Of a DNA stretch of 64,000 nucleotides, positions 1 to 64,000 are shown one piece after another. Below the pieces are notes generated by a model. The model worked only from the letters and a program-made list of their open reading frames with translations. It ran no database searches and was not told the origin of the DNA. Numbering within the stretch: position 1 is the first letter of the stretch; each line of letters begins with the position of its first letter. The position numbers and the translations under genes were made by a program. The stretch is from a virus, in IMG/VR virus record IMGVR_UViG_3300048691_000182, positions 32,280-96,279 of that record; one strand, written 5' to 3'.

Positions 1-1005
1 ATTAATAGCATTGATGCTGATGATGCCTACAATAATGAAATTGCTAATAGGGATGTAAGTAGTTTTAGTGGTGGTGATCTAGATGCTATTCAAAATAAAA
101 AATTAGCGGCTAAAGATGCGTTAGATGCACAACTAACAACGCGTTTGTCTAATGATGCGTCTAGCGCTTTAACACAATTAAAAAGCTTGTCTGATGTTGT
201 TAAGAAAAATATTACCATAAATCCAATACTAGGTAGAGTAATAACTGCTACGTTAGGAACTAAAAAAGCCAACATTTTAACACAGCATTTAAATGATGCT
301 AAAGCAGTTACTAGACTGATAGATAACTTTGCTAAAGGCAACGGTGGTTATGGTGTTGGATTTACAGACAAGGGCGCTATAAGTGGGCTTATAGCCGGGT
401 TAGCTACAGAGGGAAGTAGACTTGGTCTCCCTAGTACTTTTACCAAACTTGCGGGTGCTGTTACTAGTAAAGGTCCTTTAATGGCAGCTGCCTCTATGCT
501 GCTACCTAAAGCAGCTAAGTCTGGTGATTTAAACCTTTTAAGAGATGTGGCTGATTCGGTTATAAAAGACGATATTTATAAAATAATGCCCAGCGTAATA
601 AGTGAAAATATAAAAAATTTTAGTTTACCGAAACCACTTAGCCTTAAGGACGCTGTATCTAAGTACGATCTTTTAAATAGTACTTTTAGTGATATTAAAA
701 CTGATTGGAATAAAGTAAGTAGAAACGGGGTTAGTACTTTATCTGGGTTAAAGCTAGGGAGTAACCCAATGATTCGCAGTTTATTAAGTTCTAAGGTTAT
801 GTCACAAACTGAAGAGGTTGTAGAGGCAGATTATGGGTTTGGTATTAATAGTAATGCTCATTCTCAAGATGAGAAATTTACCTTACCTGCCGCTTATTCC
901 TTAACAGATGTCACCGGTGAGTTAGAAAAATCTTTTCCCAGTATAAATGTTAAAGATGATTTATTTGTAAAAGAAAAACCAGTATTTGATCCTCAGTATA
1001 TTTAA
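1..1005 (+). CDS. Putative virion structural protein (5'-truncated by window)
   Basis: Frame is open from base 1 to the stop at 1005; lies beside the tail/baseplate block and is followed by a strong hairpin. Confidence 0.55.
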   Translation: MNSIDADDAYNNEIANRDVSSFSGGDLDAIQNKKLAAKDALDAQLTTRLSNDASSALTQLKSLSDVVKKNITINPILGRVITATLGTKKANILTQHLNDAKAVTRLIDNFAKGNGGYGVGFTDKGAISGLIAGLATEGSRLGLPSTFTKLAGAVTSKGPLMAAASMLLPKAAKSGDLNLLRDVADSVIKDDIYKIMPSVISENIKNFSLPKPLSLKDAVSKYDLLNSTFSDIKTDWNKVSRNGVSTLSGLKLGSNPMIRSLLSSKVMSQTEEVVEADYGFGINSNAHSQDEKFTLPAAYSLTDVTGELEKSFPSINVKDDLFVKEKPVFDPQYI

Positions 1006-1049
1006 ACAGCATAATAGCCAGGAATTTATCCTGGCTATTATGCTGTTTA
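1003..1049. terminator. Bidirectional hairpin terminator between convergent genes
   Basis: Perfect 21-bp inverted repeat taaacagcataatagccagga / tcctggctattatgctgttta. Confidence 0.8.
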
Positions 1050-3125
1050 TTACCTTCTAGTACCTGCAAATAAACCTTCTAACATCCCAACGGGAGTATC
1101 TTCTTTTACCCATAATGCCCATGCAGCTGGAGAAGTAAAAGCTTGTCCTGACCGTAGCTTTCTAGCAGCGTTTAAACGCAACTTAGGAATTGTGTGAAAT
1201 TGCTGGTCTAACGATAGCGAACTAAGAGTATTCATGTAGTCCGAGAATACTGTTTCTTCATCAAATACACCGTCCTCGTGTCCAAAGAATCCTCTAGATA
1301 TTTGCATATGCATTACTGAAGACATATCTACGACAGTAAAACTCACATCAATACCCATAGCCTGGTTACTACTATTAAAACCTAGATTGGTGGTTCCTCT
1401 AGTAATACTCAACGAGTCTATCATACCTAATCTAGTCTGGTGTCTACCGTGGTCGTATAGCTCACAAATAAAAGGACTAGTGTAAGACTGCTTACCAGTA
1501 GATAATGGAAGAGCAGCAGCCAACAACATACTGAGCGGTATGTATAAATTCTGCATCTGAGAAATAACATTACCGTAAGGTGATCTTAGCTTAATAGTGT
1601 ACGATGATCTTGGTAAACTAGCAGACGAGCTCTCCCAATGCTTAGGAATATCTACAAAACCGCCGCCAGCTAATTGAAGTAAACCAGACAAACCAAAAGT
1701 ATCAGCTGTGCCAGCAATAATACCTTTTGCCGTATTAACACCCATGTCAATAACAGATCCTATTCCGCCGATATTACCGCCACCCGCAAAAGAAAAGTTA
1801 ACAGATCTACCAGAGCTAGCCATTCCGTTCATTTTACCTTGAATATCCGAATCTCTAACTGAATTACTAAAACTTTCCTGCACTGAGCCTGTGTACTCAA
1901 CTTCAAAAGTTGCAAAAGCAGCACCATCATCCAATTCAGCTTTCAAGTCAGCCCAAAAATTCTTCAACCAACTTCTATTTCTGGTTGGATCATTTTGCTG
2001 CACACCTGGGGTTTCAGGTGGCGCTACGTAATCTGGATCAATTTTAATGTCTTGTTCTGAGCTAAGATCAGCTTTCTTTGAATCAGGGTCTGGCATGGTT
2101 GCTTCAGACTTTAACCAGCTCTGAAGTCTATCGTACCAGCCACGATTCATAGAACTATCGCTTAACATTTCTTGTCCAGCTTTCTGTACCACGCCAGCAA
2201 AATCTGTACTAGAAGAATTATTAAACTGTTCCCACAATTCATTATCGGCTGCAATCTTAAACCTCTGAGCCCTATTAGCAACTGCATAAACATCAATACC
2301 GCCATCTTTAGAAAAGACTTCCGGCATTAAATCATGAAGTTGTTCTAAGAACTCTCTGTCTGCTAAGTATGCTGTGTCAATTTTTTGATCAGTGGGGTCG
2401 TCTGATTTTAAAAGAGAAGGTATTAGACCACGCCCAACAGCAATTTTATTTACAATAGAATTTACAGCAGACCAATAACTCAGCATTGTTGGCTTAAGAT
2501 AATAGTATTTACTAGTCTGTTTCCCAAAGAAAAAACTAGCTACGTGCCCAAGTGCATTTACAGCAGCAAGTTGCCAAACAGCAACACTTGCCACTAAAGA
2601 AATAACTCTACCAACAGCATAGCCTAATTTTTCTGATAAAGTAGTTCTACCGCTTCTTGATAATGCTGCTGCCTTACTGTTGTAATAACCTGTAAAGAAT
2701 TGTGTAAGACTGTTGTATTGCGGGACACCAAACCGCATATGAATTTGTTGCTTATTTTTATCAATAGCTTCATGGTAATATCTACCCATACCGTTCTTAC
2801 CAGTAATGGAGCCTGGCGTAACAAGCTCTCTACCCGGTAATCTACCCATAGATCTTAAGTCCGCATATCTGGTAAACTGTGGTCTAGAATTAACAGCGTA
2901 TGTACCGCCAAGTGAGGTATCTTGAAAACTCAGGCTCACAGTGGAAAAAGTTCTATTGAGCACGTCTACACTTTCTAAATCTCCTGCTGAAACAAAAAAA
3001 GCTTGTTTAGCCCATGCTGCATCTAATACGGTGGATTGTTGGTCAGTAGCAAAAATGTTTTGTTGTTCTATTGTTGGTTCAGCAACGTTACTATCGCCCG
3101 TAGCAGATTCTTTATAAGTGCTCAT
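1050..3125 (-). CDS. Virion tail/baseplate protein (phiKZ gp182-like)
   Basis: 691 aa; directly downstream of the gp181-like gene, as in phiKZ-like phages; assignment is by synteny and size. Confidence 0.6.
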   Translation of the reverse strand: MSTYKESATGDSNVAEPTIEQQNIFATDQQSTVLDAAWAKQAFFVSAGDLESVDVLNRTFSTVSLSFQDTSLGGTYAVNSRPQFTRYADLRSMGRLPGRELVTPGSITGKNGMGRYYHEAIDKNKQQIHMRFGVPQYNSLTQFFTGYYNSKAAALSRSGRTTLSEKLGYAVGRVISLVASVAVWQLAAVNALGHVASFFFGKQTSKYYYLKPTMLSYWSAVNSIVNKIAVGRGLIPSLLKSDDPTDQKIDTAYLADREFLEQLHDLMPEVFSKDGGIDVYAVANRAQRFKIAADNELWEQFNNSSSTDFAGVVQKAGQEMLSDSSMNRGWYDRLQSWLKSEATMPDPDSKKADLSSEQDIKIDPDYVAPPETPGVQQNDPTRNRSWLKNFWADLKAELDDGAAFATFEVEYTGSVQESFSNSVRDSDIQGKMNGMASSGRSVNFSFAGGGNIGGIGSVIDMGVNTAKGIIAGTADTFGLSGLLQLAGGGFVDIPKHWESSSASLPRSSYTIKLRSPYGNVISQMQNLYIPLSMLLAAALPLSTGKQSYTSPFICELYDHGRHQTRLGMIDSLSITRGTTNLGFNSSNQAMGIDVSFTVVDMSSVMHMQISRGFFGHEDGVFDEETVFSDYMNTLSSLSLDQQFHTIPKLRLNAARKLRSGQAFTSPAAWALWVKEDTPVGMLEGLFAGTRR

Positions 3126-3157
3126 AATTTCTTTTCTATATTTTTTTTTTACAACAT

Positions 3158-3191
3158 ACTCAGAGTAAACCGTGAAAGGTTTACTCTGAGT
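3158..3191. terminator. Hairpin terminator
   Basis: actcagagtaaacc / ggtttactctgagt inverted repeat between genes. Confidence 0.7.
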
Positions 3192-3203
3192 GCTTTATGT
3201 TAT

Positions 3204-6200
3204 CTAAGTACGTGCCATTGACACTGGGACAGTTTTATTGGGTGTTCTTTGTGGTTGAGCACCCTGCACATTACTCGTATTCATATCATTATTACTAGGT
3301 GTGTTTTTCTCATCTACCTTCATTGCTTTAGGTTGACCAGAATTTTCTAATAATTTCTGTAACACAGACAACATACTAGTCTGTACATCAAGAGATTTCT
3401 TCAAAGTAGTAGAAACATCACCAATAGCATTTGTCATATCCGCATTAGGATTAGACTGAACTTGTTTAGTGGTGGGTACATTAAATCCACCTACATCTGC
3501 TCTAGGGGTCAGAGCAGCACTAATATTTCGATCAGGCTGGCTAGAGCTAGGCGTATTAGTAGAACTACTTTGACTAGGCATCCCAGCTATAGTACTAGCT
3601 GTTGAATTAGGAGCTTTTAGTCCCAAACCAGAACTACCGGGAACACCCGGTTTAACACCTTCTAAACTAGAGCCTGGCTTCAACCCTATACCACCTACGG
3701 GATGGTATTCAACTGGGACACCGTGTTCTTTTACTTTATTCTTGACTCTACCGTCTAATAAAGAATAAACTTCAGAAATAGTCCTAGGTGTATTACCATT
3801 ATAAAAAATACCAGGATTGCTCTTTGCTGCGTCTGGTAATACGTTAGCAGCAACAGTGTTTGGATCAGCACTAAAGAATTTCTTGGCACCTGCTGCACCT
3901 AAGAAATGAGCCATGTATAAATCAGTAGCATTTAAGTCTGATTTACTACCGGACAAGGACTTCATATTTTCTTTAATGTACTCAGCAGTCATTAAAGCAT
4001 TAGCCCTTGAATCCATGGGTGAAGTACCAGGTGTGATGCCGTACTTACTGCCATTTTTCCTAATCATGTCTTCCCAAGTTTTGTCAACAAATTGACCCAA
4101 ACCTGAAGCTGTGCTAGACCCAGCTCTTGCATTAGGATTAAACCCGGATTCGATAGCTATAACAGGGGCTAAGATTTTAGGATCTACTCCAGTCATCTTT
4201 GAAGCACCAAGAATAACGTCTTTCTGACTCTCCCAGCCTTTTGCAGAACTACCCTCTCCAAGAAGAGAATACTTTCCGCCCGTCCCAGGAGTAGAAGATT
4301 TTAAAGCTTCCATCTTGTCGCCAGGGGCTGGTGCTCTAGACGAAGTAGACATCATTCCCTTACCTGATTCACTATCAGCACTGGATGTAATTCCTGCTAA
4401 TCCAGAAGGTCCATCAGATTTAACTTGTGGTTTATCAGGGATAGTTTTCTTAGTAATATCAATCATTGTTCCGGCGTTACCCGCTTTTGCACTTTTATCA
4501 ATAGCTGTTAATACTTTTGAATTATCAGTGATTGCCGGTGACTCTGCTTTAGCAACAGCGCTTGGTGTTACATTCATGTCCAGTAGTTTCTTGGCTAATA
4601 CTGGGTCTCTTGTAGCTAGTTTACTACCAGCAACAGTACCTAGACCGCCACCACCTTTGCCTAAAGAAGCCTGAATAGCTTTTGTGGCTGCTTGAGGATT
4701 TTGTTTAAATCCTTGAATATCAGTTTGAATACCAGCAGGCTCCATATGCCACTTTTCACCCCCAACAGGTCTGGTAAAACCATACTTACGCATTAGGCCT
4801 AGCTTTTCCATTTCATCAAGAGTAGCTGAATTTATATCCACAGCTAAACCAGACTCATGCATACTAGTACCAGGTTTAGCCGCCTTACTTGAGTCAGCGG
4901 CATACAGTTGTTGTTGCTGAGCAAAAGTTCTAAAACCATCGTTGATATAAACAGTCTTACCTGTCAGTTTACCAAACTCTTCAATCATACCGTTTAAGTT
5001 AGCTTTAAAGGCAGGATTTAAGTTATCAATATTAACACCTGGTTTTAATTTTGTAAACTGAGAAGCATTTCTACCATCAGAAATAGCACCTCCAGCTAAA
5101 ACTAATCCATTAGGTGCCGCGCCACTAGTAGTATCAAAACCACCACTTCCTTTAGCACCTAGAGAACTAGACTCTGAATCAGGACCTCCTTGGGGTTTTC
5201 CTGATTCATAAGCGGAAGGATTATTGCCTCTTGCTCTTGGAGATGTATCGGTTGAAGGTTTAACCTTACCTGCATCACTAGTCTGAGGGGTTAGTTTTTT
5301 CTTTATGGCTTCAGCTGCTAATTCATTCTTAGCATCTTCTTGTAATGATTCTAATATATCTTTTAAAATACTAGAATTACTTCCTAAGCTATAACCATCC
5401 CAAGGTGAACTAGTAACACCCCATATTCCAGGTAAAGAAACTAGCTGATTTACAATGGTTAATTCTTGACTAGGTTTTAGTTGAGGTAGTTTACCTTTGA
5501 CTAATTCGGACCCAGACATTTGTTTTACTAAACCTAGATAAGTTAAGTAAACAGGTAAGAATCTTTTCTGAAACCAATTAATCCAATCTTCACCCTTATC
5601 AGTGTTTCTAGAAACCCCAAAAACACCACCTATGGAGTCTATAATTATATTTGCATCAGCCTTGAGACTTGCTTTTCCATCAGCTCCATAAATACTGTTA
5701 TCAGTAATTAGATCTTCTAATTGGCGAAGACAGTTTACTTTCATGGTCTCCATTTTGTGTAAACCATATGCTCTAAATCTAGCGCCCTCTAAAGCCTCGA
5801 TGGTGCCTGCTTTTCTATATCTTGGTGCAGAGCCCTTGGCTGATATATTGCGGGCCTCTGAGGCTGCTGTAGCTGCATCTCCTAAGCCATCAGCTTTGGT
5901 ATTCTTAGCAGTAGAGTTAGTATTTTTCTGATTTAGTTTATTTACTACATCTTCACCTAATTGTGCAGCGGTTGCCACACCTAAACGGGTAGAATCTTTC
6001 TTTTGTTTTAGATCTCTATCTGCGGCAGCTTTAGCTACTTTGAAAGCAGCTTCAACATCAGCACCGTTAGTTACTTTAACATCCGAAGTAATGTCAGGCC
6101 TATACTCAGAATCGTAAGGACCTTCAGGAAAATGAACTAATTCTAAATATTTAACTTTAATGGCTGGTTTAAAATCATCAACCTCAGCTAAAGGTGTTTT

Positions 6201-9200
6201 ATTATCTAAAGCAGCAATAGCGGTATAGTGCGTTAAGTAAACAGGTTTGAAACGATTAGTAAACCACGCTGTCCAGTTATTAAGAGCAGAGCTATCGTCC
6301 TTAGAAACATTGAACAAAGACAAAGCTTTTTCCATGTCAAAGTTTTTATCGGATAATGAAGCTCTACCAGCTTTCACCATGGTTATTTTCTTTAGCATGT
6401 CTTCTAATTCAAGTATTTTTTGTATACCTGAATTATCATCTTGCCTATAACCGTACTGCACCATTCTGAAAGCAACTAAAGGACTAACTTTAGCTTTCAG
6501 GTATTTGTACGCTTTGTAACCACCATAACTTAGTGCAGCCGCTGCGACTAAACCTAAGGTAATAGGTGATGTCAGAATAGCGCCTATAGTTGTTAAAGTA
6601 CCAGCTAGTCCTGCCACTATTGTCGCACCTAAAGTACTGCCTGTTGCTGCTGTAGCCGCAGCCGTGGCACCTGTAGCAGCCGCTGCGCCACCACCAGTTG
6701 CACCTGCGGCTATTGTACCAGCGCTAGCTGTTGCTGCGCCAGTAGCTAAGGCACCCGCACCCATACCAAATAAGCGCATACCAGCAAGGCTAGTACCGAC
6801 AGACTTTAAAGCAGAAGCACCTTTACGCAACCAACCCTTACCACCTTTTTTCTTAGATCCATCACCAATATCGAAGAGATCAGTAAGTGTATCCATAAGA
6901 CCTGATAAAAGACCACCTTCTTTTTCGCTTTTCTTTACAGCTTCATCTGCTTTCTTAGCACCTTCTGCGACACTTTTACCTTTGGTACCAAAACCTTTTT
7001 GTTGCTTTCTCCACGAACCTTCACGCACACCGTCACCATCTGTATCGTTGAAAGCTTGTTTCTTCTTACCAGGTAATCTGTCGTTGAGAACCGTATAAAT
7101 TTGAGTAAGTACGTTTACAGAAGCCTGACCATAGCCACCTATGTCAATCCCATTAACACCTCTGGTTATTAAATTAGCAGCTCCCTTTACTACATTTTTA
7201 ACAACAGTACCAATACCTCTTGTAAACTTTAATCCAGAAATAATGGTGTTTTTAACCATTGCTAATATTTTCTGAATAGGTAGTCTAATTGGATCTCCTT
7301 TAGAATCTACTAAACCCATTTTTATTTGCTCGGTAGTTAAGACAACCTCACCGGTGCTATTTTTAATGACGCCATCAATATCAGAAGGCCTCATAACTGG
7401 TCCATTGTCAGAAGCTCTGAAATAACCACCATTTCTCATAATGAGAGCCGTCATTACTGGGTTTTCAATACCTTTGACATAAATGTCAACTGGTTCATTG
7501 AGAATGTTTTTAGCTTTATTAATTATAAATTTAGCTGTATCAAAACCCAATTTTAAAATAGGTGGAATAACTAAATTACCAAGATTAGATATTCTTCTAA
7601 CATTTTTACCTAAGAAATTACTTACGCCGGTAACGGTTTTAGATAAGAGGTTTCTAGAAACTAAATTCTTTAACTCGCTTGCTTCTAAAATAACATTGCC
7701 TGCTTTATCTCTTACTTCACCGGTAATATCCGAAATCTTTTCAATTACTTTTTTACTGTTAACGTCAATGTAAGCGCCTGCTTTCAGTAACTCAGCCCTT
7801 AAAGCGACCCCGTCCCTACCAGTAACGTAAAGATCACTTATCTCATTGTAAGCTTCTTTAGTTTTATTCCAAAGAAAACTTCTTGCTGGTTGTGTAAAGT
7901 CTTTTGCAATATTAAAAGCGCCTTTGGCAGTGTCTTTAACAATACCAGCAGTTTCAAAAGGTTTCTTTGCAACCCAAACGGTGGCGTTCTTAGTCTTTCT
8001 AAGGAAATTCACTATGTTGATATTTCCGCGAGAGAAAATATCCTTAGCATCGGTTTTTAAATCAGCATAGCTATTATTTCCAGAACCACCAGGCATTCCA
8101 CGCGCCAGCATCTCAATCAACGATCCAAAATAAATAGATTGATCTTGACTGTTAAGGCTGGTAGTAGATTCAATTTTCTCTAATAATTTTCTCATTAGAG
8201 TAGCTTCGCTAATGAGCGTGGTGTTTTCTTCTTTGGTAAGAATAGCCTCACCTTCGTGAATCTTTGCAAACATGTCATGCGGTACTTTGTCCACGCCCAC
8301 TGCAAACGAAGGAACTCTTACGTTTTTACCATTTTTACCTCGTGGTTTCTTTTTCTGTCCCGGCTTATCGTCCTTGCTTCTGAATACAAGATCATCCGCA
8401 GAATCCATACCACCAACACCACCTGCGTAATTAAGTAGTTTCTCAATGTTAATGTTTCCATTTTCATTGACTAGGTCATTATTAGAGAGAAAATCATTCA
8501 TTCCTAAATTGATCATCTCTTGTATTTTTGATGCAGGGTTTTCTAAATATTGTCCAACACTTTTTTGCTTATCTGTAAAAGCATTATGCTTAGAAAGTGT
8601 TTCGTTATCTAAGCCAAAACCTACCTTGGTGTGTTCTTGAACTTTGAAGAACTTAAGCATAACGTTATGTATTTCGTCAGCGTATTTCTCAGTTATTTTA
8701 TCATTCGTAAAAGTATCTTTATTAGTAACGCTACCAATACCTGAATTAGTGTTGTCTAGGTTCTGAGAAAGAAGCTTCTTACCTAATGCTACTCTTGCGT
8801 CAGGTGACATTTTACCACCAGGATCAACCATCTCTAGCAATTCATCTAACTGACGCCCAGTGGCGTTCTTGCCGCTAGACATATAGTTTTTACTTGCTTG
8901 CTTTATTTGTTCCTTGGTAAGTTTTTTATCTGGATCAATTTTCTTTAAGTGTTTCTTAAGGTCTTCATCTGTTGGATTACCTTCAACAAGATTATTCAGA
9001 AGATTCTTCTCAGCAATTTTAGCATCTAAAAACTTATTTTTAGTAACGTCGTATGTGGTGAGATTGATATTCTCGTCACCTGTGCGCATTACTTGGAGTT
9101 CTCTAAATATTCTTGATAGATAACCAGGAATTACCTCGTTAATAGATTTATGTGTCTGCTTAGTAAAGATGTGTGGTTTATTTAAATCACCTAACTTGTC

Positions 9201-10460
9201 TTCTTTAACGCCAGTATCGGGACTGAGATCAGGAACTAACTCTTGCAGAAGACTAATAAGCTTTGATCCTATATTGTCTTTATATAAGAGTTGCTTATTG
9301 TTTTTGAATTCGGTTAACTTAGCAGGTGCATTTCCAACAAAATCTTTAAGTAGTTCATTACCTTTAGCAATTGTTTTATGTTTACCTAGAAAATCTTTTT
9401 GTCCCTTAGCTAACTTCTCAGCTAACCAGGTAATAAAAGCACTGGAAGCCGTGTTGCCTGCTAAACCTAACTTATCATCAACTTGTTCTAAAGTTTCTTT
9501 AGCTTCGCCAGCTTGCTCCAGAGCACCTGTGGCCTCATTTATTTTATCTTTAAATAAACTTACCTTATCTTTGGCTAGTTTAGTAATGTGGTCACCAAAT
9601 TTCTTACTGATGTTGCTATCAAATAACTTATTGGCCATTCTAGTACGCAACATCATATCTAGTCGTTCACTATTTGTCTGTTTGACAAAATCTGGTAGAC
9701 CTGTATTCTTTTGAATAGCGTCTAAACTAGTTCTGAGAAAAGCATTTTGCTCTTTAGTTTCACTAAGTAAATCCATCATCACAAACTGCGTGCGCATTTG
9801 TGTTTCTAAAGATTTACGTTGAAAGTTAATAGTTATTTTATCCTGATACTGAGCAAGTCTATTAGTAGCGTTACCAATTCTATTAAGCATTCCAAACACA
9901 TCTCTGTGTCTACCAATTTCAATGCCTTCTTGTAGTCTTTCTCTTACTTCCTTACGAGCATCTTGCTTAGCATTATGCGTCATTTGGAATTTAAAAGTAT
10001 CAGCTAAACTAATACCAAGACCCTCTGTTCTCTGGTCTTCCTTACTAGCGGCTGACTGAGTTAATGCTTTTTGCTGATCAGCCCATTTATTAATAGAACT
10101 AAGAGTATTCTTTAAATAAGGAGCGCTAGTAGGTACTAATTTATCAGCCGCTTTGCTCATTTCAGCAATACTGGGCTTAATTTCCCTGGCAGCGTTATTG
10201 TATAGCTGCTTAGCTGTAGTACCTACTTCATCTGCAAAATCCATCGCTTGGCCGTACCCTTCAGGTAGGGCTATGCGCAATAACTTCTTTATAAAAGAGG
10301 CATCTTTGATAGTAGATGTGGCACCTTCATAGACGCCATGCGCTAGTTTTGTAACTGGGGTTCTGTCGTCTTTGCCTTCGAGAGAATCGAAGTCGAAATC
10401 TGGTACATCAAAATCATCCTCCACAGGACGAGACGTATTTAGTTTGTCTGTCTTTGCCAT
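3204..10460 (-). CDS. Giant tail-associated/tape-measure-like protein with M15 peptidase and lytic transglycosylase domains (phiKZ gp181-like)
   Basis: 2418 aa. Motifs: FAVGVDKVPHDMFAKIHEGEAIL (tape-measure-type), DTDGDGVREGSW, a Gly/Ala hydrophobic segment, M15 (GFRT..QQ.LY, SMHESGLAVD, EKWH) and SLT (IESGFNP..ASGLGQF). Confidence 0.85.
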   Translation of the reverse strand: MAKTDKLNTSRPVEDDFDVPDFDFDSLEGKDDRTPVTKLAHGVYEGATSTIKDASFIKKLLRIALPEGYGQAMDFADEVGTTAKQLYNNAAREIKPSIAEMSKAADKLVPTSAPYLKNTLSSINKWADQQKALTQSAASKEDQRTEGLGISLADTFKFQMTHNAKQDARKEVRERLQEGIEIGRHRDVFGMLNRIGNATNRLAQYQDKITINFQRKSLETQMRTQFVMMDLLSETKEQNAFLRTSLDAIQKNTGLPDFVKQTNSERLDMMLRTRMANKLFDSNISKKFGDHITKLAKDKVSLFKDKINEATGALEQAGEAKETLEQVDDKLGLAGNTASSAFITWLAEKLAKGQKDFLGKHKTIAKGNELLKDFVGNAPAKLTEFKNNKQLLYKDNIGSKLISLLQELVPDLSPDTGVKEDKLGDLNKPHIFTKQTHKSINEVIPGYLSRIFRELQVMRTGDENINLTTYDVTKNKFLDAKIAEKNLLNNLVEGNPTDEDLKKHLKKIDPDKKLTKEQIKQASKNYMSSGKNATGRQLDELLEMVDPGGKMSPDARVALGKKLLSQNLDNTNSGIGSVTNKDTFTNDKITEKYADEIHNVMLKFFKVQEHTKVGFGLDNETLSKHNAFTDKQKSVGQYLENPASKIQEMINLGMNDFLSNNDLVNENGNINIEKLLNYAGGVGGMDSADDLVFRSKDDKPGQKKKPRGKNGKNVRVPSFAVGVDKVPHDMFAKIHEGEAILTKEENTTLISEATLMRKLLEKIESTTSLNSQDQSIYFGSLIEMLARGMPGGSGNNSYADLKTDAKDIFSRGNINIVNFLRKTKNATVWVAKKPFETAGIVKDTAKGAFNIAKDFTQPARSFLWNKTKEAYNEISDLYVTGRDGVALRAELLKAGAYIDVNSKKVIEKISDITGEVRDKAGNVILEASELKNLVSRNLLSKTVTGVSNFLGKNVRRISNLGNLVIPPILKLGFDTAKFIINKAKNILNEPVDIYVKGIENPVMTALIMRNGGYFRASDNGPVMRPSDIDGVIKNSTGEVVLTTEQIKMGLVDSKGDPIRLPIQKILAMVKNTIISGLKFTRGIGTVVKNVVKGAANLITRGVNGIDIGGYGQASVNVLTQIYTVLNDRLPGKKKQAFNDTDGDGVREGSWRKQQKGFGTKGKSVAEGAKKADEAVKKSEKEGGLLSGLMDTLTDLFDIGDGSKKKGGKGWLRKGASALKSVGTSLAGMRLFGMGAGALATGAATASAGTIAAGATGGGAAAATGATAAATAATGSTLGATIVAGLAGTLTTIGAILTSPITLGLVAAAALSYGGYKAYKYLKAKVSPLVAFRMVQYGYRQDDNSGIQKILELEDMLKKITMVKAGRASLSDKNFDMEKALSLFNVSKDDSSALNNWTAWFTNRFKPVYLTHYTAIAALDNKTPLAEVDDFKPAIKVKYLELVHFPEGPYDSEYRPDITSDVKVTNGADVEAAFKVAKAAADRDLKQKKDSTRLGVATAAQLGEDVVNKLNQKNTNSTAKNTKADGLGDAATAASEARNISAKGSAPRYRKAGTIEALEGARFRAYGLHKMETMKVNCLRQLEDLITDNSIYGADGKASLKADANIIIDSIGGVFGVSRNTDKGEDWINWFQKRFLPVYLTYLGLVKQMSGSELVKGKLPQLKPSQELTIVNQLVSLPGIWGVTSSPWDGYSLGSNSSILKDILESLQEDAKNELAAEAIKKKLTPQTSDAGKVKPSTDTSPRARGNNPSAYESGKPQGGPDSESSSLGAKGSGGFDTTSGAAPNGLVLAGGAISDGRNASQFTKLKPGVNIDNLNPAFKANLNGMIEEFGKLTGKTVYINDGFRTFAQQQQLYAADSSKAAKPGTSMHESGLAVDINSATLDEMEKLGLMRKYGFTRPVGGEKWHMEPAGIQTDIQGFKQNPQAATKAIQASLGKGGGGLGTVAGSKLATRDPVLAKKLLDMNVTPSAVAKAESPAITDNSKVLTAIDKSAKAGNAGTMIDITKKTIPDKPQVKSDGPSGLAGITSSADSESGKGMMSTSSRAPAPGDKMEALKSSTPGTGGKYSLLGEGSSAKGWESQKDVILGASKMTGVDPKILAPVIAIESGFNPNARAGSSTASGLGQFVDKTWEDMIRKNGSKYGITPGTSPMDSRANALMTAEYIKENMKSLSGSKSDLNATDLYMAHFLGAAGAKKFFSADPNTVAANVLPDAAKSNPGIFYNGNTPRTISEVYSLLDGRVKNKVKEHGVPVEYHPVGGIGLKPGSSLEGVKPGVPGSSGLGLKAPNSTASTIAGMPSQSSSTNTPSSSQPDRNISAALTPRADVGGFNVPTTKQVQSNPNADMTNAIGDVSTTLKKSLDVQTSMLSVLQKLLENSGQPKAMKVDEKNTPSNNDMNTSNVQGAQPQRTPNKTVPVSMART

Positions 10461-10501
10461 GTTTTATAAACTCCAAGTGGAATATTTTAAGAAAGATAGA
10501 A

Positions 10502-12142
10502 ATGAGTAATAATGAAATTCCGTTTAATATAAATATATTAAACCTTACAGATGATAAACTGACGGGAATGAAGCCTGTTAGGTCACAAGACATTTTTGAT
10601 GGAGCAACTCGGAACTTTCACGAAGACGGTATTTATAGTACCAGTATTTTTGGAAAAGTGGGAGATGAGAGAAGAAATAGACGTTTCTCTTATATTGACA
10701 TCAAACTAGGTATTCTTCACCCTGTAGTTTACAGAGCTTTAATTAAAATAAAAGGTTTATACCAAGGCATTATTAACGGTACAGAATTTGTACTATGGAA
10801 TAATGAAATTAAAGACTTTGAGAAAACAAATGCGTTAAGTGGTAAGACTGGTTATAGTTATTTCTTAGACCATTGGAAGGATATTAACTTTATTGAAAAT
10901 GATAGCGATAGACGACAATTCAATATTGATATCTGTAAACGTTTTGCTAACAAAGCAATTCTTACTAAAATCACCGTCATTCCAGCAGGCGTAAGAGATC
11001 TTCAAGATAATGGTGGAGGTAGAACTGAAGAAGATGAAATTAATGTACTTTATAGAAAATTACTTTCATTTGCTAACTCTGTTCCCGCTACAGCTATTGA
11101 GACTAATCCAGAAATTTTAAATAAAGCAAGAGTGGGTCTACAAAGAACCTATAATGAGATTTATGAATTAATAGAAAGTTTTGTTGAAGGTAAGAAAAAA
11201 TTAATTACTGGTGGGTGGGCTGCCCGTAAGGTATTTAACGGAACACGTAATGTTCTTACCGCCATGAACTTTAACTCAGGCGACATGGGTTCACCCACTA
11301 ACGTTGGTTTTAACGACACAGTGGTTGGTCTGTATCAGTTCCTAAAAGGCACGCTTCCTGTTAGTAAATACAATCTTAGAAATGGTTTCTTAAGTAAAGT
11401 ATTTAGTGGTCCTAACTCTCCAGTTTACTTAACTAATATTAAAACAAGAAAACGTGAAGCCGTTAGAATTAATTCTAAACTTAGGGATATTTGGGATAGT
11501 GCTGAAGGTATTGAGAAAGTAATTACTTCTTTTCAAGAAACTTCATTTAGATCAAATCCTGTTATTATTGAAGGTTACTATATTGGTTTAGTTTATAAAG
11601 GACCTGACGGTACATATAAACTATTTCAAGATATCGAAGAGCTTCCTAAAACTAGGTCTGTCGATGATGTCCATCCAATTACTTTTACGGAGCTTTTATA
11701 TTTATCTGTTTATAAAACAGCTAACAAATATCCTGCTTTTGTAACTCGTTACCCGATTACTGGTTACGGGTCAATATATCCTAGTAAGGTATTTTTAAAA
11801 CCAACTATTAAAACAGAAATTAGAACAGAGCTAGACGACAACTGGCAACCAATGGATGACTCTAACACAGCTTATCAGTTTCCTATCACAGGTAGCTCGT
11901 TTGTTGACTCCATGGCTCCGCATTCCACCCACCTGAGTAGACTGGGTGCTGACTATGATGGGGATACTGGAAGCTTAAATATAGCCTATACCGACGACGC
12001 AGTGGCTGAAATTGATAATTACTTAAAAGATAAAAGTTACTATATTGGTACAGATGGTAGCATTAGTTTTAGTGCTAACACGGATACCATCACTTACGTT
12101 TTACACAACATGACTACTAACGTAGAACAACCACAGGAATAA
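10502..12142 (+). CDS. Virion RNA polymerase beta'-like subunit (phiKZ gp180-like)
   Basis: Catalytic-type motif RLGADYDGD; also GIYSTSIFG and RYP motifs; start moved to ATG 10502 (MSNNEIP). Confidence 0.9.
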   Translation: MSNNEIPFNINILNLTDDKLTGMKPVRSQDIFDGATRNFHEDGIYSTSIFGKVGDERRNRRFSYIDIKLGILHPVVYRALIKIKGLYQGIINGTEFVLWNNEIKDFEKTNALSGKTGYSYFLDHWKDINFIENDSDRRQFNIDICKRFANKAILTKITVIPAGVRDLQDNGGGRTEEDEINVLYRKLLSFANSVPATAIETNPEILNKARVGLQRTYNEIYELIESFVEGKKKLITGGWAARKVFNGTRNVLTAMNFNSGDMGSPTNVGFNDTVVGLYQFLKGTLPVSKYNLRNGFLSKVFSGPNSPVYLTNIKTRKREAVRINSKLRDIWDSAEGIEKVITSFQETSFRSNPVIIEGYYIGLVYKGPDGTYKLFQDIEELPKTRSVDDVHPITFTELLYLSVYKTANKYPAFVTRYPITGYGSIYPSKVFLKPTIKTEIRTELDDNWQPMDDSNTAYQFPITGSSFVDSMAPHSTHLSRLGADYDGDTGSLNIAYTDDAVAEIDNYLKDKSYYIGTDGSISFSANTDTITYVLHNMTTNVEQPQE

Positions 12143-12145
12143 ATT

Positions 12146-15100
12146 ATGCTTGCTTATGATCTATTCTACAGACACTCAGGTGTTAGAATACCACAACAAT
12201 TAATGACTCCCATCATAACTTCTATGGAGAAGTTTGAGTTTCCTAAAAACTCTTTGTTTAACAGCATTTCTTACGATGGTGTACGCTCTGCCCCCAGTAG
12301 TGATGAATATTTGTTTAGACTCATTACTAAACAAATACTGATGGACCACGTTATTAATTTAACTGAGTTCACGGGTAACCCTAGAAGAATCAACACACAA
12401 ATAACACCTTATATTCGTGAGTACCATGTTCACAATAGAAGGTTCAGGCTAAGCAAGGATATGGTTAAAACCGATAGAGAACAAAATACTCTAATGGTTA
12501 CTAACTACGACTTCTTACCTAAGGCATATCGGTACACAAGAAATAAGTTTACAGAAGCATATATCTGGCATAACCTTACTAAGACTTTATGCGACACCAT
12601 TGAGTCCCAAGCTAAAGTTAGTCAAAGACAACAATTCATTCTTATTGATCTTCCTACCATTCTACCGAGTGTTACATCTTTAGATCTTTATTCTAAGGTA
12701 TTTAATACTAATTATTTAAATATTTTCAATACTGCTGAATCTAAAATGATTTTGGAGATTTGGAAGTGGTTAGGTGAAGACAGTAGAAAAGATTCTATTC
12801 TAAATACGTTATCTAAAGATTCTTTATCTAAAGTTAACATTATTTACAGAGATGTAAATAAGTGGTTAGTAGTGAATCTTGGAGTTTTGAATAGTTGGAG
12901 ATATGTTAAAGTTGAGGATAGTGAACCAGGTCAGAAAATCAAGATAACGCCCGCTGATCTACAGAAACGGTTCTTGAGAATGTTGATGGGTTTAATGCAT
13001 CTTAGAAGTACGCCTAGTGCTTCTGAAACTGAGAATCCAGAAACCACCGCCGATACAGCTGCTTCCGCACCTGAAGAAGATCCATTAAAGAATGAATTAA
13101 AACCTATTGTTGCTGAACAAGAGTTAACTGACGGAGTAGCTCTTAATAACGAAGAGACTAGACTAGAGGCTTCAAACAGACTCTTAGCCAGTATAGACGA
13201 TGACTTAAAACAACTCGACGTTATTGAAAGCTTAAAATTAAGTGCTTTGGTAAATGCTGATTCTGAACAAGGTGATCAAAGTTTTAATGACTCTAGTGCT
13301 TCTTTAGAAGATTTTAACAAAGAAGTTAAACCGGAAGACGCCATTATTAAGATTTGTAATAAACAAGCTGATGACGGTATTATTACAGCAGCTGTTTTTA
13401 AGAATCTCGTAAGCGCAGCTTCTACTTACAAAACGCTAAAGGCACCAGGCACGGATGTTTCTCTAGAAGAGTACATTAACATACCTCCTGAGGACTTAGC
13501 CATTAACGAATCTAAGCCTATCAAGAGTATTGCGACTGTACTTGATAAGTCAATGTTAAAAAGTAGTCTATTAACTTTTGATGAAAAGTATGTAGAGAAG
13601 GTTCTGTCTAAGGACATTGCTGGTATGGTAGTGGGGGTTCAGAAAGCTGGTGTCATTCTTAATGACTACTCTATCGAACGCCATAACGAATTACTTGGTG
13701 AGTACGAAGTCCACACAATGCGAGTAAGACCCGTTGAAGGTGTTAGTTCAGTTTTGCATTTTAGAATACCAGTTGTGCAAGAAGACGGAACACTAACCAT
13801 TGCTGGTAATCGCTACAGACTTAGAAAACAGAGATCTGATTGCCCTATTAGAAAAATATCACCTAGGTCTGTTGCTCTCACTAGTTATTACGGTAAAACG
13901 TTTGTTAATAGAAACGATAAAAAAGTAAATGATTACGGAAATTGGCTCTGTAATAACATTATGCTTAAAGGACTAGATAGTACAGATGAAACTGTTTCTA
14001 ACATAGCAACAGGTGATGTTTTTAATAATGATGCATCTGTACCTCGTGTTTACAGTGCCATCTCTCAAAACTTTATTAGTTTTAATTCACAAGGTTATAG
14101 TTTTAATTTTGATATTAACTCTATTGAGAAAATTCACGGTAAAGAAAATTCTGATAAACAAAAAGAGTTTGGTGTTACTTTGGTTGCTATTAATAACAAA
14201 GATGAAAGTCTTGGTATTGATATCGACAACAACATTGTTAAGATTGAAAAATCTGGTAATAAAATACTGGGTACTATTGAAAACTTTCTTGGTCTGAATC
14301 CTATTAATTCACCAATAGATTTTTCTGAACTCAAAGTAATGGGTAAGAATATTTCTGTAGGTTTAGTACTTGCTTACGACATTGGACTTAGTGAACTCTG
14401 CGAACGTTTAAAAGTAGAACCTAGAAAAGTTCTTGCTGGTAATAGATTAAACCTAGAACATCATGAGTACGCAATTACTTTTAGTGACGTAAGTTTAGTA
14501 TTCAGCAAAAAAGATAAGTTAGCTACCTTAATTCTAGCTGGTTTTAATGAATACGATAAAGTCATTAGAAGATATTCTGTTGCAGCAATGGATAAACCAA
14601 ATGTTTATCTAAATATTTTAGAATCCGCCGGAATGACAGTTAGGCACTTGCGCGAACTACAGAACTTAAATGGTTTGTTTGTTGACCCTATCACTAAAGA
14701 GCTTTTAGTGGAGATGAAAGAACCTACCACGTTCCATGGTCTGTTAGTCAGAGGCAGCGAATTACTTTTAACAGACGAACATCCCGATCAACTCGATATG
14801 CGATACATGCGCATTAAGGGATATGAACGTATTGCTGGTGCTGTTTATTCTGAGTTAGTACATTCTGTTCGTTCACACAGTAACCGACCTGGTAAGCACA
14901 CTAAGCCGTTAGAACTACACCCTTACGCAGTATGGAAAAGAATTACTGCTGATCCAGCAATGGCTTTAATTTCAGATCTTAATCCAATCGAGAATTTGAA
15001 ACAAATGGAAGCTGTGACTTACAGCGGTGAAGGTGGTAGAAATAGTAGGACAATGACCAGAGATACAAGACAGTACCATGAGACAGATATTGGTGTTATC

Positions 15101-16399
15101 TCGGAGTCCACTGTTGATAGTTCTGGAGTTGGTATTAATATTTTTACTAGCGCCGACCCTCAATTTAAATCTGTCAGAGGAACTACCAAACCTTTTGTTT
15201 TAGAAAAAGCTGGTCCAGCTGCCATGCTTTCTACTTCGGCTTTAATGTCGCCAAGTAGTGATCACGACGACCCAAAACGAGTAAACTTTATTGCTATTCA
15301 ACACTCGCACGGTATTGCTTGCTCTGGTTATAAACAAACTGGTTTACGCACCGGATACGAGCAAGTCATTGCGCACAGAACAAGTGATATGTATGCTTTT
15401 ACAGCCAGACAAGATGGCGAGGTAATTTCATCTCAACCTGACGGTATACAAGTTAAATATAAAGACGGTACTGTAAAAGGTTTTCAAGTAGGTAGAAGAT
15501 TTGGTGCAGCGGCAGGTCTTACAATCCCGCATGACTTAGTTACCGATTTAAAGACAGGGGATAAGTTTAGCTTTGGTGATCCTATTGTTTACAATAAAGG
15601 TTTCTTTGAAAAAGACATACTTGACCCTAAACAAATTGTTTGGAAAGCGGGTGTTAACGCTAAGGTTGTGTTGTTTGAATCTACTGAAACTTTAGAAGAT
15701 GCTTCCAGTATTTCTGAAGAGCTAGCTCAGCGCTTGAAGACTAAAACCACTAAAGTTAAAACCATTGTAGTTAACTTTGACCAAGTGGTGAGGTCTATGG
15801 TTAATGTTAACGACATAATGAAACCAGACACACCACTATGCATAGTTGAAGATGCTACAACACACGGTGCTAATTTGTTTGATGAAGAAACTTTAAATAC
15901 TCTTCAACTACTCAGTAACCAAGCACCTACAGCTAAAGTTAACGGAGTATTAGACAGAATTGAAGTGTATTATCATGGTGATATTGACGACATGAGTGAT
16001 AGCTTAAAGAAGTTAACTAATCAATTTAACAAATCAGCTAGTGTTAGATCTAAAGCTATTGGTAAAGAAAATGTATCTGGTAGCGTAGCAAGTGGTATGA
16101 GTATTGACGGTGAACCTCTTGCGCTTGATACTCTTGCTATTAAGTTTTATATTACCGGCGACGTACCGGCCGGCGTCGGAGATAAAGGCGTTTTTGCTAA
16201 TCAGTTAAAGACTGTATTTAGTAAGGTATTTGCTAATAAAATGAGGACTGAGTCAGGCACTATTATTGATGCTGTGTTCGGTCAAAAGAGCGTACAAGAC
16301 CGTATTGTTACTAGCGTAAACACTATTGGTACTACCAATACCCTTTTGGGTGTTATTGGTAAACGCGCTGTACAAATTTATAAACAAGGAGTTAAGTAA
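12146..16399 (+). CDS. Virion RNA polymerase beta-like subunit (phiKZ gp178-like)
   Basis: 1417 aa; beta-like motifs HDDPKRVNF, EDA and GVGDKGVFANQLK; adjacent to the beta' gene. Confidence 0.9.
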   Translation: MLAYDLFYRHSGVRIPQQLMTPIITSMEKFEFPKNSLFNSISYDGVRSAPSSDEYLFRLITKQILMDHVINLTEFTGNPRRINTQITPYIREYHVHNRRFRLSKDMVKTDREQNTLMVTNYDFLPKAYRYTRNKFTEAYIWHNLTKTLCDTIESQAKVSQRQQFILIDLPTILPSVTSLDLYSKVFNTNYLNIFNTAESKMILEIWKWLGEDSRKDSILNTLSKDSLSKVNIIYRDVNKWLVVNLGVLNSWRYVKVEDSEPGQKIKITPADLQKRFLRMLMGLMHLRSTPSASETENPETTADTAASAPEEDPLKNELKPIVAEQELTDGVALNNEETRLEASNRLLASIDDDLKQLDVIESLKLSALVNADSEQGDQSFNDSSASLEDFNKEVKPEDAIIKICNKQADDGIITAAVFKNLVSAASTYKTLKAPGTDVSLEEYINIPPEDLAINESKPIKSIATVLDKSMLKSSLLTFDEKYVEKVLSKDIAGMVVGVQKAGVILNDYSIERHNELLGEYEVHTMRVRPVEGVSSVLHFRIPVVQEDGTLTIAGNRYRLRKQRSDCPIRKISPRSVALTSYYGKTFVNRNDKKVNDYGNWLCNNIMLKGLDSTDETVSNIATGDVFNNDASVPRVYSAISQNFISFNSQGYSFNFDINSIEKIHGKENSDKQKEFGVTLVAINNKDESLGIDIDNNIVKIEKSGNKILGTIENFLGLNPINSPIDFSELKVMGKNISVGLVLAYDIGLSELCERLKVEPRKVLAGNRLNLEHHEYAITFSDVSLVFSKKDKLATLILAGFNEYDKVIRRYSVAAMDKPNVYLNILESAGMTVRHLRELQNLNGLFVDPITKELLVEMKEPTTFHGLLVRGSELLLTDEHPDQLDMRYMRIKGYERIAGAVYSELVHSVRSHSNRPGKHTKPLELHPYAVWKRITADPAMALISDLNPIENLKQMEAVTYSGEGGRNSRTMTRDTRQYHETDIGVISESTVDSSGVGINIFTSADPQFKSVRGTTKPFVLEKAGPAAMLSTSALMSPSSDHDDPKRVNFIAIQHSHGIACSGYKQTGLRTGYEQVIAHRTSDMYAFTARQDGEVISSQPDGIQVKYKDGTVKGFQVGRRFGAAAGLTIPHDLVTDLKTGDKFSFGDPIVYNKGFFEKDILDPKQIVWKAGVNAKVVLFESTETLEDASSISEELAQRLKTKTTKVKTIVVNFDQVVRSMVNVNDIMKPDTPLCIVEDATTHGANLFDEETLNTLQLLSNQAPTAKVNGVLDRIEVYYHGDIDDMSDSLKKLTNQFNKSASVRSKAIGKENVSGSVASGMSIDGEPLALDTLAIKFYITGDVPAGVGDKGVFANQLKTVFSKVFANKMRTESGTIIDAVFGQKSVQDRIVTSVNTIGTTNTLLGVIGKRAVQIYKQGVK

Positions 16400-16587
16400 T
16401 GGATGTCTCTAATAAGACTGAGGAAACTCAAAAGGTATTGGGTAATGCAACTGAGTTCGCAACCAACATTATTTTGAATGTAGTTGGAAACGATGTTTCT
16501 GATTCTCTTAATGGTGAAGTGGTTGGTCGCACTATTTTGAATGGTATTATTCAAAATCGTTTCGCCAGAGAACTCAAGTTAATTTAA
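16399..16587 (+). CDS. Small hypothetical protein
   Basis: 62 aa, overlaps the upstream stop codon, AAGGAG RBS. Confidence 0.65.
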   Translation: MDVSNKTEETQKVLGNATEFATNIILNVVGNDVSDSLNGEVVGRTILNGIIQNRFARELKLI

Positions 16588-16599
16588 GGAATTATAAAA

Positions 16600-18045
16600 A
16601 TGATTAATGTCGATACAATGCAAGCTTGTTCTAGTCTTGCCATTAAGGCAACGGGTAAAGATAAACGAATTATTGCTGTAACTGGCACTCCTCTAGCTTC
16701 ATTGGTCAAAGCTACTAACCTTTGTCTAGCTAGTTCTAATGTTTGCGCTGCTACCGATGATGTTTTTAGCGGCTCTAGTGTAGCTTATGCAACTGGTGCG
16801 GAAAGCAAACTTGAAGAAACTATCCATGATAAAACAATGGATGATTTAGTTAATGATGTTTCCAAGGCTGTAGCCACACATATTAGTTTTGCTAAAAATG
16901 TAGTTAGTCCAATGGTGGTTAAGTATATTGATTATGTTGTAAAACAAATGTCAATTGACTTGAATTCAGCCGCTACTAAATTTTCTGTTGAAGTTATCGA
17001 CTTACCTGAACCTTTAACTAATGGTTCTTTTGAGCAAAGTTTGGAAAGATTTAAAGAAAAGACTTTCTATGAACCAGAAGACAAATTGAAACTAGGCGCC
17101 CGCACTAGTGAAGAAATTTTTGCTTTGTTGCAAAGCGGTTCTAAAGATTTTGATGCAAAAGTAGCTGTTTGGTATGGAACTCTTTCACCACGTTTTATTG
17201 ACGATGTCTGGAGCCAGTATTTTGGAACACCCAGTATTGTTACTACTAACGACTGGGGTACTAGCTCACTTAGTCTGAACTCTATTAACAATAGAGATAC
17301 TTCTATTTTGGTATTTTTACTTGCTCAGCGTCTTGGTCAAGATATTCCAGAGTCAACTAGTATGACTCTGACACAATACCGTGACACTATTTACAATTTG
17401 ACAGAAGCTAGCGCTTTACAAATTTTAGGTATTTACGATAGACATGTGTTATCTATTAAAACTAATACTTTAGTTGAATTTGTTTCTTTTGATGGAAGAT
17501 CAATTAAAGTAAACGGTACTGTTTATCGTGATTGGTTAGCTGGTGGTGGGTCTAACGAGATTATTCTCGGTATGGCTGCTAGTAGCTCTAAAGCAAGAGT
17601 AGTTTCAGAATTTACTGAGAAAGCCGATTCTTTCAAAGCTTCTTGGTATCAGTTTGAGGAACTTAACAATACTCTTGCACGTAATAACAAATACGCTCGT
17701 TTTGTTCAGGCTTTAGAAACTGGTTTTGAATATATTCAAACAGGTGAACAATCAGAACAAGAACGTGTTTTGATGCAAGAAAAACCAACAGTATCTGAAG
17801 AAATAAAGAAATATTTCAAAGAAGAGTTGGAAAAGATCAAGAACGCAGATGTTGAGAATGTTAACGATACATGCATGCGTTTGTTGTGCCGTAGCCGTTA
17901 CTTCTACACTGATGCTGAAAAGTTCTTGACAAGCATCAATGAGGCACATAAAGCTAATCCTGAAGTTGATGTTCGTGTAGCAGCTTTGATTGCAACTATT
18001 GAGTATGTTGCTGATTATGTTGCTGACCAAATGCAAGTAGTATAA
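16600..18045 (+). CDS. Conserved jumbo-phage protein (phiKZ gp177-like)
   Basis: 481 aa with RBS; syntenic between vRNAP beta and the head protease. Confidence 0.6.
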   Translation: MINVDTMQACSSLAIKATGKDKRIIAVTGTPLASLVKATNLCLASSNVCAATDDVFSGSSVAYATGAESKLEETIHDKTMDDLVNDVSKAVATHISFAKNVVSPMVVKYIDYVVKQMSIDLNSAATKFSVEVIDLPEPLTNGSFEQSLERFKEKTFYEPEDKLKLGARTSEEIFALLQSGSKDFDAKVAVWYGTLSPRFIDDVWSQYFGTPSIVTTNDWGTSSLSLNSINNRDTSILVFLLAQRLGQDIPESTSMTLTQYRDTIYNLTEASALQILGIYDRHVLSIKTNTLVEFVSFDGRSIKVNGTVYRDWLAGGGSNEIILGMAASSSKARVVSEFTEKADSFKASWYQFEELNNTLARNNKYARFVQALETGFEYIQTGEQSEQERVLMQEKPTVSEEIKKYFKEELEKIKNADVENVNDTCMRLLCRSRYFYTDAEKFLTSINEAHKANPEVDVRVAALIATIEYVADYVADQMQVV

Positions 18046-18057
18046 AAGAGGTAAGGC

Positions 18058-18783
18058 ATGGATATTAAACAATTAGAGCGTAACGCTGCTAAGGTCCATG
18101 CTTGTCTTCAAGAAACACCAGATGGTCGTCTAATAGCCTTGGAGGAATGTAAAATATACGTTCCTTCAAGGTTTGAAGAACGTGGTCTGATGGAACATGG
18201 CGTAGAAACTTATATTGTTGGTATTTATGCTATTGTTGTAGAAGACAAGTACTTAGCTGTTTCAATGGTTAACGCAATGATGCGTATTAAACCATCCTCA
18301 GCAATGAAAGTAAAAATAAGAGGTACTGAGTGCTATGAATTTACTTTTGATGCTGGTAGTACTATAATCGCTTCTCTTAATCTTGTTAAGAATGACGTTT
18401 TAGTTTATAAAATTTATAATGAAATTTTATCTAACGGTGAGATACCTTGGTATTTAAACTACAGTGATCTTGGTAAACTTTTTGATACAGCTAAACTTCA
18501 CGCTGGTGCTAACGTCGGACAAAACTCCGAAGTTACAGAATTGATTATTTCGCTGATAGCAAGAACTCCTGAAGATAAAGTTAAATACTACAGAACGATA
18601 GCACAAGACGAAGACATTATTCAAAATAAACCAGCTACATACGTGGCTTTAAAGAACGTACAATATTCTGCAACTAACACTACAGATAAGCTAGCAGGTT
18701 CTTATTTTGGCGATGCGCTTACATCTGCTCTTATAAACCCATCATCAAAAAGAGAGCGTTTAGAATCACTGCTATTAAAATAA
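18058..18783 (+). CDS. Conserved jumbo-phage protein (phiKZ gp176-like)
   Basis: 241 aa with RBS; synteny. Confidence 0.6.
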   Translation: MDIKQLERNAAKVHACLQETPDGRLIALEECKIYVPSRFEERGLMEHGVETYIVGIYAIVVEDKYLAVSMVNAMMRIKPSSAMKVKIRGTECYEFTFDAGSTIIASLNLVKNDVLVYKIYNEILSNGEIPWYLNYSDLGKLFDTAKLHAGANVGQNSEVTELIISLIARTPEDKVKYYRTIAQDEDIIQNKPATYVALKNVQYSATNTTDKLAGSYFGDALTSALINPSSKRERLESLLLK

Positions 18784-18837
18784 TTTATGTAAAAATAAAT
18801 TATGCTATGATTTCTATTTAATTTATTTTGGATCATT

Positions 18838-19596
18838 ATGGACAATATTCGTTTTACTTGTACTAGCCTTGCTAATACTAATAAAGTAGGGATTATTACA
18901 CCCGATACAGATGGCTACTACGACATGGTTGTAGGCGGTTTAAACGTTTTCAATAGCGTGGGTCAGTATTATGAATACGAAGGTGCTAAAGCACTGTTTG
19001 AGAGCTCTAGTCCTTTTATGCGGCGTATTAAGCGTGGCGCTCTTCGTGGCGAAGTAGGTCACCCTAAACAAATGCCTGGTGAAAAGGACGAAGACTATCT
19101 TGACCGTATTTATGTAATTGACGAACGTAACGTTTGTGTGCATTTTAAAGAAATCTATCTTGATTTCAACTCTAAGAAAATGCCTAACGGTGATCCCGTA
19201 ATTGCTATCATGGGAAAGCTTACTCCTAGCGGACCTAAGGGTGATTATTTAGCTAAGCAGATAGCTAATAAAAATGAGAATGTTTGTTTTAGCATTCGCT
19301 CTCTCACACAGGACACAATGGTGAGAGGTCGTTACACTAGAACAATCAAACATATTGTTACGTTTGACCATGTTAATGAACCAGGCATTTCTATAGCTAA
19401 TAAATACGATGCGCCTGGCTTAGAATCTCTCACTCCTTTAGTTGACAAGCCTGTTACAAAGAACCAAATTCTAAGAAGCGTTAATAAATCAGTAGCTACA
19501 ATCGGAACAGAAAGTGCTGTGATGGATGCTAATGAATTGTTTTCTTCTTTTGGTTGGAGTAGCAACACTGGTAAGCCTGCTTATTCTAAATGGTAA
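18838..19596 (+). CDS. Prohead maturation protease (phiKZ gp175-like)
   Basis: LRGEVGHP (catalytic His), FSIRS (catalytic Ser) and TFDHVNEPG; candidate G-L-E self-cleavage site (PGLES) near the C-terminus. Confidence 0.85.
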   Translation: MDNIRFTCTSLANTNKVGIITPDTDGYYDMVVGGLNVFNSVGQYYEYEGAKALFESSSPFMRRIKRGALRGEVGHPKQMPGEKDEDYLDRIYVIDERNVCVHFKEIYLDFNSKKMPNGDPVIAIMGKLTPSGPKGDYLAKQIANKNENVCFSIRSLTQDTMVRGRYTRTIKHIVTFDHVNEPGISIANKYDAPGLESLTPLVDKPVTKNQILRSVNKSVATIGTESAVMDANELFSSFGWSSNTGKPAYSKW

Positions 19597-19602
19597 TATA
19601 AC

Positions 19603-19646
19603 TACTCACAGTACAGGAACTTATTATAGTTCCTGTACTGTGAGTA
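19603..19646 (+). terminator. Hairpin terminator followed by TATG
   Basis: 18-bp inverted repeat tactcacagtacaggaac / gttcctgtactgtgagta. Confidence 0.75.
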
Positions 19647-19672
19647 TGTCTGTATTTTAAAATATTTCAGAT

Positions 19673-19685
19673 ACTTATTATTAAA
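19673..19685 (+). promoter_or_regulatory. Candidate phage promoter motif ACTTATTATTAAA (copy 1 of 3)
   Basis: Identical 13-mer also at 46554 and 50962, each intergenic and upstream of a + strand gene. Confidence 0.5.
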
Positions 19686-19781
19686 TTGGTAAAGCAAGTA
19701 GAAAAAGCTTGTAATAAACCAGTGTAAATTTTACACAAACCACATCTTCTATAGTTTAAACTTTTTAAGGAATAATTTTCT

Positions 19782-20225
19782 ATGACCAAAACTGTTCGTT
19801 TCAACAGTATCAATTACAGCGTTGAAAAGCTCATTGCATTCAAAGGACAGGGAACTCTTGTCGATGTCGGAGATGCCAAGGTTGTAGAGAATCCTCAAAC
19901 TGCAACTGTGACTGAAGAACAACTAAAACACCGTTTGGTGGTTTGTGTTAATGGTAGCTTTATTGTCCTAGTAAAGCCTGAGAAATCTTCAGATTACGCC
20001 AATTCTAAAGTAACTATTATCACCAAGTTGGTACTGAAGAAAGTAGCGGCACCTGCTCTTCCTGCAAACGATCTACGTCCACCTTACGTACCTCCTATGG
20101 ATCTTCAAAATCGCTACGAAGGACGACACGCAAGCCAACCTCGTCAAGATTCATATCGTGCGCGTAGCCCGCAACCACAATCTAGTGATAACGGGTACGG
20201 TAATCGCAACAACCGTGGTTATTAA
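19782..20225 (+). CDS. Hypothetical protein with low-complexity R/P/N-rich tail
   Basis: 147 aa, AAGGA RBS. Confidence 0.7.
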   Translation: MTKTVRFNSINYSVEKLIAFKGQGTLVDVGDAKVVENPQTATVTEEQLKHRLVVCVNGSFIVLVKPEKSSDYANSKVTIITKLVLKKVAAPALPANDLRPPYVPPMDLQNRYEGRHASQPRQDSYRARSPQPQSSDNGYGNRNNRGY

Positions 20226-20227
20226 AA

Positions 20228-20494
20228 ATGTTTACAAATAATCCAGCTTTTAAAAAGCTTTGTTATCTTATCCTTGCTCTTGCTTTTGCTGTGTTTATAA
20301 CATCTATGCAAAAAGAAAGTCACGTAAAAGATGAAGTCAATCAGCTGCGATATGAATACATTGTTAGCAATAGTTCTGATGAAAGAAAAGAAAAGGCTAA
20401 ACAATTGATTGGTAAAATTGATAGTTTACCTAAGCACTTAGTTACTCCTGATATGGAAGACCTTGTAAGTAATTTAAAAAGTAACTTGCAGTAA
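20228..20494 (+). CDS. Hypothetical membrane-anchored protein
   Basis: 88 aa, N-terminal hydrophobic helix. Confidence 0.6.
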   Translation: MFTNNPAFKKLCYLILALAFAVFITSMQKESHVKDEVNQLRYEYIVSNSSDERKEKAKQLIGKIDSLPKHLVTPDMEDLVSNLKSNLQ

Positions 20495-20608
20495 CTAAGA
20501 ACAAAATTTGTTACCTAGTGTTTATTCTTAAGAAAATATTGGGTAACATTTAAGCAGGTCAATGACCTAAATACCAACCGCTAGAAATAGCAAATGAAGT
20601 GAGTTATT

Positions 20609-21076
20609 ATGTCCGTTAAAGAATTGAATCCCGCTACCGCTGCTTTGGCTGTTTTGCTTGCTGACAAATTCAACTACGATAAGAAGGAAAACACGATTAA
20701 TCGTGCTGACGATACCTTTACAGGTACGCTTCCAGAAGATCTTACACCTGCCATCGTGGAACGTGTGTCTGAGCATTACACTACTTTTGCCGCAGCTTCC
20801 GCCAAGGTGTATGGTGATTTGGCCATCAAGGCATTGACCGCTGACGAAAAACTGGATCGTGTGAGCATTGAAATTCCTTTGACCGGGAAAGATTCTTTGA
20901 GCTTCTCTATGGATCGTTCTGTTACCAGCCCAATTCCTGGCAAACCAGGTGAGTCAGTTACCAAATACGGTGTGCTGCGTCCTAAGTTCGACTTTGTTGC
21001 TGGTAATAACTCTGGTCAACTCAAACTGGCACGCACGCAACTCAATGAGCTGGCTGAAGCAGCTTTGTGCAAGTAA
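20609..21076 (+). CDS. Hypothetical protein, likely highly expressed
   Basis: 155 aa, codon usage resembles chimallin and sheath; followed by a terminator. Confidence 0.7.
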   Translation: MSVKELNPATAALAVLLADKFNYDKKENTINRADDTFTGTLPEDLTPAIVERVSEHYTTFAAASAKVYGDLAIKALTADEKLDRVSIEIPLTGKDSLSFSMDRSVTSPIPGKPGESVTKYGVLRPKFDFVAGNNSGQLKLARTQLNELAEAALCK

Positions 21077-21121
21077 TACACGTATTTAATTAACCTCTTA
21101 GCTGAGGCGCCTAAAGTCGAT

Positions 21122-21163
21122 TACACACTACCTAGAAGATTAATTTCTTCTAGGTAGTGTGTA
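21122..21163. terminator. Bidirectional hairpin terminator
   Basis: 18-bp inverted repeat tacacactacctagaaga / tcttctaggtagtgtgta between convergent genes. Confidence 0.75.
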
Positions 21164-21178
21164 TGGTTTATTTATTTT

Positions 21179-21670
21179 TTATTTTAAATTATTGCTAAAA
21201 TCACTATTTGGTAAGTAAATTTCGCTTCTATGGTGAAGTACATTTCCACCGTAGATATCCTTTAGCATATACCAAATACCATTAGGACCTAAAAGATGTG
21301 GCTTAGATAATCCAATCGAAGCACCTATTGATTCTGAACAAAACCATTCGTTTTCAGTATGTTTGACAAGACCTGTGAAGAACTTAATATTACCCATAAT
21401 GTCGTAAGGTTTACCATCGTGTTTAATAAACCATTCCGTTGTTCTATCGGATAAGTAGTCAGGTAATTCTAAGAAATCCCATGCGTTAGGTGTAGAATAA
21501 CCAATTCTTTTTGTTCTTACACCTCTGTCAATATAACTACTACTGCGACTGAGTCCATCAGTACCTATTAATTCTACATGAATATAAATACCATCATCTA
21601 GTGCTCTACCAAGTCTATCCATGACTCCTTGGAGACCTCTGTGTTTTCCTTTGTATGCCGCTAAATACAT
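21179..21670 (-). CDS. Permuted papain-like (NlpC/P60, YaeF/YiiX-type) amidase/peptidase
   Basis: His (IHVEL) precedes GKPYD and Cys (WFCSE), the circularly permuted arrangement. Confidence 0.6.
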   Translation of the reverse strand: MYLAAYKGKHRGLQGVMDRLGRALDDGIYIHVELIGTDGLSRSSSYIDRGVRTKRIGYSTPNAWDFLELPDYLSDRTTEWFIKHDGKPYDIMGNIKFFTGLVKHTENEWFCSESIGASIGLSKPHLLGPNGIWYMLKDIYGGNVLHHRSEIYLPNSDFSNNLK

Positions 21671-21756
21671 TACTATTTCCTTTAAAATTTATAGGCATAA
21701 ACTCCATACAACCAATAAAGCTTTTGCCTATTGGTTGTATGGGTTTAAACTAGTTT

Positions 21757-22626
21757 TTAAGCACGACCAATGGACGAGCTAGCCAGAGTATCTACACCTT
21801 CTTTGTAACCAGAGGCTGCTGCTGCATCAGCAGAGATACCAGACACAAAAGCTGCACGCATGTTAGGGTTTGCATTGTTTAGCACAATGTTATCCAACAT
21901 ACGCTGAGCGAGTACGTTACCGCCAAGATTGTATTGGCAGATGCTAGAGAAAGGAATTGACAATGAAGGCATTTCCATAGCAGCTGTCAAATCACGTTTA
22001 CCTTCAATTGCACCAGTGCCCTTGGGGAACATATTAGTAGCTAACCACGAATGAATAACCTTGCGTCCTGTGGCATCAGGTTCAATGAAGATGCATGTAG
22101 CTGAATACATATCAGCCAACATGTCATCTGGTTTATTGCCAGTTAAAGTAGCGATGCCTGGAATCTTTGAGTCTGGATTCATCATACCCATGGTAATCCA
22201 GTCAGAGATGAAAGTCTGAATAGGGCGACCATATTTATCATGACCAAAGTTAAACGAAATGCTACTAGGGGCACGCTTAACGTCAACGATTTCTTCTTGT
22301 ACTTCACCAGCACCGCCAACAGGTGTACTGGTTGTTTCCACAGTCAGTTCAGCATTCAAACCTTCGATTGACTGGGCATGCAGTTCAAACAAAGCTTTAA
22401 GCGCACTAACCCATTTATCTTTATTTGTCAGATAATCGAAGAATTTAGGTGCTTCGATTAAAATACAAATAATATTGCGACGCACATACGCACCGTTACT
22501 AACCCACTGGGTCAAGTCTGGCGCGTAACCATGTTGACCGCCATAAGTCAGGTCCAACATCTTCGCATTGGCATTTTCACTATATGCTTGGCTATCAAGC
22601 AAAGCAGCAGTTACACGACCTGTCAT
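21757..22626 (-). CDS. Tail tube protein (phiKZ gp30-like)
   Basis: 289 aa directly downstream of the sheath; WLATNMFPK-type tube motif. Confidence 0.75.
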   Translation of the reverse strand: MTGRVTAALLDSQAYSENANAKMLDLTYGGQHGYAPDLTQWVSNGAYVRRNIICILIEAPKFFDYLTNKDKWVSALKALFELHAQSIEGLNAELTVETTSTPVGGAGEVQEEIVDVKRAPSSISFNFGHDKYGRPIQTFISDWITMGMMNPDSKIPGIATLTGNKPDDMLADMYSATCIFIEPDATGRKVIHSWLATNMFPKGTGAIEGKRDLTAAMEMPSLSIPFSSICQYNLGGNVLAQRMLDNIVLNNANPNMRAAFVSGISADAAAASGYKEGVDTLASSSIGRA

Positions 22627-22697
22627 AGAAAAACTCCTTAAAATGTTTGGAATAAAAACAAGATATTTCTACCTTGTTTTTATTTATTTTTTTTTTA

Positions 22698-24794
22698 TTA
22701 GGCGGCAACAAAGTCGCTAATACGGTAAGCTTGTACGCTAGTAGTCATCACTGTCTTCATGTTGGACGCGTAAATCTTTACAGGCAGAGTCCAGCTATAA
22801 CCACGTTGATCGTCAGCACTACTGACGTAAGCTGCTGGTTGCATGATAAAGCGGTTATCAAAACGACCTTCAAGCAAGCTGGTGGTTTTAGCATTAACTT
22901 TCTCAACCAGTTGATCGTTGCTTAGATTAGCGCCAGAGCTACCGCTGTAGAAACGCCAAACACGCTCAGCTACCTTATTGATTTCACAAATGGCCATAGC
23001 TGTAAAGAAGCTATTAAGCACAGAAGTGTCATCAGAACAAACTGTTTTCAAAGCAGGGAAGAAGTAACTACGCAGATCATAAGACTGGACCCAATTCAAA
23101 CCAACATCCCAGTCTTTATTACGCGCAGTTGCTGGCGTGAACGTAACATTGAAGTTAGTCATGTTATCCAGAACAGAGCCAGGAGCACCATCAAAGTTAG
23201 AACCAGCTTTCCACTTACCATTTGCAGCACCCATGTACTTAGCTGCTTTCACAGCAATTTCCATAGTGGTGGGAACGTCTTGTGTGAATTGGCTATTACG
23301 CAGTTTACCACTACGACCCATGATCATACCGCGTACCACAGGGGTGCCAAAGTAATCCGATTCAGGAGTAAGCTGTAAACGAGTGCGCAAAGCAACAGCC
23401 AGTGAGTGCTCTTCTGATGCAGTCAAAGCAACCGCACCAACGGTGTGGGTACCGAGCACAACAAACGTGTCTTTACGTACTGCAATAAAATTACAGAGCG
23501 CTTTCTTGGTGTCCAGAGGAAAACCACTATCGTAAATAATGGATTCAACGTTAACCGCTGTGTCCATCAGTTTTGAGTTAGAATTGCTGTACTCGTTAAC
23601 TTCAGCTGTGACTAAGTCAGCAAACAATGCGTCGCTCATTGTGCCATCAGAACCAGACTTAGCGTAAATATTGGTATATTCGCTAGGACGAACAACGCCA
23701 GTACCTGTGCTCAAGATCTGGAAAGTGTTATAGTAGTTACCATTAGACGACTGACCAGACACCATGTTAAACAAATAGGATTCATTTGCAACACCAGTAA
23801 AATCTGACGAATCAGTTTTATTTGGATATTCAGCAGCGTAGAACATATCAACTAAAGTTTTGATATTGTTTTTGTAAACCACCATATCACCAAAATCGCA
23901 ATACTGGATTGGGTATGTTGGATCTGTCAAGTTACGGTACTTATCCAAGAACACATCACCGACATAAAGTTGTGAGTCAGTGACTGGATCAATAACACCT
24001 GGCTTCAGGGTCAGAGTAACGCGTTGCTCAGCAAAGTTAGTTTCAATAACTTTAGGGCTAGAATTAACATCGTCACGGCGAATCAGAGCCATAAAGAAAG
24101 GATAAGCCTTTTCTCTGGTTAACAAAGCTTCACTCACCAAAGTGTTAACTTCGTTGGTAGGTGCCCACAGACGCAAACCAACATCATTACCAAAAGCACC
24201 TTTACTAAAGGCTTTCAGTTCCATGATAGGGTATCGCTGTGATTGAGCGGCTGTAGTGGTGTCAGTTTGATCGCCAGCAACAATACCAGCTGCACCAAAC
24301 GTCTGCATAAGGACGTTAGTGTTACGAGTCGTGACTACCCATTTAACTGTATAACCTGCAACTGTTGAACCAGTAGGAACTTTAGCTCCTTGGGCATCAG
24401 TGACAAAGCTACCATCGGCATTACGGGTATATAAAGGAACCGTAGTTGGAAGTACGTCCAAGGACAGTAACAAATTAGATTCTGGACCAGCATCAGCAGG
24501 AATAACACGCTGATACATACACTGATTACCTTCGGCGTTAACCAAATTAGCCAGCACAGTAGCATGGTTAGCCCAAGGCTTGCGCAGATCAAAAGAGTCT
24601 GCATGAAAAGCTTCAGACCGGGTATCTCCAACCAGCAACTGAGGAAGAGTAACGCCTTTCTTTGCGTAAAGATAAATCTTTGGCAAATGTTGGGGGATGT
24701 TTACAGCTTCTCTTACTGGGGGGCGTGTACTCAGATCCTGCGTGCCTTGAAGCACTGTTTGTGGCGACGCATTAATGATTGTCGTTTGGGTCAT
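22698..24794 (-). CDS. Contractile tail sheath protein (phiKZ gp29-like)
   Basis: 698 aa; sheath-like YDSGFPLDTK and C-terminal GYSWTLPVKIY..NMKTV; high-expression codon usage. Confidence 0.85.
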   Translation of the reverse strand: MTQTTIINASPQTVLQGTQDLSTRPPVREAVNIPQHLPKIYLYAKKGVTLPQLLVGDTRSEAFHADSFDLRKPWANHATVLANLVNAEGNQCMYQRVIPADAGPESNLLLSLDVLPTTVPLYTRNADGSFVTDAQGAKVPTGSTVAGYTVKWVVTTRNTNVLMQTFGAAGIVAGDQTDTTTAAQSQRYPIMELKAFSKGAFGNDVGLRLWAPTNEVNTLVSEALLTREKAYPFFMALIRRDDVNSSPKVIETNFAEQRVTLTLKPGVIDPVTDSQLYVGDVFLDKYRNLTDPTYPIQYCDFGDMVVYKNNIKTLVDMFYAAEYPNKTDSSDFTGVANESYLFNMVSGQSSNGNYYNTFQILSTGTGVVRPSEYTNIYAKSGSDGTMSDALFADLVTAEVNEYSNSNSKLMDTAVNVESIIYDSGFPLDTKKALCNFIAVRKDTFVVLGTHTVGAVALTASEEHSLAVALRTRLQLTPESDYFGTPVVRGMIMGRSGKLRNSQFTQDVPTTMEIAVKAAKYMGAANGKWKAGSNFDGAPGSVLDNMTNFNVTFTPATARNKDWDVGLNWVQSYDLRSYFFPALKTVCSDDTSVLNSFFTAMAICEINKVAERVWRFYSGSSGANLSNDQLVEKVNAKTTSLLEGRFDNRFIMQPAAYVSSADDQRGYSWTLPVKIYASNMKTVMTTSVQAYRISDFVAA

Positions 24795-25166
24795 GTTTTA
24801 TCCTATTAAAAAACAAATTTGAAATTTACTCTTTTTATAAACCTCAGGCATACAGATAATTCTTATTGAACATTTCGAATAAACCCTGCCGACTAACTAG
24901 TCTGTCGCCAGCATATGATGGCTCTGACAAACACTTGGGGTCCATTTAATGCTATGAATAGAATTAGTAGAAATATCCTTACTAATTAGTTTGCATTAAG
25001 TCATAAAGTTATCAGATTAGTTGCTGATACCTCCAGTGTAAATTAATAAGTTACAAAATATTTTTACCCATCAAATCAGGCTCTGTCTGAAATGATGAAA
25101 GCTCATTCTATAATGTATAAAAATTACACCAACACCTTATTAAATTAAATTTTAGGATTGACTTAA

Positions 25167-26111
25167 ATGACAGTATTCAAATCGGCTTATGAAACCACTA
25201 TTGGTACTGGTCTTCATACTAAAAATATAGCTTTACAATTACGACAAGTATTAGTATCGACATCGTCTAATTCTATTTTTTCTGGTGACCAAGAACCCTA
25301 TCTTGAATCAATCACAGGTAAGGATGTTAGCCACGCATCTGTTCCTGTGTTTGTTCACCCTTACTTAGTTGACGGTATTGATAAAAAGAATTATCTGTTT
25401 ATTGACTACCGCCCATTTGTTAAAATAGATTCTGTTGATAAATGGGAACCTAAGGTAATTGTTAAAAATACCGTTGAGTATAATTTTGCTAAAGCAAGAT
25501 TACTTATCAACAAAGTTTTACTCACGCAAGGGTCTGGAAGCTTATCTGGTTTGTCTTCTCTTCCAATGGGTGTTTTTGCCTCATGGATCAGTGAGGCTGT
25601 TACACACAGATTTGCTCTCGATATGTCTGAACAGGTTAAGTTAACTGTTTTGGCTTGTATTTATTACCAAACTTTGTTTGTTGAAAATGAAGACTTGGAT
25701 GAACAAATGTTGAATGTCTTTAAAGCCAATGCTATCAGAGTACTTAAAATACCTGCGACAATTGTTTATGAAGTAACAGACAACATTCCTTTGTTCACTA
25801 ACATTAAATCTCTTTGTGAAGTAATCAAAACTAAGTTAGAGAATTCTAGATTAGAAGATTTTAACGAAGGTATATTAATCACCATGCTAAAGAATACATG
25901 GTACGGGAGTAACGCTGCCGAGATTTTAGCTGTAGCTTTAGAACACACCCCTACCTGGGTTTCTCTGGTTTATACCTCTATTTCAGAGAGAACATTTAAA
26001 AACTCCACTATTGCTAAAATAACAGAACGTTATTCTAAAGGTGGGGCGGGCGAAGCATTTCAAAAAAGCTTTGTTACCTTAGCTTTAAGTGTTGATACAG
26101 AAGTCAAATAA
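25167..26111 (+). CDS. Conserved structural/assembly protein (phiKZ gp28-like)
   Basis: 314 aa, divergent from the sheath; synteny. Confidence 0.6.
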   Translation: MTVFKSAYETTIGTGLHTKNIALQLRQVLVSTSSNSIFSGDQEPYLESITGKDVSHASVPVFVHPYLVDGIDKKNYLFIDYRPFVKIDSVDKWEPKVIVKNTVEYNFAKARLLINKVLLTQGSGSLSGLSSLPMGVFASWISEAVTHRFALDMSEQVKLTVLACIYYQTLFVENEDLDEQMLNVFKANAIRVLKIPATIVYEVTDNIPLFTNIKSLCEVIKTKLENSRLEDFNEGILITMLKNTWYGSNAAEILAVALEHTPTWVSLVYTSISERTFKNSTIAKITERYSKGGAGEAFQKSFVTLALSVDTEVK

Positions 26112-26117
26112 CCACTC

Positions 26118-26153
26118 TATACTCCAGTGAGTTTTAAAACTCACTGGAGTATA
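26118..26153. terminator. Perfect 36-bp palindrome/hairpin
   Basis: tatactccagtgagtttt|aaaactcactggagtata. Confidence 0.65.
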
Positions 26154-26181
26154 TCCTCATTTTTATCATGGGATTTTATAC

Positions 26182-28770
26182 ATGTATGATTACTTAGTAG
26201 ACCATGCAATTAAAAATGTATGGTGCACTCCAAACCAAGACAACCAAAGAATCTATGCACCTAAGAGATTAACCCCTAACGGTGGTGTGAGAAATAGCTT
26301 TAGAGTACTTTGGCGCTTACTTGCTATGCCTGATTTAGTTTCACAGTGGCATGTTTACCAGGTGGGTCAAGTGCATCCTGTAATTCTTAATCTTTTACCC
26401 GATGAAGGTAAGTGGACTAGTTTTACCGAGGCTATAAATACTAGAAAATTAATTTGTGATATTTATACAGATCAAGGTGTTCAGATACCTAGGTTTAATA
26501 GCTTCTTTCAATTCACAGAAGACCATAATTTAATTATAGCCATTAGAAAGAATGTTAAGCTACCTATTGATTTTAATAACGATCAGCCTTTTATTCGTTT
26601 ATATTCTAATGCTTATTTTGCAAGTGAAAGAGCAGATGTAACAGATGAATTAATTTATTCAGAAGGGTCTATTGTTACTAATACTGAACAAATTCTAGAT
26701 TTACAAAATGCTTATACGCGTTATAGTTTACTTACTGAAGGTGCAGCATATGCATTTGTAAATGGCTATAAGGTTTCTGGAATTAATTTGTTCACAGCTT
26801 CTGTAGGTGATACTTGCGAATTTGTATATGATTCGTCTATTTACAAAGTAGTTGATTTTAAAGTAGGTGATCTTGGTGTTTTTAACAGCACACTTGACAC
26901 TACATTAAAGTATTTCCTTCATTATCCAGGTGTTGATAATCAGACAATTGATTATAGAGACGATATTGATTTCTTTTTGGTATATCCAGGAGAACCTAAT
27001 AGTAAAGGTTTATGGTACCATAAAAATCAAGACGCTAGCGTTAGGATGATAACACATAGAGATTACTCACTGCCTACTGCTTTTATTGCAGGTTATCAAA
27101 CTCAATTAGCGGCAATGATAGGTACGGGTAATGAATACATACCCCAAAATCTTATTGTACGTCTACATATTAGAAAATCAGGTTACGATAGGGCTTTAGT
27201 TTTTGATGCTAATAAAATTAAAGAACTATATAAATTACCACCTAACCTCATACCTAGAGCTATGCTTGGTATTGACGCCACACTTCCTAATTGGCAGGTA
27301 GATACATTAGAGAGTTCTGGGTATACAGAAATTATGTCAGCTGATTGCTGCGATATTACTAACGCTTTGGTAAATAAAGCTTATGGTTATAACGCTTTGA
27401 GTAAACTACTTGGCAGTACCCCGCAGTTTACTAGATATGAATCTAATCGTAAGCTGGTGGATTTACCTTATGGATTACAGTCTAAAAGCACTGTTTATGA
27501 ATACGATAGCGAAGGTATTCTAACCCACTGGGATACACACTTAACAGGGTCTAGATATGATTGTGTTAATTTAACAACTAACATGATCGAGGTGTTTTCT
27601 GGTACTGGTGGTAACGAGCTATCGGATAGATTTACATTAGACTCCATTAACGTAGATGCCACACAGAGCTATAGAGTATATTACAATCCTTTAAGTACAG
27701 TTGGTATTCCTGGTGACTGGACTGACATTACAGGTACTGATAAATACATTGTTACTAACGGTTTATTAACTAGAAGTAATGATATAATTTTAGGTACTTT
27801 AATGGTACGTACTGAAGCTAAATTCTTGGCTTACGACTTAGAGTTAAACATGGTGCGGGGCGAGCTTCGTTTTGGACTACAACAGTTCAGAATGGTAGGT
27901 ACTGTTAACACCAGTGTTTCGATGGAAGTGCCTTGTGGCCAGTTAGATTTATTTCTAAATGGTAGATCTCTAATCCGTAATCTTGATTATTTTATTAAAT
28001 TCCCTGAAATAGTCATTATTAATAAAGAGTATTTAAACGATCCTTTAAACACTAAACAAAAAATTCATGTGAGAATGTCTGGTTATTGTGAAGAAACTTT
28101 ATCTGTTAATACACCTAGTGATATGGGTTTTATTGAGCACGGTTTATTGTCTAACAACGATAAGTTTGATTTAAGAGATGATAAAGTCTTACGCATAGTT
28201 GTAGATGGGAAACTCTATGACAAAAGTGAGATGATTTTCTCTGAAGAACACTCGGGTGTAAGTATACAAAACCCTATTAATGGTAAACCTTATTCTGTTC
28301 AAGATATTGTTGTGCCTTTAAGGGATTATGTTGCTGAACCTACTTTTACTGTTAGAAATAGAGCCGTCTTAGTTGACAACGCAGTTAAGCAATACTTAAC
28401 TCTTAAAATACCTCAACCTGTAAGAAATCCTATTAGCTCTATTGAAAGACGCTATACGGTTTTTAGTCCTTTTATCTGTAAGATTATTTATGACCTGGAA
28501 TCAGGTTTATTAGACGATTCCAGATACAAGACAAATTACAATGACATGACAGCAAGAGCTGTTTGCCAACCCTATGAGTATTTACTTGAATATGACCCAA
28601 CTCAACAAGATCAGGCTGTTAACGATAGATATGTTGTCGTTCACCCGCATAATCTGACAACTACAATAGACTTAGATTTATTTAGTTACAGATTTGTTGA
28701 AAGAGTTCTAAAGATATATACAAATAACTTAGTCAAACTCTCAGGCTACGTAACACTATCCTCAACTTGA
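26182..28770 (+). CDS. Virion structural protein (phiKZ gp27-like, likely baseplate)
   Basis: 862 aa; N-terminal NVWCTPNQD; synteny. Confidence 0.7.
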   Translation: MYDYLVDHAIKNVWCTPNQDNQRIYAPKRLTPNGGVRNSFRVLWRLLAMPDLVSQWHVYQVGQVHPVILNLLPDEGKWTSFTEAINTRKLICDIYTDQGVQIPRFNSFFQFTEDHNLIIAIRKNVKLPIDFNNDQPFIRLYSNAYFASERADVTDELIYSEGSIVTNTEQILDLQNAYTRYSLLTEGAAYAFVNGYKVSGINLFTASVGDTCEFVYDSSIYKVVDFKVGDLGVFNSTLDTTLKYFLHYPGVDNQTIDYRDDIDFFLVYPGEPNSKGLWYHKNQDASVRMITHRDYSLPTAFIAGYQTQLAAMIGTGNEYIPQNLIVRLHIRKSGYDRALVFDANKIKELYKLPPNLIPRAMLGIDATLPNWQVDTLESSGYTEIMSADCCDITNALVNKAYGYNALSKLLGSTPQFTRYESNRKLVDLPYGLQSKSTVYEYDSEGILTHWDTHLTGSRYDCVNLTTNMIEVFSGTGGNELSDRFTLDSINVDATQSYRVYYNPLSTVGIPGDWTDITGTDKYIVTNGLLTRSNDIILGTLMVRTEAKFLAYDLELNMVRGELRFGLQQFRMVGTVNTSVSMEVPCGQLDLFLNGRSLIRNLDYFIKFPEIVIINKEYLNDPLNTKQKIHVRMSGYCEETLSVNTPSDMGFIEHGLLSNNDKFDLRDDKVLRIVVDGKLYDKSEMIFSEEHSGVSIQNPINGKPYSVQDIVVPLRDYVAEPTFTVRNRAVLVDNAVKQYLTLKIPQPVRNPISSIERRYTVFSPFICKIIYDLESGLLDDSRYKTNYNDMTARAVCQPYEYLLEYDPTQQDQAVNDRYVVVHPHNLTTTIDLDLFSYRFVERVLKIYTNNLVKLSGYVTLSST

Positions 28771-28782
28771 AAGAAATAAATA

Positions 28783-30468
28783 ATGGCAACTTCTGATATA
28801 AGTACGTCAGGTATCACAGGTTCAGACGGTGTTACACCGTTGTACTCTCCTAACGAAAGATGGTGTATTTGGAATCTTGATGAAATTTATGTTGGTACTG
28901 TTGGTACTAAGCGGTATGTTCCAAAGATAAATGATTATGTTGTAGATATTACTTCTGGTACTTTTTACAAAGTAAGAACCATTGATCCGGTTACTCTTAT
29001 ATGCACTTATGACCAAGTAAACATTAATACCGTTGATACCTCTCTGAGTGAAAATGATATTTTATTTGGTGTTGGCCCAGGTACTCAGTCTGACACGTAT
29101 CTCGCTTATGTAGATGCAAGTGTGGTTCCTAGTATTCTAGCTGTTGATGCCAGACTTCGCATTGGTGGCAGTATGGCTAGTTACTGTAAAATCTTTAAGG
29201 GTGCTGATGTTTCTAGCTCTGGCAAGGTAATCAGTAGAGTATACGATCAAAACGGAACTTTGTTAACGCAGAACATTCCTCTTGAATTAGCAGCAATTGA
29301 TTCACACACTAACCACAGTATCAAAATTGTAAGCGTAGCACACACCGTTGAAACTTTGACTGATGGTGAAATTGTAACTGTTGTTGTTTATGATGATGTT
29401 GGGCACGTTGTATCTAAACGGCAATTACTGGTAGAAAATACTGCTTTTATTCGTTCTATCAATGTATCTCAGAAATATATTTCGCATATTTCTTTAGCCA
29501 GTCCATTCATGTCTTCTTCAGATAACACTCTGATTGAACTACCTATCAACGTTCTTGTTGAAGGTTTGGATTTATATGGCATTGTGCATTATTCCGATGG
29601 TACGACCTTGAAGTTACCTGTAGACGGTACTAAGTTTAGAATGTTTGGGCTTGAGCAGTATTTAGGTACTGTTGTTGGGCAGCGCGTCCAGCTTGTGTTA
29701 CGTTATGCTTTAAGCACTGGTGAAACTGCCTATGGCGCAGTAAGCGGTGATGGTAAATCAATAACTAAACAATTTACTCTTAATTCACTTGTTCAAAACG
29801 GTGCTTATGCTGTTAAACTGTTTGGTTATCCTGTTTGGGTGGACACAGTAACCGGTTACAAGATGGAGTGGTTCCTCTACAGCTTAGATAGAAACATTGT
29901 CTACAATGTAACTGATTACGTTAGATATAGTGCTGTAACTGGAGCTTTCAGACCCAAGGCTTATGGTTTCTCTCAGGACTTAACTGTAAGTATTAATTTG
30001 CGTGACGTTAGTGGTTCATTCAAATCCTATATCCATGCACAAAACTATAATGTTGTGTTAGTTGACAATGGAGCAGCAAGAACTACTAACTGGACTGTTA
30101 CTTATGAGCCAGGACAAGTTCCGTTGTTTGGTGTTGGTCTTCACGCACAAGCTACTTTGGTTAGTGCTAATAACTACAAACTGACTGTGCACTCTGGTTT
30201 AACTACCAAGGCTGATTGGCTCAATAGAGTTTATTATGCATCTAAACCTATTATTGATTTAGAGCGGGAAATTACTGCACCTGAACCAAATTTCTTTGCT
30301 ATTATTGCTGGTAATAATCGTGTTGAATTCAGTATTGATGACTGGGATAAAAACTTGACAATTGGGTCGGGTCCAGTTATTAACGGAACTGTATTTATTG
30401 AGTTCTTTAAACGTGTTTCAACTAACGATATTCAGTTAGCTATTGCTGGCATGCCTATCTATAATTAA
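28783..30468 (+). CDS. Virion structural protein (phiKZ gp26-like)
   Basis: 561 aa, beta-rich; synteny with the terminase. Confidence 0.7.
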   Translation: MATSDISTSGITGSDGVTPLYSPNERWCIWNLDEIYVGTVGTKRYVPKINDYVVDITSGTFYKVRTIDPVTLICTYDQVNINTVDTSLSENDILFGVGPGTQSDTYLAYVDASVVPSILAVDARLRIGGSMASYCKIFKGADVSSSGKVISRVYDQNGTLLTQNIPLELAAIDSHTNHSIKIVSVAHTVETLTDGEIVTVVVYDDVGHVVSKRQLLVENTAFIRSINVSQKYISHISLASPFMSSSDNTLIELPINVLVEGLDLYGIVHYSDGTTLKLPVDGTKFRMFGLEQYLGTVVGQRVQLVLRYALSTGETAYGAVSGDGKSITKQFTLNSLVQNGAYAVKLFGYPVWVDTVTGYKMEWFLYSLDRNIVYNVTDYVRYSAVTGAFRPKAYGFSQDLTVSINLRDVSGSFKSYIHAQNYNVVLVDNGAARTTNWTVTYEPGQVPLFGVGLHAQATLVSANNYKLTVHSGLTTKADWLNRVYYASKPIIDLEREITAPEPNFFAIIAGNNRVEFSIDDWDKNLTIGSGPVINGTVFIEFFKRVSTNDIQLAIAGMPIYN

Positions 30469-30475
30469 ACATACT

Positions 30476-30514
30476 CTACTACTACACAAGCTATAAATGC
30501 TTGTGTAGTAGTAG
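30476..30514. terminator. Bidirectional hairpin terminator flanked by CATA/TATG
   Basis: 16-bp inverted repeat ctactactacacaagc / gcttgtgtagtagtag between convergent genes. Confidence 0.75.
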
Positions 30515-30526
30515 TAGTTATGCTTT

Positions 30527-32686
30527 TTAATATCTTTGTCTATAATTGCTGTAATTTTGAGTATTGTGTTTTGCTACTCTATTGGCTCTTTTAGACTCTC
30601 TAACATTATTAATAAGTTCATCAACAGAGAAGACTTCACCCTCTTCTAAAACAATAGACCTATTTAAAGATCTTAATTTTTGTTCTAGTTTAAGTATAAT
30701 AAAATCATCGTTTGTTTTACTTAGCTCTTCTTCAATAGCAACTATTTCTTGTCTGATATAATTTTGCTCCATTAGAAAATCATATTCAGCCTGGGTAGTT
30801 ACTTTATTCTTATTTGAAGCTGAGAATATTTTCTTACTGTCAATCCCATAAAAAGAAAGATTAGTAGCTTTAGTTAAGAACCAAAATATCAACAACCACG
30901 CAATTACCATATCGTCATGCATACCTTTTAAATGGTCCACACGATTATTAATAATTAACAAACTTGTTATCTGGTCTATGGTTGTCTTATCTCTAACTAA
31001 GTTTCCACCTTGTTTAGCGGCTAGTTGTAACGTAGTTGAATAAAGCTCACTTCGACTAGTTAGGCCTGAACCCGTAGTAATAAATCCAAATGTTTTCTTA
31101 TTAGTAGTGTAGACGTGCGAAGGTCTTCTCCCAAAAGGAATATTTAAATCTCTCCAGGTCTCTTTATCTTCATCACCTTTTTGAACAGCCATATTAAATA
31201 ATCTTTTAAATGGGTCAATACCTTTTGCAGGTAACATTAAAAGTAAATAATCAATAATAGCCACACCAGATGATTTTCTTTCAATAATAACAGTTAGATT
31301 GTCGTATTTAACAATCCAATCACAGATCCATTCAGCAAAAGTAATTAAATTAGTTTCATTGTAATTACCTGCACAGATAGTACCACCGTCGACAATATCT
31401 GCTAATAATAAAGATATATCATCACCACCAGAAGCATCGCTGGTATCCAGCGCCATTACAAAGTTACTAGATGACATTATTCTACCTAGTTCGTCTTGAT
31501 TCACATACCACTTTGTAATGTAGTTGTAGGGTGCGGCTATTTTGGTAGTAAAGTTTAAGTCTTGTGAATTTCTGATTCTAGTAAGTAGTTCAACAGACAA
31601 CGGAGACGATTGCGAACCAGAAGTCCAAACGTTAAAGAAGTCTCTGTCTGCATCCTCACCTTTTTGGATAGCATCTTCAATAGCGCGCTTTAACCACTCG
31701 TCGTCCTTACCTAGCTGAGTGTGGTTAAAAGTAGCATTGATGCGGAGCTTACCTGTTCTGGAGTTTAATTTAATTAATTTCTCCAACTCTTCTAAATTTT
31801 TAGCATCTAAAAAAGCCTCAGTCCATTCAGCAGCTTCTTGTAAGAGATCAAAAATATATCTACCGTCTTTATCGTCACGCTTACCAGCCGTAGTAGTAAT
31901 GATCGTACCGTGTGGTTCGTCATTTCTTCTGGCTTCGTCTCTTGCTGCCGTACCTGCTGCTAAAGCTGCTGGCATAGAGATAGCTATATTTGGTTGGAAA
32001 GGTGCTTCGTCAATATGGAATACAGGACTAGTTAAACCTCTCCCAACTTTTAAAGCATCTTTAGGCGATTTTTGAGGAACATGTGCGCGGTAATTATTAC
32101 CCATCGACTTAATACTAATTTCTTCTAAGTTATTAGTATCAGATTTAGATCTTTGTCTAAGGTAAGGAGGTAGCTCACTATCAATGTCTTTAATGCGTCT
32201 AATGTTGGTAGCACGTAGACCATCATCTTTAGTTAATAAGTTAATGTCTGTATTAGTACAGAGAATATTCATTAACAAAACCATTAATTCGTCCACAGAT
32301 AAAGATTTACCTGTTTGTCGAATCTGAATAAGAATAATGGTAATGTGATTAAAAAAACTCCAATATAAGCAAATATTACCTCTATTGGCCATTAGCATGC
32401 TAGACTGGGTGCCTGATGTAGCTGGGACTCTTGCCACTTCTCTAAAGAAGTACCATGGATTTAGTTTGCACTCTAAACCAATAGCCAGTTTCTGGTCTAA
32501 AGTTAAAAACTCAGAATGCGGATCTACTCCGTCTAATTCTTGGTTGTAAAGTGCAAGTAGGAAACAGTTGTTCTTAACACCCATTTCCTTGTATAAATTA
32601 GCTAGTTTTAAAAAGCTTTTATTACTTGTGTTATAGTGAATGGTGGCACCTGGCCACATTTTCCAATCTTCTTCAAATAGTATCAT
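30527..32686 (-). CDS. terL: Terminase large subunit (phiKZ gp25-like)
   Basis: Walker A IRQTGKS, Walker B FHIDE, motif III TTT, nuclease ALDTSDASG and HDDMVIA. Confidence 0.92.
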   Translation of the reverse strand: MILFEEDWKMWPGATIHYNTSNKSFLKLANLYKEMGVKNNCFLLALYNQELDGVDPHSEFLTLDQKLAIGLECKLNPWYFFREVARVPATSGTQSSMLMANRGNICLYWSFFNHITIILIQIRQTGKSLSVDELMVLLMNILCTNTDINLLTKDDGLRATNIRRIKDIDSELPPYLRQRSKSDTNNLEEISIKSMGNNYRAHVPQKSPKDALKVGRGLTSPVFHIDEAPFQPNIAISMPAALAAGTAARDEARRNDEPHGTIITTTAGKRDDKDGRYIFDLLQEAAEWTEAFLDAKNLEELEKLIKLNSRTGKLRINATFNHTQLGKDDEWLKRAIEDAIQKGEDADRDFFNVWTSGSQSSPLSVELLTRIRNSQDLNFTTKIAAPYNYITKWYVNQDELGRIMSSSNFVMALDTSDASGGDDISLLLADIVDGGTICAGNYNETNLITFAEWICDWIVKYDNLTVIIERKSSGVAIIDYLLLMLPAKGIDPFKRLFNMAVQKGDEDKETWRDLNIPFGRRPSHVYTTNKKTFGFITTGSGLTSRSELYSTTLQLAAKQGGNLVRDKTTIDQITSLLIINNRVDHLKGMHDDMVIAWLLIFWFLTKATNLSFYGIDSKKIFSASNKNKVTTQAEYDFLMEQNYIRQEIVAIEEELSKTNDDFIILKLEQKLRSLNRSIVLEEGEVFSVDELINNVRESKRANRVAKHNTQNYSNYRQRY

Positions 32687-32687
32687 T

Positions 32688-33215
32688 TTAACTCACTAGG
32701 CTTGGATTAGACATTAAGTCTAATAAAATTCTTATTGATTGTTTAGCGTCAGACAAAGGGTTATGAATAGGTAGTTCATCGCTTAGTCTTTTTCTAGTGG
32801 CAATAGGGTCCTTACCTGTCATAAATAAAAGACTGGAAATATCTAACATAGGTAATGGCCCTTCCCATGCTCTATCTAAATTATCTTTAATACAAGCAGA
32901 TAAAAAATTACTCTCAACAGGCCAGCCACAGTCTGTTACTAGTAATGCTCCTTTACTTTTCCAATATTTCCATTTCTCCCAGAAAGCATTTCTCATTTCT
33001 ATTAACGTAGTGTGTGATATTTCTAATGGTGGTATATTTTCATTTACCCATTTAAGATCTGATATTTGTCCATCGCAAAGTTCTCGGGGGCAAGAAAACA
33101 TTTGTTCATCGTGTACTATTCTATCTTTGTCTACAACAACATACCCAACAGCAAAAGCGTCCCCATGTAGTCCTATAGATTCTACGTCAAAACACATGTA
33201 TAAAGTTTTATTCAT
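32688..33215 (-). CDS. DEDDh 3'-5' exonuclease/exoribonuclease
   Basis: FDVESIG (ExoI) and HNPLSDA (ExoIII). Confidence 0.75.
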   Translation of the reverse strand: MNKTLYMCFDVESIGLHGDAFAVGYVVVDKDRIVHDEQMFSCPRELCDGQISDLKWVNENIPPLEISHTTLIEMRNAFWEKWKYWKSKGALLVTDCGWPVESNFLSACIKDNLDRAWEGPLPMLDISSLLFMTGKDPIATRKRLSDELPIHNPLSDAKQSIRILLDLMSNPSLVS

Positions 33216-33282
33216 TTCTTCTCTTCTAATTATAAATTTAGTTTACTACACAGGTTTTTAATCCGTGTAGTAAACTAAATAG

Positions 33283-34515
33283 TTAACTGTAATAATGCAT
33301 GCAAAAAGCTCTTAAGCAAATATACAAACAAAGTCCTGTTCTCACACTTGACACAATTCCGTCATTATGAAGACCTGTGGCCTTAGTAACTATACCTTGT
33401 GCTAATTCTCTAATCTCTAAGAGTTCTATATCTGTACTTCTGGAAGACATATAGACTCCTCTGAGTTTAGATACTAGTCCAGCTAAATCAGTATTAGCTT
33501 TTAAGACTGTGCTATTGTCCGCCAAATAACCAAAGCTATGTACCATAACTTTTTCTATTAATTTTTCTACTTCAGGCACTGAAGTATGTCTGAAATTACC
33601 AGACATCCACTCTAAGGTCTTAATCAGATTCTTAGGAGGCATTGTGTGTTGAATAGAGATAATAACAGTAAGTAATTCATCTTTAATAAAACTATTTTTA
33701 TCAGAAATAATAGAACTTAAATACCTGGTATAGCCATAAAGATTTTTTGTTTTATCTTTTAGGATTTGTTCACCGTCGTGCTCCATTAAAGAACTAGTCA
33801 CAGTGATTCGGGACCCCATTCCCTGGGCTTCCATCATCTTGCCATAAATATTCTTACCCATGTCTCTAATACGACCTTGTGTATCGTTTAAAGCGTTAAC
33901 AATCTTTTTATCATCATCAAAAGTTTCAAAGACTTTATAATGGATACTTTCCTTAGATACAATATTTTCACTACGTGCATGGAGTGTAGCAGACCAACTA
34001 CCATATTGCTTAATAGCAAACTTATAACTAAGACTAGCGTACGTGGCAGCCGCTAACTGAGGGTCAGCAGGAAACTTAAAGTATTTAAACATTAAGCTAG
34101 TGATAAACTTATACTGCAAAATTAAAGCAGTGTCTACCATTGCATTTTCTTTTTGCTTATCGGTCAGCTCTGTAGAATTAAGAATACCATGTATAACCCA
34201 CAGTGTAGATAAGTTAAAAACATCGCTAGAGATGTGAAACTCAGCATTGATATCTGGTAACATTAAAAGTTTTTCTTCTAATGTAATATCGTCTATTTCA
34301 AGAACGTCACTAAACCATCTGTCTCTGTCTTGTGCTGTGAATCTAACAATCTGTACACCAAACGTATTTCCACCAAAGAACGTCATATGGTCTTCGTTCT
34401 TTTGCACAAAGCCCACTTGAAAAGAATTAATCTTTTTAATAAGGTTTATATCGAACTTGAGATCACGACATTCTTGTTCAAAAACTTCTTTGACGCCATG
34501 TTTCTTAGTGTTCAT
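33283..34515 (-). CDS. Conserved jumbo-phage core protein (phiKZ gp32-like)
   Basis: 410 aa; synteny; no catalytic motif recognised. Confidence 0.55.
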   Translation of the reverse strand: MNTKKHGVKEVFEQECRDLKFDINLIKKINSFQVGFVQKNEDHMTFFGGNTFGVQIVRFTAQDRDRWFSDVLEIDDITLEEKLLMLPDINAEFHISSDVFNLSTLWVIHGILNSTELTDKQKENAMVDTALILQYKFITSLMFKYFKFPADPQLAAATYASLSYKFAIKQYGSWSATLHARSENIVSKESIHYKVFETFDDDKKIVNALNDTQGRIRDMGKNIYGKMMEAQGMGSRITVTSSLMEHDGEQILKDKTKNLYGYTRYLSSIISDKNSFIKDELLTVIISIQHTMPPKNLIKTLEWMSGNFRHTSVPEVEKLIEKVMVHSFGYLADNSTVLKANTDLAGLVSKLRGVYMSSRSTDIELLEIRELAQGIVTKATGLHNDGIVSSVRTGLCLYICLRAFCMHYYS

Positions 34516-34521
34516 TTTTAC

Positions 34522-35124
34522 TTAATCCTTTAAAGGCTTTTTAAGCTCTTTAACCAAGTTTTCAAACCCGACTATCAAACCAATTCCAAAATCTCTACAG
34601 TGAGCTTCTAATGCTGCGTAAGGGTGTTGTGGAATAGTTTCTGAAGTATTTATTGATTTATAACTAAAAAAAGTAGGGTTAGAAGAATTACTTTGTTCTA
34701 TGTGGTCTTTGTCAATGACAATAAAATTCTTTTGCTCAGTGCCCGGTACCGAGTCTCTAGCTAAAGATGTTAGTGCTGTTGGAATAAGTTCAGGTGTAAT
34801 GCTAGATACCGGCACAGCGTAAACGCCAAAGTTACAAGGATAATACCCTTGGATAATTCTATTAACATGTTGGTTATTAATAGAATTATCAACCACACCT
34901 TTTTGTTTATTCAAAATAGACATAGCCATTATGGCATCATTAGCTTGGGATTCTAGCGCAGTATCTTTCAAAGTAGCTAAATCGTCTTTTGCAAAAACAA
35001 TTTGTAAAGCTTTTGTAAATACCTCAGACAAAGGACCTGTCATGGTGATGGTCTGTTCTTGTGGTTCTTCTTTCTTTTGTACAGGTTCCTCACCACACAA
35101 AGCTACTCTAAGAGAATCTATCAT
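34522..35124 (-). CDS. Putative head protein with protease-processing site
   Basis: Start moved to ATG 35124 (AAGGA RBS); contains A-L-E sites (TALES, AALEA) of the type cut by gp175-like proteases. Confidence 0.55.
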   Translation of the reverse strand: MIDSLRVALCGEEPVQKKEEPQEQTITMTGPLSEVFTKALQIVFAKDDLATLKDTALESQANDAIMAMSILNKQKGVVDNSINNQHVNRIIQGYYPCNFGVYAVPVSSITPELIPTALTSLARDSVPGTEQKNFIVIDKDHIEQSNSSNPTFFSYKSINTSETIPQHPYAALEAHCRDFGIGLIVGFENLVKELKKPLKD

Positions 35125-35792
35125 ATCTATTTTCCTTTTATGTTTAATTAGCCAATACTTATTCACAAGATAAATCAAGCTAAATAACTTAGTATAATAT
35201 TATTATAGCTAACAGTAATTTTTTAAATTTTTGCCTTAAAGTAAAAACTTTTAATAACTTGTACGTAAGTATCGAGTAGTTAACAAAAAACTAAAGACAA
35301 AATGTTTCTTCTCTTTTTATTTTCGTCTTATAGAAATGCTGTGTTCAAATTTCTTTGAAATTTTTACATGGCATTTTTGGTATTCTGTATTTACGACCTG
35401 GAGGCTTTAGACTCAGGGAGGATACAAAATTTATGTTTTTATAATTATTTTTAAAATATTATTTTTTTTTATTACCGTCCAGGATACCACCGGCTGGTGG
35501 TATTCCTCCACTATGTTGCGGAGCATTTTTTTATCCTAAAAAAATATAAAACCACTATCGTAATATTTTGCGACGGCTGTGGGCCTCTGCAAATTTACCA
35601 AGTTTATATTTTACCTATCGGTAAATAGAGAGAGTCGCTTCGCTCCTCTCTGTACCCTTGTACCCTTGCCCCCTTACCCCCTTTCCCACAAGATATGTGC
35701 GTATGTAAAAAAATACGTACAGTGGTAAAAAAGCACCATAAATCCAATACTTACATCTACTAAAAACTAGTATTTGTAAGTATTGGATTAGG

Positions 35793-36605
35793 TTATTTCA
35801 TTGGTCCTATTTGTAGCTTCAAGAACCTAGTCATCTGGGTATTATCGTTCATCAAGGCAATCTTTTGCCATTTCTCAAGTACGAAAGTTTGTAGCAATTC
35901 CTCACTATCAGCATAGCCTTCAATAATTTCTTTAAATTTACCTAAGTCTTGACCACCTGACAACTGAGCCTGGTCCATTGTAATAATGTATTCGTTGTAG
36001 ATATAACTTTTAATAGCTAACTCAACCATCTTACAAAATGCCATTATGGATCTCATCTTAATATTAGACAAGTTCTCATCATTGGCAATGATACAGCGTA
36101 AGTAAGTACCTGAAGCGTAATTACTTAAATCTTTAACTACTACCATGTTTTCACCCACAAGTTCTACTCTTGCGGTACTTACAGAAGGTATGGCACTGAA
36201 AGAATCCTGTACAGCCATCTGTGCCATAGAAACTGGTGTGATAGAATAAGGATTGGTACTACCTAACACAGACATGGTGTTTTGCATGTTCATGTTGTTA
36301 TACCCAATACTTAACACTGACATAATGCTGCAACCATTGGTCCTTGACTTTGGTATATGGTATACAGCAGTATAGGTATCAATAGGTTGTGGACTAATGC
36401 CCTCCAAACTAACATTCACTTCGGTACCACCCACTATATTTGCTAAGACCAAAACTCTTGGTCGTACAACTTTGTTAAGCATTTGCTCATCAATAGACAC
36501 CGGTACTTGTCTGTAGTTGTATGATTTGTCTGTAAAGACTTCTCTTAAAATCTGATTTGGGATTCTCATCTTAACTTCAGATAACGCTGTTGCAATTGGT
36601 TGCAT
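35793..36605 (-). CDS. Conserved virion/neck-like structural protein
   Basis: 270 aa with RBS; core block position. Confidence 0.55.
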   Translation of the reverse strand: MQPIATALSEVKMRIPNQILREVFTDKSYNYRQVPVSIDEQMLNKVVRPRVLVLANIVGGTEVNVSLEGISPQPIDTYTAVYHIPKSRTNGCSIMSVLSIGYNNMNMQNTMSVLGSTNPYSITPVSMAQMAVQDSFSAIPSVSTARVELVGENMVVVKDLSNYASGTYLRCIIANDENLSNIKMRSIMAFCKMVELAIKSYIYNEYIITMDQAQLSGGQDLGKFKEIIEGYADSEELLQTFVLEKWQKIALMNDNTQMTRFLKLQIGPMK

Positions 36606-36800
36606 AAATAATTCCTTTTTGATATTCTTCGTAAATTAAAATAATTGAGTCACACATTATCTTAGTAGAGACTATATAGCAGCAACTATAAATTTTCTAC
36701 TGTTCTATAGAATTTCCACTTTTTAAGGAGAACGCTATGTAATATAATAAAATTCTTAGTGTCTTAAAGACAATTTTTATTATTAAACAAAAGGATACCA

Positions 36801-37337
36801 ATGATTAAGAAAATTATTTTTCTATGCCTCGCAATGCTGTCAGTAACTTGTTTTGCTGATCCTATTAAAAATTACGTTGATTCACTTCAAGAGCAAGCTA
36901 GACTTGTTAAGTGGGTTACACAAACGACAAACGGAAAGATGTCAGACGCTAAAGCGCTTTCTATTATCCGAGATGTCTACGCTCATTCATATAGCAAAAA
37001 TTTAAATCCACGCACAGTCCTAGCAATTATTCGTGTTGAGTCCACATTCCAAGAAAATGCTAAGTCTAGCTACGGCGCTAAGGGAATCATGCAAGTTGTC
37101 CCGAGGTTTCATAAAACTAAATTAGCTGGCCGCAATCCTTTTAATTCTAGCGTTTCTACTGAGGTAGGTACTAGTATTTTAGAAGACTGTGGTAAAAAGT
37201 CAAAAGGTAAGTTATATTCAATGCTCCAGTGTTACTCCGGTGGGGGTGGAGCAAAGTACTACAAAAAAGTATTAGCTTATCAAACCGAATTAAGTCGCAG
37301 CATTGTTCCAAAAGAAACAATGTATGCATTTAACTGA
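36801..37337 (+). CDS. Lytic transglycosylase (SLT) with N-terminal signal peptide
   Basis: MIKKIIFLCLAMLSVTCFA signal; SLT motifs IIRVESTF, GAKGIMQV and YSGG. Confidence 0.85.
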   Translation: MIKKIIFLCLAMLSVTCFADPIKNYVDSLQEQARLVKWVTQTTNGKMSDAKALSIIRDVYAHSYSKNLNPRTVLAIIRVESTFQENAKSSYGAKGIMQVVPRFHKTKLAGRNPFNSSVSTEVGTSILEDCGKKSKGKLYSMLQCYSGGGGAKYYKKVLAYQTELSRSIVPKETMYAFN

Positions 37338-37347
37338 AAGAAATGAA

Positions 37348-37866
37348 ATGAACGATATTATTACAAAAGTGTTTGAACAAATGACTAAAACACTTTCTTA
37401 TAAAAAAACTTTGATGGATGGTCTAAATTGTTATGTAGGTGACGTAAAGCTAGTCTTAAACGAAACCTTGACTAATCAAAGTAATTTAAAGTTTATCTTA
37501 GAAGATATAGAAAGTTTATTTTCTAATGTTGCAGATGAAGCTTGGGTGAGAGCTAAAGAAATTAATAAAGATGTTTTACCTGAAAAACATATTACTTTTA
37601 GTAGAGACATCAGCGCAGCTGTTTATAAAATCGCCCACTTTGTTTTCTGTGATAAAGAAAACAATAAAAAAATACATAAACTCGGGGTAGATAGCCACTG
37701 TGTCGTTATTGGAGTTATGTTTTATTTTACACAACAAGAAAATCCTAAACTTAACTACGTTATTAAAGTACATAGTGGACCCTTGTCTGTAACTTTACCT
37801 AGTGGAGAAATATATTTGAAGGACATTACGCCTTCTATTATCGGCGAAGAAGAAACCACAGGCTAA
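37348..37866 (+). CDS. Hypothetical protein
   Basis: Likely start ATG 37348; followed by a hairpin at 37874-37911. Confidence 0.6.
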   Translation: MNDIITKVFEQMTKTLSYKKTLMDGLNCYVGDVKLVLNETLTNQSNLKFILEDIESLFSNVADEAWVRAKEINKDVLPEKHITFSRDISAAVYKIAHFVFCDKENNKKIHKLGVDSHCVVIGVMFYFTQQENPKLNYVIKVHSGPLSVTLPSGEIYLKDITPSIIGEEETTG

Positions 37867-37919
37867 TAAACACATACCTCTAAATACCAAAACTAAGGTA
37901 TTTAGAGGTATAAAAGATT

Positions 37920-38294
37920 ATGAACAAAAATTCAAGATTGTTAATGTATTTTGATTTAACTGGTTTTATGTTTGGTATGGGTAGGTTGACTAAGAAAACA
38001 TATTTTACGGATATTAATCTTAATCCAAACTTTCTATACGATCAATATTTTAGTTGGGTAGTTAATTATATTTTAACCACACACCATCAAATAAACATTG
38101 TTGATTGTCAGATTCATAACAGAGACGAATTTAAAGCAATATTATCTAACAATGAAGTAGTTGTTGTAGACTTTTTCAATGATAGTATTAATGTACGGGA
38201 CCTAAGTATAATACGAGGACAAAACGTTAAAACGATTGTCAATGCTAGGGATTTAATTATCTCTAGAGAACAACCTTTATTTTTACCTAACTAA
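37920..38294 (+). CDS. Hypothetical protein
   Basis: 124 aa, first gene of a tightly packed operon. Confidence 0.6.
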   Translation: MNKNSRLLMYFDLTGFMFGMGRLTKKTYFTDINLNPNFLYDQYFSWVVNYILTTHHQINIVDCQIHNRDEFKAILSNNEVVVVDFFNDSINVRDLSIIRGQNVKTIVNARDLIISREQPLFLPN

Positions 38295-38297
38295 ACA

Positions 38298-38933
38298 ATG
38301 TCAGCATACCAACTACTTGTACCTACGCAAATACTTAATATCCCAATTCACGGATATGCAATGTTGATTGAGCAACAATGGGGACATTGTCTACAACCAA
38401 ACAAGTCTGGTGTTTATTTAGTTGGTCATTTAGAACCCATTCTTGTTCCCGAGAAAAGATATTATAAACAAGAAAAACAACCAGGTTATGTACAACCTTT
38501 AGTTCAGGTTAATAATTTTGATTCTCATAACGGCGATGTTTATGATTCTCATGGTAATTTAGTATTAAGTGCTTCTGTAATGAAGCATAAAGAAACTATG
38601 TTAAGCCTAGAACCAACTGTGCCTGTTAGGTCACTGAAAATAATCGAACTACTTATTAACAGTTACTTGTCGTCAAAATTAAAACATATTCGCTACAATG
38701 TGTTCTCCTCTAAAATCGACAATTATCTTAAACCAGAACATCAATATCTTTCTTCTGAAGGATATTTAGAAATGACTTGTAGTGGTTTGTTTAACCAGAT
38801 AATTGATTTCATAGGCAGAGATGATTGGCATATTTACAATGTAAAATTAAACACACTTGACATACGTATTGAAAAGACGATTGATTATAGAATCTTCCAG
38901 TACGAGTTAAATCAAGAAACTAATAATGACTAG
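38298..38933 (+). CDS. Conserved hypothetical protein
   Basis: 211 aa; C-terminal FIGRDDWHIY..DYRI resembles a phiKZ-like core protein. Confidence 0.6.
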   Translation: MSAYQLLVPTQILNIPIHGYAMLIEQQWGHCLQPNKSGVYLVGHLEPILVPEKRYYKQEKQPGYVQPLVQVNNFDSHNGDVYDSHGNLVLSASVMKHKETMLSLEPTVPVRSLKIIELLINSYLSSKLKHIRYNVFSSKIDNYLKPEHQYLSSEGYLEMTCSGLFNQIIDFIGRDDWHIYNVKLNTLDIRIEKTIDYRIFQYELNQETNND

Positions 38934-39414
38934 CTTTAACGAGTTAATTGTAATAGACGCAGACTCTGTGGTAATAAAATCTAGAGTCTATGTCCACCAG
39001 GCTATCCAAAAAGGTGATTCTTTCCCAATAGCTAATCAAGTTATACACGTTAGTTTAGAGTCAAAGAACCAACCCGGTATTTTTAATAACTTAACAGATG
39101 AGTTAATAGGAATAGTTTTATATGCTGTTATAAATTCTTTTGATACGTCTCAAAATGGTAAAACTAAAAAATATGACACTATTACTCAGGCTATTGATAC
39201 GTTAGTTTTTAATGGTGCTACTTTGGATAAGGCTGTTGTTGCTATTAATTCAATAGAGTACTTGATAATTAATACTTTAATGGATATTTATTCAGGGTTT
39301 GAAACATTAAAAGATAATGTATCTTGTACTGCCGACTTTAAGCATAACAAATTCTTGATTAATTTAAAGAATAAAAAAAGCAATAGGATTTTAGTAAATG
39401 CCGACATTATCTAA
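38926..39414 (+). CDS. Hypothetical protein
   Basis: 162 aa, overlapping operon gene. Confidence 0.6.
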   Translation: MTSFNELIVIDADSVVIKSRVYVHQAIQKGDSFPIANQVIHVSLESKNQPGIFNNLTDELIGIVLYAVINSFDTSQNGKTKKYDTITQAIDTLVFNGATLDKAVVAINSIEYLIINTLMDIYSGFETLKDNVSCTADFKHNKFLINLKNKKSNRILVNADII

Positions 39415-39763
39415 ACAGAAAATTATTATTGCTGTTGATATTGAAGAGGATAAAAACTTCCTTACCAGGTTAGCTAAATATCTTGGTATTGAGCATAGTA
39501 ATGAAATTAACAAGTTTATTACTAGTGTTTTCTTTATAGCTTTAACAGAAGAGGAAAACTGCTCTGAAGAAATATGGGATTATCTAATAGACTCAATGGG
39601 TTCTAGATTAGACGTTCTTGATTTGACCAAAGTTAATATTCTTATTGATCTTGCTGTGGGATCTATTCTCCAAACAATTGAAAACTCAACTGGATTAACT
39701 AAAGATGTAAGCCCGTTAGTCATAGATCGTAATTTGGGTTTATTTCTTTTTAAAGGAATGTAA
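39398..39763 (+). CDS. Hypothetical protein
   Basis: 121 aa, overlapping operon gene. Confidence 0.6.
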   Translation: MPTLSKQKIIIAVDIEEDKNFLTRLAKYLGIEHSNEINKFITSVFFIALTEEENCSEEIWDYLIDSMGSRLDVLDLTKVNILIDLAVGSILQTIENSTGLTKDVSPLVIDRNLGLFLFKGM

Positions 39764-39764
39764 T

Positions 39765-40163
39765 ATGTTTTTAAGCGACAAGTTTAGACATAGCTTAGTC
39801 TGTATAGATTTAGATCCAGAAATAGAGCACTTAGTAAAAAAACTCATAGACTATCACAATGTAACATGTGATAGTCTAGAGGTAATACTTAGTTTTATAA
39901 TAGACTCTGTTCTATTAGGTGATGAAGTAGCAACTATTTTAGACCTTTCAGAAAGAATAATGGAAGAATCTGAACCAGTTGGCAATTTAGACCCCGATGC
40001 TGTTTTTATAATCACAGATAGTTTAAGACGATTATTCGATTCTGTGGATAAAACATTTAAAATGTTAGGCGTTAAACAATACGGTATACCGCCTTATGAA
40101 CTACTCAACTATGATGGTTACAAAAGAATCATTCTGCGTAAAGCCGAAAATATTGATCATTGA
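39765..40163 (+). CDS. Hypothetical protein
   Basis: 132 aa, AAGGA RBS. Confidence 0.6.
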   Translation: MFLSDKFRHSLVCIDLDPEIEHLVKKLIDYHNVTCDSLEVILSFIIDSVLLGDEVATILDLSERIMEESEPVGNLDPDAVFIITDSLRRLFDSVDKTFKMLGVKQYGIPPYELLNYDGYKRIILRKAENIDH

Positions 40164-40506
40164 GTTTAGCGGTTTAGAAAAAATAGTAAAAGACATTGAG
40201 TCTATTGTTTACATTGATCTAGACAGAGCTGAACTAGTATCTAAGATACTGTACTCTATACTAAGATTAGATACTAGTTTAACTAATCTGGAGCACTTAG
40301 TTAATAAACTAAGCAAAAAAATAAATAATAACAATAAAGAACTTTTAAAAAATAAATTAACAGACCTGAGTTTAATAGTGTTTAATAATTTACTTACACT
40401 TGGCTGCTATGAAAACAACAAAGTAAATTACTGTTTTGGCGGTTTCTTGTTTTCTGACACTGTTATTCTCTGGAAGCCTAATAAAGACGATGTTCTCCTC
40501 ACCTAA
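40096..40506 (+). CDS. Hypothetical protein (start uncertain)
   Basis: 136 aa ORF filling the operon gap. Confidence 0.5.
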   Translation: MNYSTMMVTKESFCVKPKILIIEFSGLEKIVKDIESIVYIDLDRAELVSKILYSILRLDTSLTNLEHLVNKLSKKINNNNKELLKNKLTDLSLIVFNNLLTLGCYENNKVNYCFGGFLFSDTVILWKPNKDDVLLT

Positions 40507-40894
40507 ACCTAAAAACACGGTAGCGCTACATATTGACGCACCGTTAGAATTGTTTTTAAGAAAAACAGGCTTCGTGATAAACAGCCATGACCACTTAGAA
40601 ACAATAAGACAAATATTTGATATTTTAGATGGTAATTTTATTGAATTTACTAATATCTTACAAACTCTACCTAAATATCATTTATTAACTAACAAAGAAA
40701 GATTTGTTCATTTACACACCACAGCGCTAACTCCTTATGGGGTAGTAGTAAAAGAAACTGTGCAAGAATTAGGTTTAGGTATTTATTTCTTATGTCACCA
40801 AAATAGAATATTTGGTGAAGATAATAAAATTCCGTATATTTTGAATAACATGTACTCCGGCATATGTATGTTAGAGTACTCACCTAAGGAATAA
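40490..40894 (+). CDS. Hypothetical protein
   Basis: Likely start ATG 40490 overlapping the upstream gene end. Confidence 0.55.
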   Translation: MFSSPKPKNTVALHIDAPLELFLRKTGFVINSHDHLETIRQIFDILDGNFIEFTNILQTLPKYHLLTNKERFVHLHTTALTPYGVVVKETVQELGLGIYFLCHQNRIFGEDNKIPYILNNMYSGICMLEYSPKE

Positions 40895-40898
40895 ATAA

Positions 40899-41297
40899 AT
40901 GTCTGTAAGTTTTGAACTCCATAAAACGTACAATTTTAATACACTAGCACCAAGTATCTTGGGTACTAATTACAAGAATATTACTGTCTTGGGTATTCTT
41001 AGTTACGATACAGCTATTAAATATTTTGTACCCGAAACGGTAAGTGTAAGTGTTTATCCGCACTTACCGAACGGAACACCTAGTGATCCAAAAAGGTATA
41101 CGTATCTTTTGTTTCAAACAGAAGCTGGAATTACCTCAATTATTGCACTTGAATGGATTGATAAACCTACTATTGTAGTAGTTAGTTACCAGACAATCAA
41201 TATTTCTGTTCTGCAAGCTTCGGCAGGAGATACTGAGAAGATTAGGGAATCCCTTGTGTTACTAGGGTTTACCAACTTTACTATGAATACAGTATAA
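40899..41297 (+). CDS. Conserved small protein (phiKZ gp49-like)
   Basis: 132 aa; YNFNTLAPSILG motif; lies upstream of the DNA polymerase as in phiKZ-like phages. Confidence 0.6.
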   Translation: MSVSFELHKTYNFNTLAPSILGTNYKNITVLGILSYDTAIKYFVPETVSVSVYPHLPNGTPSDPKRYTYLLFQTEAGITSIIALEWIDKPTIVVVSYQTINISVLQASAGDTEKIRESLVLLGFTNFTMNTV

Positions 41298-41321
41298 AAA
41301 TTACTTTGTAATATATTGTAT

Positions 41322-41828
41322 GTAGAAATGATTAGAATCTATAAATTTACGCTTATTCTTTAGACGCCAAGCTAATGGAATATTCTGTTGCAAGGTAGAG
41401 ACAGAATAAGTGTAAGTCTTTTTGTGCTTAACGCACCATTGTGTCTAGAAAGTGTGGTTGTGGAATTACCTACCTAACCCTCAAGATGGTTAAAACACTT
41501 TCAATGTCAGCCACTTTATTTTAATGCCGTCTTGTTCGAGTCAAGACAAAAAGTAAAACTTAGCTACAAGTTCCGGGTTGGGGTGTAATAGCTAAGCCTA
41601 CTGTCTCCGCTAGAAGCAGAACAGATCTTTGTAACGGAATAAAGTGGTCGGTTAATAATAGATGTTAAGATATAGTTAATAGTAAAAAGGTCTTTCTTCA
41701 TTTCTACTTTTTAGCTATTAACTTGAAATTTTGCATGTTCTTTATTAACCAAAAAAGGTAGGTAGTTCAGCTACTTCTTCCGCAGCTAGAAAACTAGTGT
41801 GCGAGCAAGAGAGAAGTAGAATAAGCGC
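41322..41828 (+). ncRNA. Candidate large structured ncRNA with two predicted pseudoknots
   Basis: No ORF of 60 aa or more; at least nine complementary segment pairs of 6-15 bp; promoter-like motif upstream and terminator at 41832-41858. Confidence 0.55.
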
Positions 41829-41831
41829 AAC

Positions 41832-41858
41832 AGTCCCAGAGTCATTGACTCTGGGACT
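41832..41858 (+). terminator. Hairpin terminator followed by TATG
   Basis: agtcccagagtc-att-gactctgggact then tatg. Confidence 0.75.
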
Positions 41859-41929
41859 TATGCCGTCTTTTTATTTTTTGTTAATTTTTAACTAGTCAAA
41901 GGTATTCTTTGAACAAGGAGAAAACAACA

Positions 41930-44068
41930 ATGTCGGAAGAAGCAAATCCTTTTGTACTACCTATTGATAGTTACAAAAGAAACTTAAATCCAGTTGCCCA
42001 GTATATTGACCAGGCATCTTTTTATATTAGCACTGAATTAGGTATTGATATTGATGAGGCTAAAAAGAAAGTTATTGAAATAATTAGAAACAAGGAAGTT
42101 TCTGGTATTAAAGATCCCGAAGTAAAATATTTACTGCGTGGTGATAATGGGGATAGAACTGAAGAAGTCACCACGTTAACTAGGTATATCCAAGATTCTA
42201 TCAAAGAAGAAGACATAGTAGCACCCACCTTTACTACTTATTTACCACATAAAAAGAAATTATCTTTACTGGTAGATTACGTTGATGATAACGTGGCTGC
42301 TCGTGGTGTGGCTAAAAAACAGATGTTTGCAGCTGAGGCAATCAAGGATGAATTTGTAGCTTCTGTTAAAAACAAAGAACAAACTAATGTTAAACTAGCT
42401 AACAACGCAGTCTCCGGTGCATTGGCTAGTAAGTCTACCCCTCTTAATAACAAAACAGGCCACAGCACACTAACCTCTATTTGTAGAAGTACCTCTGGTT
42501 ATGGTAATGCTAACAATGAAAAATTCCTTAGTGGAAATAGACATTATTGGTGTTTTGATGTTACTTTGAATAACATAATTTCAATTATTACCCATGTTAA
42601 CTATGCTGAAATTACTAATGTAGTAAATAAATATAATTTGACCATTCCTTCAGTTAAAGATGTAATGGAATTAATTATTGAAAATACTAAGAATTATTGG
42701 CGTAATTCAAAAGAAATGTTAGTTATTGAAGAGTTTGTTTATAAACTCTCAGACCTAGAAAGAACAGCTTTTGTTTATGTCGGCGATTTGTTTCATCTGT
42801 CAAAGTTTAACGAAAAGTTAGTTGAAAGACTTTTGAATAAATTATCTACTAAAATTGCTGATAGAGAATTTGACGACCCTATTAAAATCATCAAAACAGC
42901 TAACGAAGATAACGTAAATTTAGCACACCAGATTTGTAGTTTTGAAATGAAGGGTAAGGGTAAAGACTATAAAGCTTTAAGTAAAGAGACTCTAAATACT
43001 GTGGCCGGTACTACCACTAACATTGCTGAAGTGCTCAATAACTATTCCGATCTTTTTAAAGCCTTTTGGGTAACAGATAATTTCCCAGCCTCGGTAGCAT
43101 ACTTCCCTAGTTGCATTCGTAAGTCTGTTTTAACTTCTGATACTGATTCTACTATTTTTACCGTCCAAGAATGGGTAAGAAAACATTGTGGGTCTATTAC
43201 TTTTGACGACAAAGGGATGTCAATAGCTGCAACGGTTGTCTTCTTAGCTTCGCAGACAATCACGCATTTGCTTGCTATGATGTCTGCTAATATAGGTGTA
43301 GAGAAAAAACGCCTTAAGCAGATCGCCATGAAGAATGAATTTAAGTTTGATATCTTTGTACCAACCCAGGTGGCTAAACACTACTATGCTCTTATTAGTT
43401 GCCAAGAGGGTAATATATTTGAACACTTTAAGAAAGAAATTAAAGGTGTGCATTTAAAATCTTCTAATGCTCCTAAGAAAATCATTAAGCTTGCTACAAA
43501 GTTAATGGAAGACATTATGATGACTTTAATTAGGTCCGAGAAGATCAAGTTATCAGAAGTATTAAAACTTGTTGCAGGCGCTGAAAGAGAAATTATAAGG
43601 TCTATGAAAGCAGGTGAAAACGAATACTTTCGTTTAGCTCAAATTAAACCGTCTGATTCTTATACAACCGAGAAAGAATCTTCACCTTATAGACACCATG
43701 ACTTCTGGGAAGAAGTATTTGCTCCCAAGTATGGAAACATAGCTCCACCTCCTTACAATTGTATTAAGTTCTCCACTGTTCTTGAAACACCTACCAGTAC
43801 TAGAATGTGGGTTGAGTCTATAGAGGATAAAGAATTGGCTTTGCGCTTAACAAACTGGATGACTAAAAATAATAGAAATGTCTTACCTACTATCTTCTTA
43901 TCTCAAGAACTAGTAAAGGCACAAGGCATACCGTTAGAATTAAATAATGCAATTGATATTCGTAGAATGGTTTTTGATTTATCTAAAATAACCTACATCA
44001 TTTTAGAAACTTTGGGTGTTTATATAAGCAACGATAAACAAACTAAATTAGCTTCTGACTTTTATTAA
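41930..44068 (+). CDS. Family B DNA polymerase, polymerase-domain subunit (phiKZ gp50-like)
   Basis: Motif B K..NNAVSG, motif C SDTDS, then KHYY and IKGVHLK; likely start ATG 41930. Confidence 0.85.
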   Translation: MSEEANPFVLPIDSYKRNLNPVAQYIDQASFYISTELGIDIDEAKKKVIEIIRNKEVSGIKDPEVKYLLRGDNGDRTEEVTTLTRYIQDSIKEEDIVAPTFTTYLPHKKKLSLLVDYVDDNVAARGVAKKQMFAAEAIKDEFVASVKNKEQTNVKLANNAVSGALASKSTPLNNKTGHSTLTSICRSTSGYGNANNEKFLSGNRHYWCFDVTLNNIISIITHVNYAEITNVVNKYNLTIPSVKDVMELIIENTKNYWRNSKEMLVIEEFVYKLSDLERTAFVYVGDLFHLSKFNEKLVERLLNKLSTKIADREFDDPIKIIKTANEDNVNLAHQICSFEMKGKGKDYKALSKETLNTVAGTTTNIAEVLNNYSDLFKAFWVTDNFPASVAYFPSCIRKSVLTSDTDSTIFTVQEWVRKHCGSITFDDKGMSIAATVVFLASQTITHLLAMMSANIGVEKKRLKQIAMKNEFKFDIFVPTQVAKHYYALISCQEGNIFEHFKKEIKGVHLKSSNAPKKIIKLATKLMEDIMMTLIRSEKIKLSEVLKLVAGAEREIIRSMKAGENEYFRLAQIKPSDSYTTEKESSPYRHHDFWEEVFAPKYGNIAPPPYNCIKFSTVLETPTSTRMWVESIEDKELALRLTNWMTKNNRNVLPTIFLSQELVKAQGIPLELNNAIDIRRMVFDLSKITYIILETLGVYISNDKQTKLASDFY

Positions 44069-44071
44069 AAC

Positions 44072-44118
44072 ATACAAACACTCTACGTTAACACTTGGTT
44101 AACGTAGAGTGTTTGTAT
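44072..44118. terminator. Bidirectional hairpin terminator
   Basis: 21-bp inverted repeat atacaaacactctacgttaac / gttaacgtagagtgtttgtat. Confidence 0.8.
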
Positions 44119-44706
44119 TTAAGTAATAATAGCAGTACAGCTAGTGCAACCAGAATTTAACCTAGGTTCAATACTAAGTTTTGCAACATCGGACACGTAA
44201 TCAATATAACTAGAAGATCTGTCAATTCCCCAACCATTGGAATCCACCATTCCGATTTTTATAGCAAAAGGAATAAGGTAGCTATTCATCCAAAGTATTT
44301 TTTGGTCAAGATAGTTGGCAACTTCAATAGCTAAAAGTATTTCCATATCAGCTTCCGTTATAACTCTATTTAATCCGGTTATAACAGGAATAGTTTTATC
44401 TGAAATATACTCTTTAAAAGCTTTTTGTCTTTTAAGGTTACTAAACATCCAAACTAGTTCTTCAGCTTCTTCAGATATCATTTCTGAAAGAACACCTCTA
44501 TTATCCTCGGACATTATACTTAGGTTAAACTCTTCTTTGTAAACAGAATGAAATAAACCAGCGTTACAAATAGCCTCACTATAACCTAAGTTCTTAAGTA
44601 GAGAATAAACTTTATTTAAATGAAATATAAAGGTTCTGCCTGAGTGTTTTAAACTATTTGCTTTAGCCTCTACTAACCACATATTTAGTTCATCAAATGT
44701 TTTCAT
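44119..44706 (-). CDS. HD-like metal-binding protein (DUF6817-like)
   Basis: HSGRTFIFHL..VY..L, AGLFHSVY and EEAEELVW.F motifs. Confidence 0.6.
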   Translation of the reverse strand: MKTFDELNMWLVEAKANSLKHSGRTFIFHLNKVYSLLKNLGYSEAICNAGLFHSVYKEEFNLSIMSEDNRGVLSEMISEEAEELVWMFSNLKRQKAFKEYISDKTIPVITGLNRVITEADMEILLAIEVANYLDQKILWMNSYLIPFAIKIGMVDSNGWGIDRSSSYIDYVSDVAKLSIEPRLNSGCTSCTAIIT

Positions 44707-45265
44707 ATACTAACCTTGTTTTAAACATAAGTGTTATTCTAAGACCGTTGTATAGTTTACTAACAGACCTTGCACAATGCACAACACCACCATCAAAAGT
44801 AAACAACTTATTAGGCTCTGGCATTACACCACCCGCCATTTGTCCGGTGTCGGTGTAGAATAAAGTCTCCCCAGCCCACTCAGTCCTCCATTCAGGAACA
44901 ACATACAAAATAGTAGTTCTCGTATCATCACGAGAAGAATCGGTGTGAGGTGCCCCTTCTACACCAAACGTATGTGCGTTGGCGTAACACCTAATTAAAA
45001 CATGGTTCTTTAAATAGTCTTGTTTTAATCTATTCCATATTTGATAAATAGGATCTAGAATAGGATTTGACAATAATACAGGTTCAATATCTTCAATGTT
45101 GCTAGATCCACTCTTAACAAAATCAACATTCCAATGATTCATGTCAGATACGTTTTTGGAAGAACTCCACCCGTATTTAAAAGTAACTTTGTTTTGAAAA
45201 TATTCTATTAAGTTATCAAACTCTTCTTGGGGAAGAAAATTTCTTATTGTTTGTATTTCTAGCAT
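44693..45265 (-). CDS. 2OG-Fe(II) dioxygenase (prolyl-hydroxylase-like)
   Basis: HTD iron motif, W..EWAGET.F, distal His (VHCARSVS) and 2OG-binding R (LRITLMFK); start ATG 45265. Confidence 0.85.
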   Translation of the reverse strand: MLEIQTIRNFLPQEEFDNLIEYFQNKVTFKYGWSSSKNVSDMNHWNVDFVKSGSSNIEDIEPVLLSNPILDPIYQIWNRLKQDYLKNHVLIRCYANAHTFGVEGAPHTDSSRDDTRTTILYVVPEWRTEWAGETLFYTDTGQMAGGVMPEPNKLFTFDGGVVHCARSVSKLYNGLRITLMFKTRLVYENI

Positions 45266-45266
45266 G

Positions 45267-46379
45267 TTAGTAATTAAGTAAAGGTCTCCCAGCAATAATA
45301 GCTAGTTCATTCATTTTTAAATTAGTATCTAGAAGCAACTGCACTGGTAAAACATTATTTAAAGAGTTACTTTGAAACAATAATCTACAATCAAATACAA
45401 TAGCATTTATTAGTGATCTATTTAATTTAATAGACTCACTGCCACCCAGTTTAATTAGAGCTAAAAGATAATCTAGTCTAGAAATAGTTTCAACCCATGT
45501 AATTTGTCTTGTTGAAGGAATATAAGGCATTGCTGTACCCTCAATCATTGACTGAGTACTTACCGCAGGAATCATCTCCAACATACCTTTATATTCCATT
45601 GATCTGTTTTGTAAGTCACAGACAATTCTATTTTGAATCCTGCTAACCTCACCAGTATAGTCTGGCATTACAAATGGATGCTGCATAGTACTAGAGCCCA
45701 TTGGGGCGCCTAGTATTAAGTTAGAAATTCTATTAAACAAAGCAATATCTAAATGTGATTCTAATAAACCAGGTAAAACATATCTATGTACAAAGTGCGC
45801 AACACCCTGTAGACCAATTGATGTTTCGCTGTTTAGGTAAAGTTGATCTGTGGTAAATCCCCTGAACTGAACAAGTAGCATTGGTATATTAATAGAGATT
45901 ACAGCTAGCCCTGATTCATTACTAGTTGCTTTTCCGTTAGGAAGTAATAGGTTAAGATCACTACGGGGGTGCAATAACACAGTAACAGGTTTAGCATTTT
46001 TCCAATCTTTGAAAACCACTTCAGGATTAAAAGATTCCTGGCTAGAAATTATAATCTCCGTAGTTCCTTGGCCATAGAAAACACCATCAAAAAGTTTTCC
46101 TTTATTTACAGGCGAAGTAATAAGAAAAACATTGGAAACAGCATTTGCTTTGGTATCTAAAATATCGTAGTATCTCTCTATTTCTAAGTTATGTGATACA
46201 TCAGCTGTATTGATAATTCTACAAAGTAAATGGTTACTTTTAACAGCCATTATTCTGGTGTTATAATACTGTTTAACAGTTTCTAAATTTCTTTTTAAAC
46301 CAGCACGTATATAATTCCATTCAGCATACCGTAGGATGCTGTGAGCAATGGTACTTTGTGAATTGAATAGTTGTTGCAT
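45267..46379 (-). CDS. Conserved core protein (phiKZ gp52-like)
   Basis: 370 aa, divergent from chimallin; synteny. Confidence 0.55.
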   Translation of the reverse strand: MQQLFNSQSTIAHSILRYAEWNYIRAGLKRNLETVKQYYNTRIMAVKSNHLLCRIINTADVSHNLEIERYYDILDTKANAVSNVFLITSPVNKGKLFDGVFYGQGTTEIIISSQESFNPEVVFKDWKNAKPVTVLLHPRSDLNLLLPNGKATSNESGLAVISINIPMLLVQFRGFTTDQLYLNSETSIGLQGVAHFVHRYVLPGLLESHLDIALFNRISNLILGAPMGSSTMQHPFVMPDYTGEVSRIQNRIVCDLQNRSMEYKGMLEMIPAVSTQSMIEGTAMPYIPSTRQITWVETISRLDYLLALIKLGGSESIKLNRSLINAIVFDCRLLFQSNSLNNVLPVQLLLDTNLKMNELAIIAGRPLLNY

Positions 46380-46553
46380 AGTTAATTAGTATTGTTACAT
46401 AAAATGCGCTAATAACTCGTATGTAAAATTTTACATACGCTAGTATTATATGTAGAAAACATCTACACCTGTTAGAACTGATAAAGGTTCTAACGACAAA
46501 CCATATGTACGTATGTCTTATTCTGCATAAGTAGATTGTAAAAAATTACACCC

Positions 46554-46566
46554 ACTTATTATTAAA
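46554..46566 (+). promoter_or_regulatory. Candidate phage promoter motif ACTTATTATTAAA upstream of chimallin
   Basis: Identical to copies at 19673 and 50962. Confidence 0.5.
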
Positions 46567-46638
46567 TAGAGTAAGGTAGGTTAATAATAACCAGTTATTC
46601 GTACAACGTTGTATAATAAATTGCATTAAGGAAATGAA

Positions 46639-48555
46639 ATGATTGAGTCGAAAGATTTTGCGAACACAGGCAACCAAACCGCTACTCAGGCCAACGTTGC
46701 TGAACAGCAACCAGTTAACTATGCACAGCAAAAGCCTGTTGCAGCAAATCCCCATGACGGTAAACTCAAGCCTTGGACTTTCCAAGACCGTAGTCCTTTT
46801 GGTTCGGCGCCAATTGCACGTGGCGTTGGTAGCGAGTACATTGTTAAGCTGGCAGGTATCCTGGGCGAGAAGTTCAAAGCAGCTCCAGCTACTTTCAAAT
46901 ACAATCTGATCAGCATTGATCGCTTGATTGATTCGCAGATTTGGTTCAGTGCTTTGGTGTTCTGCATGGCAGATGCTAAGAACGACAAAGCTGTTGCTTT
47001 TCACACACTGATTCTGGAAGCAACCAACATTGCTATTGCTCCTTTGACAAAGCCTTCAGGCATGCCAAATGAGAACATTCCAGTCGAAGTGTTTCGTCCT
47101 TCCAGCGATGCGTTTGACGCCGAACTGATGAAGTTGGTGAGCGCGCGTGTTCGTGATCAGTTCCCTGGTGCTAAACAGCTGTCTACTTTGGCCACTGTTG
47201 TTCCTCGTGATTTCAACATGGTTGATCAAAACCTGATCCATCAGTTGGCTGTTCAAATCTCTTTGGCCAATACCACTGAGCTGTCCATCAACGCCCCTGA
47301 TTTCACCGACATTAATCTGTCTAACATGGTTAATGACTCTCGCTTGACAGTTACCCCCACGTATACCAAGGGTGTAACGATTGATGCAGTTGATCACCCA
47401 ATCCGTTCCGATATCACGATTAACTTCAGTGCTAAAAAGAATGGCACTGGTAATGGTAACAACGAAACATCAGTCAACGTTGGCGACAACGTGGCGCAGA
47501 TTAGTCAACTGACTGGTTTCATCGATTTCATGTACTCCCCAGTACTGCCGCCTGACGTTACTAACTTTGGCGCCTACCAGCACCAACTGAAGCCTGGCGT
47601 TATCCCAACACAGACTTACGCGGCTCGTCTGGTTATTACCAACCTGGAAAACTACTTTGCAACAACTTTGCCCGGTAACCTGCTGTCGCTGACGACCGCG
47701 TTGGCAGCAAGTGAAAATGGTAACTGGATGCAAACGTTCTTGCCTAGTAACCGTTTGGTTGGTGGTAAGCCTTTCATGATGCATGATGTTGGTGGTTTGG
47801 GTATCGAAACCATCGGTAACGGTAAGCGTATTAATACCGATGGTGATGCCTTCCGTCCTGAGGACATGGGTAAGTTGATCGGTATGACTGTGCGTGAAGG
47901 TCTGACGCTGAGTCTGGATGTTCCTGATTGCGCGCCAAACACCTGGGGTTTGAAAGTATTCTCGGCAGCTGCTTCTGCACGTGAAGGTGAATTCACCCCA
48001 GCAATGGCAGCAATTTGCAATGCAGCAAACTACCTGACTAATGGTGCTTTCGATCGTAATTTCAACAAGAACTCACCAATGTTTGTTGATAAGGGTAACC
48101 GTGTGCATTTGGGTTACTACACCACCAAAGAAGGTGAGAAGCGTGACATCCGTGATTACGATTACTTGAGCGTAGCTAACATCACAGGCGAAGCTGATCC
48201 ACGCGACATCCGTCAGTGGTCGGATACGTTTGCACAAGTTAACCTACCTTTGGTTCCTCGTTTGGCTGCTCGTAAGCGCATCATCTCTAACCTGCAACCT
48301 AATGCAGTGTTCACTGGTTACGGCCACCGTGTTACGTTCAGTTCGCAGTTTATGACTGCTCTGGCCATCTCTTGCCGTGAAGCAGGTTTTGCACCAGTTC
48401 TGAGCACGCAATACGGTACTGCCGGTATGAACAACCAACGTGGCGTTAATAGCTTTGTTGGCGATGCCGCAATGGGTTCTAACAACGGTGTATTCCAATC
48501 TGCCAGCAATGGATGGAATGGTAGCAACACTTTCGGTTACGGTGGCCGTTGGTAA
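46639..48555 (+). CDS. chmA: Chimallin, phage nuclear shell protein (phiKZ gp54-like)
   Basis: 638 aa; lies immediately upstream of nvRNAP beta' and divergent from the gp52-like gene; strong high-expression codon bias; RVHLGYY..GEKRDIRDYDYL segment and G/N-rich C-terminal tail. Confidence 0.8.
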   Translation: MIESKDFANTGNQTATQANVAEQQPVNYAQQKPVAANPHDGKLKPWTFQDRSPFGSAPIARGVGSEYIVKLAGILGEKFKAAPATFKYNLISIDRLIDSQIWFSALVFCMADAKNDKAVAFHTLILEATNIAIAPLTKPSGMPNENIPVEVFRPSSDAFDAELMKLVSARVRDQFPGAKQLSTLATVVPRDFNMVDQNLIHQLAVQISLANTTELSINAPDFTDINLSNMVNDSRLTVTPTYTKGVTIDAVDHPIRSDITINFSAKKNGTGNGNNETSVNVGDNVAQISQLTGFIDFMYSPVLPPDVTNFGAYQHQLKPGVIPTQTYAARLVITNLENYFATTLPGNLLSLTTALAASENGNWMQTFLPSNRLVGGKPFMMHDVGGLGIETIGNGKRINTDGDAFRPEDMGKLIGMTVREGLTLSLDVPDCAPNTWGLKVFSAAASAREGEFTPAMAAICNAANYLTNGAFDRNFNKNSPMFVDKGNRVHLGYYTTKEGEKRDIRDYDYLSVANITGEADPRDIRQWSDTFAQVNLPLVPRLAARKRIISNLQPNAVFTGYGHRVTFSSQFMTALAISCREAGFAPVLSTQYGTAGMNNQRGVNSFVGDAAMGSNNGVFQSASNGWNGSNTFGYGGRW

Positions 48556-48605
48556 GTTGTTTAAATTTCAGTTATGAATCCATAACTGATGTTACAGGGT
48601 AAGTA

Positions 48606-48650
48606 AAAAACCAGCAGCACGGGGTCAAGAGCCTTGTGCTGCTGGTTTTT
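48606..48650 (+). terminator. Hairpin terminator after chimallin, followed by TATG
   Basis: aaaaaccagcagcacgg / ttgtgctgctggttttt. Confidence 0.75.
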
Positions 48651-48689
48651 ATGTTTACATTTTTATTTATTAGAAATGAAAGATAACAA

Positions 48690-49934
48690 ATGGCAATTAG
48701 TTTAGAGCTAGTAAATAACGATAAAGTTTTCTACGAGTTACCTAACCCACCTATTATTATCAATGATGTACTCAATACATCAGAAGAAGAAAGAGAAGCA
48801 TTACAAAAACTTATCTTTAGTAAGTACGGCTCAGAGCACCTAAGTAACTTGCCCTCGTGTGATTGTGATGAAGGTGTTGGTATTGTTGGTGAATTCAACA
48901 TCGGTGTCTATTGTCCTAATTGCAGAACCTGTGTCAAGCCACCCATTGACAAAGAAATCAATTCAATACTCTGGATGAGGTCGCCAATAGGGGTGCAGCG
49001 TCTTATTAATCCAATAGTCTGGACTATGATTAGTGAGCGTTTTACAATCTCTAAGTTTAATATCATTCAATGGTTATGCGATACTGGGTATTCAGTAGAT
49101 GCTAAAGTACCAAGTGAGATAGAACTCATCCAAGAAGCAGGCATAACAAGAGGTTACAATAATTTTGTAACTAACTTCGACGCTATTATGGGTTTTCTTT
49201 TTAGTATAAAGAAATTGTCTTTAAAAGTAAAAGGACCTATTGACCATCTTCAGGTATTACTAAAAACACATAGAGAATGTTTATTTAGTAAACATATTCC
49301 GCTACCCAATAAAGCTCTTCTAATTATTGAAGAGATTAATGTAGGTACATATGTAGACCCTGTTGTTCCAGTAGCTATCAATGCTATCCAGACAATTGCC
49401 AGTATTGATGCACCAGGTAATACTTTTAGCCTTCGTGTAAAAGAAAACAGGACTGTTAAATCATTAGCTACCTTGGCTGAGTTTAACGAAATGTATGCAC
49501 ATGTGGGTCTAGGTGGTAAACCAGGTATTCTTCGAAGAAACGTATTTGGTACTAGTAATAACTTTAGTTTCCGTACAGTTATTACTTCAATTACAGAACC
49601 CCATAAAGAAACAGATATACACATACCTTGGCCTGTAGCAATTACTGTATTTAATTACCACCTGATTAACCATTTAAAGAAAATGGGATTCACTCTAAAT
49701 GAATCTATTGGGTATTTGAATAAACATGCTTACAAATACGATCCTTTGATTGATAGTATTTTTGACAAGTTTTTGAATGCAGGTAAAGGTAATGGAATTC
49801 CTCTTACACTTGGTCGTAATCCAAGTCTAGGTAAGTCTAGTCTTCTTAGTGTATTTATTACTAAGATTATCAAAGACCCTAAAATAGTAGCTACTAAAAT
49901 TAGTATACTAATTACAGCCCATCTTAATGCTGAT
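48690..49934 (+). CDS. Non-virion RNA polymerase beta'-like subunit, exon 1 (phiKZ gp55-like)
   Basis: Zn-ribbon CDC..CPNC; GKPGILRRNVFG, RNPSL; ends ...AHLNAD at the inferred splice site. Confidence 0.88.
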
Positions 49935-50398
49935 AGAAACTTAAGTAGTATTTAAGTATTAAGTATGTAAAATGAGGAGAAACATTTTATGTACAAAATT
50001 TAATAGAACATAAAACTAAAAAAAAAACGTTTTAGAGTTCGCTATTTAAGATAAGTCCTTTTATTTAGTAATAAATAAAAAGTATTCTTTTGAATTGCTG
50101 GAATAACTTGTTAGATCAGTAAACTACAATAATCCTGAAAAGAGATTATGAATGTTTAAAAATTACTGAGTAGAGTCAATCAGCAGCTAAGACCCTAAGC
50201 TCGTGAGAGTATGGGTAAAGTTCAACGACTATCCCGTAGCTGGGAGTAGGGGTTAGCAACTCCGAAGTGGAAGACTACCTAACTAGCAATAGAAGGTAGA
50301 AGATATAGTCTGTTCCTCACTGGAGACGTGAGGCGGGTGGAATACACCGGGTGTTTTTAAGAGTAGCCACTGGCGAGCGACTAACACTGGACAAAAAG
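49935..50398 (+). mobile_element. Group I intron (464 nt, no endonuclease ORF)
   Basis: Core elements P (gaattgctggaa), Q (aatcagcagc), R (gttcaacgacta) and S (aagatatagtct); 5' exon ends in U and intron ends in G; removal restores NADFDGDE in frame. Confidence 0.9.
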
Positions 50399-50629
50399 TT
50401 TGACGGCGACGAATGCAACTTCTGTTTATTCTTGGACGAAGATCTTGCTAAAGAGTTTGAAAGTTTGAAACCACACAAAAGTGTTTTCAGTCTTAATTCT
50501 CCAAGACAGGTATCTGGAAATTTGTCCATGCCTAAGCCAGTGGTATCTAGTATTGCTGAGCTCATGAGCTCAAAAGAAATACCTGATCCTGCTAAGTTAG
50601 AGAAAATGAAGAGTTTGTATGTAGACTAA
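50399..50629 (+). CDS. Non-virion RNA polymerase beta'-like subunit, exon 2
   Basis: Begins TTT GAC GGC GAC GAA (FDGDE); spliced product is 491 aa. Confidence 0.88.
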   Translation, partial: FDGDECNFCLFLDEDLAKEFESLKPHKSVFSLNSPRQVSGNLSMPKPVVSSIAELMSSKEIPDPAKLEKMKSLYVD

Positions 50630-50961
50630 GTATAAAAACTGAATAGAGCCAATCCTTCTATTCAGTTTTTTTTTTAGAAAGAAATGAAATGATTACAGAG
50701 AAAAGAATTAAGTTAGAATCTCTAGAAGTAAAATTAAAAAGAATAAAACTGAAACAACTATTACTTAAACTAAATAGGCTCAAAGTAAATGAAAAAGTAC
50801 ACTGATGCTATTATTGCTTTGATCGAGAAAGATGTTATCATTCCTTTGTCTTTTTCAAAGAAACAATCTCTGTCTATTGATATTGAAAAAATATTGAAAC
50901 AAAGAGATAGGATTAAACAAAATCGCAAAGTAAAAAATGCTAAAGTTAAATAATTTCAAAC

Positions 50962-50974
50962 ACTTATTATTAAA
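50962..50974 (+). promoter_or_regulatory. Candidate phage promoter motif ACTTATTATTAAA (copy 3)
   Basis: Identical to copies at 19673 and 46554. Confidence 0.5.
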
Positions 50975-51031
50975 GGGAAGTTAGAATAATACTGACAAAG
51001 TTTATTATTTGATTAACACCCGAGGAATTTC

Positions 51032-51649
51032 ATGGCCAACGTTATATACGGTGGGGTAGATGCATTTGATACTATAGCCTACGGGCAACAAGATTATGGT
51101 AGTCAGATGTTTTTTAAGTCTCAAGTCGAGCAGGTTAGTAATTTATTGACCGATTATGCTGGTCAATTTTTTAATAATACTAAACAACTATATGACAGGT
51201 ACCAAGGTAGCGAAGCTATCAGAGCAGCAAAAGCTGTGGTGCGCACCCTGGGTGGGTTGTTTTTGCAGAATAAAATCCAACCTCTAACCACAATAGGAAA
51301 TTTACAACAAGCTCCTATTGTGATGCAGAATTGGATTATGGCAAACCCGTTAGTGCGTGAGAATTACCACAAACAAAGATGCGATGGTTATTCCGATACA
51401 TATGTGGATATGCAGCCTAATGCTATTGGTGAAACTCATGACGCATACAGGGAAGTTATGAACGGTATGGTGGTGGAGGATGAAAATGGAAATTCTCGTT
51501 ATTCCTTCTATATGCCTGAAGAAGTAGAAGGAGTAAGACCCCTTAGCTTTGAAGACCAGGTAGATATTTTAACAACCTGGGACATCATCGACGCTTTTAT
51601 GAAAGCAGGAATAGAAGACCCTACCAGCCCTTTCAATAATAAACTCTGA
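51032..51649 (+). CDS. Conserved jumbo-phage core protein
   Basis: 205 aa, GAGG RBS; MQNWIMANP, CDGYSDTY and EDPTS motifs resemble a phiKZ-like core family. Confidence 0.7.
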   Translation: MANVIYGGVDAFDTIAYGQQDYGSQMFFKSQVEQVSNLLTDYAGQFFNNTKQLYDRYQGSEAIRAAKAVVRTLGGLFLQNKIQPLTTIGNLQQAPIVMQNWIMANPLVRENYHKQRCDGYSDTYVDMQPNAIGETHDAYREVMNGMVVEDENGNSRYSFYMPEEVEGVRPLSFEDQVDILTTWDIIDAFMKAGIEDPTSPFNNKL

Positions 51650-51742
51650 TAAAGTTTAGACATAATACGAGACTACTCACAGAGACTAAATAAATAGTCT
51701 CTGTGAGTAGGTTAAGTATAGTTTAATTTTTAAAGGTTTATA

Positions 51743-52159
51743 ATGGAAACTCGCGCTGTTCCTTCTTTGTCTGACGATGGTTGGGTTTTGTCTAGTGCGT
51801 TAAGAGCTAACTACTTAATGTCTCATTTTTTTCTGTCTGAATATAGTCAAACTTCACTATATCCCGACCAGGTGTCTAGCTTACCTTACATTATCCAGCA
51901 AAATCAAGGTAATATTTCAAAAACATCTACAGCGATTAGATCTACTCTTGCGGGGTATTTGACTAAATATTTTAATGATGTTAATACACAAGTAGATTTT
52001 GTACAGGATGAAATAAATTCAACTAAATACAGAATTAGAATTTATGTAACCTTTACTGACAATGACGGGATTACTTACAACCTAGGTAAGTTGGCTGTTG
52101 TTGAAAATTCTAAGATATCGTCAATAGCAGACCTCAATAATAACGGCCCCGTGGTGTAA
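51743..52159 (+). CDS. Conserved hypothetical protein
   Basis: 138 aa; VPSLSDDGWV and SEYSQT. Confidence 0.65.
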   Translation: METRAVPSLSDDGWVLSSALRANYLMSHFFLSEYSQTSLYPDQVSSLPYIIQQNQGNISKTSTAIRSTLAGYLTKYFNDVNTQVDFVQDEINSTKYRIRIYVTFTDNDGITYNLGKLAVVENSKISSIADLNNNGPVV

Positions 52160-52212
52160 TTAAATTACACTAAACTGTAGATTAATATAGTGAAAATAAC
52201 AAAAGGATATTT

Positions 52213-52743
52213 ATGTCTAAAGATATGCACGAGCAAGGAGAAGCACATTTTGCAAACCTTGTTACAAACATAGAAAAAACAAAATTACCAGAAGCTGTGT
52301 TTAAGAGTGTGTTTCTTCCTGTTTTTGCAGGTAAACATAAGTCTACAGATACTGGTGATATTCTTAGAAATTGGGTAGGTATTGCTGGTGCCCCTGGTAA
52401 GGAAGTTGAGATTATTGATCCTAAAGGCAATACTGTATTCACTGTACCACCAGTATTTAATTCTGATTTCATTGATGCTAGTAACAGACAAAACTCAAGA
52501 CAAATGTCAGTCATCATGAGTACTTATGATTTGCATAGAAATGCTCTACCTATCCTTGGTCAAAATTTTCTTCATAACACTTTACCAAATAAAATAGATT
52601 CTATTACACAGGCCTCCCCTAGTAATGAAACTAATGGAAAAAGATGGCAGGAAATCTTTGATAGATACTTTCCATCGTCGACGCCTATTAAAGAACAAGT
52701 ACAACCTTCCAGTAACGTTACTGACGACGATTTTACCTTCTAA
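52213..52743 (+). CDS. Conserved hypothetical protein
   Basis: 176 aa; FLPVF, WVGIAG and VFTVPP. Confidence 0.65.
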   Translation: MSKDMHEQGEAHFANLVTNIEKTKLPEAVFKSVFLPVFAGKHKSTDTGDILRNWVGIAGAPGKEVEIIDPKGNTVFTVPPVFNSDFIDASNRQNSRQMSVIMSTYDLHRNALPILGQNFLHNTLPNKIDSITQASPSNETNGKRWQEIFDRYFPSSTPIKEQVQPSSNVTDDDFTF

Positions 52744-53864
52744 TGAATAATTTAAAAATAGCCGTAATCTCTGATATCCACTTAGCTGCTAAAAATAATC
52801 CTACTAAAAATATTATCAATAATCTCTGTAATGCTTTGCCTGATAACGAAGAAACAGCTGAGTTGGATATTGTATTCTTAGCTGGCGATGTTTTTGATAG
52901 GTTAGTTAATTTACCAGAAGATGAAGTTTTTGAAATAGATATGTTTATATGCTATCTACTTCAGCTTTGTAAAAAACACAATATCAAGTTAAGGGTATTA
53001 GATGGAACGAAAAGTCATGACTGGTTCCAATCAGCTAGATTCGTAGAACTCAATAACATCGTAAAATATAAGACAGACGTTGTTTATGTAAGAGATTTGT
53101 CTATTGAGTACATTGAAGAGTATGGAATTAATATTCTTTATGTGCCAGACGAATGGTCTACAAGTACCCAGGATACTTTAGACCAGGTAAGAACTTTGCT
53201 CAGTGTCAAAGGTTTAGATAAAGTTGATTTTGCTATTATGCACGGTCAGTTTGATTACCAAATGCCTTTATTAGCTAAAAAGATACCTGTGCACGATTCA
53301 AAAGCTTATTTAGATATAGTTAGAGAATATATCTTTATAGGACATGTGCATACACATACTTTCTTTGATAGAATTGTGGCCCAGGGTTCTTTTGATAGAT
53401 TAAGTCACGGAGAAGAAGAACCTAAAGGCCATGTCAGAGCTGAGATTAACTTAGATACTTCAGAGAAACAATGGTTCTTTATCGAGAACAAAGGTGCTAA
53501 GATTTATAAAACAATTAAGTGTAGCGATAGACTTAATTTAGAGAGCTCTTTAAATAAGATAAAAACCCAAATTAAAAACGTTCCTGACTATAGTGCTATT
53601 CGCGTTTATGCTAATAAAGGTCATCCTATTTTAGAAAATAAACACGAGCTTACTAAAATAGCTCCATTGATGGTCTGGACAGTATTTGGTAAAGAGGAGC
53701 AAACAAAAGAGCAAAAGTTTGCAGAAGAAGATAAAGCAATAGAATCAGGAATTACAATTACTTCTGAAAATATCCATGATCTTTTAATGGGTAAAATAGA
53801 AGCAATTGAAGTTAATGATTTAATTTATAATAAATGCAGTGAGCTTTTAAAAGAAATAATTTAA
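52743..53864 (+). CDS. SbcD/Mre11-like metallophosphoesterase nuclease
   Basis: SDIHL, AGDVFD, GTKSHD, MHG and GHVH motifs. Confidence 0.88.
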   Translation: MNNLKIAVISDIHLAAKNNPTKNIINNLCNALPDNEETAELDIVFLAGDVFDRLVNLPEDEVFEIDMFICYLLQLCKKHNIKLRVLDGTKSHDWFQSARFVELNNIVKYKTDVVYVRDLSIEYIEEYGINILYVPDEWSTSTQDTLDQVRTLLSVKGLDKVDFAIMHGQFDYQMPLLAKKIPVHDSKAYLDIVREYIFIGHVHTHTFFDRIVAQGSFDRLSHGEEEPKGHVRAEINLDTSEKQWFFIENKGAKIYKTIKCSDRLNLESSLNKIKTQIKNVPDYSAIRVYANKGHPILENKHELTKIAPLMVWTVFGKEEQTKEQKFAEEDKAIESGITITSENIHDLLMGKIEAIEVNDLIYNKCSELLKEII

Positions 53865-53920
53865 TATTTGTATTACTTAAGAAACCTTAAAAAGTTTCTT
53901 AAGTAATACTAAGGAGTTTT

Positions 53921-54814
53921 ATGTCGTTAAGTAGAGAATTAATTTTAGGCAGAGCAATATCTGCTTTTGCTGTATCCGTTGGAACAAGTCTTGCTCTTGA
54001 ATCAATTTTCATGTCAGACCAACCAAGCATAGATCCTGACAGAACACCACCTCAAAAAGTTAATATAGGAAACTATGATGAGTTCTGGATTAATATAGCT
54101 ACTTTATTTAGAAACTTAATTGGTTCGTTACCTAAAGAAGGAGCTAATTCAGTTTCATCGCCTGATATTAAGGAAGCCCTGATTAATGAAATGGCTTACA
54201 TAGCTGATCTAGTATCACATTACTCAGAGAGAAAAACAAACACTATTTTTTATGTTTGCGAGTATAAAAAAATAGAGGCCATGGAAAGTAAATTCATCAT
54301 GGTGAGGAAAGACAATACGGTTAATCAGAAGAATTATAGAGCGCTGCTGAACAAAACTTTACAAGATATTTTAAATAGCGTAGGCAAAGACGACAATGTT
54401 CGCTTATTCGATTCTGATATTAATGTTTCCCCTAAAGGAAAACCTGGTATTTCTTCTAAAAAATGCAGAGCTATTATTCTAACACACAATGCTTTTGATT
54501 TAACTAGCCAGCACAGATTTGCTAATCTTGATTTAATAGAATCTCACAGTGGTGTTTTAAAGAAACGAGCTATGTTTTATACTAAATACTTAAACGGCAA
54601 TGATTTACCTATGATACCGTTTATGCGTAGCTTACTACCCGTGTTTGGCGATAGAGAAAATTTCTCACCAATAGCCATTAGTATTAGAAAAGCTTTATTA
54701 GATCTAGCAGTAAAAAATAGATGGAGTCAACTCACCACTATTGCTAAAATCAAGGATAATTTAAACCAGCTTCCTAATAAGTTTATGGTCGATACTATTA
54801 ACTCAATAATTTAA
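53921..54814 (+). CDS. Conserved jumbo-phage core protein
   Basis: 297 aa, AAGGAG RBS; follows SbcD as in phiKZ-like phages. Confidence 0.65.
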   Translation: MSLSRELILGRAISAFAVSVGTSLALESIFMSDQPSIDPDRTPPQKVNIGNYDEFWINIATLFRNLIGSLPKEGANSVSSPDIKEALINEMAYIADLVSHYSERKTNTIFYVCEYKKIEAMESKFIMVRKDNTVNQKNYRALLNKTLQDILNSVGKDDNVRLFDSDINVSPKGKPGISSKKCRAIILTHNAFDLTSQHRFANLDLIESHSGVLKKRAMFYTKYLNGNDLPMIPFMRSLLPVFGDRENFSPIAISIRKALLDLAVKNRWSQLTTIAKIKDNLNQLPNKFMVDTINSII

Positions 54815-54823
54815 GGAATTAAA

Positions 54824-55018
54824 ATGCGTTGGTTGTTTGAAAACCCAGTTGTTTCTAACTTAAAGAAACAAATAACTGCTTTGAAAAAAGAAAACGAGTT
54901 ACTAATTAAGAAAAATGAAATATTACAAAAAGATATTTTGATCTTACAAACTCTTTCTCCTTCGCCTGAAGCTAAACAATTTATTCCTAGTAAATACATG
55001 GTAAACAAATATGAGTAA
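54824..55018 (+). CDS. Hypothetical coiled-coil protein
   Basis: 64 aa with RBS. Confidence 0.55.
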   Translation: MRWLFENPVVSNLKKQITALKKENELLIKKNEILQKDILILQTLSPSPEAKQFIPSKYMVNKYE

Positions 55019-55280
55019 AAAGAAAAGAAATAAAAATAGAGCCACTAATACAACCTTAAAGAATAAAGTTCGTTCTTTAAAAGAAGCTAAGAGTGTTTGC
55101 CCTAATTGTTCTATGGTTGGTGAGTATCATTGGGTAAGTATGCCTACAAGCCTAGAAAGCTTTATTAATAAAGTTAGTAATGGTTTTTGGATTTGCCCAA
55201 AAATGTACGGGCCTGACGGTAAGCGTACTGATACAATAACAGACAACCCAATGTCTTTTATGGGAAGAAGATTGATATGA
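55011..55280 (+). CDS. Hypothetical protein with possible Zn finger
   Basis: CPNC..H..C pattern. Confidence 0.55.
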   Translation: MSKKKRNKNRATNTTLKNKVRSLKEAKSVCPNCSMVGEYHWVSMPTSLESFINKVSNGFWICPKMYGPDGKRTDTITDNPMSFMGRRLI

Positions 55281-55582
55281 AACAACAAGTAATTGCTTTA
55301 AAGAAAACTAATGATAACTGGATGCCTAGCTATTACTTATCAAATAACAAAGATGTCCAATATGTTAAAATAGAGTTAAAAGATATTACGCCGCCCGGCT
55401 CCAAGAATTTTTATAAAGTAAGTGCTAAGGGTGCCGATAATTATACCTACTCTATTGTTTTTACTGAGCACAGTGAGGCCAGTAAAATGTTCTTATTTTT
55501 AATGCTTAAAGATTTTATAGATATAGCTGATCTTATTGAGTTAGGATTTGAAAATGTTTGGGGTAATCTCAATGGCAAATAA
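55277..55582 (+). CDS. Hypothetical protein
   Basis: 101 aa, ATGA overlap. Confidence 0.6.
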   Translation: MKQQVIALKKTNDNWMPSYYLSNNKDVQYVKIELKDITPPGSKNFYKVSAKGADNYTYSIVFTEHSEASKMFLFLMLKDFIDIADLIELGFENVWGNLNGK

Positions 55583-55838
55583 ATTAACCTCAGTGGCAAT
55601 TAAGTTCGACGCTCGCATATGGTCACTACCTCCACCAGCACGACACCACGACGTTATTAGGTGGATTGCTGAATCAAATGGAGAAGGAATCAATGGACCC
55701 GATGAACAAGGTTTTATGACAAACGACTGTGAGTTTGTAGATAGAAAAGAAGCTTTAATAATTGCTTTAAAAGCAAACCAAGTACTCGACATTAATAACG
55801 TCAGAGCAAATCAATTGTTTTCTGAAGATCTTTGGTAA
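55572..55838 (+). CDS. Conserved phage hypothetical protein
   Basis: RHHD, QGF and LFSEDLW motifs; start ATG 55572. Confidence 0.65.
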   Translation: MANKLTSVAIKFDARIWSLPPPARHHDVIRWIAESNGEGINGPDEQGFMTNDCEFVDRKEALIIALKANQVLDINNVRANQLFSEDLW

Positions 55839-55848
55839 AAAAAAAGTC

Positions 55849-56304
55849 ATGCCTCTTAAATTTGTAACGGGTAATCTATTTGAGTCTGACTGTGACGCTT
55901 TGGTCAATACTGTAAATACCGTCGGCGTAATGGGTGCTGGTATTGCATTACAGTTTAAAAACTTATTTCCTGAAAATTATATTCTTTATAAAAATGCTTG
56001 TAAAGATGGTATTGTGGTTACAGGAAAAATGTTTACAACTGTGGCAAACTTTAAAGGTAGGAAAATACTAATAGTTAATTTCCCCACTAAAGAACACTGG
56101 AGAAATCCTTCTAAATTAAACTATATTGAAGAGGGACTTATTAGTTTAGCTAATGGTTTAAGAATGAGTGGCATAAATTCAATCGCTATACCAGCTCTTG
56201 GTTGTAGTAACGGTGCCCTTAATTGGCTGAATGTCAAAGAGTTGATTGTAAGCCATTTGGGAACTATAGATAAAGAAATTTTAATATACGAACCACTACT
56301 GTAA
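55849..56304 (+). CDS. Macrodomain ADP-ribosyl hydrolase, DarG-like
   Basis: GNLF, ALVNTVNTVGVMGAGIALQFK, NFPTKEHWR and IAIPALGCSNG. Confidence 0.88.
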   Translation: MPLKFVTGNLFESDCDALVNTVNTVGVMGAGIALQFKNLFPENYILYKNACKDGIVVTGKMFTTVANFKGRKILIVNFPTKEHWRNPSKLNYIEEGLISLANGLRMSGINSIAIPALGCSNGALNWLNVKELIVSHLGTIDKEILIYEPLL

Positions 56305-56346
56305 TTATTTACATACAGTAGTTATAATTTGTAGAAGTAAATAAAC

Positions 56347-56423
56347 GTGCCGTTAGCTCAGCGGTTAGTAGCAGCGGCCTCATAAGCCGTTGGTCGTCAG
56401 TTCAAATCTGACACGGCACACCA
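56347..56423 (+). tRNA. tRNA with CAU anticodon, probably tRNA-Ile2 (lysidine), otherwise Met
   Basis: Cloverleaf GTGCCGT/ACGGCAC, anticodon loop CTCATAA, encoded CCA; C4-G69 and C5-G68 as in TilS substrates. Confidence 0.85.
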
Positions 56424-56493
56424 TATTCTTTATTAAGCCGTAAGGTGTGAGATCATGACTCACTCGTCCCACCATTTATAAAACAACAAACAA

Positions 56494-56709
56494 ATGTCCA
56501 TAGCTCACACAGCCACAGAGTTTTGCACAGGTACAGGATGCATGGAAAAATGCAGAACTTGTCATCATGTTGCAGTTTGGGATGAATTAAACGAGCTACC
56601 AGATGTAGAAAGAAAACTACACCAGTCTGGTATGAAGTCACTTAACACATCTCGCTGCCAGATTACTAGTGGATGTTTTTATAAACCCAAAAATATAAAA
56701 CAAAAATGA
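56494..56709 (+). CDS. Small Cys-rich hypothetical protein
   Basis: 71 aa with six Cys. Confidence 0.5.
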   Translation: MSIAHTATEFCTGTGCMEKCRTCHHVAVWDELNELPDVERKLHQSGMKSLNTSRCQITSGCFYKPKNIKQK

Positions 56710-57086
56710 TTATTGAAGATTTCATACACCACAAAGAAAATACTCTTACTGACTCAATGTGCACACAAGCTGTTCTAACAGATTTTGTTAGTAAATTGTA
56801 TTTTTACATGAAGTTCTTAGAGAATTCTAATCGTGTAGCAGAAGCAGACCTTATTAGAAATATAAGAGGTATGATAGTTGAATGTCGTTCAATTACACAT
56901 ATTACAAATGAAGATATTCTAAAAACACTGCAAACTGTTAATGTTTATCTGAATATTCAAATAACTGTTCTCAGTGGCGCAAAAGAACGTCAATGGGAAG
57001 CAGAACTCTTTGACACATATATTCAGGATTTAGCTACTGCTATTAATTATTTTGGTAGAAAAGAAATTATTTCACTATTAACTTAA
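56706..57086 (+). CDS. Hypothetical protein
   Basis: 126 aa, ATGA-type overlap. Confidence 0.6.
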   Translation: MIIEDFIHHKENTLTDSMCTQAVLTDFVSKLYFYMKFLENSNRVAEADLIRNIRGMIVECRSITHITNEDILKTLQTVNVYLNIQITVLSGAKERQWEAELFDTYIQDLATAINYFGRKEIISLLT

Positions 57087-57159
57087 TGAATAAATAAAAA
57101 TGAAAATCACACAAGAAGGAATTATACCTTACTATTAGTTTAAACTAATAGTAAGGTAT

Positions 57160-57435
57160 ATGTCGTATACAAAAATATCAAACGTTTATTGTAAAGCAGT
57201 TAAAAATGGAATTATAGACCAGCGATCTATACCTTATTCCAAAAAGAAACAATTAGATTATAATTGGTTTTGTGTAAGACTAAATTATAAAACTGGTTAT
57301 TTCTTTATCTGTGGAAAATATAAAACTGAACTAGAGGCTCGTAAACAAATGGATAAAGTACTTCGATATAGTCCAATGTTTATTATTGAGAAAACAATAT
57401 TTGAGTCTTGTTACAGCTTTAAGGATTTAAAATGA
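57160..57435 (+). CDS. Hypothetical protein
   Basis: 91 aa with RBS. Confidence 0.55.
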   Translation: MSYTKISNVYCKAVKNGIIDQRSIPYSKKKQLDYNWFCVRLNYKTGYFFICGKYKTELEARKQMDKVLRYSPMFIIEKTIFESCYSFKDLK

Positions 57436-57746
57436 ATAATTATTTAAGCGAGAGTGGTCGTTGTCTTTTTAAGAATTCTACTGGTTTAAAAACTATTGAA
57501 AACGGTAAAGTCATTTCTTCTGAACCAGAAGTTGTTTTCTTATTAAGAAAAACATTTTTACTAGGACTAGTAAAAATAAATGTGATTACGGAAGATAGAA
57601 AGCCTGGACCTGGGTCAAATTACCAATACAAGACTCTTCTTAATATTTATGTGTGTGGAATAAGATATTCATTTATTTTCAGGACTATGTGCGAGCCATT
57701 AGTATTTAAAAATGGAAAAGAAATAGTCAAAGAAAATATTAATTAA
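57432..57746 (+). CDS. Hypothetical protein
   Basis: 104 aa; shares FL.RKTFLLG / FKKSFFLG segment with 58606-58899. Confidence 0.55.
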   Translation: MNNYLSESGRCLFKNSTGLKTIENGKVISSEPEVVFLLRKTFLLGLVKINVITEDRKPGPGSNYQYKTLLNIYVCGIRYSFIFRTMCEPLVFKNGKEIVKENIN

Positions 57747-57750
57747 AGGT

Positions 57751-57987
57751 TTCATTGTAAATAGGTGGTAGGCTTAGAAGCAGCCATCCAATAATGAGTA
57801 GGCACGTTACAACTATCCGTTAAAGGATTGTGAGCTGTTTCTTCTGTGCTGTGGACATAGGTGCCCGAGTTAACCCTGAGCTAAAGGGTAGGATGATTTA
57901 GGTTTTTAGTGGTGGACTGTAAACCCATATTTCAGGTACTTAGCATCTGATTTCTTTTAGCGTAATAGCACGCCTTTTTACAATGGA
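57751..57987 (+). ncRNA. ncRNA mimicking the 23S rRNA uL11-binding domain (H43-H44) with a 160-nt insertion
   Basis: AGGTGGTAGGCTTAGAAGCAGCCATCCAATAATGAGT (57763-57799) plus GCGTAATAGCAC (57960-57971) align to E. coli 23S nt 1054-1102; enclosed by a long terminal stem. Confidence 0.8.
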
Positions 57988-58156
57988 TTCATTTATGTTA
58001 AAACATATTTTTGGTATAGTAAATATTCAAGATTCTATTTCTGTATCTACCCTTCCTACTAAGGAACAAATACAAAAGAAAGAAGTAGAAAAATATTCAA
58101 AATATTCAAAATAATAAAATTAGAGATATTGTTTTTAAACTATATAAAAAATCAAA

Positions 58157-58519
58157 ATGACAACAGAAAAGAAAATGACCGCACCACCACCTTGTTATGC
58201 AGTAATGTATCCGGGGTTGGTAGAGGTTGCTAGACGACATGGCTATGCGCTTGCGGTGCATGGTTCTATGACCAGGGACTTTGATTTAATTGCAGTGCCT
58301 TGGGTAGAAGATGCGGGTGACCCTATGCCAATGATTGATGAAATGAAACACGTCTGTATTGGTGTTTATACGCATCACGAAATGGACCATGTAGTTAAAG
58401 ATGGCTTTCGTAGCTCTAAACCACATGGTAGATTTGCATACTCTATTCATTTAACTGAGAAAGGTTGTGATGGACCTTACTTAGATATTAGTGTGATGCC
58501 TCGTTTACCTAAGGAATAA
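58157..58519 (+). CDS. Conserved phage protein, possible minimal nucleotidyltransferase fold
   Basis: GYALAVHGSMTRDFDLIAVPW (GS..D.D pattern) and distal LDISVMP. Confidence 0.55.
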   Translation: MTTEKKMTAPPPCYAVMYPGLVEVARRHGYALAVHGSMTRDFDLIAVPWVEDAGDPMPMIDEMKHVCIGVYTHHEMDHVVKDGFRSSKPHGRFAYSIHLTEKGCDGPYLDISVMPRLPKE

Positions 58520-58605
58520 AATACCTCCTCCTTTACCGACGCTTAATGTTGATATAAAAGAATTAACACCTGAAGAGATGAATAAACTCTATATTCGTCA
58601 GACAC

Positions 58606-58899
58606 GTGATTACTACAAAGAAAATGACAAACTTAACTGTGACACTGGAAGTAACTAACCAAAGAGAAAGAGTCTCATTAGTTTTTAAGAAATCTTTCTT
58701 TTTAGGTATTTTATCCATTACTACAGATGTTTATAAATTCAGTAAAGAGAATGAACCTTTGGAGTATATCGTAGGAATATTTGTTCGATTATTTGGTAAA
58801 AAAATATTTTGCAGTACTTCTTATACCAAAGAAGTTCCAATCTTCTACTTTGATGATGTAAAACACAAAATCAATGAAGTTTATATAAAAGGTTTATAA
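58606..58899 (+). CDS. Hypothetical protein
   Basis: 97 aa; paralogous-looking to 57432-57746. Confidence 0.5.
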   Translation: MITTKKMTNLTVTLEVTNQRERVSLVFKKSFFLGILSITTDVYKFSKENEPLEYIVGIFVRLFGKKIFCSTSYTKEVPIFYFDDVKHKINEVYIKGL

Positions 58900-58904
58900 G
58901 TTAG

Positions 58905-59214
58905 ATGACTACTTATCAAAGAGACCAACAATTCCAACAACAGTTAGATTCTAAAAAACCTAGCTGGGATTGTACCAACAGACGCTATCTCAAATACACA
59001 CCCACAAGAATACCTCCCAAACTTTAACCTGGTATGGTGCCCAGGTAAGAAGCATTACCGTGTATATATTCTCGTAGGTGCTACAACGTACGAGAAAACC
59101 AATGCAGGCTATTGCATTTGTATTATCAGTACAGGTCTGGTTGCTACAGGTTTTTGCATGCTCTACAGCTTCTTGCATAAACATCGTTCTAACAACAAGA
59201 ACGACGCAGTGTAA
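58905..59214 (+). pseudogene. Frameshifted ORF (A6 tract at 58953-58958)
   Basis: ATG 58905 frame stops after 40 aa; the +1 frame reads on to TAA at 59214 with no start codon of its own. Confidence 0.4.
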
Positions 59215-59256
59215 AAAATAACTGCAACGCCTTAATATATAGACAAAGAATAGTAA

Positions 59257-59332
59257 TCCTCGATAACTCAGTTGGTAGAGTACTTGACTGTTAATCAAGG
59301 TGTCCCTGGTTCGAGACCAGGTCGAGGAGCCA
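59257..59332 (+). tRNA. trnN: tRNA-Asn(GUU)
   Basis: TCCTCGA/TCGAGGA acceptor stem, anticodon loop CTGTTAA, encoded CCA. Confidence 0.95.
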
Positions 59333-59339
59333 AATAAAT

Positions 59340-59415
59340 CTCTCCATAGTTAAACTGGATATAACAGCAACCTTCTAAGTTGCGATTACATGTTCAAGTC
59401 ATGTTGGAGGGGCCA
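59340..59415 (+). tRNA. trnR: tRNA-Arg(UCU)
   Basis: CTCTCCA/TGGAGGG acceptor stem, GCAAC-CTTCTAA-GTTGC anticodon arm, CCA. Confidence 0.92.
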
Positions 59416-59419
59416 GTGT

Positions 59420-59507
59420 GGAAGTGTGGCAGAGTGGTCTAATGCACCGGTCTTGAAAACCGGCGATGGGAAACTATCCGTGAGTTCGAATCTCACCACT
59501 TCCGCCA
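59420..59507 (+). tRNA. trnS: tRNA-Ser(UGA)
   Basis: GGAAGTG/CACTTCC acceptor stem, loop CTTGAAA, long variable arm, GCCA end. Confidence 0.95.
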
Positions 59508-59544
59508 ATTAGATAATAAATTTATTTTGTGAGTAGGTTTAGGT

Positions 59545-59848
59545 GGCCCTGTGATGGAATAGGTAGACATAAATTAGTTGTGTCCTATAGTAGAAATATT
59601 GTAGAAAAATGGTGTAAATTCAGGGAAAGCTTAACATGTAATGATGATGCCAATCCTGAGCGAAACTTTCGCAGTAATGTGAGATGACGTGCAGAGACTA
59701 TAATCACCTATCTTAACAAGTAAAGCTGAAGATAAAGGGATAGTCCACGTAACAACAGTAATAATACTGATAGTGAAAACTATAGTTATTTGAACAGACT
59801 TAAAATCTGTCGCCGAAAGGCATCCCGATTCGAGTTCGGGCAGGGCCA
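59545..59848 (+). tRNA. trnL: tRNA-Leu(UAA) split by a group I intron (exons 59545-59570 and 59793-59848)
   Basis: Spliced exons fold as GGCCCTG/CAGGGCC, Leu-type D arm, ACAGA-CTTAAAA-TCTGT, long variable arm, CCCGA-TTCGAGT-TCGGG and discriminator A. Confidence 0.9.
59571..59792 (+). mobile_element. Group I intron (222 nt, IC3/trnL-like core) at tRNA position 25/26
   Basis: P aaattcagggaa, Q aatcctgagc, R gtgcagagactat, S agggatagtcc; IGS GTTGTGTC pairs with GACAT|AAC with a U-G pair at the 5' splice site; terminal G. Confidence 0.9.
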
Positions 59849-59902
59849 CCTAAACCTATTTAAATATAAATTTATTATTGAAAGAACACTAAGAGATAAA
59901 GT

Positions 59903-60084
59903 AGATGAATGGCGGAATTGGTATACGCGTGGCCAGGACTTCGGTCTGAAGCTGCTAGACTGTGAACACCTAAAGCGGGATATGTGACTTCGAAGAAGAG
60001 CTATCGACACAGTCGGCCTATCATTGGGTCCGGTCTTAGACCAAGTGTGAAGGTTCGAATCCTTCTTCAGAAATCAATGATCTA
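59903..60084 (+). ncRNA. tRNA-like RNA with an expanded structured domain in place of the anticodon loop
   Basis: D arm TGGCGGAATTGGTATACGCG (59910-59929) and T arm GAAGGTTCGAATCCTTC (60049-60065) are 119 nt apart; bracketed by a 22-bp inverted repeat (59883-59904 / 60086-60107). Confidence 0.6.
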
Positions 60085-60191
60085 GCTACTTTATCTCTTA
60101 GTGTTCTAAACACTTTATTACCTATTAAGAAGTCTTATTTTTATAGACTTCTTAATAGGTAATATGTCGATTTTTTATAAAGGAGAAAGAA

Positions 60192-60737
60192 TTGAACGAG
60201 GAAATTAAAATTGGTTCTATAGTAACCCCTTGTAAAGAAGGAATTTATCTTCGCAGTGGGGGCGAAGCATGGGTCGGTGCTATTGTTTGTTCGATCGACC
60301 CTTTCATTATGGTGAGTGAAGACACCACAATGCGGTGGTCGTGTGAAAAGATAGAAAATTACTGTGTTGTAAGTACAGGTACTGATGAACAATTGCAAAA
60401 ATGCATGCGTCGCTTAGAACCTAACGAGCGACCAGTTAATTTTGTTATGGAATCGGTCAAAGTTAAGAGTCTGTATAATCTCTTTGATATTGTTCGACAT
60501 ACAAAGTCAGAACACAACTACATCGTCACAGGCACGCCTGAGTTTAACCAACTGACATCACCAAGGTCTCCTGCCTACACTTACAGGCGAGAAGATGGTA
60601 GTGATGCAGTAACGTATATTCGACCTAAAGAAGCAATGGAAGATGGACGTTTTGTTTTAGTTAAAGAGTATGTACCTAGTCCTTTAAAATTAACTGGAAC
60701 AGCATCTAGTATAGTTATCTTAAATGAACTTGGATAA
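60192..60737 (+). CDS. Hypothetical two-domain protein
   Basis: 181 aa, AAGGAG RBS with TTG start; C-terminal half has an SH3-like VRH.KS..Y...YIRP...MEDGRF pattern. Confidence 0.6.
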   Translation: MNEEIKIGSIVTPCKEGIYLRSGGEAWVGAIVCSIDPFIMVSEDTTMRWSCEKIENYCVVSTGTDEQLQKCMRRLEPNERPVNFVMESVKVKSLYNLFDIVRHTKSEHNYIVTGTPEFNQLTSPRSPAYTYRREDGSDAVTYIRPKEAMEDGRFVLVKEYVPSPLKLTGTASSIVILNELG

Positions 60738-60752
60738 AATAAAGGAAAGAAT

Positions 60753-61220
60753 ATGAAGAGTTTTACTGGTGCTATTTTCAAACCAATGCTAGAATGGTTT
60801 TATGAAAATGAATCTAAAGTATATGTGACGTTTGCTGTTTCTGATCCTGGTGTTGCGGCAAAACCATGGTTTCCTGAAAGAGCACTAGAAAAAATTGAAA
60901 TTGGTGATACTAATGGAAATAAACTGGGTCAAGTCCAGGTCATTACTATCAACCTTGGGCCGGATGCCGTTGATCAATTTAAATATTGGCCAGAAGGTTT
61001 TTCTGTTTTTGTAAGATTTAACGGTGAACCGTGTGATATTTATGTGCCATACAGTGCTGTAATTTCTTTACATAATCCTAACGGAAGGAAATGGTTTGCT
61101 GATTACGTTGCTGTTTCTTTAAGAACTACTGAGACTGAAGTTATAAAAACTCCTATCCAAACAACCAAACAAACTAAACCATCAAAAGTTAACTTTTTAA
61201 AACTAGTTTCAAAGGACTAA
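60753..61220 (+). CDS. sspB: SspB-like ClpXP adaptor (stringent starvation protein B)
   Basis: ITINLGPDAV, VRFNG..CDIYVPYSAVISL match the SspB core (IVLNI.P.AV, ARFGG...VP..AVLAI); unstructured linker ends in an XB-like FLKLVSK. Confidence 0.7.
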   Translation: MKSFTGAIFKPMLEWFYENESKVYVTFAVSDPGVAAKPWFPERALEKIEIGDTNGNKLGQVQVITINLGPDAVDQFKYWPEGFSVFVRFNGEPCDIYVPYSAVISLHNPNGRKWFADYVAVSLRTTETEVIKTPIQTTKQTKPSKVNFLKLVSKD

Positions 61221-61222
61221 AA

Positions 61223-61861
61223 ATGAAAGTATTGTCTCTACATAAAGCTGACTCTGGTTTCTGGAGAATGCTAGTAAATGGTAAAGTGCACCCTTTGTTA
61301 GTTGGCTTTAAATTTCAGGATGAAGCCATTAAAACTGCTGCAAAAATGTTTCCTGATTCTATTTTTCTAGAAGAACCTAAAACGTATCTTAACTGGACAT
61401 TACCAGGTGAAGAAATTAAAACGCCTTTTGAATTACCTCCCATAATTCAAGAATCGATTAGTCTTGGGTATTTAATAAATTTACTTAAAGATAAGTTTAG
61501 CGTTAGTTACATGCCGTTGAGTACTGGTAAAAGAAAACTTAACAATAAACCAGATTACGTAAATGAGGACGAAATACGAAACTTATCACTTGGTACAAAC
61601 TTGTACACCCTAAGTAATGAAAGCCTTAAAACATTTTCATTTTCTATTGGTGTAATTCCAATTGAACCTTATGCTATTTATGTAGGATTACAATTAGAAA
61701 ATTGTGTTGAAATATTGGTTAATCTAAATAATCCATTTGTCCACACTTTTATTCGTTTTGACAATAATGAAGCAAATAAGAATGCTTGGCTTAATTGGAC
61801 ACATGAATTAGTTAATATAGACAAACATGTGCTTAAAGACACTTTGGAAGAGAATTTCTAA
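61223..61861 (+). CDS. Hypothetical protein
   Basis: 212 aa. Confidence 0.6.
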   Translation: MKVLSLHKADSGFWRMLVNGKVHPLLVGFKFQDEAIKTAAKMFPDSIFLEEPKTYLNWTLPGEEIKTPFELPPIIQESISLGYLINLLKDKFSVSYMPLSTGKRKLNNKPDYVNEDEIRNLSLGTNLYTLSNESLKTFSFSIGVIPIEPYAIYVGLQLENCVEILVNLNNPFVHTFIRFDNNEANKNAWLNWTHELVNIDKHVLKDTLEENF

Positions 61862-62607
61862 TGATCCCTATTAAACAGACTGTTCTTCACGATCCAGCTA
61901 ACGGTAAAATAGGTAATTGTTTAAGTGCCGTATTAGCATCTATTCTCCACATACCTATTGAAGATGTACCTAATTTTCAAGACCCACTTAATTGGTTAAG
62001 AGATTTGAATAAATGGTTACGTCCACATGGTCTTGGTTATATAAATTACGAAGACTATGACCTTTGGACAAACCACCAAGAACTCACAGGAAGCTACCAT
62101 CTCATCTCAGGCAACACCAATCGCTCAGTTGATGTCTCACATGCCTGTGTTGGTTTAGACTCCTATGTAGTCTTTGATCCACATCCTAGTGACGATGGTC
62201 TTATTAATAAGAATTGTTATGGTGTATTTGTTGTTTTGCGTCCATGGGAAGTAGCACAATTAAATTCAATGACTGTTGAGAAAGCTAATAATATACTTTC
62301 TGAAGAAAATGTCTTCTTACTACACAGAACAGAAGAAAATAATATTTCTATTGATAAATTTGGTGGTGTGGATCACGTTACCTTAGATGGTAAGTTTACC
62401 AAAGAACAACTGAAAGCTATGGTTTTTCTAATGGAAGAAAATGAAAAAGCTAAACCAGTTAGTAGAAACGTTACTAAAGAAGAGCATGATTTATTAATGG
62501 CTGCAACTCTACGGTCATCGATTGTTATTGCAAAGGGTAGACTGGTAGAGCCTAAATCTACTGTTCAAACTTTTCCAATATCACAAGACAGTAAAACAAT
62601 GCTTTAA
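61861..62607 (+). CDS. Hypothetical protein with N-terminal papain/C39-like peptidase motif
   Basis: Q..GNCLSAVLASIL, HACVG and VFDP (Cys-His-Asp). Confidence 0.5.
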   Translation: MIPIKQTVLHDPANGKIGNCLSAVLASILHIPIEDVPNFQDPLNWLRDLNKWLRPHGLGYINYEDYDLWTNHQELTGSYHLISGNTNRSVDVSHACVGLDSYVVFDPHPSDDGLINKNCYGVFVVLRPWEVAQLNSMTVEKANNILSEENVFLLHRTEENNISIDKFGGVDHVTLDGKFTKEQLKAMVFLMEENEKAKPVSRNVTKEEHDLLMAATLRSSIVIAKGRLVEPKSTVQTFPISQDSKTML

Positions 62608-62706
62608 GTTGCATGCTTTATAACGCTTAATTCTACAACAGAACAATTAAAAGAAACTACAAAATAATTATTTACTATACTCACTAATAATGTAGTGAGA
62701 TTAAGT

Positions 62707-62781
62707 GCCGTTGTAACTCAGAGGAAGAGTACCTGCCTTGTAAGCAGGAAGTCGAGATTTCGAAATTCTCCAACGGCACCA
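62707..62781 (+). tRNA. trnT: tRNA-Thr(UGU)
   Basis: GCCGTTG/CAACGGC acceptor stem, CCTGC-CTTGTAA-GCAGG anticodon arm, ACCA end. Confidence 0.93.
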
Positions 62782-62809
62782 TTTACTATCCTAGTTTAAA
62801 AGGAAACTC

Positions 62810-62992
62810 ATGAATATAGTTTTTTTTCTTTGGGTAGCGATTCTAATCGTTGGAGCAGTTTTAAAAGCTGTCTTTAAGGATTCTAAACATATAAAAACTA
62901 TTAATAAAGTAATTTGGTCATTACTTGGTGTAATGACCTTAATAGTAGCTCTTGGATTATTATTTATAATAAATAGAGTTTTAAGTATATGA
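62810..62992 (+). CDS. Small membrane protein with two TM helices
   Basis: 60 aa, two hydrophobic helices, AAGGA RBS. Confidence 0.65.
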   Translation: MNIVFFLWVAILIVGAVLKAVFKDSKHIKTINKVIWSLLGVMTLIVALGLLFIINRVLSI

Positions 62993-63177
62993 AATATTCA
63001 GAACAAGACCTTGTCGATCTTAATGAATTAAAAAAGAAAATAGCTTCTGGCGAGGCTACTCTATCAAGTCCTTTTGAAGGCATGGATAAACCATGGTCTC
63101 AGGAAGATAAAGATAAGTTAGCAGAATGTTTAAGTACCGTATTTAATTGGAAAAAGATCCAGATAAAAACAATTTAA
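62989..63177 (+). CDS. Hypothetical protein
   Basis: 62 aa, ATGA overlap. Confidence 0.55.
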   Translation: MKYSEQDLVDLNELKKKIASGEATLSSPFEGMDKPWSQEDKDKLAECLSTVFNWKKIQIKTI

Positions 63178-63293
63178 ATTTAAATAATTATTTAAGTCTA
63201 AGTCCTACTCTTTTAGTGGACTTAGACAGTAAGACGTATGACGTAAGGATAATTTTACATACCTTTATTAACTTATGTGAAAACAAAAAGGAA

Positions 63294-63548
63294 ATGAAAT
63301 TGTCTCTCACAAAGGAAGAAGTAACTACTATAATCAAAAATCTTGCCTTAGAGAATTTTGATATTATTCGTAGCGAATTAGATTTTAGTGTAGCCGGTGC
63401 TGAATATCTCGATTATAATTCTTTGGATAAAATGAATTTTATCATGTCTTTGGAATTTAAATTTAGCATCGTAATGAGCGAAGCTGACGCTTACTGTATG
63501 AATAATTTACAAGAAGTAATTGATTACGTTTATGAGAAATTAAAATGA
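63294..63548 (+). CDS. Acyl carrier protein-like (divergent, NSLD motif)
   Basis: 84 aa acidic protein; LDYNSLDKMNFIMSLEFKFSI...LQEVIDYV; start ATG 63294 with AAGG RBS. Confidence 0.7.
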   Translation: MKLSLTKEEVTTIIKNLALENFDIIRSELDFSVAGAEYLDYNSLDKMNFIMSLEFKFSIVMSEADAYCMNNLQEVIDYVYEKLK

Positions 63549-63829
63549 AATTAACCTCTCTAGAAATTGAAGATAAAATAAAAACTTTGATATTTGAGGA
63601 ATCAAAGCTTTATACAGGCATCGTTAAGCCAGCAAGTAAAGAAGAAATTTTAGACACTCTTGAACTGAAAAAAGATCTTGGTTTTGATTCTATTGATGTT
63701 ATTGAATTCGTTATGTTACTCGAAGTCGAATTTAACGAAAATGAAATTTTCTTATCAGACGAAGATTTTGATAAGACTAAATCAGTGCAAGATTTTGTAA
63801 ATGTTGTTTTAAAACTAAAGGGTTTTTAA
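63545..63829 (+). CDS. acpP: Acyl carrier protein
   Basis: DLGFDSIDVIEFVMLLEVEF phosphopantetheine-site motif; SVQDFVNVV. Confidence 0.85.
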   Translation: MKLTSLEIEDKIKTLIFEESKLYTGIVKPASKEEILDTLELKKDLGFDSIDVIEFVMLLEVEFNENEIFLSDEDFDKTKSVQDFVNVVLKLKGF

Positions 63830-63830
63830 A

Positions 63831-64000
63831 ATGTCAAATGAAGTTAGTTTTAGTATTGATTTTAAAGAAAAGATTCGTGCTACTATTATTGAAGCAACAT
63901 TGAATTTGTTTACCAAAGAACAAATGGATGAACTTGTTAATGGAGAAATAAAAGCTTTCTTTTATTCTGGTGTCGCTGGTGCTGGGGACGTTTGTAGTCC
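63831..64000 (+). CDS. Hypothetical protein (3'-truncated)
   Basis: ATG 63831, frame open to the window end. Confidence 0.5.
   Translation, partial: MSNEVSFSIDFKEKIRATIIEATLNLFTKEQMDELVNGEIKAFFYSGVAGAGDVCS

What the first reader, a model, noticed from the sequence alone, without database searches (positions are those of the whole stretch)
57751..57987. Phage ncRNA that rebuilds the ribosome's uL11-binding/GTPase-associated centre (23S rRNA H43-H44) around a 160-nt insert
Seen: intergenic 57763-57799 aligns base for base to E. coli 23S nt 1054-1090 (numbering from memory), including the A1067 loop GGCUUAGAAGCAGCC. 57960-57971 aligns to nt 1091-1102, including the A1095 loop GCGUAAUAGC. Four differences from E. 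coli are compensatory: 1057-1081 U-A (vs A-U), 1058-1080 G-C (vs U-A), 1082-1086 A-U (vs U-A) and 1090-1101 U-A (vs A-U). U1060 and A1088 are kept, and 1061 is A, a substitution known to stabilise this fold. A 160-nt hairpin-rich insert (57800-57959, e.g. ggcac/gtgcc and accct/agggt) sits between positions 1090 and 1091. A long terminal stem (cattgtaaa / tttacaatg) closes the unit, and no other rRNA sequence is nearby. Established: this domain binds uL11 and thiostrepton, contacts translational GTPases and is needed for RelA activation. Inference: it is a selected, free-standing rRNA mimic. It might titrate uL11 or GTPase factors, blunt the stringent response, or act as a decoy for ribosome-targeting defences. 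I know of no described phage RNA of this design but cannot exclude an existing Rfam family.
Basis: partly seen in the sequence, partly recalled or inferred. Interest (0 to 1): 0.95.

Follow-up and report, generated by a model that had tools for sequence, protein, structure and literature searches.

The report
Phage RNA copying ribosome's uL11-binding centre
This uncultured nucleus-forming jumbo phage encodes a 233-base non-coding RNA whose two ends rebuild the piece of 23S ribosomal RNA that binds protein uL11 and meets the translation GTPases; it belongs to a large phage RNA family that I could not find described, and it probably imitates that ribosomal site away from the ribosome.

Summary
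Against the E. coli rrlH gene, window 57763-57799 matches 23S nt 1054-1090 at 28 of 37 positions. Window 57960-57971 matches nt 1091-1102 at 11 of 12.

The element (57753-57985, + strand) is not an rRNA fragment. It belongs to a phage RNA family present in more than 100 viral contigs and in cultured phages (pf16, XacN1, GAP32, CBB, Aeromonas 4_4572), always unannotated.

A covariance model built from 27 other members hits the window once, full length, at 83 bits (E 3e-22). The family's helices covary strongly and its tertiary-core bases are invariant. Members carry their own signature: A1101, where real 23S has U, and an insert of 0 to about 330 nt between U1090 and G1091. The insert is joined by a short covarying helix and a UUUR linker.

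59 of 98 loci have a same-strand tRNA within 1 kb, and no protein gene is a regular neighbour. Rfam 15 and the searchable literature hold nothing like it.

This window's 160-nt insert has no detectable relative and folds no better than shuffled sequence.

Function is inferred: most likely an off-ribosome imitation of the uL11 site. Earlier agents of this scan reported the same family on other genomes.

The parts
57753..57985 (+). Whole element: non-coding RNA gene of the phage GAC-mimic family (233 nt)
   Evidence: Covariance model R1, built without this copy, hits 57754-57984 full length at 83 bits, E 2.7e-22. It is the only hit in the window and in the 96-kb record. No ORF of 40 aa or more overlaps it.
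57753..57765 (+). 5' strand of the H42-like closing stem (CAUUGUAAA, U, AGG)
   Evidence: Pairs with 57973-57985: 12 Watson-Crick pairs and one U-U. In the family this stem covaries with all pair types and has no conserved sequence.
57766..57790 (+). H43 hairpin (nt 1057-1081) with the A1067 loop. A1067 is 57776, U1060 is 57769, A1061 is 57770.
   Evidence: Contains the 18-nt exact match to E. coli 1062-1079. Pairs 1057-1081 (U-A) and 1058-1080 (G-C) are compensatory against E. coli. These two pairs covary in the family.
57791..57799 (+). The 1082-1086 turn (A-U closed, UAA inside) and GAGU (1087-1090). A1088 is 57797.
   Evidence: U1083, A1084, A1085, G1087, A1088, G1089 and U1090 are invariant in 43 of 43 viral members and 33-34 of 34 members from bacterial genome assemblies. 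Pair 1082-1086 covaries (UA, CG, AU).
57800..57955 (+). Lineage-specific insert. Its first 3 nt (AGG, 57800-57802) pair with its last 3 nt (UCU, 57953-57955), forming the insert's closing helix.
   Evidence: The insert's closing helix covaries in the family (3 pairs, 93.8% paired, all with changes on both sides). The interior has no relative in viral or metagenome collections and folds no better than shuffles (z +0.47).
57956..57959 (+). UUUA linker between the insert and H44
   Evidence: UUUG or UUUA sits at this place in nearly all members.
57960..57969 (+). H44 hairpin GCGUAAUAGC (nt 1091-1100). A1095 is 57964.
   Evidence: Identical to E. coli 1091-1100. It is the commonest form in the family.
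57970..57972 (+). A1101 (pairs with U1090, 57799), C1102 (pairs with G1087, 57796) and unpaired G1103
   Evidence: A1101 is found in 43 of 43 viral members, whereas real 23S has U1101 in all 57 genomes sampled. G at 1103 with a shifted register recurs in L075.
57973..57985 (+). 3' strand of the H42-like closing stem (CCU, U, UUUACAAUG)
   Evidence: Complement of 57753-57765. The ATG at 57983 of a 43-aa ORF lies inside it.

Best explanation
**Shown.** The element is a gene for a non-coding RNA of a widespread phage family.
- Its 5' part (57753-57799) and 3' part (57960-57985) fold together into a faithful copy of the minimal uL11-binding domain of 23S rRNA: the top of H42, H43 with the A1067 loop, the 1082-1086 turn, and H44 with the A1095 loop.
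- A generic helix closes the domain.
- A variable insert hangs off between U1090 and G1091. It is joined by a 3-bp helix and a UUUA linker.

**Inferred.**
- The RNA is transcribed with the neighbouring + strand genes and tRNAs of this nucleus-forming phage.
- It reaches the cytoplasm as the phage tRNAs must.
- There it adopts the rRNA fold and binds host uL11, and possibly whatever else recognises the uL11-rRNA surface, away from the ribosome.
- The most likely consequence is competition with ribosomes for uL11. Ribosomes lacking uL11 cannot activate RelA, so this would damp the stringent response during infection.

The insert in this copy is probably a tolerated, fast-evolving appendage rather than the active part.
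For: **Match and fold.**
- Base-for-base match to E. coli 23S with four compensatory pairs.
- R1, built from 27 other members, gives 83 bits, E 2.7e-22.
- On alignment A1, 92.4% of cells are paired. There are 166 cells with changes on both sides against 52 +/- 5.6 in shuffles (0 of 500 reach it). The covariation score is 0.606 against at most 0.19 when partners are slid.
- Bases known to make the tertiary fold and the uL11 site are invariant: U1060, A1088, G1059-C1079, A1077, U1083-A1085, G1087-U1090.

**The conserved part is the uL11 domain.**
- Sequence conservation starts at about 1054 and ends at about 1105. Beyond that only pairing is kept. From memory, this coincides with the biochemically defined 58-nt uL11-binding fragment (1051-1108).
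- The loop-apex bases are less constrained in the phage family than in real 23S. G1067 occurs in 5 of 33 members not selected on this half, and G1096 in about 15 of 83. Both are invariant in the 57 genomes sampled. From memory, these are the bases that factors and thiopeptides contact. This fits a partner that reads the core fold.
- Members without any insert exist: L086, L018, and L125 with only 28 nt. The core is therefore the functional unit.

**A stable trans-acting RNA.**
- 59 of 98 loci have a tRNA within 1 kb, always on the same strand and often abutting. In pf16 the element ends 8 nt before tRNA-Pro.
- No protein gene is a regular neighbour. This points to a host partner.
Against: - There is no expression or binding evidence of any kind.
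- This copy has no sigma-70-like promoter or intrinsic terminator and is about 1.3-1.5 kb from the nearest tRNAs. Its processing into a discrete RNA is therefore less obvious than for tRNA-flanked members.
- It lacks position 1056 and carries G1103 instead of the usual R1056-A1103 pair.
- Most uL11 in a cell is already on ribosomes, so titration within one infection cycle may be inefficient.
- The near-perfect conservation of both loops in most members would equally suit a partner that reads the loops, such as a factor, a toxin or an antibiotic.
- The nearest cultured chimalliviruses lack the element, so it is an accessory trait.
Confidence: 0.5

Rival explanations
1. The RNA is a decoy for agents that attack the GTPase-associated centre. 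It soaks up a host or competitor toxin, modifying enzyme or thiopeptide antibiotic that would otherwise inactivate ribosomes. Phage tRNAs are thought to work in a similar way, replacing or shielding tRNAs hit by defence nucleases.
For: - A toxin of this kind exists. Tre23 ADP-ribosylates H44 at 1095-1098 and blocks the EF-G GTPase (PMC8661411).
- Both loops are kept almost exactly in most members.
- The family sits in tRNA arrays, which are known counter-defence neighbourhoods (PMC10264068 listed).
- A macro-domain gene, of the family of ADP-ribose hydrolases, lies 1.45 kb upstream on the same strand in this window.
Against: - The macro-domain neighbour does not recur. None was found within 5 kb in 97 other loci.
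- No anti-phage system that targets the GAC is known to me.
- A stoichiometric decoy must outnumber tens of thousands of ribosomes.
- The loop apex (1067, 1096) is the least constrained part of the mimic. A target-site decoy should show the opposite.
Confidence: 0.2
2. The RNA is a factor trap or platform. With or without uL11, it binds translational GTPases or RelA off the ribosome and so sequesters or misregulates them. Extra modules in the insert complete the imitation of the factor-binding site.
For: - A1067 and A1095, which from memory are the EF-G contact bases, are present here and in most members.
- One member's insert (L051) carries a sarcin-ricin-like hairpin, AGUACGGGAGGAA. An earlier agent of this scan reported another such case.
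Against: - Only 1 of 98 loci has a strict sarcin-ricin motif, and this window has none.
- The inserts show no rRNA similarity beyond chance.
- From general knowledge, isolated GAC RNA binds the factors weakly.
- The loop apex is relaxed relative to real rRNA.
Confidence: 0.1
3. The GAC fold is only a stable, protein-coated chassis. The variable insert is the working part, for example an antisense RNA, an aptamer or a protein-binding module.
For: - Inserts are long and lineage-specific.
- About 20 of 98 members share a conserved insert module, CACCCC-tetraloop-GGUAAGG, with one covarying pair.
Against: - Insert-less and near insert-less members exist.
- This window's insert has no relative and no excess stability.
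- Selection is concentrated on the core.
Confidence: 0.1
4. It is a cis-acting operator, like the leader of a ribosomal-protein operon. uL11 or another protein would bind the mimic within the mRNA and control the neighbouring genes.
For: - In this window the element lies 6 nt after a stop codon.
- Its 3' strand covers the ATG of a 43-aa ORF.
Against: - Most members are flanked by tRNA genes, not by ORFs.
- No gene recurs downstream.
- The 43-aa ORF has no family match.
Confidence: 0.04
5. It is an artefact: a chimeric assembly with host rRNA, or a decaying captured rRNA fragment.
For: An 18-nt and a 10-nt stretch are identical to 23S.
Against: - No other rRNA sequence is in the record.
- Phage genes lie on both sides.
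- The same split architecture occurs in more than 100 independent contigs and in finished genomes of cultured phages.
- The family signature is A1101 and GAGU, whereas sampled Proteobacteria have U1101 and GAAA.
- Compensatory changes preserve the fold.
Confidence: 0.01

Closest known systems
GTPase-associated centre / uL11-binding domain of bacterial 23S rRNA (top of H42, H43, H44; E. coli 1051-1108)
   Same: - Same secondary structure.
- Same two loops (GGCUUAGAAGCAGCC and GCGUAAUAGC).
- Same tertiary-contact bases (U1060, A1088, the 1082-1086 turn).
- 39 of 49 aligned positions are identical to E. coli.
   Different: - It stands alone in a phage genome with no other rRNA.
- It is split by an insert between 1090 and 1091.
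- It has A1101, where all 57 sampled real 23S have U.
- H42 is replaced by a generic covarying helix.
- The loop apex is less constrained than in rRNA.
rRNA-mimicking operators in ribosomal-protein mRNA leaders (for example the L1, L10 [RF00557], S8 and S15 leaders)
   Same: An RNA outside the ribosome imitates the rRNA binding site of a ribosomal protein.
   Different: - The leaders are cis-acting parts of the protein's own mRNA in cellular genomes, and they usually copy only a local motif.
- This element is phage-encoded and sits among tRNAs or unrelated small ORFs.
- It copies a whole tertiary domain.
- To my knowledge no uL11-binding leader of this kind is described.
- No Rfam leader family matches.
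Phage T4 small stable RNAs rnaC and rnaD (species 1 and 2 RNAs)
   Same: They are small stable RNAs of unknown function, encoded inside a phage tRNA cluster and matured with the tRNAs (annotation).
   Different: No sequence or structural relation. R1 scores at most 9.5 bits on the T4 tRNA region with filters off, and the GAC loops are absent.
Phage-encoded tRNAs used as replacements or decoys against tRNA-targeting defences (PMC10264068)
   Same: The phage carries its own copy of a component of the translation machinery. The genomic neighbourhood and the strand are the same.
   Different: - tRNAs function in translation itself.
- An isolated rRNA domain cannot be built into a ribosome, so it can only act by binding something.

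Membership tests
Phage GAC-mimic RNA family (undescribed; defined here by model R1) | Full-length match to a covariance model built from other members | tested here: met
   83 bits, E 2.7e-22, model positions 1-186 of 186. Controls pf16, XacN1 and 4_4572 score 88-104 bits.
Phage GAC-mimic RNA family (undescribed; defined here by model R1) | H43 with the 1067 loop, the UAA turn, GAGU at 1087-1090, and an H44 hairpin followed by A1101-C1102 | tested here: met
   All are present at 57766-57799 and 57960-57971. They match the family consensus.
Phage GAC-mimic RNA family (undescribed; defined here by model R1) | Insert between U1090 and G1091, closed by a short helix and followed by a UUUR linker | tested here: met
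   AGG (57800-57802) pairs with UCU (57953-57955), followed by UUUA at 57956-57959. This helix covaries in the family.
Phage GAC-mimic RNA family (undescribed; defined here by model R1) | R1056-A1103 non-canonical pair at the top of H42 | tested here: not met
   Position 1056 is deleted in the model alignment and 1103 is an unpaired G. 41 of 43 members have R-A. L075 shows the same variant, so it is a tolerated minority form.
Phage GAC-mimic RNA family (undescribed; defined here by model R1) | Lies in or beside a tRNA array on the same strand | tested here: inconclusive
   Same strand as five tRNAs, but the nearest are 1.35 kb upstream and 1.3 kb downstream of the element's ends. 59 of 98 members have one within 1 kb.
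Bacterial LSU rRNA gene or fragment (RF02541) | Flanking 23S domains, and a contiguous 1051-1108 with U1101 | tested here: not met
   No RF02541 match in the record at E 10. There is a 160-nt insert and A1101.
Described large or phage-associated ncRNAs in Rfam 15 (GOLLD, ROOL, HEARO and others) | cmscan match | tested here: not met
   No family covers 57753-57985 at gathering score or at E up to 10.
Ribosomal-protein leader (autoregulatory rRNA mimic) | Located in the 5' UTR of the operon of the protein it binds | tested here: not met
   No uL11 gene in the record. Neighbours are small ORFs of unknown function, and tRNAs in other members.
T4 rnaC/rnaD | Sequence or structure similarity | tested here: not met
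   R1 scores at most 9.5 bits on the T4 tRNA region with filters off.
uL11-binding RNAs (functional class) | Binds uL11, and uL11 plus thiostrepton, with rRNA-like affinity | not testable with these tools
   Only the conservation of the rRNA domain's fold-determining bases could be shown.

The most novel reading that the evidence does not exclude
Phages of many bacterial phyla, here a nucleus-forming jumbo phage, make a free-standing copy of the ribosome's uL11-binding GTPase-associated centre. It captures host uL11 or a GAC-directed host factor in the cytoplasm. This would disable RelA-dependent alarmone signalling or a ribosome-directed defence. It would be a previously unrecognised way for viruses to manipulate translation, using an rRNA-domain decoy.
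Probability: 0.4. Interest if true: 0.95.

Novelty: categorically new. Interest (0 to 1): 0.85.

Why it matters
No virus-encoded, stand-alone imitation of a functional centre of the ribosome is described in Rfam 15 or in the literature I could search.

The domain copied is the one that binds uL11, touches every translational GTPase, is needed for RelA activation, and is the target of thiopeptides and of at least one ADP-ribosylating toxin.

If the RNA binds uL11 or a GAC-directed factor, it would reveal a new layer of phage control over host translation and stress signalling. It would also offer a natural, compact and evolutionarily varied set of GAC folds for structural work.

The family is directly testable, because it is present in cultured phages of Pseudomonas, Xanthomonas, Cronobacter, Pectobacterium, Aeromonas and Paenibacillus.

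For this window in particular, it adds a translation-directed RNA to the biology of nucleus-forming phages, which keep ribosomes outside the compartment where the RNA is made.

Tried and rejected
1. **Rfam.** Searched at gathering score and at E up to 10. Nothing covers the element.
2. **rRNA gene or chimeric assembly.** Rejected: no RF02541 hit, and the family has its own signature.
3. **Relatives of this copy's insert.** All of these failed:
   - blastn and megablast against cultured phages;
   - an exact 29-mer scan of viral contigs, which gave 6 loci;
   - the same kind of scan of metagenome contigs, which gave 2 loci; all 8 have unrelated inserts;
   - synteny through the downstream protein: 58 loci, none with the element;
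   - the upstream protein and the nuclear-shell protein, which found no relatives.

   The insert's structure therefore rests on folding alone, and that is no better than shuffles.
4. **Inserts as other rRNA pieces.** Short-word blast of 60 inserts against E. coli 23S gave only chance-level hits. A strict sarcin-ricin motif is in 1 of 98 loci and not in this window.
5. **A conserved protein partner gene.** All-against-all blastp of 1371 neighbouring ORFs found no cluster in more than 6 locus groups. The macro-domain, LigT and SspB-like neighbours do not recur.
6. **A phage uL11 or RelA/SpoT gene in the record.** None found, but the record is only 36% complete.
7. **Sigma-70 promoter or intrinsic terminator at the element.** None. 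These scans do not cover the phage's own RNA polymerases.
8. **Identity with T4 rnaC/rnaD.** Rejected.
9. **A conserved chimallivirus trait.** Rejected. FLC9, FLC4-3B, RP12, RP31 and LucasX have no hit, while the positive controls do.

Full report
**The observation**

I fetched the E. coli K-12 rrlH gene and compared it with the window position by position.
- Window 57763-57799 aligns without gaps to 23S nt 1054-1090: 28 of 37 identical, with an 18-nt exact run GGCUUAGAAGCAGCCAUC at 1062-1079.
- Window 57960-57971 aligns to nt 1091-1102: 11 of 12 identical, including the H44 hairpin GCGUAAUAGC.

The four differences it called compensatory are real:

| Pair | Window | E. coli |
|---|---|---|
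| 1057-1081 | U-A | A-U |
| 1058-1080 | G-C | U-A |
| 1082-1086 | A-U | U-A |
| 1090-1101 | U-A | A-U |

U1060, A1088 and A1061 are present. CATTGTAAA (57753-57761) pairs with TTTACAATG (57977-57985), and three more pairs plus a U-U continue the stem inward. No ORF of 40 aa or more overlaps the element on either strand. The 96-kb record holds no other LSU rRNA sequence.

**It belongs to a large family**

In about 95 of them the flanks are those of the mimic and not of a 23S gene. The shared layout is:
- GGRNNGUN before the 15-mer;
- AYCNNNUAANGAGU after it;
- an insert of variable length;
- then GCGUAAYAGC-ACAC and a strand complementary to the sequence upstream.

I aligned 27 members with short inserts, without the window (A1), and wrote the rRNA pairs onto the alignment.
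- 92.4% of cells form pairs.
- 166 cells have changes on both sides, against 52 +/- 5.6 in shuffles (0 of 500 reach it).
- The covariation score is 0.606, against at most 0.19 when partners are slid by 1-3 columns.

In 43 unique members with standard spacing:
- pair 1058-1080 shows all four Watson-Crick types;
- 1057-1081 shows AU, CG and UA;
- 1082-1086 shows UA, CG and AU;
- the H42-like stem shows every pair type;
- U1060, A1088, G1059-C1079, A1077, U1083-A1085 and G1087-U1090 never change.

The covariance model R1 built from A1 finds the window's element at 57754-57984. The hit is full length, 83 bits, E 2.7e-22. It is the only hit in the window and in the whole record. The same model recovers about 90 elements of 64-377 nt (median 200) in the viral loci. 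It also gives one hit each in the finished genomes of Pseudomonas phage pf16, Xanthomonas phage XacN1 and Aeromonas phage 4_4572. blastn also points to Cronobacter phage GAP32, Pectobacterium phage CBB, Paenibacillus phage Pd_22F, and Pseudomonas phages Astolliot and UNO-G1W1. In every record the place is unannotated.

**It is not copied from the host's rRNA**

I sampled real 23S genes with a pattern that leaves the variable positions open. It matched in 18 genomes of the phylum of one lysogen-like assembly and in 39 genomes of a second phylum. The second sample has the same AAAGAAAG sequence as E. coli and is presumably Proteobacteria.

| Position(s) | Real 23S (57 genomes) | Phage family |
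|---|---|---|
| 1067-1070 | AGAA in all | varies in a minority (below) |
| 1101 | U in all | A in 43 of 43, nearly all of 83 |
| 1087-1090 | GAGU (first phylum), GAAA (second phylum) | GAGU in 43 of 43 |

The family keeps this sequence even in phages of Pseudomonas, Cronobacter and Aeromonas; XacN1 reads GAAU there. One assembly that carries a mimic (L194) has its own 23S with U1101 and no insert. The family is thus an independent lineage with its own signature. U1101A turns the U-U or A-U of rRNA into a fixed U1090-A1101 pair, right at the point where the insert leaves the helix.

**Anatomy of the insert site**

In all members the insert starts directly after U1090 with the 5' strand of a short helix. 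The 3' strand of that helix is followed by UUUG or UUUA and then by G1091. The three closing pairs covary (93.8% paired, all with changes on both sides).

The window fits this layout: AGG (57800-57802) pairs with UCU (57953-57955), followed by UUUA (57956-57959).

Beyond the closing helix the inserts differ completely between lineages (0 to about 330 nt).
- L086 and L018 have none and are co-linear with the 58-nt rRNA domain.
- L125 has a 28-nt hairpin.
- About 20 members share a module CACCCC-tetraloop-GGUAAGG.
- One (L051) has a sarcin-ricin-like hairpin.

The window's 160-nt insert has none of these. I found no relative of it in viral or metagenome collections. Its predicted fold is no more stable than that of shuffled sequence (z +0.47).

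A second peculiarity of this copy is at the top of H42. The model deletes position 1056 and leaves G57972 (1103) unpaired, whereas 41 of 43 members have an R-A pair there. L075 has the same variant.

**Context**

The record is an uncultured, 36% complete virus contig. It encodes a nuclear-shell protein, split multisubunit RNA polymerase beta subunits, a tail sheath and other jumbo-phage proteins. It is therefore a nucleus-forming (chimallivirus-type) phage. Its tail sheath is 46-48% identical to those of Burkholderia phage FLC9 and Ralstonia phages RP12, RP31 and FLC4-3B. Those phages and LucasX have no R1 hit, so the element is an accessory trait in this group.

Around the element, all on the + strand, lie:
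- small ORFs without family matches;
- a macro-domain gene (55849-56304);
- an SspB-like gene (60753-61220);
- five tRNAs and two group I introns.

No sigma-70-like promoter or intrinsic terminator flanks the element. These scans do not cover the phage's own polymerases.

Across the family, 59 of 98 loci have a tRNA within 1 kb, always on the same strand, and in some 20 loci the tRNA abuts the element. In pf16 the element ends 8 nt before tRNA-Pro. No protein family recurs nearby, and the macro domain occurs only here.

In 185,579 species genomes I found about 35 members, nearly all on contigs of metagenome-assembled genomes from many phyla. The family is essentially a phage trait.

**How it most likely works**

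Shown:
- a conserved, covarying RNA fold that reproduces the uL11-binding domain of 23S rRNA;
- a position in tRNA arrays;
- no protein partner gene.

Inferred: it is a stable trans-acting RNA that binds a host component which recognises this rRNA domain.

Three observations favour uL11 itself.
- Sequence conservation begins at about 1054 and ends at about 1105, and the rest of the closing stem keeps only its pairing. From memory, this is the biochemically defined minimal uL11-binding fragment (1051-1108), not the larger uL10/L12 stalk base.
- The bases that build the tertiary core are invariant.
- The loop-apex bases are less constrained than in real rRNA. G1067 occurs in 5 of 33, G1070 in 5 of 32, G1096 in about 15 of 83, and G or C at 1095 in 5 of 83. 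There were no changes at these positions in the 57 genomes sampled. From memory, these are the bases contacted by the factors and by thiopeptides.

From established knowledge, ribosomes lacking uL11 cannot activate RelA. A uL11 sink would therefore blunt the stringent response. That step is inference.

I put 0.5 on the uL11-decoy reading. The rivals are:
- a decoy for GAC-directed toxins or antibiotics (0.2). Tre23 shows that such toxins exist, PMC8661411. However, the macro-domain link does not recur, and the loops are the less constrained part;
- a factor trap (0.1);
- a chassis for the insert (0.1), weakened by the insert-less members;
- a cis operator (0.04);
- an artefact (0.01).

**Comparison with what is known, and novelty**

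The element works like the rRNA-mimicking operators of ribosomal-protein leaders, in that it imitates an rRNA protein site. It is not a member of that class: it is not in a ribosomal-protein operon, and in most members it is flanked by tRNAs. It shares its genomic niche with T4 rnaC and rnaD but is unrelated to them.

Rfam 15 has no matching family. Six full-text searches found no description.

Earlier agents of this scan reported the same family on other genomes: 76 notes in at least 65 genomes. I re-derived the family independently here, and their notes are not counted as evidence.

I rate it categorically new as a kind of phage RNA. The caveat is that subscription-only literature could not be searched.

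Noticed in passing
window 55849-56304 (+): A macro-domain protein (PF01661, E 2e-15; phrog_335 'phosphatase') lies just upstream of tRNA-Met. No macro-domain gene lies within 5 kb of 97 other family loci.
   Followed up: partly
window 60753-61220 (+): Weak SspB-like match (PF04386, 25.4 bits, below the 27-bit cut-off; phrog_8945).
   Followed up: no
window 50037-50333 and 59561-59771 (+): Two group I introns by Rfam (70.7 and 66.1 bits). The first follows the 421-aa RNA polymerase beta-subunit ORF (48690-49955). The second lies in the tRNA region.
   Followed up: no
window 57123-57160: Perfect 17-bp palindromic hairpin between two + strand ORFs, about 600 nt upstream of the element. It may mark the start or end of the transcription unit that holds the element.
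   Followed up: no
window 46639-48555 (+): Nuclear-shell (chimallin-type) protein (phrog_4795, E 2e-67). The record is a nucleus-forming jumbo phage with no close relative in IMG/VR by exact-peptide search.
   Followed up: partly
L010, L014, L017, L019, L030, L039, L043, L067, L071, L077, L084, L104, L115, L116 (inserts): A shared insert module CACCCC-N-(GNRA or UAAC)-N'-GGUAAGG lies near the 3' end of the insert in about 20 of 98 members. The N-N' pair covaries (G-C, A-U, U-A, G-U). Function unknown. It is absent from this window.
   Followed up: partly
L051:3700-4075 (-): This member's 313-nt insert contains a sarcin-ricin-like hairpin, CAU-AGUAC-GGGA-GGAA-AUG. It is the only strict match among 98 loci.
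   Followed up: partly
L086:4286-4420 (-), L018:3700-3790 (+): Insert-less members, co-linear with the 58-nt rRNA domain. L086 even keeps rRNA-like U1101 (GCUCAC) and lies in an AT-rich phage contig without other rRNA.
   Followed up: partly
L069 (5121-5365 and 5438-5711), L190 (7495-7738 and 9284-9429), L231 (3989-4146 and 5200-5390): Some phages carry two copies of the family close together.
   Followed up: no
L129:228-878 (Xanthomonas phage XacN1): In XacN1 the element directly follows a gene annotated as 2'-5' RNA ligase. That gene family did not recur near other members.
   Followed up: partly

What the first reader, a model, noticed from the sequence alone, without database searches (positions are those of the whole stretch)
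59545..59848. Group I intron inserted at tRNA position 25/26 (D-stem/anticodon-stem junction) rather than in the anticodon of tRNA-Leu(UAA)
Seen: the 5' exon ends at U25 (…GGTAGACAT, 59570), and the 3' exon starts at A26 (59793) with an intact UAA anticodon loop. The 222-nt insert has trnL-type IC3 core elements, P3 (ggtg/cacc), P7 (gactat/atagtc) and a terminal G. Its internal guide sequence GUUGUGUC is exactly complementary to the ligated junction GACAU|AAC, with the required U-G pair. Established: the classical cyanobacterial/plastid trnL(UAA) group I intron and other bacterial tRNA group I introns sit in the anticodon loop. Inference: a related ribozyme has been retargeted by IGS change to a new site in the same tRNA species. 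Standard tRNA scanners would probably miss this gene.
Basis: partly seen in the sequence, partly recalled or inferred. Interest (0 to 1): 0.8.

Follow-up and report, generated by a model that had tools for sequence, protein, structure and literature searches.

The report
Self-splicing intron in tRNA-Leu core
A large freshwater phage carries a leucine tRNA gene split by a self-splicing-type (group I) intron between the D-arm and the anticodon arm, not in the anticodon loop where all described tRNA group I introns sit, and a few related phages share the arrangement.

Summary
Window 59545-59570 and 59793-59848 are the two halves of a class-II tRNA-Leu(UAA). They are separated by a 222-nt group I intron (Rfam RF00028, 66.1 bits) that lies between tRNA nucleotides 25 and 26. 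ARAGORN and the Rfam tRNA model miss the gene.

Three further copies of the same split gene turned up: one in another chimallin-type jumbo phage and two in metagenome contigs. Across the four copies, 98% of cells in my P1-P9 and tRNA helices pair, and 37 of 84 pairs show compensating changes. One of these is in P10, which fixes the 3' splice site.

All four copies also have an 11-14 bp leader-trailer helix that extends the acceptor stem. None of 119 uninterrupted phage tRNA-Leu(UAA) genes has one.

A more distant relative, in a complete 172-kb phage, splits tRNA-Leu(UAA) two nucleotides further on, at 27/28.

In two of the four copies an HNH endonuclease gene abuts the tRNA. The window's copy has none.

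Descent from the classical trnL intron is neither supported nor rejected. Splicing is inferred and has not been shown.

Six literature searches found no group I intron in a tRNA outside the anticodon loop. This scan had noted anticodon-loop introns in phage tRNAs on other DNA, but none at this site. I rate it a new variant of a known kind.

The parts
59534..59544 (+). 5' leader strand of the leader-trailer helix (TAGGTTTAGGT). It pairs with 59848-59858 and continues the acceptor stem into an 18-bp helix, or up to 22 bp with G.U pairs.
   Evidence: Sequence. A run of 15 consecutive pairs. 14 of the 18 pairs of leader-trailer plus acceptor have changes on both sides among 4 loci. Recovered by RNAfold and RNAalifold.
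59545..59570 (+). tRNA-Leu(UAA) exon 1: acceptor 5' strand 59545-51, U8 G9, D-stem 5' strand 59554-56, D-loop, D-stem 3' strand 59568-70 (nt 23-25).
   Evidence: In-script ligation followed by ARAGORN. Alignment A3.
59566..59584 (+). P1 hairpin: exon GACAU (59566-70) paired with GUGUC (59580-84), with U59570.G59580 at the 5' splice site. The guide sequence is 59577-59584.
   Evidence: Invariant, with 5 of 5 pairs in 4 of 4 loci. RNAalifold predicts it on its own as a 7-bp helix.
59571..59792 (+). Group I intron, 222 nt, no ORF. Helices: P2 59585-92/59597-604 (GAAA loop); P3 59611-14/59705-08; P4 59620-25/59654-59; P5 59629-30/59649-50; P5a 59635-37/59644-46; P6 59660-62/59688-90; P6a 59667-73/59678-84; P7 59696-701/59740-45; P8 59709-14/59729-34; P8a 59717-19/59726-28; P9 59749-53/59785-89; P9a 59756-60/59765-69; P9b 59770-74/59779-83 (GAAA loop). 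The terminal G is 59792.
   Evidence: RF00028 at 66.1 bits. Covariation counts. RNAalifold.
59577..59579 (+). P10 strand of the guide sequence (GUU). It pairs with the first three nucleotides of exon 2 (59793-95, AAC).
   Evidence: The middle pair is U-A in 2 loci, A-U in 1 and U.G in 1.
59793..59848 (+). tRNA-Leu(UAA) exon 2: A26, anticodon arm 59794-59810 (loop CUUAAAA), variable arm 59811-23, T arm 59824-40, acceptor 3' strand 59841-47, discriminator A 59848. It is followed by CC then U, so CCA is not fully encoded.
59848..59858 (+). 3' trailer strand of the leader-trailer helix (ACCTAAACCTA). It begins at the discriminator.

Best explanation
The locus is a working tRNA-Leu(UAA) gene of a chimallin-encoding (nucleus-forming type) jumbo phage. 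It is interrupted between nucleotides 25 and 26 by a compact, ORF-less group I ribozyme of Azoarcus/IC3-like architecture.

Inferred mechanism. In the precursor, the last five exon-1 nucleotides (GACAU, tRNA nt 21-25, which include the 3' strand of the D-stem) pair with the guide sequence to form P1, with U25.G at the cleavage site. Guanosine attacks after U25. The guide's GUU then aligns A26-A27-C28 of exon 2 (P10), and the terminal G (59792) is exchanged for the exon-1 3'-OH. The D-stem (A10-U25, U11-A24, G12-C23) can form only after ligation.

Exon 1 is only 26 nt long, and in the precursor it touches exon 2 through the acceptor stem alone. I propose that the conserved 11-14 bp leader-trailer extension of that stem acts as an exon clamp. 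It would hold the halves together through both steps and be trimmed afterwards.

Shown: the anatomy, the conservation and the covariation. Inferred: splicing itself, the order of folding and the clamp role.
For: A perfect class-II tRNA-Leu appears only after removal of exactly 59571-59792.

RF00028 scores 66.1 bits.

Among the matches to my DNA patterns, four independent loci carry the same arrangement. They are the window; L025/L161 in viral record G001; L129; and L151 in metagenome contigs. One of 27 pattern matches was a member, and 3 of the 129 loci examined.

On their alignment (A3), 98.2% of 328 cells pair, against 85.2% in shuffles (0 of 500 reach it) and 34-45% when partners are slid. 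37 of 84 pairs change on both sides, against 14.3 in shuffles. These include P2 (3 of 8), P3 (1 of 4), P5a (2 of 3), P6a (4 of 7), P7 (1 of 6), P8 (4 of 9), P9b (5 of 5), the T stem (2 of 5), and the acceptor plus leader-trailer helix (14 of 18).

The P10 middle pair covaries with tRNA nt 27.

RNAalifold and single-sequence RNAfold (z -7.2) recover the same helices without my input.

The two viral records that hold it have chimallins only 37% identical, yet their introns are 81% identical.

Leader-trailer runs are 15, 14 and 14 bp, and 12 of 13 in the fourth locus. They are 0-7 bp in 119 uninterrupted phage tRNA-Leu(UAA) genes, 1 bp in 3 phage tRNAs with anticodon-loop introns, and 0-5 bp in the window's 5 other tRNAs.

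DNA contigs of three further freshwater runs carry the intron with a few substitutions. None falls in P1, the guide sequence or P10. Two turn G.U into Watson-Crick pairs.
Against: There is no direct evidence of splicing. The only RNA-library contig (run X15, 59556-59706, depth 2.6) is unspliced across the 5' junction. It has just 15 nt on the exon side and could be carried-over DNA.

P1 never varies, so it has no covariation support of its own.

Four related sequences are few, and the shuffle control does not correct for relatedness.

The more distant 27/28 relative (L340) has no leader-trailer helix, so such a helix is not a general requirement for an intron in this region.

The helix could serve RNase III-type processing instead.

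The window's record is only 36% complete. Whether this is the phage's only tRNA-Leu(UAA) is unknown.
Confidence: 0.8

Rival explanations
1. The intron is a dead or crippled mobile insertion and the tRNA-Leu gene is a pseudogene. No mature tRNA is made.
For: No spliced RNA was seen. The one RNA-library contig is unspliced. The site is one at which no group I intron has been shown to splice.
Against: Both the ribozyme helices and the tRNA stems keep pairing through compensatory changes in four diverged loci. P10 tracks tRNA nt 27. The cloverleaf is intact in all four loci.
Confidence: 0.06
2. The intron splices as proposed, but the leader-trailer helix is not an exon clamp. It is a processing or stability signal, for example a double-strand-specific (RNase III-type) cut site that releases the pre-tRNA from a longer transcript such as the upstream HNH mRNA or the tRNA cluster.
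For: With the acceptor stem the helix makes 18-22 bp of near-perfect duplex. A second structured RNA 30 nt downstream (59880-60112) is closed by a 22-bp helix of the same style. In G001 the helix starts right after the HNH stop codon. The 27/28 relative does without it.
Against: None of the window's 5 other tRNAs and none of 119 uninterrupted phage tRNA-Leu(UAA) genes has such a helix. Its occurrence therefore tracks the 25/26 intron and not tRNA processing in general. The two roles do not exclude each other.
Confidence: 0.3
3. The site is explained by DNA-level selfishness. A free-standing HNH endonuclease cuts intron-less tRNA-Leu(UAA) genes near the D-arm/anticodon-stem junction. The ORF-less intron sits exactly there because its insertion protects the allele (collaborative homing). 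The window's copy would be a survivor that has lost the nuclease.
For: In G001 a 166-aa HNH gene (phrog_14913, E 8.6e-15) ends 11 nt before the leader. L151 has a homologue in the same place (57% identity, E 1e-30). The intron carries no ORF. G001 holds six RF00028 hits in 72.7 kb.
Against: There is no HNH homologue anywhere in the window's 96-kb record. None of the 13 neighbouring ORFs scanned has a nuclease family hit. None lies in the 283 nt held upstream in L129. The cleavage site of the nuclease is unknown. This is compatible with the best explanation and concerns origin, not the RNA mechanism.
Confidence: 0.35

Closest known systems
[quoted passage not shown]
   Same: Same tRNA species. 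Small ORF-less group I ribozyme. U(-1).G wobble and terminal G. Shared core stretches. 13 such introns were fetched here from cyanobacterial genomes for comparison.
   Different: That intron sits inside the anticodon loop, between nt 34 and 35. This one sits between nt 25 and 26. Identity is only 59% over 215 aligned columns. The two form separate clades in the tree, although joining them is not rejected. The classical pre-tRNA keeps D, T and anticodon stems intact, whereas here P1 consumes the D-stem 3' strand.
[quoted passage not shown]
   Same: Same set of helices: P1, P2, P3-P9 with no large peripheral domains. GAAA loops on P2 and a P9 hairpin. Similar size (222 nt).
   Different: It sits in the anticodon loop. 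The tRNA body folds independently of the intron. No leader-trailer helix is described in the passages I read.
Group I introns in the T-loop of the tRNA-like domain of tmRNA (343 genes counted in Williams 2020)
   Same: The only described group I introns in a tRNA-shaped domain that lie outside an anticodon loop.
   Different: The host is tmRNA, not a tRNA. The site is the T-loop, not the D-stem/anticodon-stem junction.
Group I introns in phage tRNA anticodon loops
   Same: Phage tRNA genes split by small group I introns that tRNA finders miss. Some have a free-standing HNH gene beside them.
   Different: All of those lie in the anticodon loop. The three I examined have no leader-trailer helix.
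Archaeal bulge-helix-bulge tRNA introns at non-canonical positions (PMC4090602 abstract; PMC4033280 passages) and plastid trnG(UCC) group II intron in the D-stem (recalled, not checked here)
   Same: tRNA genes interrupted outside the anticodon loop, in or next to the D-arm.
   Different: Different intron classes and chemistry: protein endonuclease plus ligase, or group II. They are not guanosine-initiated group I ribozymes.

Membership tests
Group I intron (Rfam RF00028) | Covariance-model score above the curated gathering score | tested here: met
   66.1 bits against 50, E 1.5e-14, model positions 1-253.
Group I intron (Rfam RF00028) | P1 formed by the 5' exon and an internal guide sequence, with a U.G wobble at the 5' splice site | tested here: met
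   59566-70 pairs with 59580-84, and U59570.G59580 is the wobble. Identical in 4 of 4 loci. Predicted independently by RNAalifold.
Group I intron (Rfam RF00028) | Terminal guanosine, and P10 pairing of the guide sequence with the 3' exon | tested here: met
   G at 59792. GUU (59577-79) pairs with AAC (59793-95). One of the 3 pairs changes on both sides among the loci.
Group I intron (Rfam RF00028) | Conserved core P3-P4-P5-P6-P7-P8 with the P3/P7 pseudoknot | tested here: met
   All helices pair in 4 of 4 loci. P3, P5a, P6a, P7 and P8 carry compensatory changes.
Group I intron (Rfam RF00028) | Guanosine-dependent self-splicing | not testable with these tools
   Needs in vitro transcription or RNA from infected cells. 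The one RNA-library contig is unspliced and shallow.
Bacterial tRNA group I introns as catalogued (21 settings, Williams 2020) | Insertion at one of the eight positions in or flanking the 7-nt anticodon loop | tested here: not met
   The insertion lies between nt 25 and 26. The anticodon loop CUUAAAA (59799-59805) is intact. That survey tested anticodon-loop positions only, by design.
Subgroup IC3 | Compact core without the P5abc-type extension | tested here: inconclusive
   Only a 3-bp P5a hairpin is present. PMC11835236 (passage) says P5(a-d) is absent from IC3. No subgroup-specific model or reference alignment was available here.
Subgroup IC3 | Phylogenetic grouping with the classical tRNA introns | tested here: inconclusive
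   The family forms its own clade (SH-aLRT 97), apart from the cyanobacterial Leu clade (100). The AU test for one joint clade gives p 0.477.
Class-II tRNA-Leu(UAA) | Cloverleaf with a long variable arm, anticodon UAA and discriminator A73 | tested here: met
   ARAGORN on the in-script ligation gives tRNA-Leu(taa), 84 nt. A at 59848. That A73 matters for bacterial leucine identity is recalled, not tested.
Collaborative homing (ORF-less intron plus free-standing endonuclease) | Endonuclease gene next to the intron-containing gene | tested here: not met
   For the window: no HNH or GIY-YIG hit in 13 neighbouring ORFs, and no homologue in the whole record. The feature is met in G001 and L151.
Collaborative homing (ORF-less intron plus free-standing endonuclease) | The endonuclease cuts the intron-less allele at or near the insertion site | not testable with these tools
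   Needs a cleavage assay.

The most novel reading that the evidence does not exclude
A lineage of group I ribozymes has left the anticodon loop and colonised the structural core of tRNA-Leu(UAA), at 25/26 in four loci and 27/28 in a fifth. At 25/26 the pre-tRNA has co-evolved a dedicated 11-14 bp leader-trailer 'exon clamp'. This clamp would replace the exon-exon pairing that anticodon-loop introns get for free, and it makes tRNA core folding (D-stem formation) strictly dependent on splicing. That would be a new pre-tRNA architecture. It would also show that tRNA group I introns appear confined to the anticodon loop partly because search tools look only there.
Probability: 0.35. Interest if true: 0.8.

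Novelty: new variant of a known kind. Interest (0 to 1): 0.72.

Why it matters
Every tRNA group I intron described so far lies in the anticodon loop. There the tRNA body folds on its own and presents the splice sites. The large surveys look only at that loop (Williams 2020). Here the ribozyme must use part of the D-stem as its substrate helix, so splicing and folding of the tRNA core are coupled.

If splicing is confirmed, three things follow. The known target range of tRNA group I introns widens. A natural test case becomes available for how much exon structure a small ribozyme needs. And a class of phage tRNA genes is exposed that current annotation tools cannot see: the 27/28 relative scores below Rfam's gathering threshold as well.

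The HNH genes beside two copies offer a handle on how such a site was invaded.

Tried and rejected
- **Exact and gapped DNA patterns for close relatives in IMG/VR.** Nothing found. The window's own record is withheld from these scans.
- **Relatives through neighbouring proteins.** No close phage. The nearest isolate by chimallin is Burkholderia phage FLC9 at 36%, and its tRNA cluster has no group I intron.
- **BLAST of the locus against GenBank phages and of the L340 locus.** Only the short P3-P6 core matches other introns. No isolate carries the arrangement.
- **Guide-sequence pattern in 185,579 species genomes.** Of 51 matches, none is a family member by the motif filter. One locus with two loose motifs (L292) was not examined further.
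- **ARAGORN with a lowered threshold on brute-force joins.** Far too many false calls, so it was abandoned. At the default threshold one alternative join (59564/59785, an 85-nt tRNA) appears. I rejected it because no guide sequence pairs with that exon end and the relatives do not support it.
- **First pair count.** P3 and P7 were mis-nested because of the pseudoknot. It was replaced.
- **First alignment.** It used wrong minus-strand coordinates. It was replaced.
- **Reads.** No contig of the four runs joins 59570 to 59793, neither as an intron-less DNA allele nor as spliced RNA. Contigs show presence only, so this says nothing about absence.
- **Structured region at 59880-60112.** I tried to read it as a second split or permuted tRNA and could not.
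- **Supplements.** Table 1 and Figure 3 are images. I rely on its text for the statement that only anticodon-loop sites were tested.

Full report
**What is there**

Window 59545-59570 reads as the first 26 nucleotides of a class-II tRNA: acceptor strand, U8 G9, a 3-bp D-stem and an 11-nt D-loop. Window 59793-59848 reads as the rest: A26, an anticodon arm with loop CUUAAAA, a long variable arm, the T arm, the acceptor strand and discriminator A. I joined the two slices by coordinates inside a script, and ARAGORN called an 84-nt tRNA-Leu(taa) with all stems intact. On the genomic sequence ARAGORN finds nothing, with or without its intron option. The Rfam tRNA model has no hit there, even at E up to 1.

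The 222 nt in between (59571-59792) match the Rfam group I intron model over its full length at 66.1 bits, against a gathering score of 50, E 1.5e-14. Because the intron and exon 2 both begin with A, the mature sequence would equally allow 26/27. The rule of U before the 5' splice site and G before the 3' splice site selects 25/26.

**Context**

The window is the right-hand 64 kb of a 96,279-b IMG/VR virus record that CheckV estimates to be 36% complete. It encodes a chimallin (Pfam PF25677, E 2.4e-38). It is therefore a phiKZ-like, nucleus-forming type of jumbo phage. The nearest isolate, Burkholderia phage FLC9, is only 36% identical in that protein.

The split gene closes a run of tRNA-Asn, tRNA-Arg and tRNA-Ser genes. 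A second group I intron (50037-50333, 70.7 bits) splits the phage RNA polymerase beta-subunit gene. Contigs from several freshwater metagenomes hold the locus.

**Relatives**

Exact patterns and neighbouring proteins found nothing. A 19-nt P3/P4 core pattern gave 27 viral loci, and one of them (L025) has the same exon-intron junction. A pattern built on the exon end plus the guide sequence matched at least 118 metagenome loci and 11 viral loci. Of the 129 loci examined, a motif filter kept three: L161 (the same record as L025, handle G001), L129 and L151. The same pattern in one genome per prokaryotic species gave 51 matches, none of them a member.

There are therefore four independent copies. 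All are tRNA-Leu(UAA). All are split after ...GGTAGACAT and before A26. Their introns are 221-225 nt long and 81-86% identical to the window's. G001 is another chimallin phage, but its chimallin is only 37% identical to the window's. It holds six RF00028 hits in 72.7 kb.

**Structure and covariation**

On the four-sequence alignment A3 I wrote the helices by hand and counted them.
- 84 pairs lie in 14 helices, and 98.2% of 328 cells pair. Shuffles give 85.2%, with 0 of 500 reaching the observed value. When the 3' partners are slid by 1-3 columns, 34-45% pair.
- 37 pairs have changes on both sides, against 14.3 in shuffles and 1-6 when slid.
- Compensatory pairs occur in P2 (3 of 8), P3 (1 of 4), P5a (2 of 3), P6a (4 of 7), P7 (1 of 6), P8 (4 of 9), a GAAA-capped P9 hairpin (5 of 5) and the T stem (2 of 5).
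- P1 is invariant.
- The middle pair of P10 is U-A in two loci, A-U in one and U.G in one. The guide sequence follows tRNA nucleotide 27, which fixes the 3' splice site independently of the tRNA fold.

RNAalifold, without my structure, predicts the same helices and adds a P9 base helix (59749-53 with 59785-89; 3 of its 5 pairs are compensatory). RNAfold of the window's precursor alone recovers most of them (minimum free energy -109.7 kcal/mol, z -7.2).

Four related sequences are few, and the shuffle control does not remove relatedness. The slid controls and the independent prediction argue against an artefact.

Substitutions seen in other freshwater samples avoid P1, the guide sequence and P10. 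Two of them turn G.U pairs into Watson-Crick pairs: 59588 in P2 and 59671 in P6a.

**The leader-trailer helix**

In all four loci the nucleotides just before tRNA position 1 pair with the discriminator, the following CC and the trailer. This extends the acceptor stem. The sequences differ completely between loci. Runs of consecutive pairs are 15, 14 and 14, and the fourth locus pairs at 12 of 13 positions. 14 of the 18 pairs of this combined helix change on both sides.

Controls:
- 119 uninterrupted phage tRNA-Leu(UAA) genes that share the window's anticodon arm have runs of 0-4 bp in 116 cases and 5, 6 and 7 bp in one case each.
- Three phage tRNAs with anticodon-loop group I introns have runs of 1 bp.
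- The window's five other tRNAs have runs of 0-5 bp.

The helix therefore goes with the 25/26 intron.

The same 120 loci also show how rare the site is. 119 are called as uninterrupted tRNAs, and the one remaining locus is cut by a contig end but is contiguous across 25/26. In the 119, nucleotides 10 and 25 are G-C in 112. The split genes have A10-U25, which supplies the U needed at the splice site while keeping the pair.

**A second site**

A pattern made of the conserved 3' hairpin plus the start of exon 2 found L340, in a complete 171,987-b phage with terminal repeats and no chimallin match. Its tRNA-Leu(UAA) is split by a 381-nt intron after U27, inside the anticodon stem. P1 is GCAU/GUGC, and ligation gives an 86-nt tRNA-Leu with perfect stems.

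In my set of introns its best matches are the 25/26 family (67 bits, against 45 or less for the others). In the tree it joins them with weak support (73). It has no leader-trailer helix. It scores only 36.2 bits on RF00028, below the gathering score.

**Ancestry**

I fetched reference introns from 61 cyanobacterial genomes. Eighteen had a hit. By ARAGORN, 13 introns lie in tRNA-Leu(UAA) anticodon loops, and the others in Arg(CCU), Met(CAU) and Asn(GUU).

In a quick maximum-likelihood tree of 45 introns (236 columns, MAFFT alignment) the four 25/26 introns form a clade (SH-aLRT 97) and the 13 classical trnL introns form another (100). Forcing the two together costs 1.85 log-likelihood units (AU p 0.477), so the data do not decide. 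Identity to anything outside the family is 59-62%, and the best classical trnL intron reaches 59%.

The set of helices matches what the cryo-EM paper lists for the Azoarcus intron (PMC13168695, passages read). 'IC3-like' is therefore fair, and 'retargeted trnL intron' is unproven.

**Mobility**

The intron has no ORF. In G001 a 166-aa HNH endonuclease gene (phrog_14913, E 8.6e-15; Pfam HNH_3 below its cut-off) ends 11 nt before the leader. L151 has a homologue in the same position (57% identity over 84 residues, E 1e-30). The window's record has none. The 13 ORFs scanned around the window's locus have no nuclease family hit. L129 shows none in the 283 nt held upstream. This resembles the pairing of ORF-less introns with free-standing nucleases that this scan noted at other phage tRNAs. 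Nothing here shows where the enzyme cuts.

**Mechanism**

Inferred from the established group I pathway, as summarised in Williams 2020 and PMC13168695:
1. P1 forms between tRNA nt 21-25 and the guide sequence.
2. Guanosine attacks after U25.
3. P10 aligns A26-A27-C28.
4. The terminal G is displaced by the exon-1 3'-OH.

The D-stem cannot coexist with P1, so the tRNA core folds only after ligation.

Exon 1 is held to exon 2 by the acceptor stem alone. I propose that the leader-trailer extension is an exon clamp. The main alternative is a duplex-specific processing site. The 22-bp helix that closes the neighbouring structured RNA and the absence of the helix at the 27/28 site are points for that alternative.

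**What is known**

- The 2014 review PMC3984707 states that all phage group I introns then known were in protein genes (passage).
- Williams 2020 (whole text) lists 21 settings of bacterial tRNA group I introns, all in the anticodon loop. Its pipeline tests only eight anticodon-loop positions. It also counts 343 tmRNA genes with an intron in the T-loop.
- PMC4033280 and PMC8450103 (passages), PMC11835236 and PMC12908238 (passages) mention no other site.
- Six full-text searches found no group I intron in a tRNA outside the anticodon loop.
- Earlier notes of this scan describe many anticodon-loop introns in phage tRNAs on other DNA, and none at this position.

**Verdict**

The feature is real and conserved, and it is very probably a functional split tRNA-Leu gene. 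The intron class is known. The insertion site in the tRNA core, the accompanying leader-trailer helix and the sister site at 27/28 are new as far as I could determine. Splicing remains to be shown.

Noticed in passing
window 50037-50333 (flanked by ORFs 48690-49955 and 50351-50629): A second group I intron (RF00028, 70.7 bits) splits the gene for a phage multisubunit RNA polymerase beta subunit. Both ORF halves hit phrog_2987. Introns in RNA polymerase genes of nucleus-forming phages are a known theme (recalled).
   Followed up: partly
window 59880-60112: A structured RNA lies 30 nt downstream of the tRNA-Leu. A 22-bp perfect closing helix encloses about 180 nt. The inside contains a tRNA-Leu-like D-arm stretch (59909-59929) and a T-arm-like hairpin (60051-60067). 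MFE -83 kcal/mol, z -5.6. ARAGORN and Rfam do not call it, and no held locus has a homologue. One metagenome contig carries a 39-nt deletion inside it (59966 to 60006). I could not read it as a tRNA.
   Followed up: partly
window 46639-48555: Chimallin (phage nuclear shell protein) gene, Pfam PF25677, E 2.4e-38. This marks the phage as a distant member of the nucleus-forming jumbo phages. The best isolate match is Burkholderia phage FLC9 at 36%.
   Followed up: partly
L001 1706-2013 (Klebsiella phage Muenster MT708547.1, about 302826-303133): An unannotated tRNA(CAU) gene split in its anticodon loop by a group I intron (RF00028, 104.1 bits). It lies in the 515-nt 'empty' gap between the annotated tRNA-Ser and tRNA-Asn, with an HNH endonuclease gene about 240 nt downstream of the cluster. 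BLAST shows the same core in other Alcyoneusvirus-like records.
   Followed up: partly
L037 (G001:C1:33498-36717, minus strand): Two adjacent tRNA genes of the second chimallin phage are each split by a group I intron in the anticodon loop. By my reading they are tRNA-Arg(UCU), split after U34, and tRNA(CAU), split after the anticodon. The 72.7-kb record holds six RF00028 hits in all.
   Followed up: partly
L340 (IMGVR_UViG_3300005590_000001, 53169-54604, minus strand): tRNA-Leu(UAA) of a complete 172-kb phage, split by a 381-nt group I intron between nt 27 and 28, inside the anticodon stem. It scores below the Rfam gathering threshold (36.2 bits) and has no leader-trailer helix.
   Followed up: yes
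L036 1737-2237 (minus) and L151 3-260 (plus): Homologous HNH endonuclease genes end just upstream of the split tRNA-Leu in two of the four loci. In G001 a DprA-like gene (phrog_768) and tRNA-Thr lie further upstream. About 1.4 kb downstream of the tRNA-Leu has no ORF of 60 aa or more.
   Followed up: partly
run X10, contig 'record 7' laid on window 59578-59747: A 296-nt metagenome contig matches the intron core with 17 substitutions and 8 gap positions. Its first 125 nt do not match the window. This is a diverged relative of the intron in another context that I could not retrieve.
   Followed up: no
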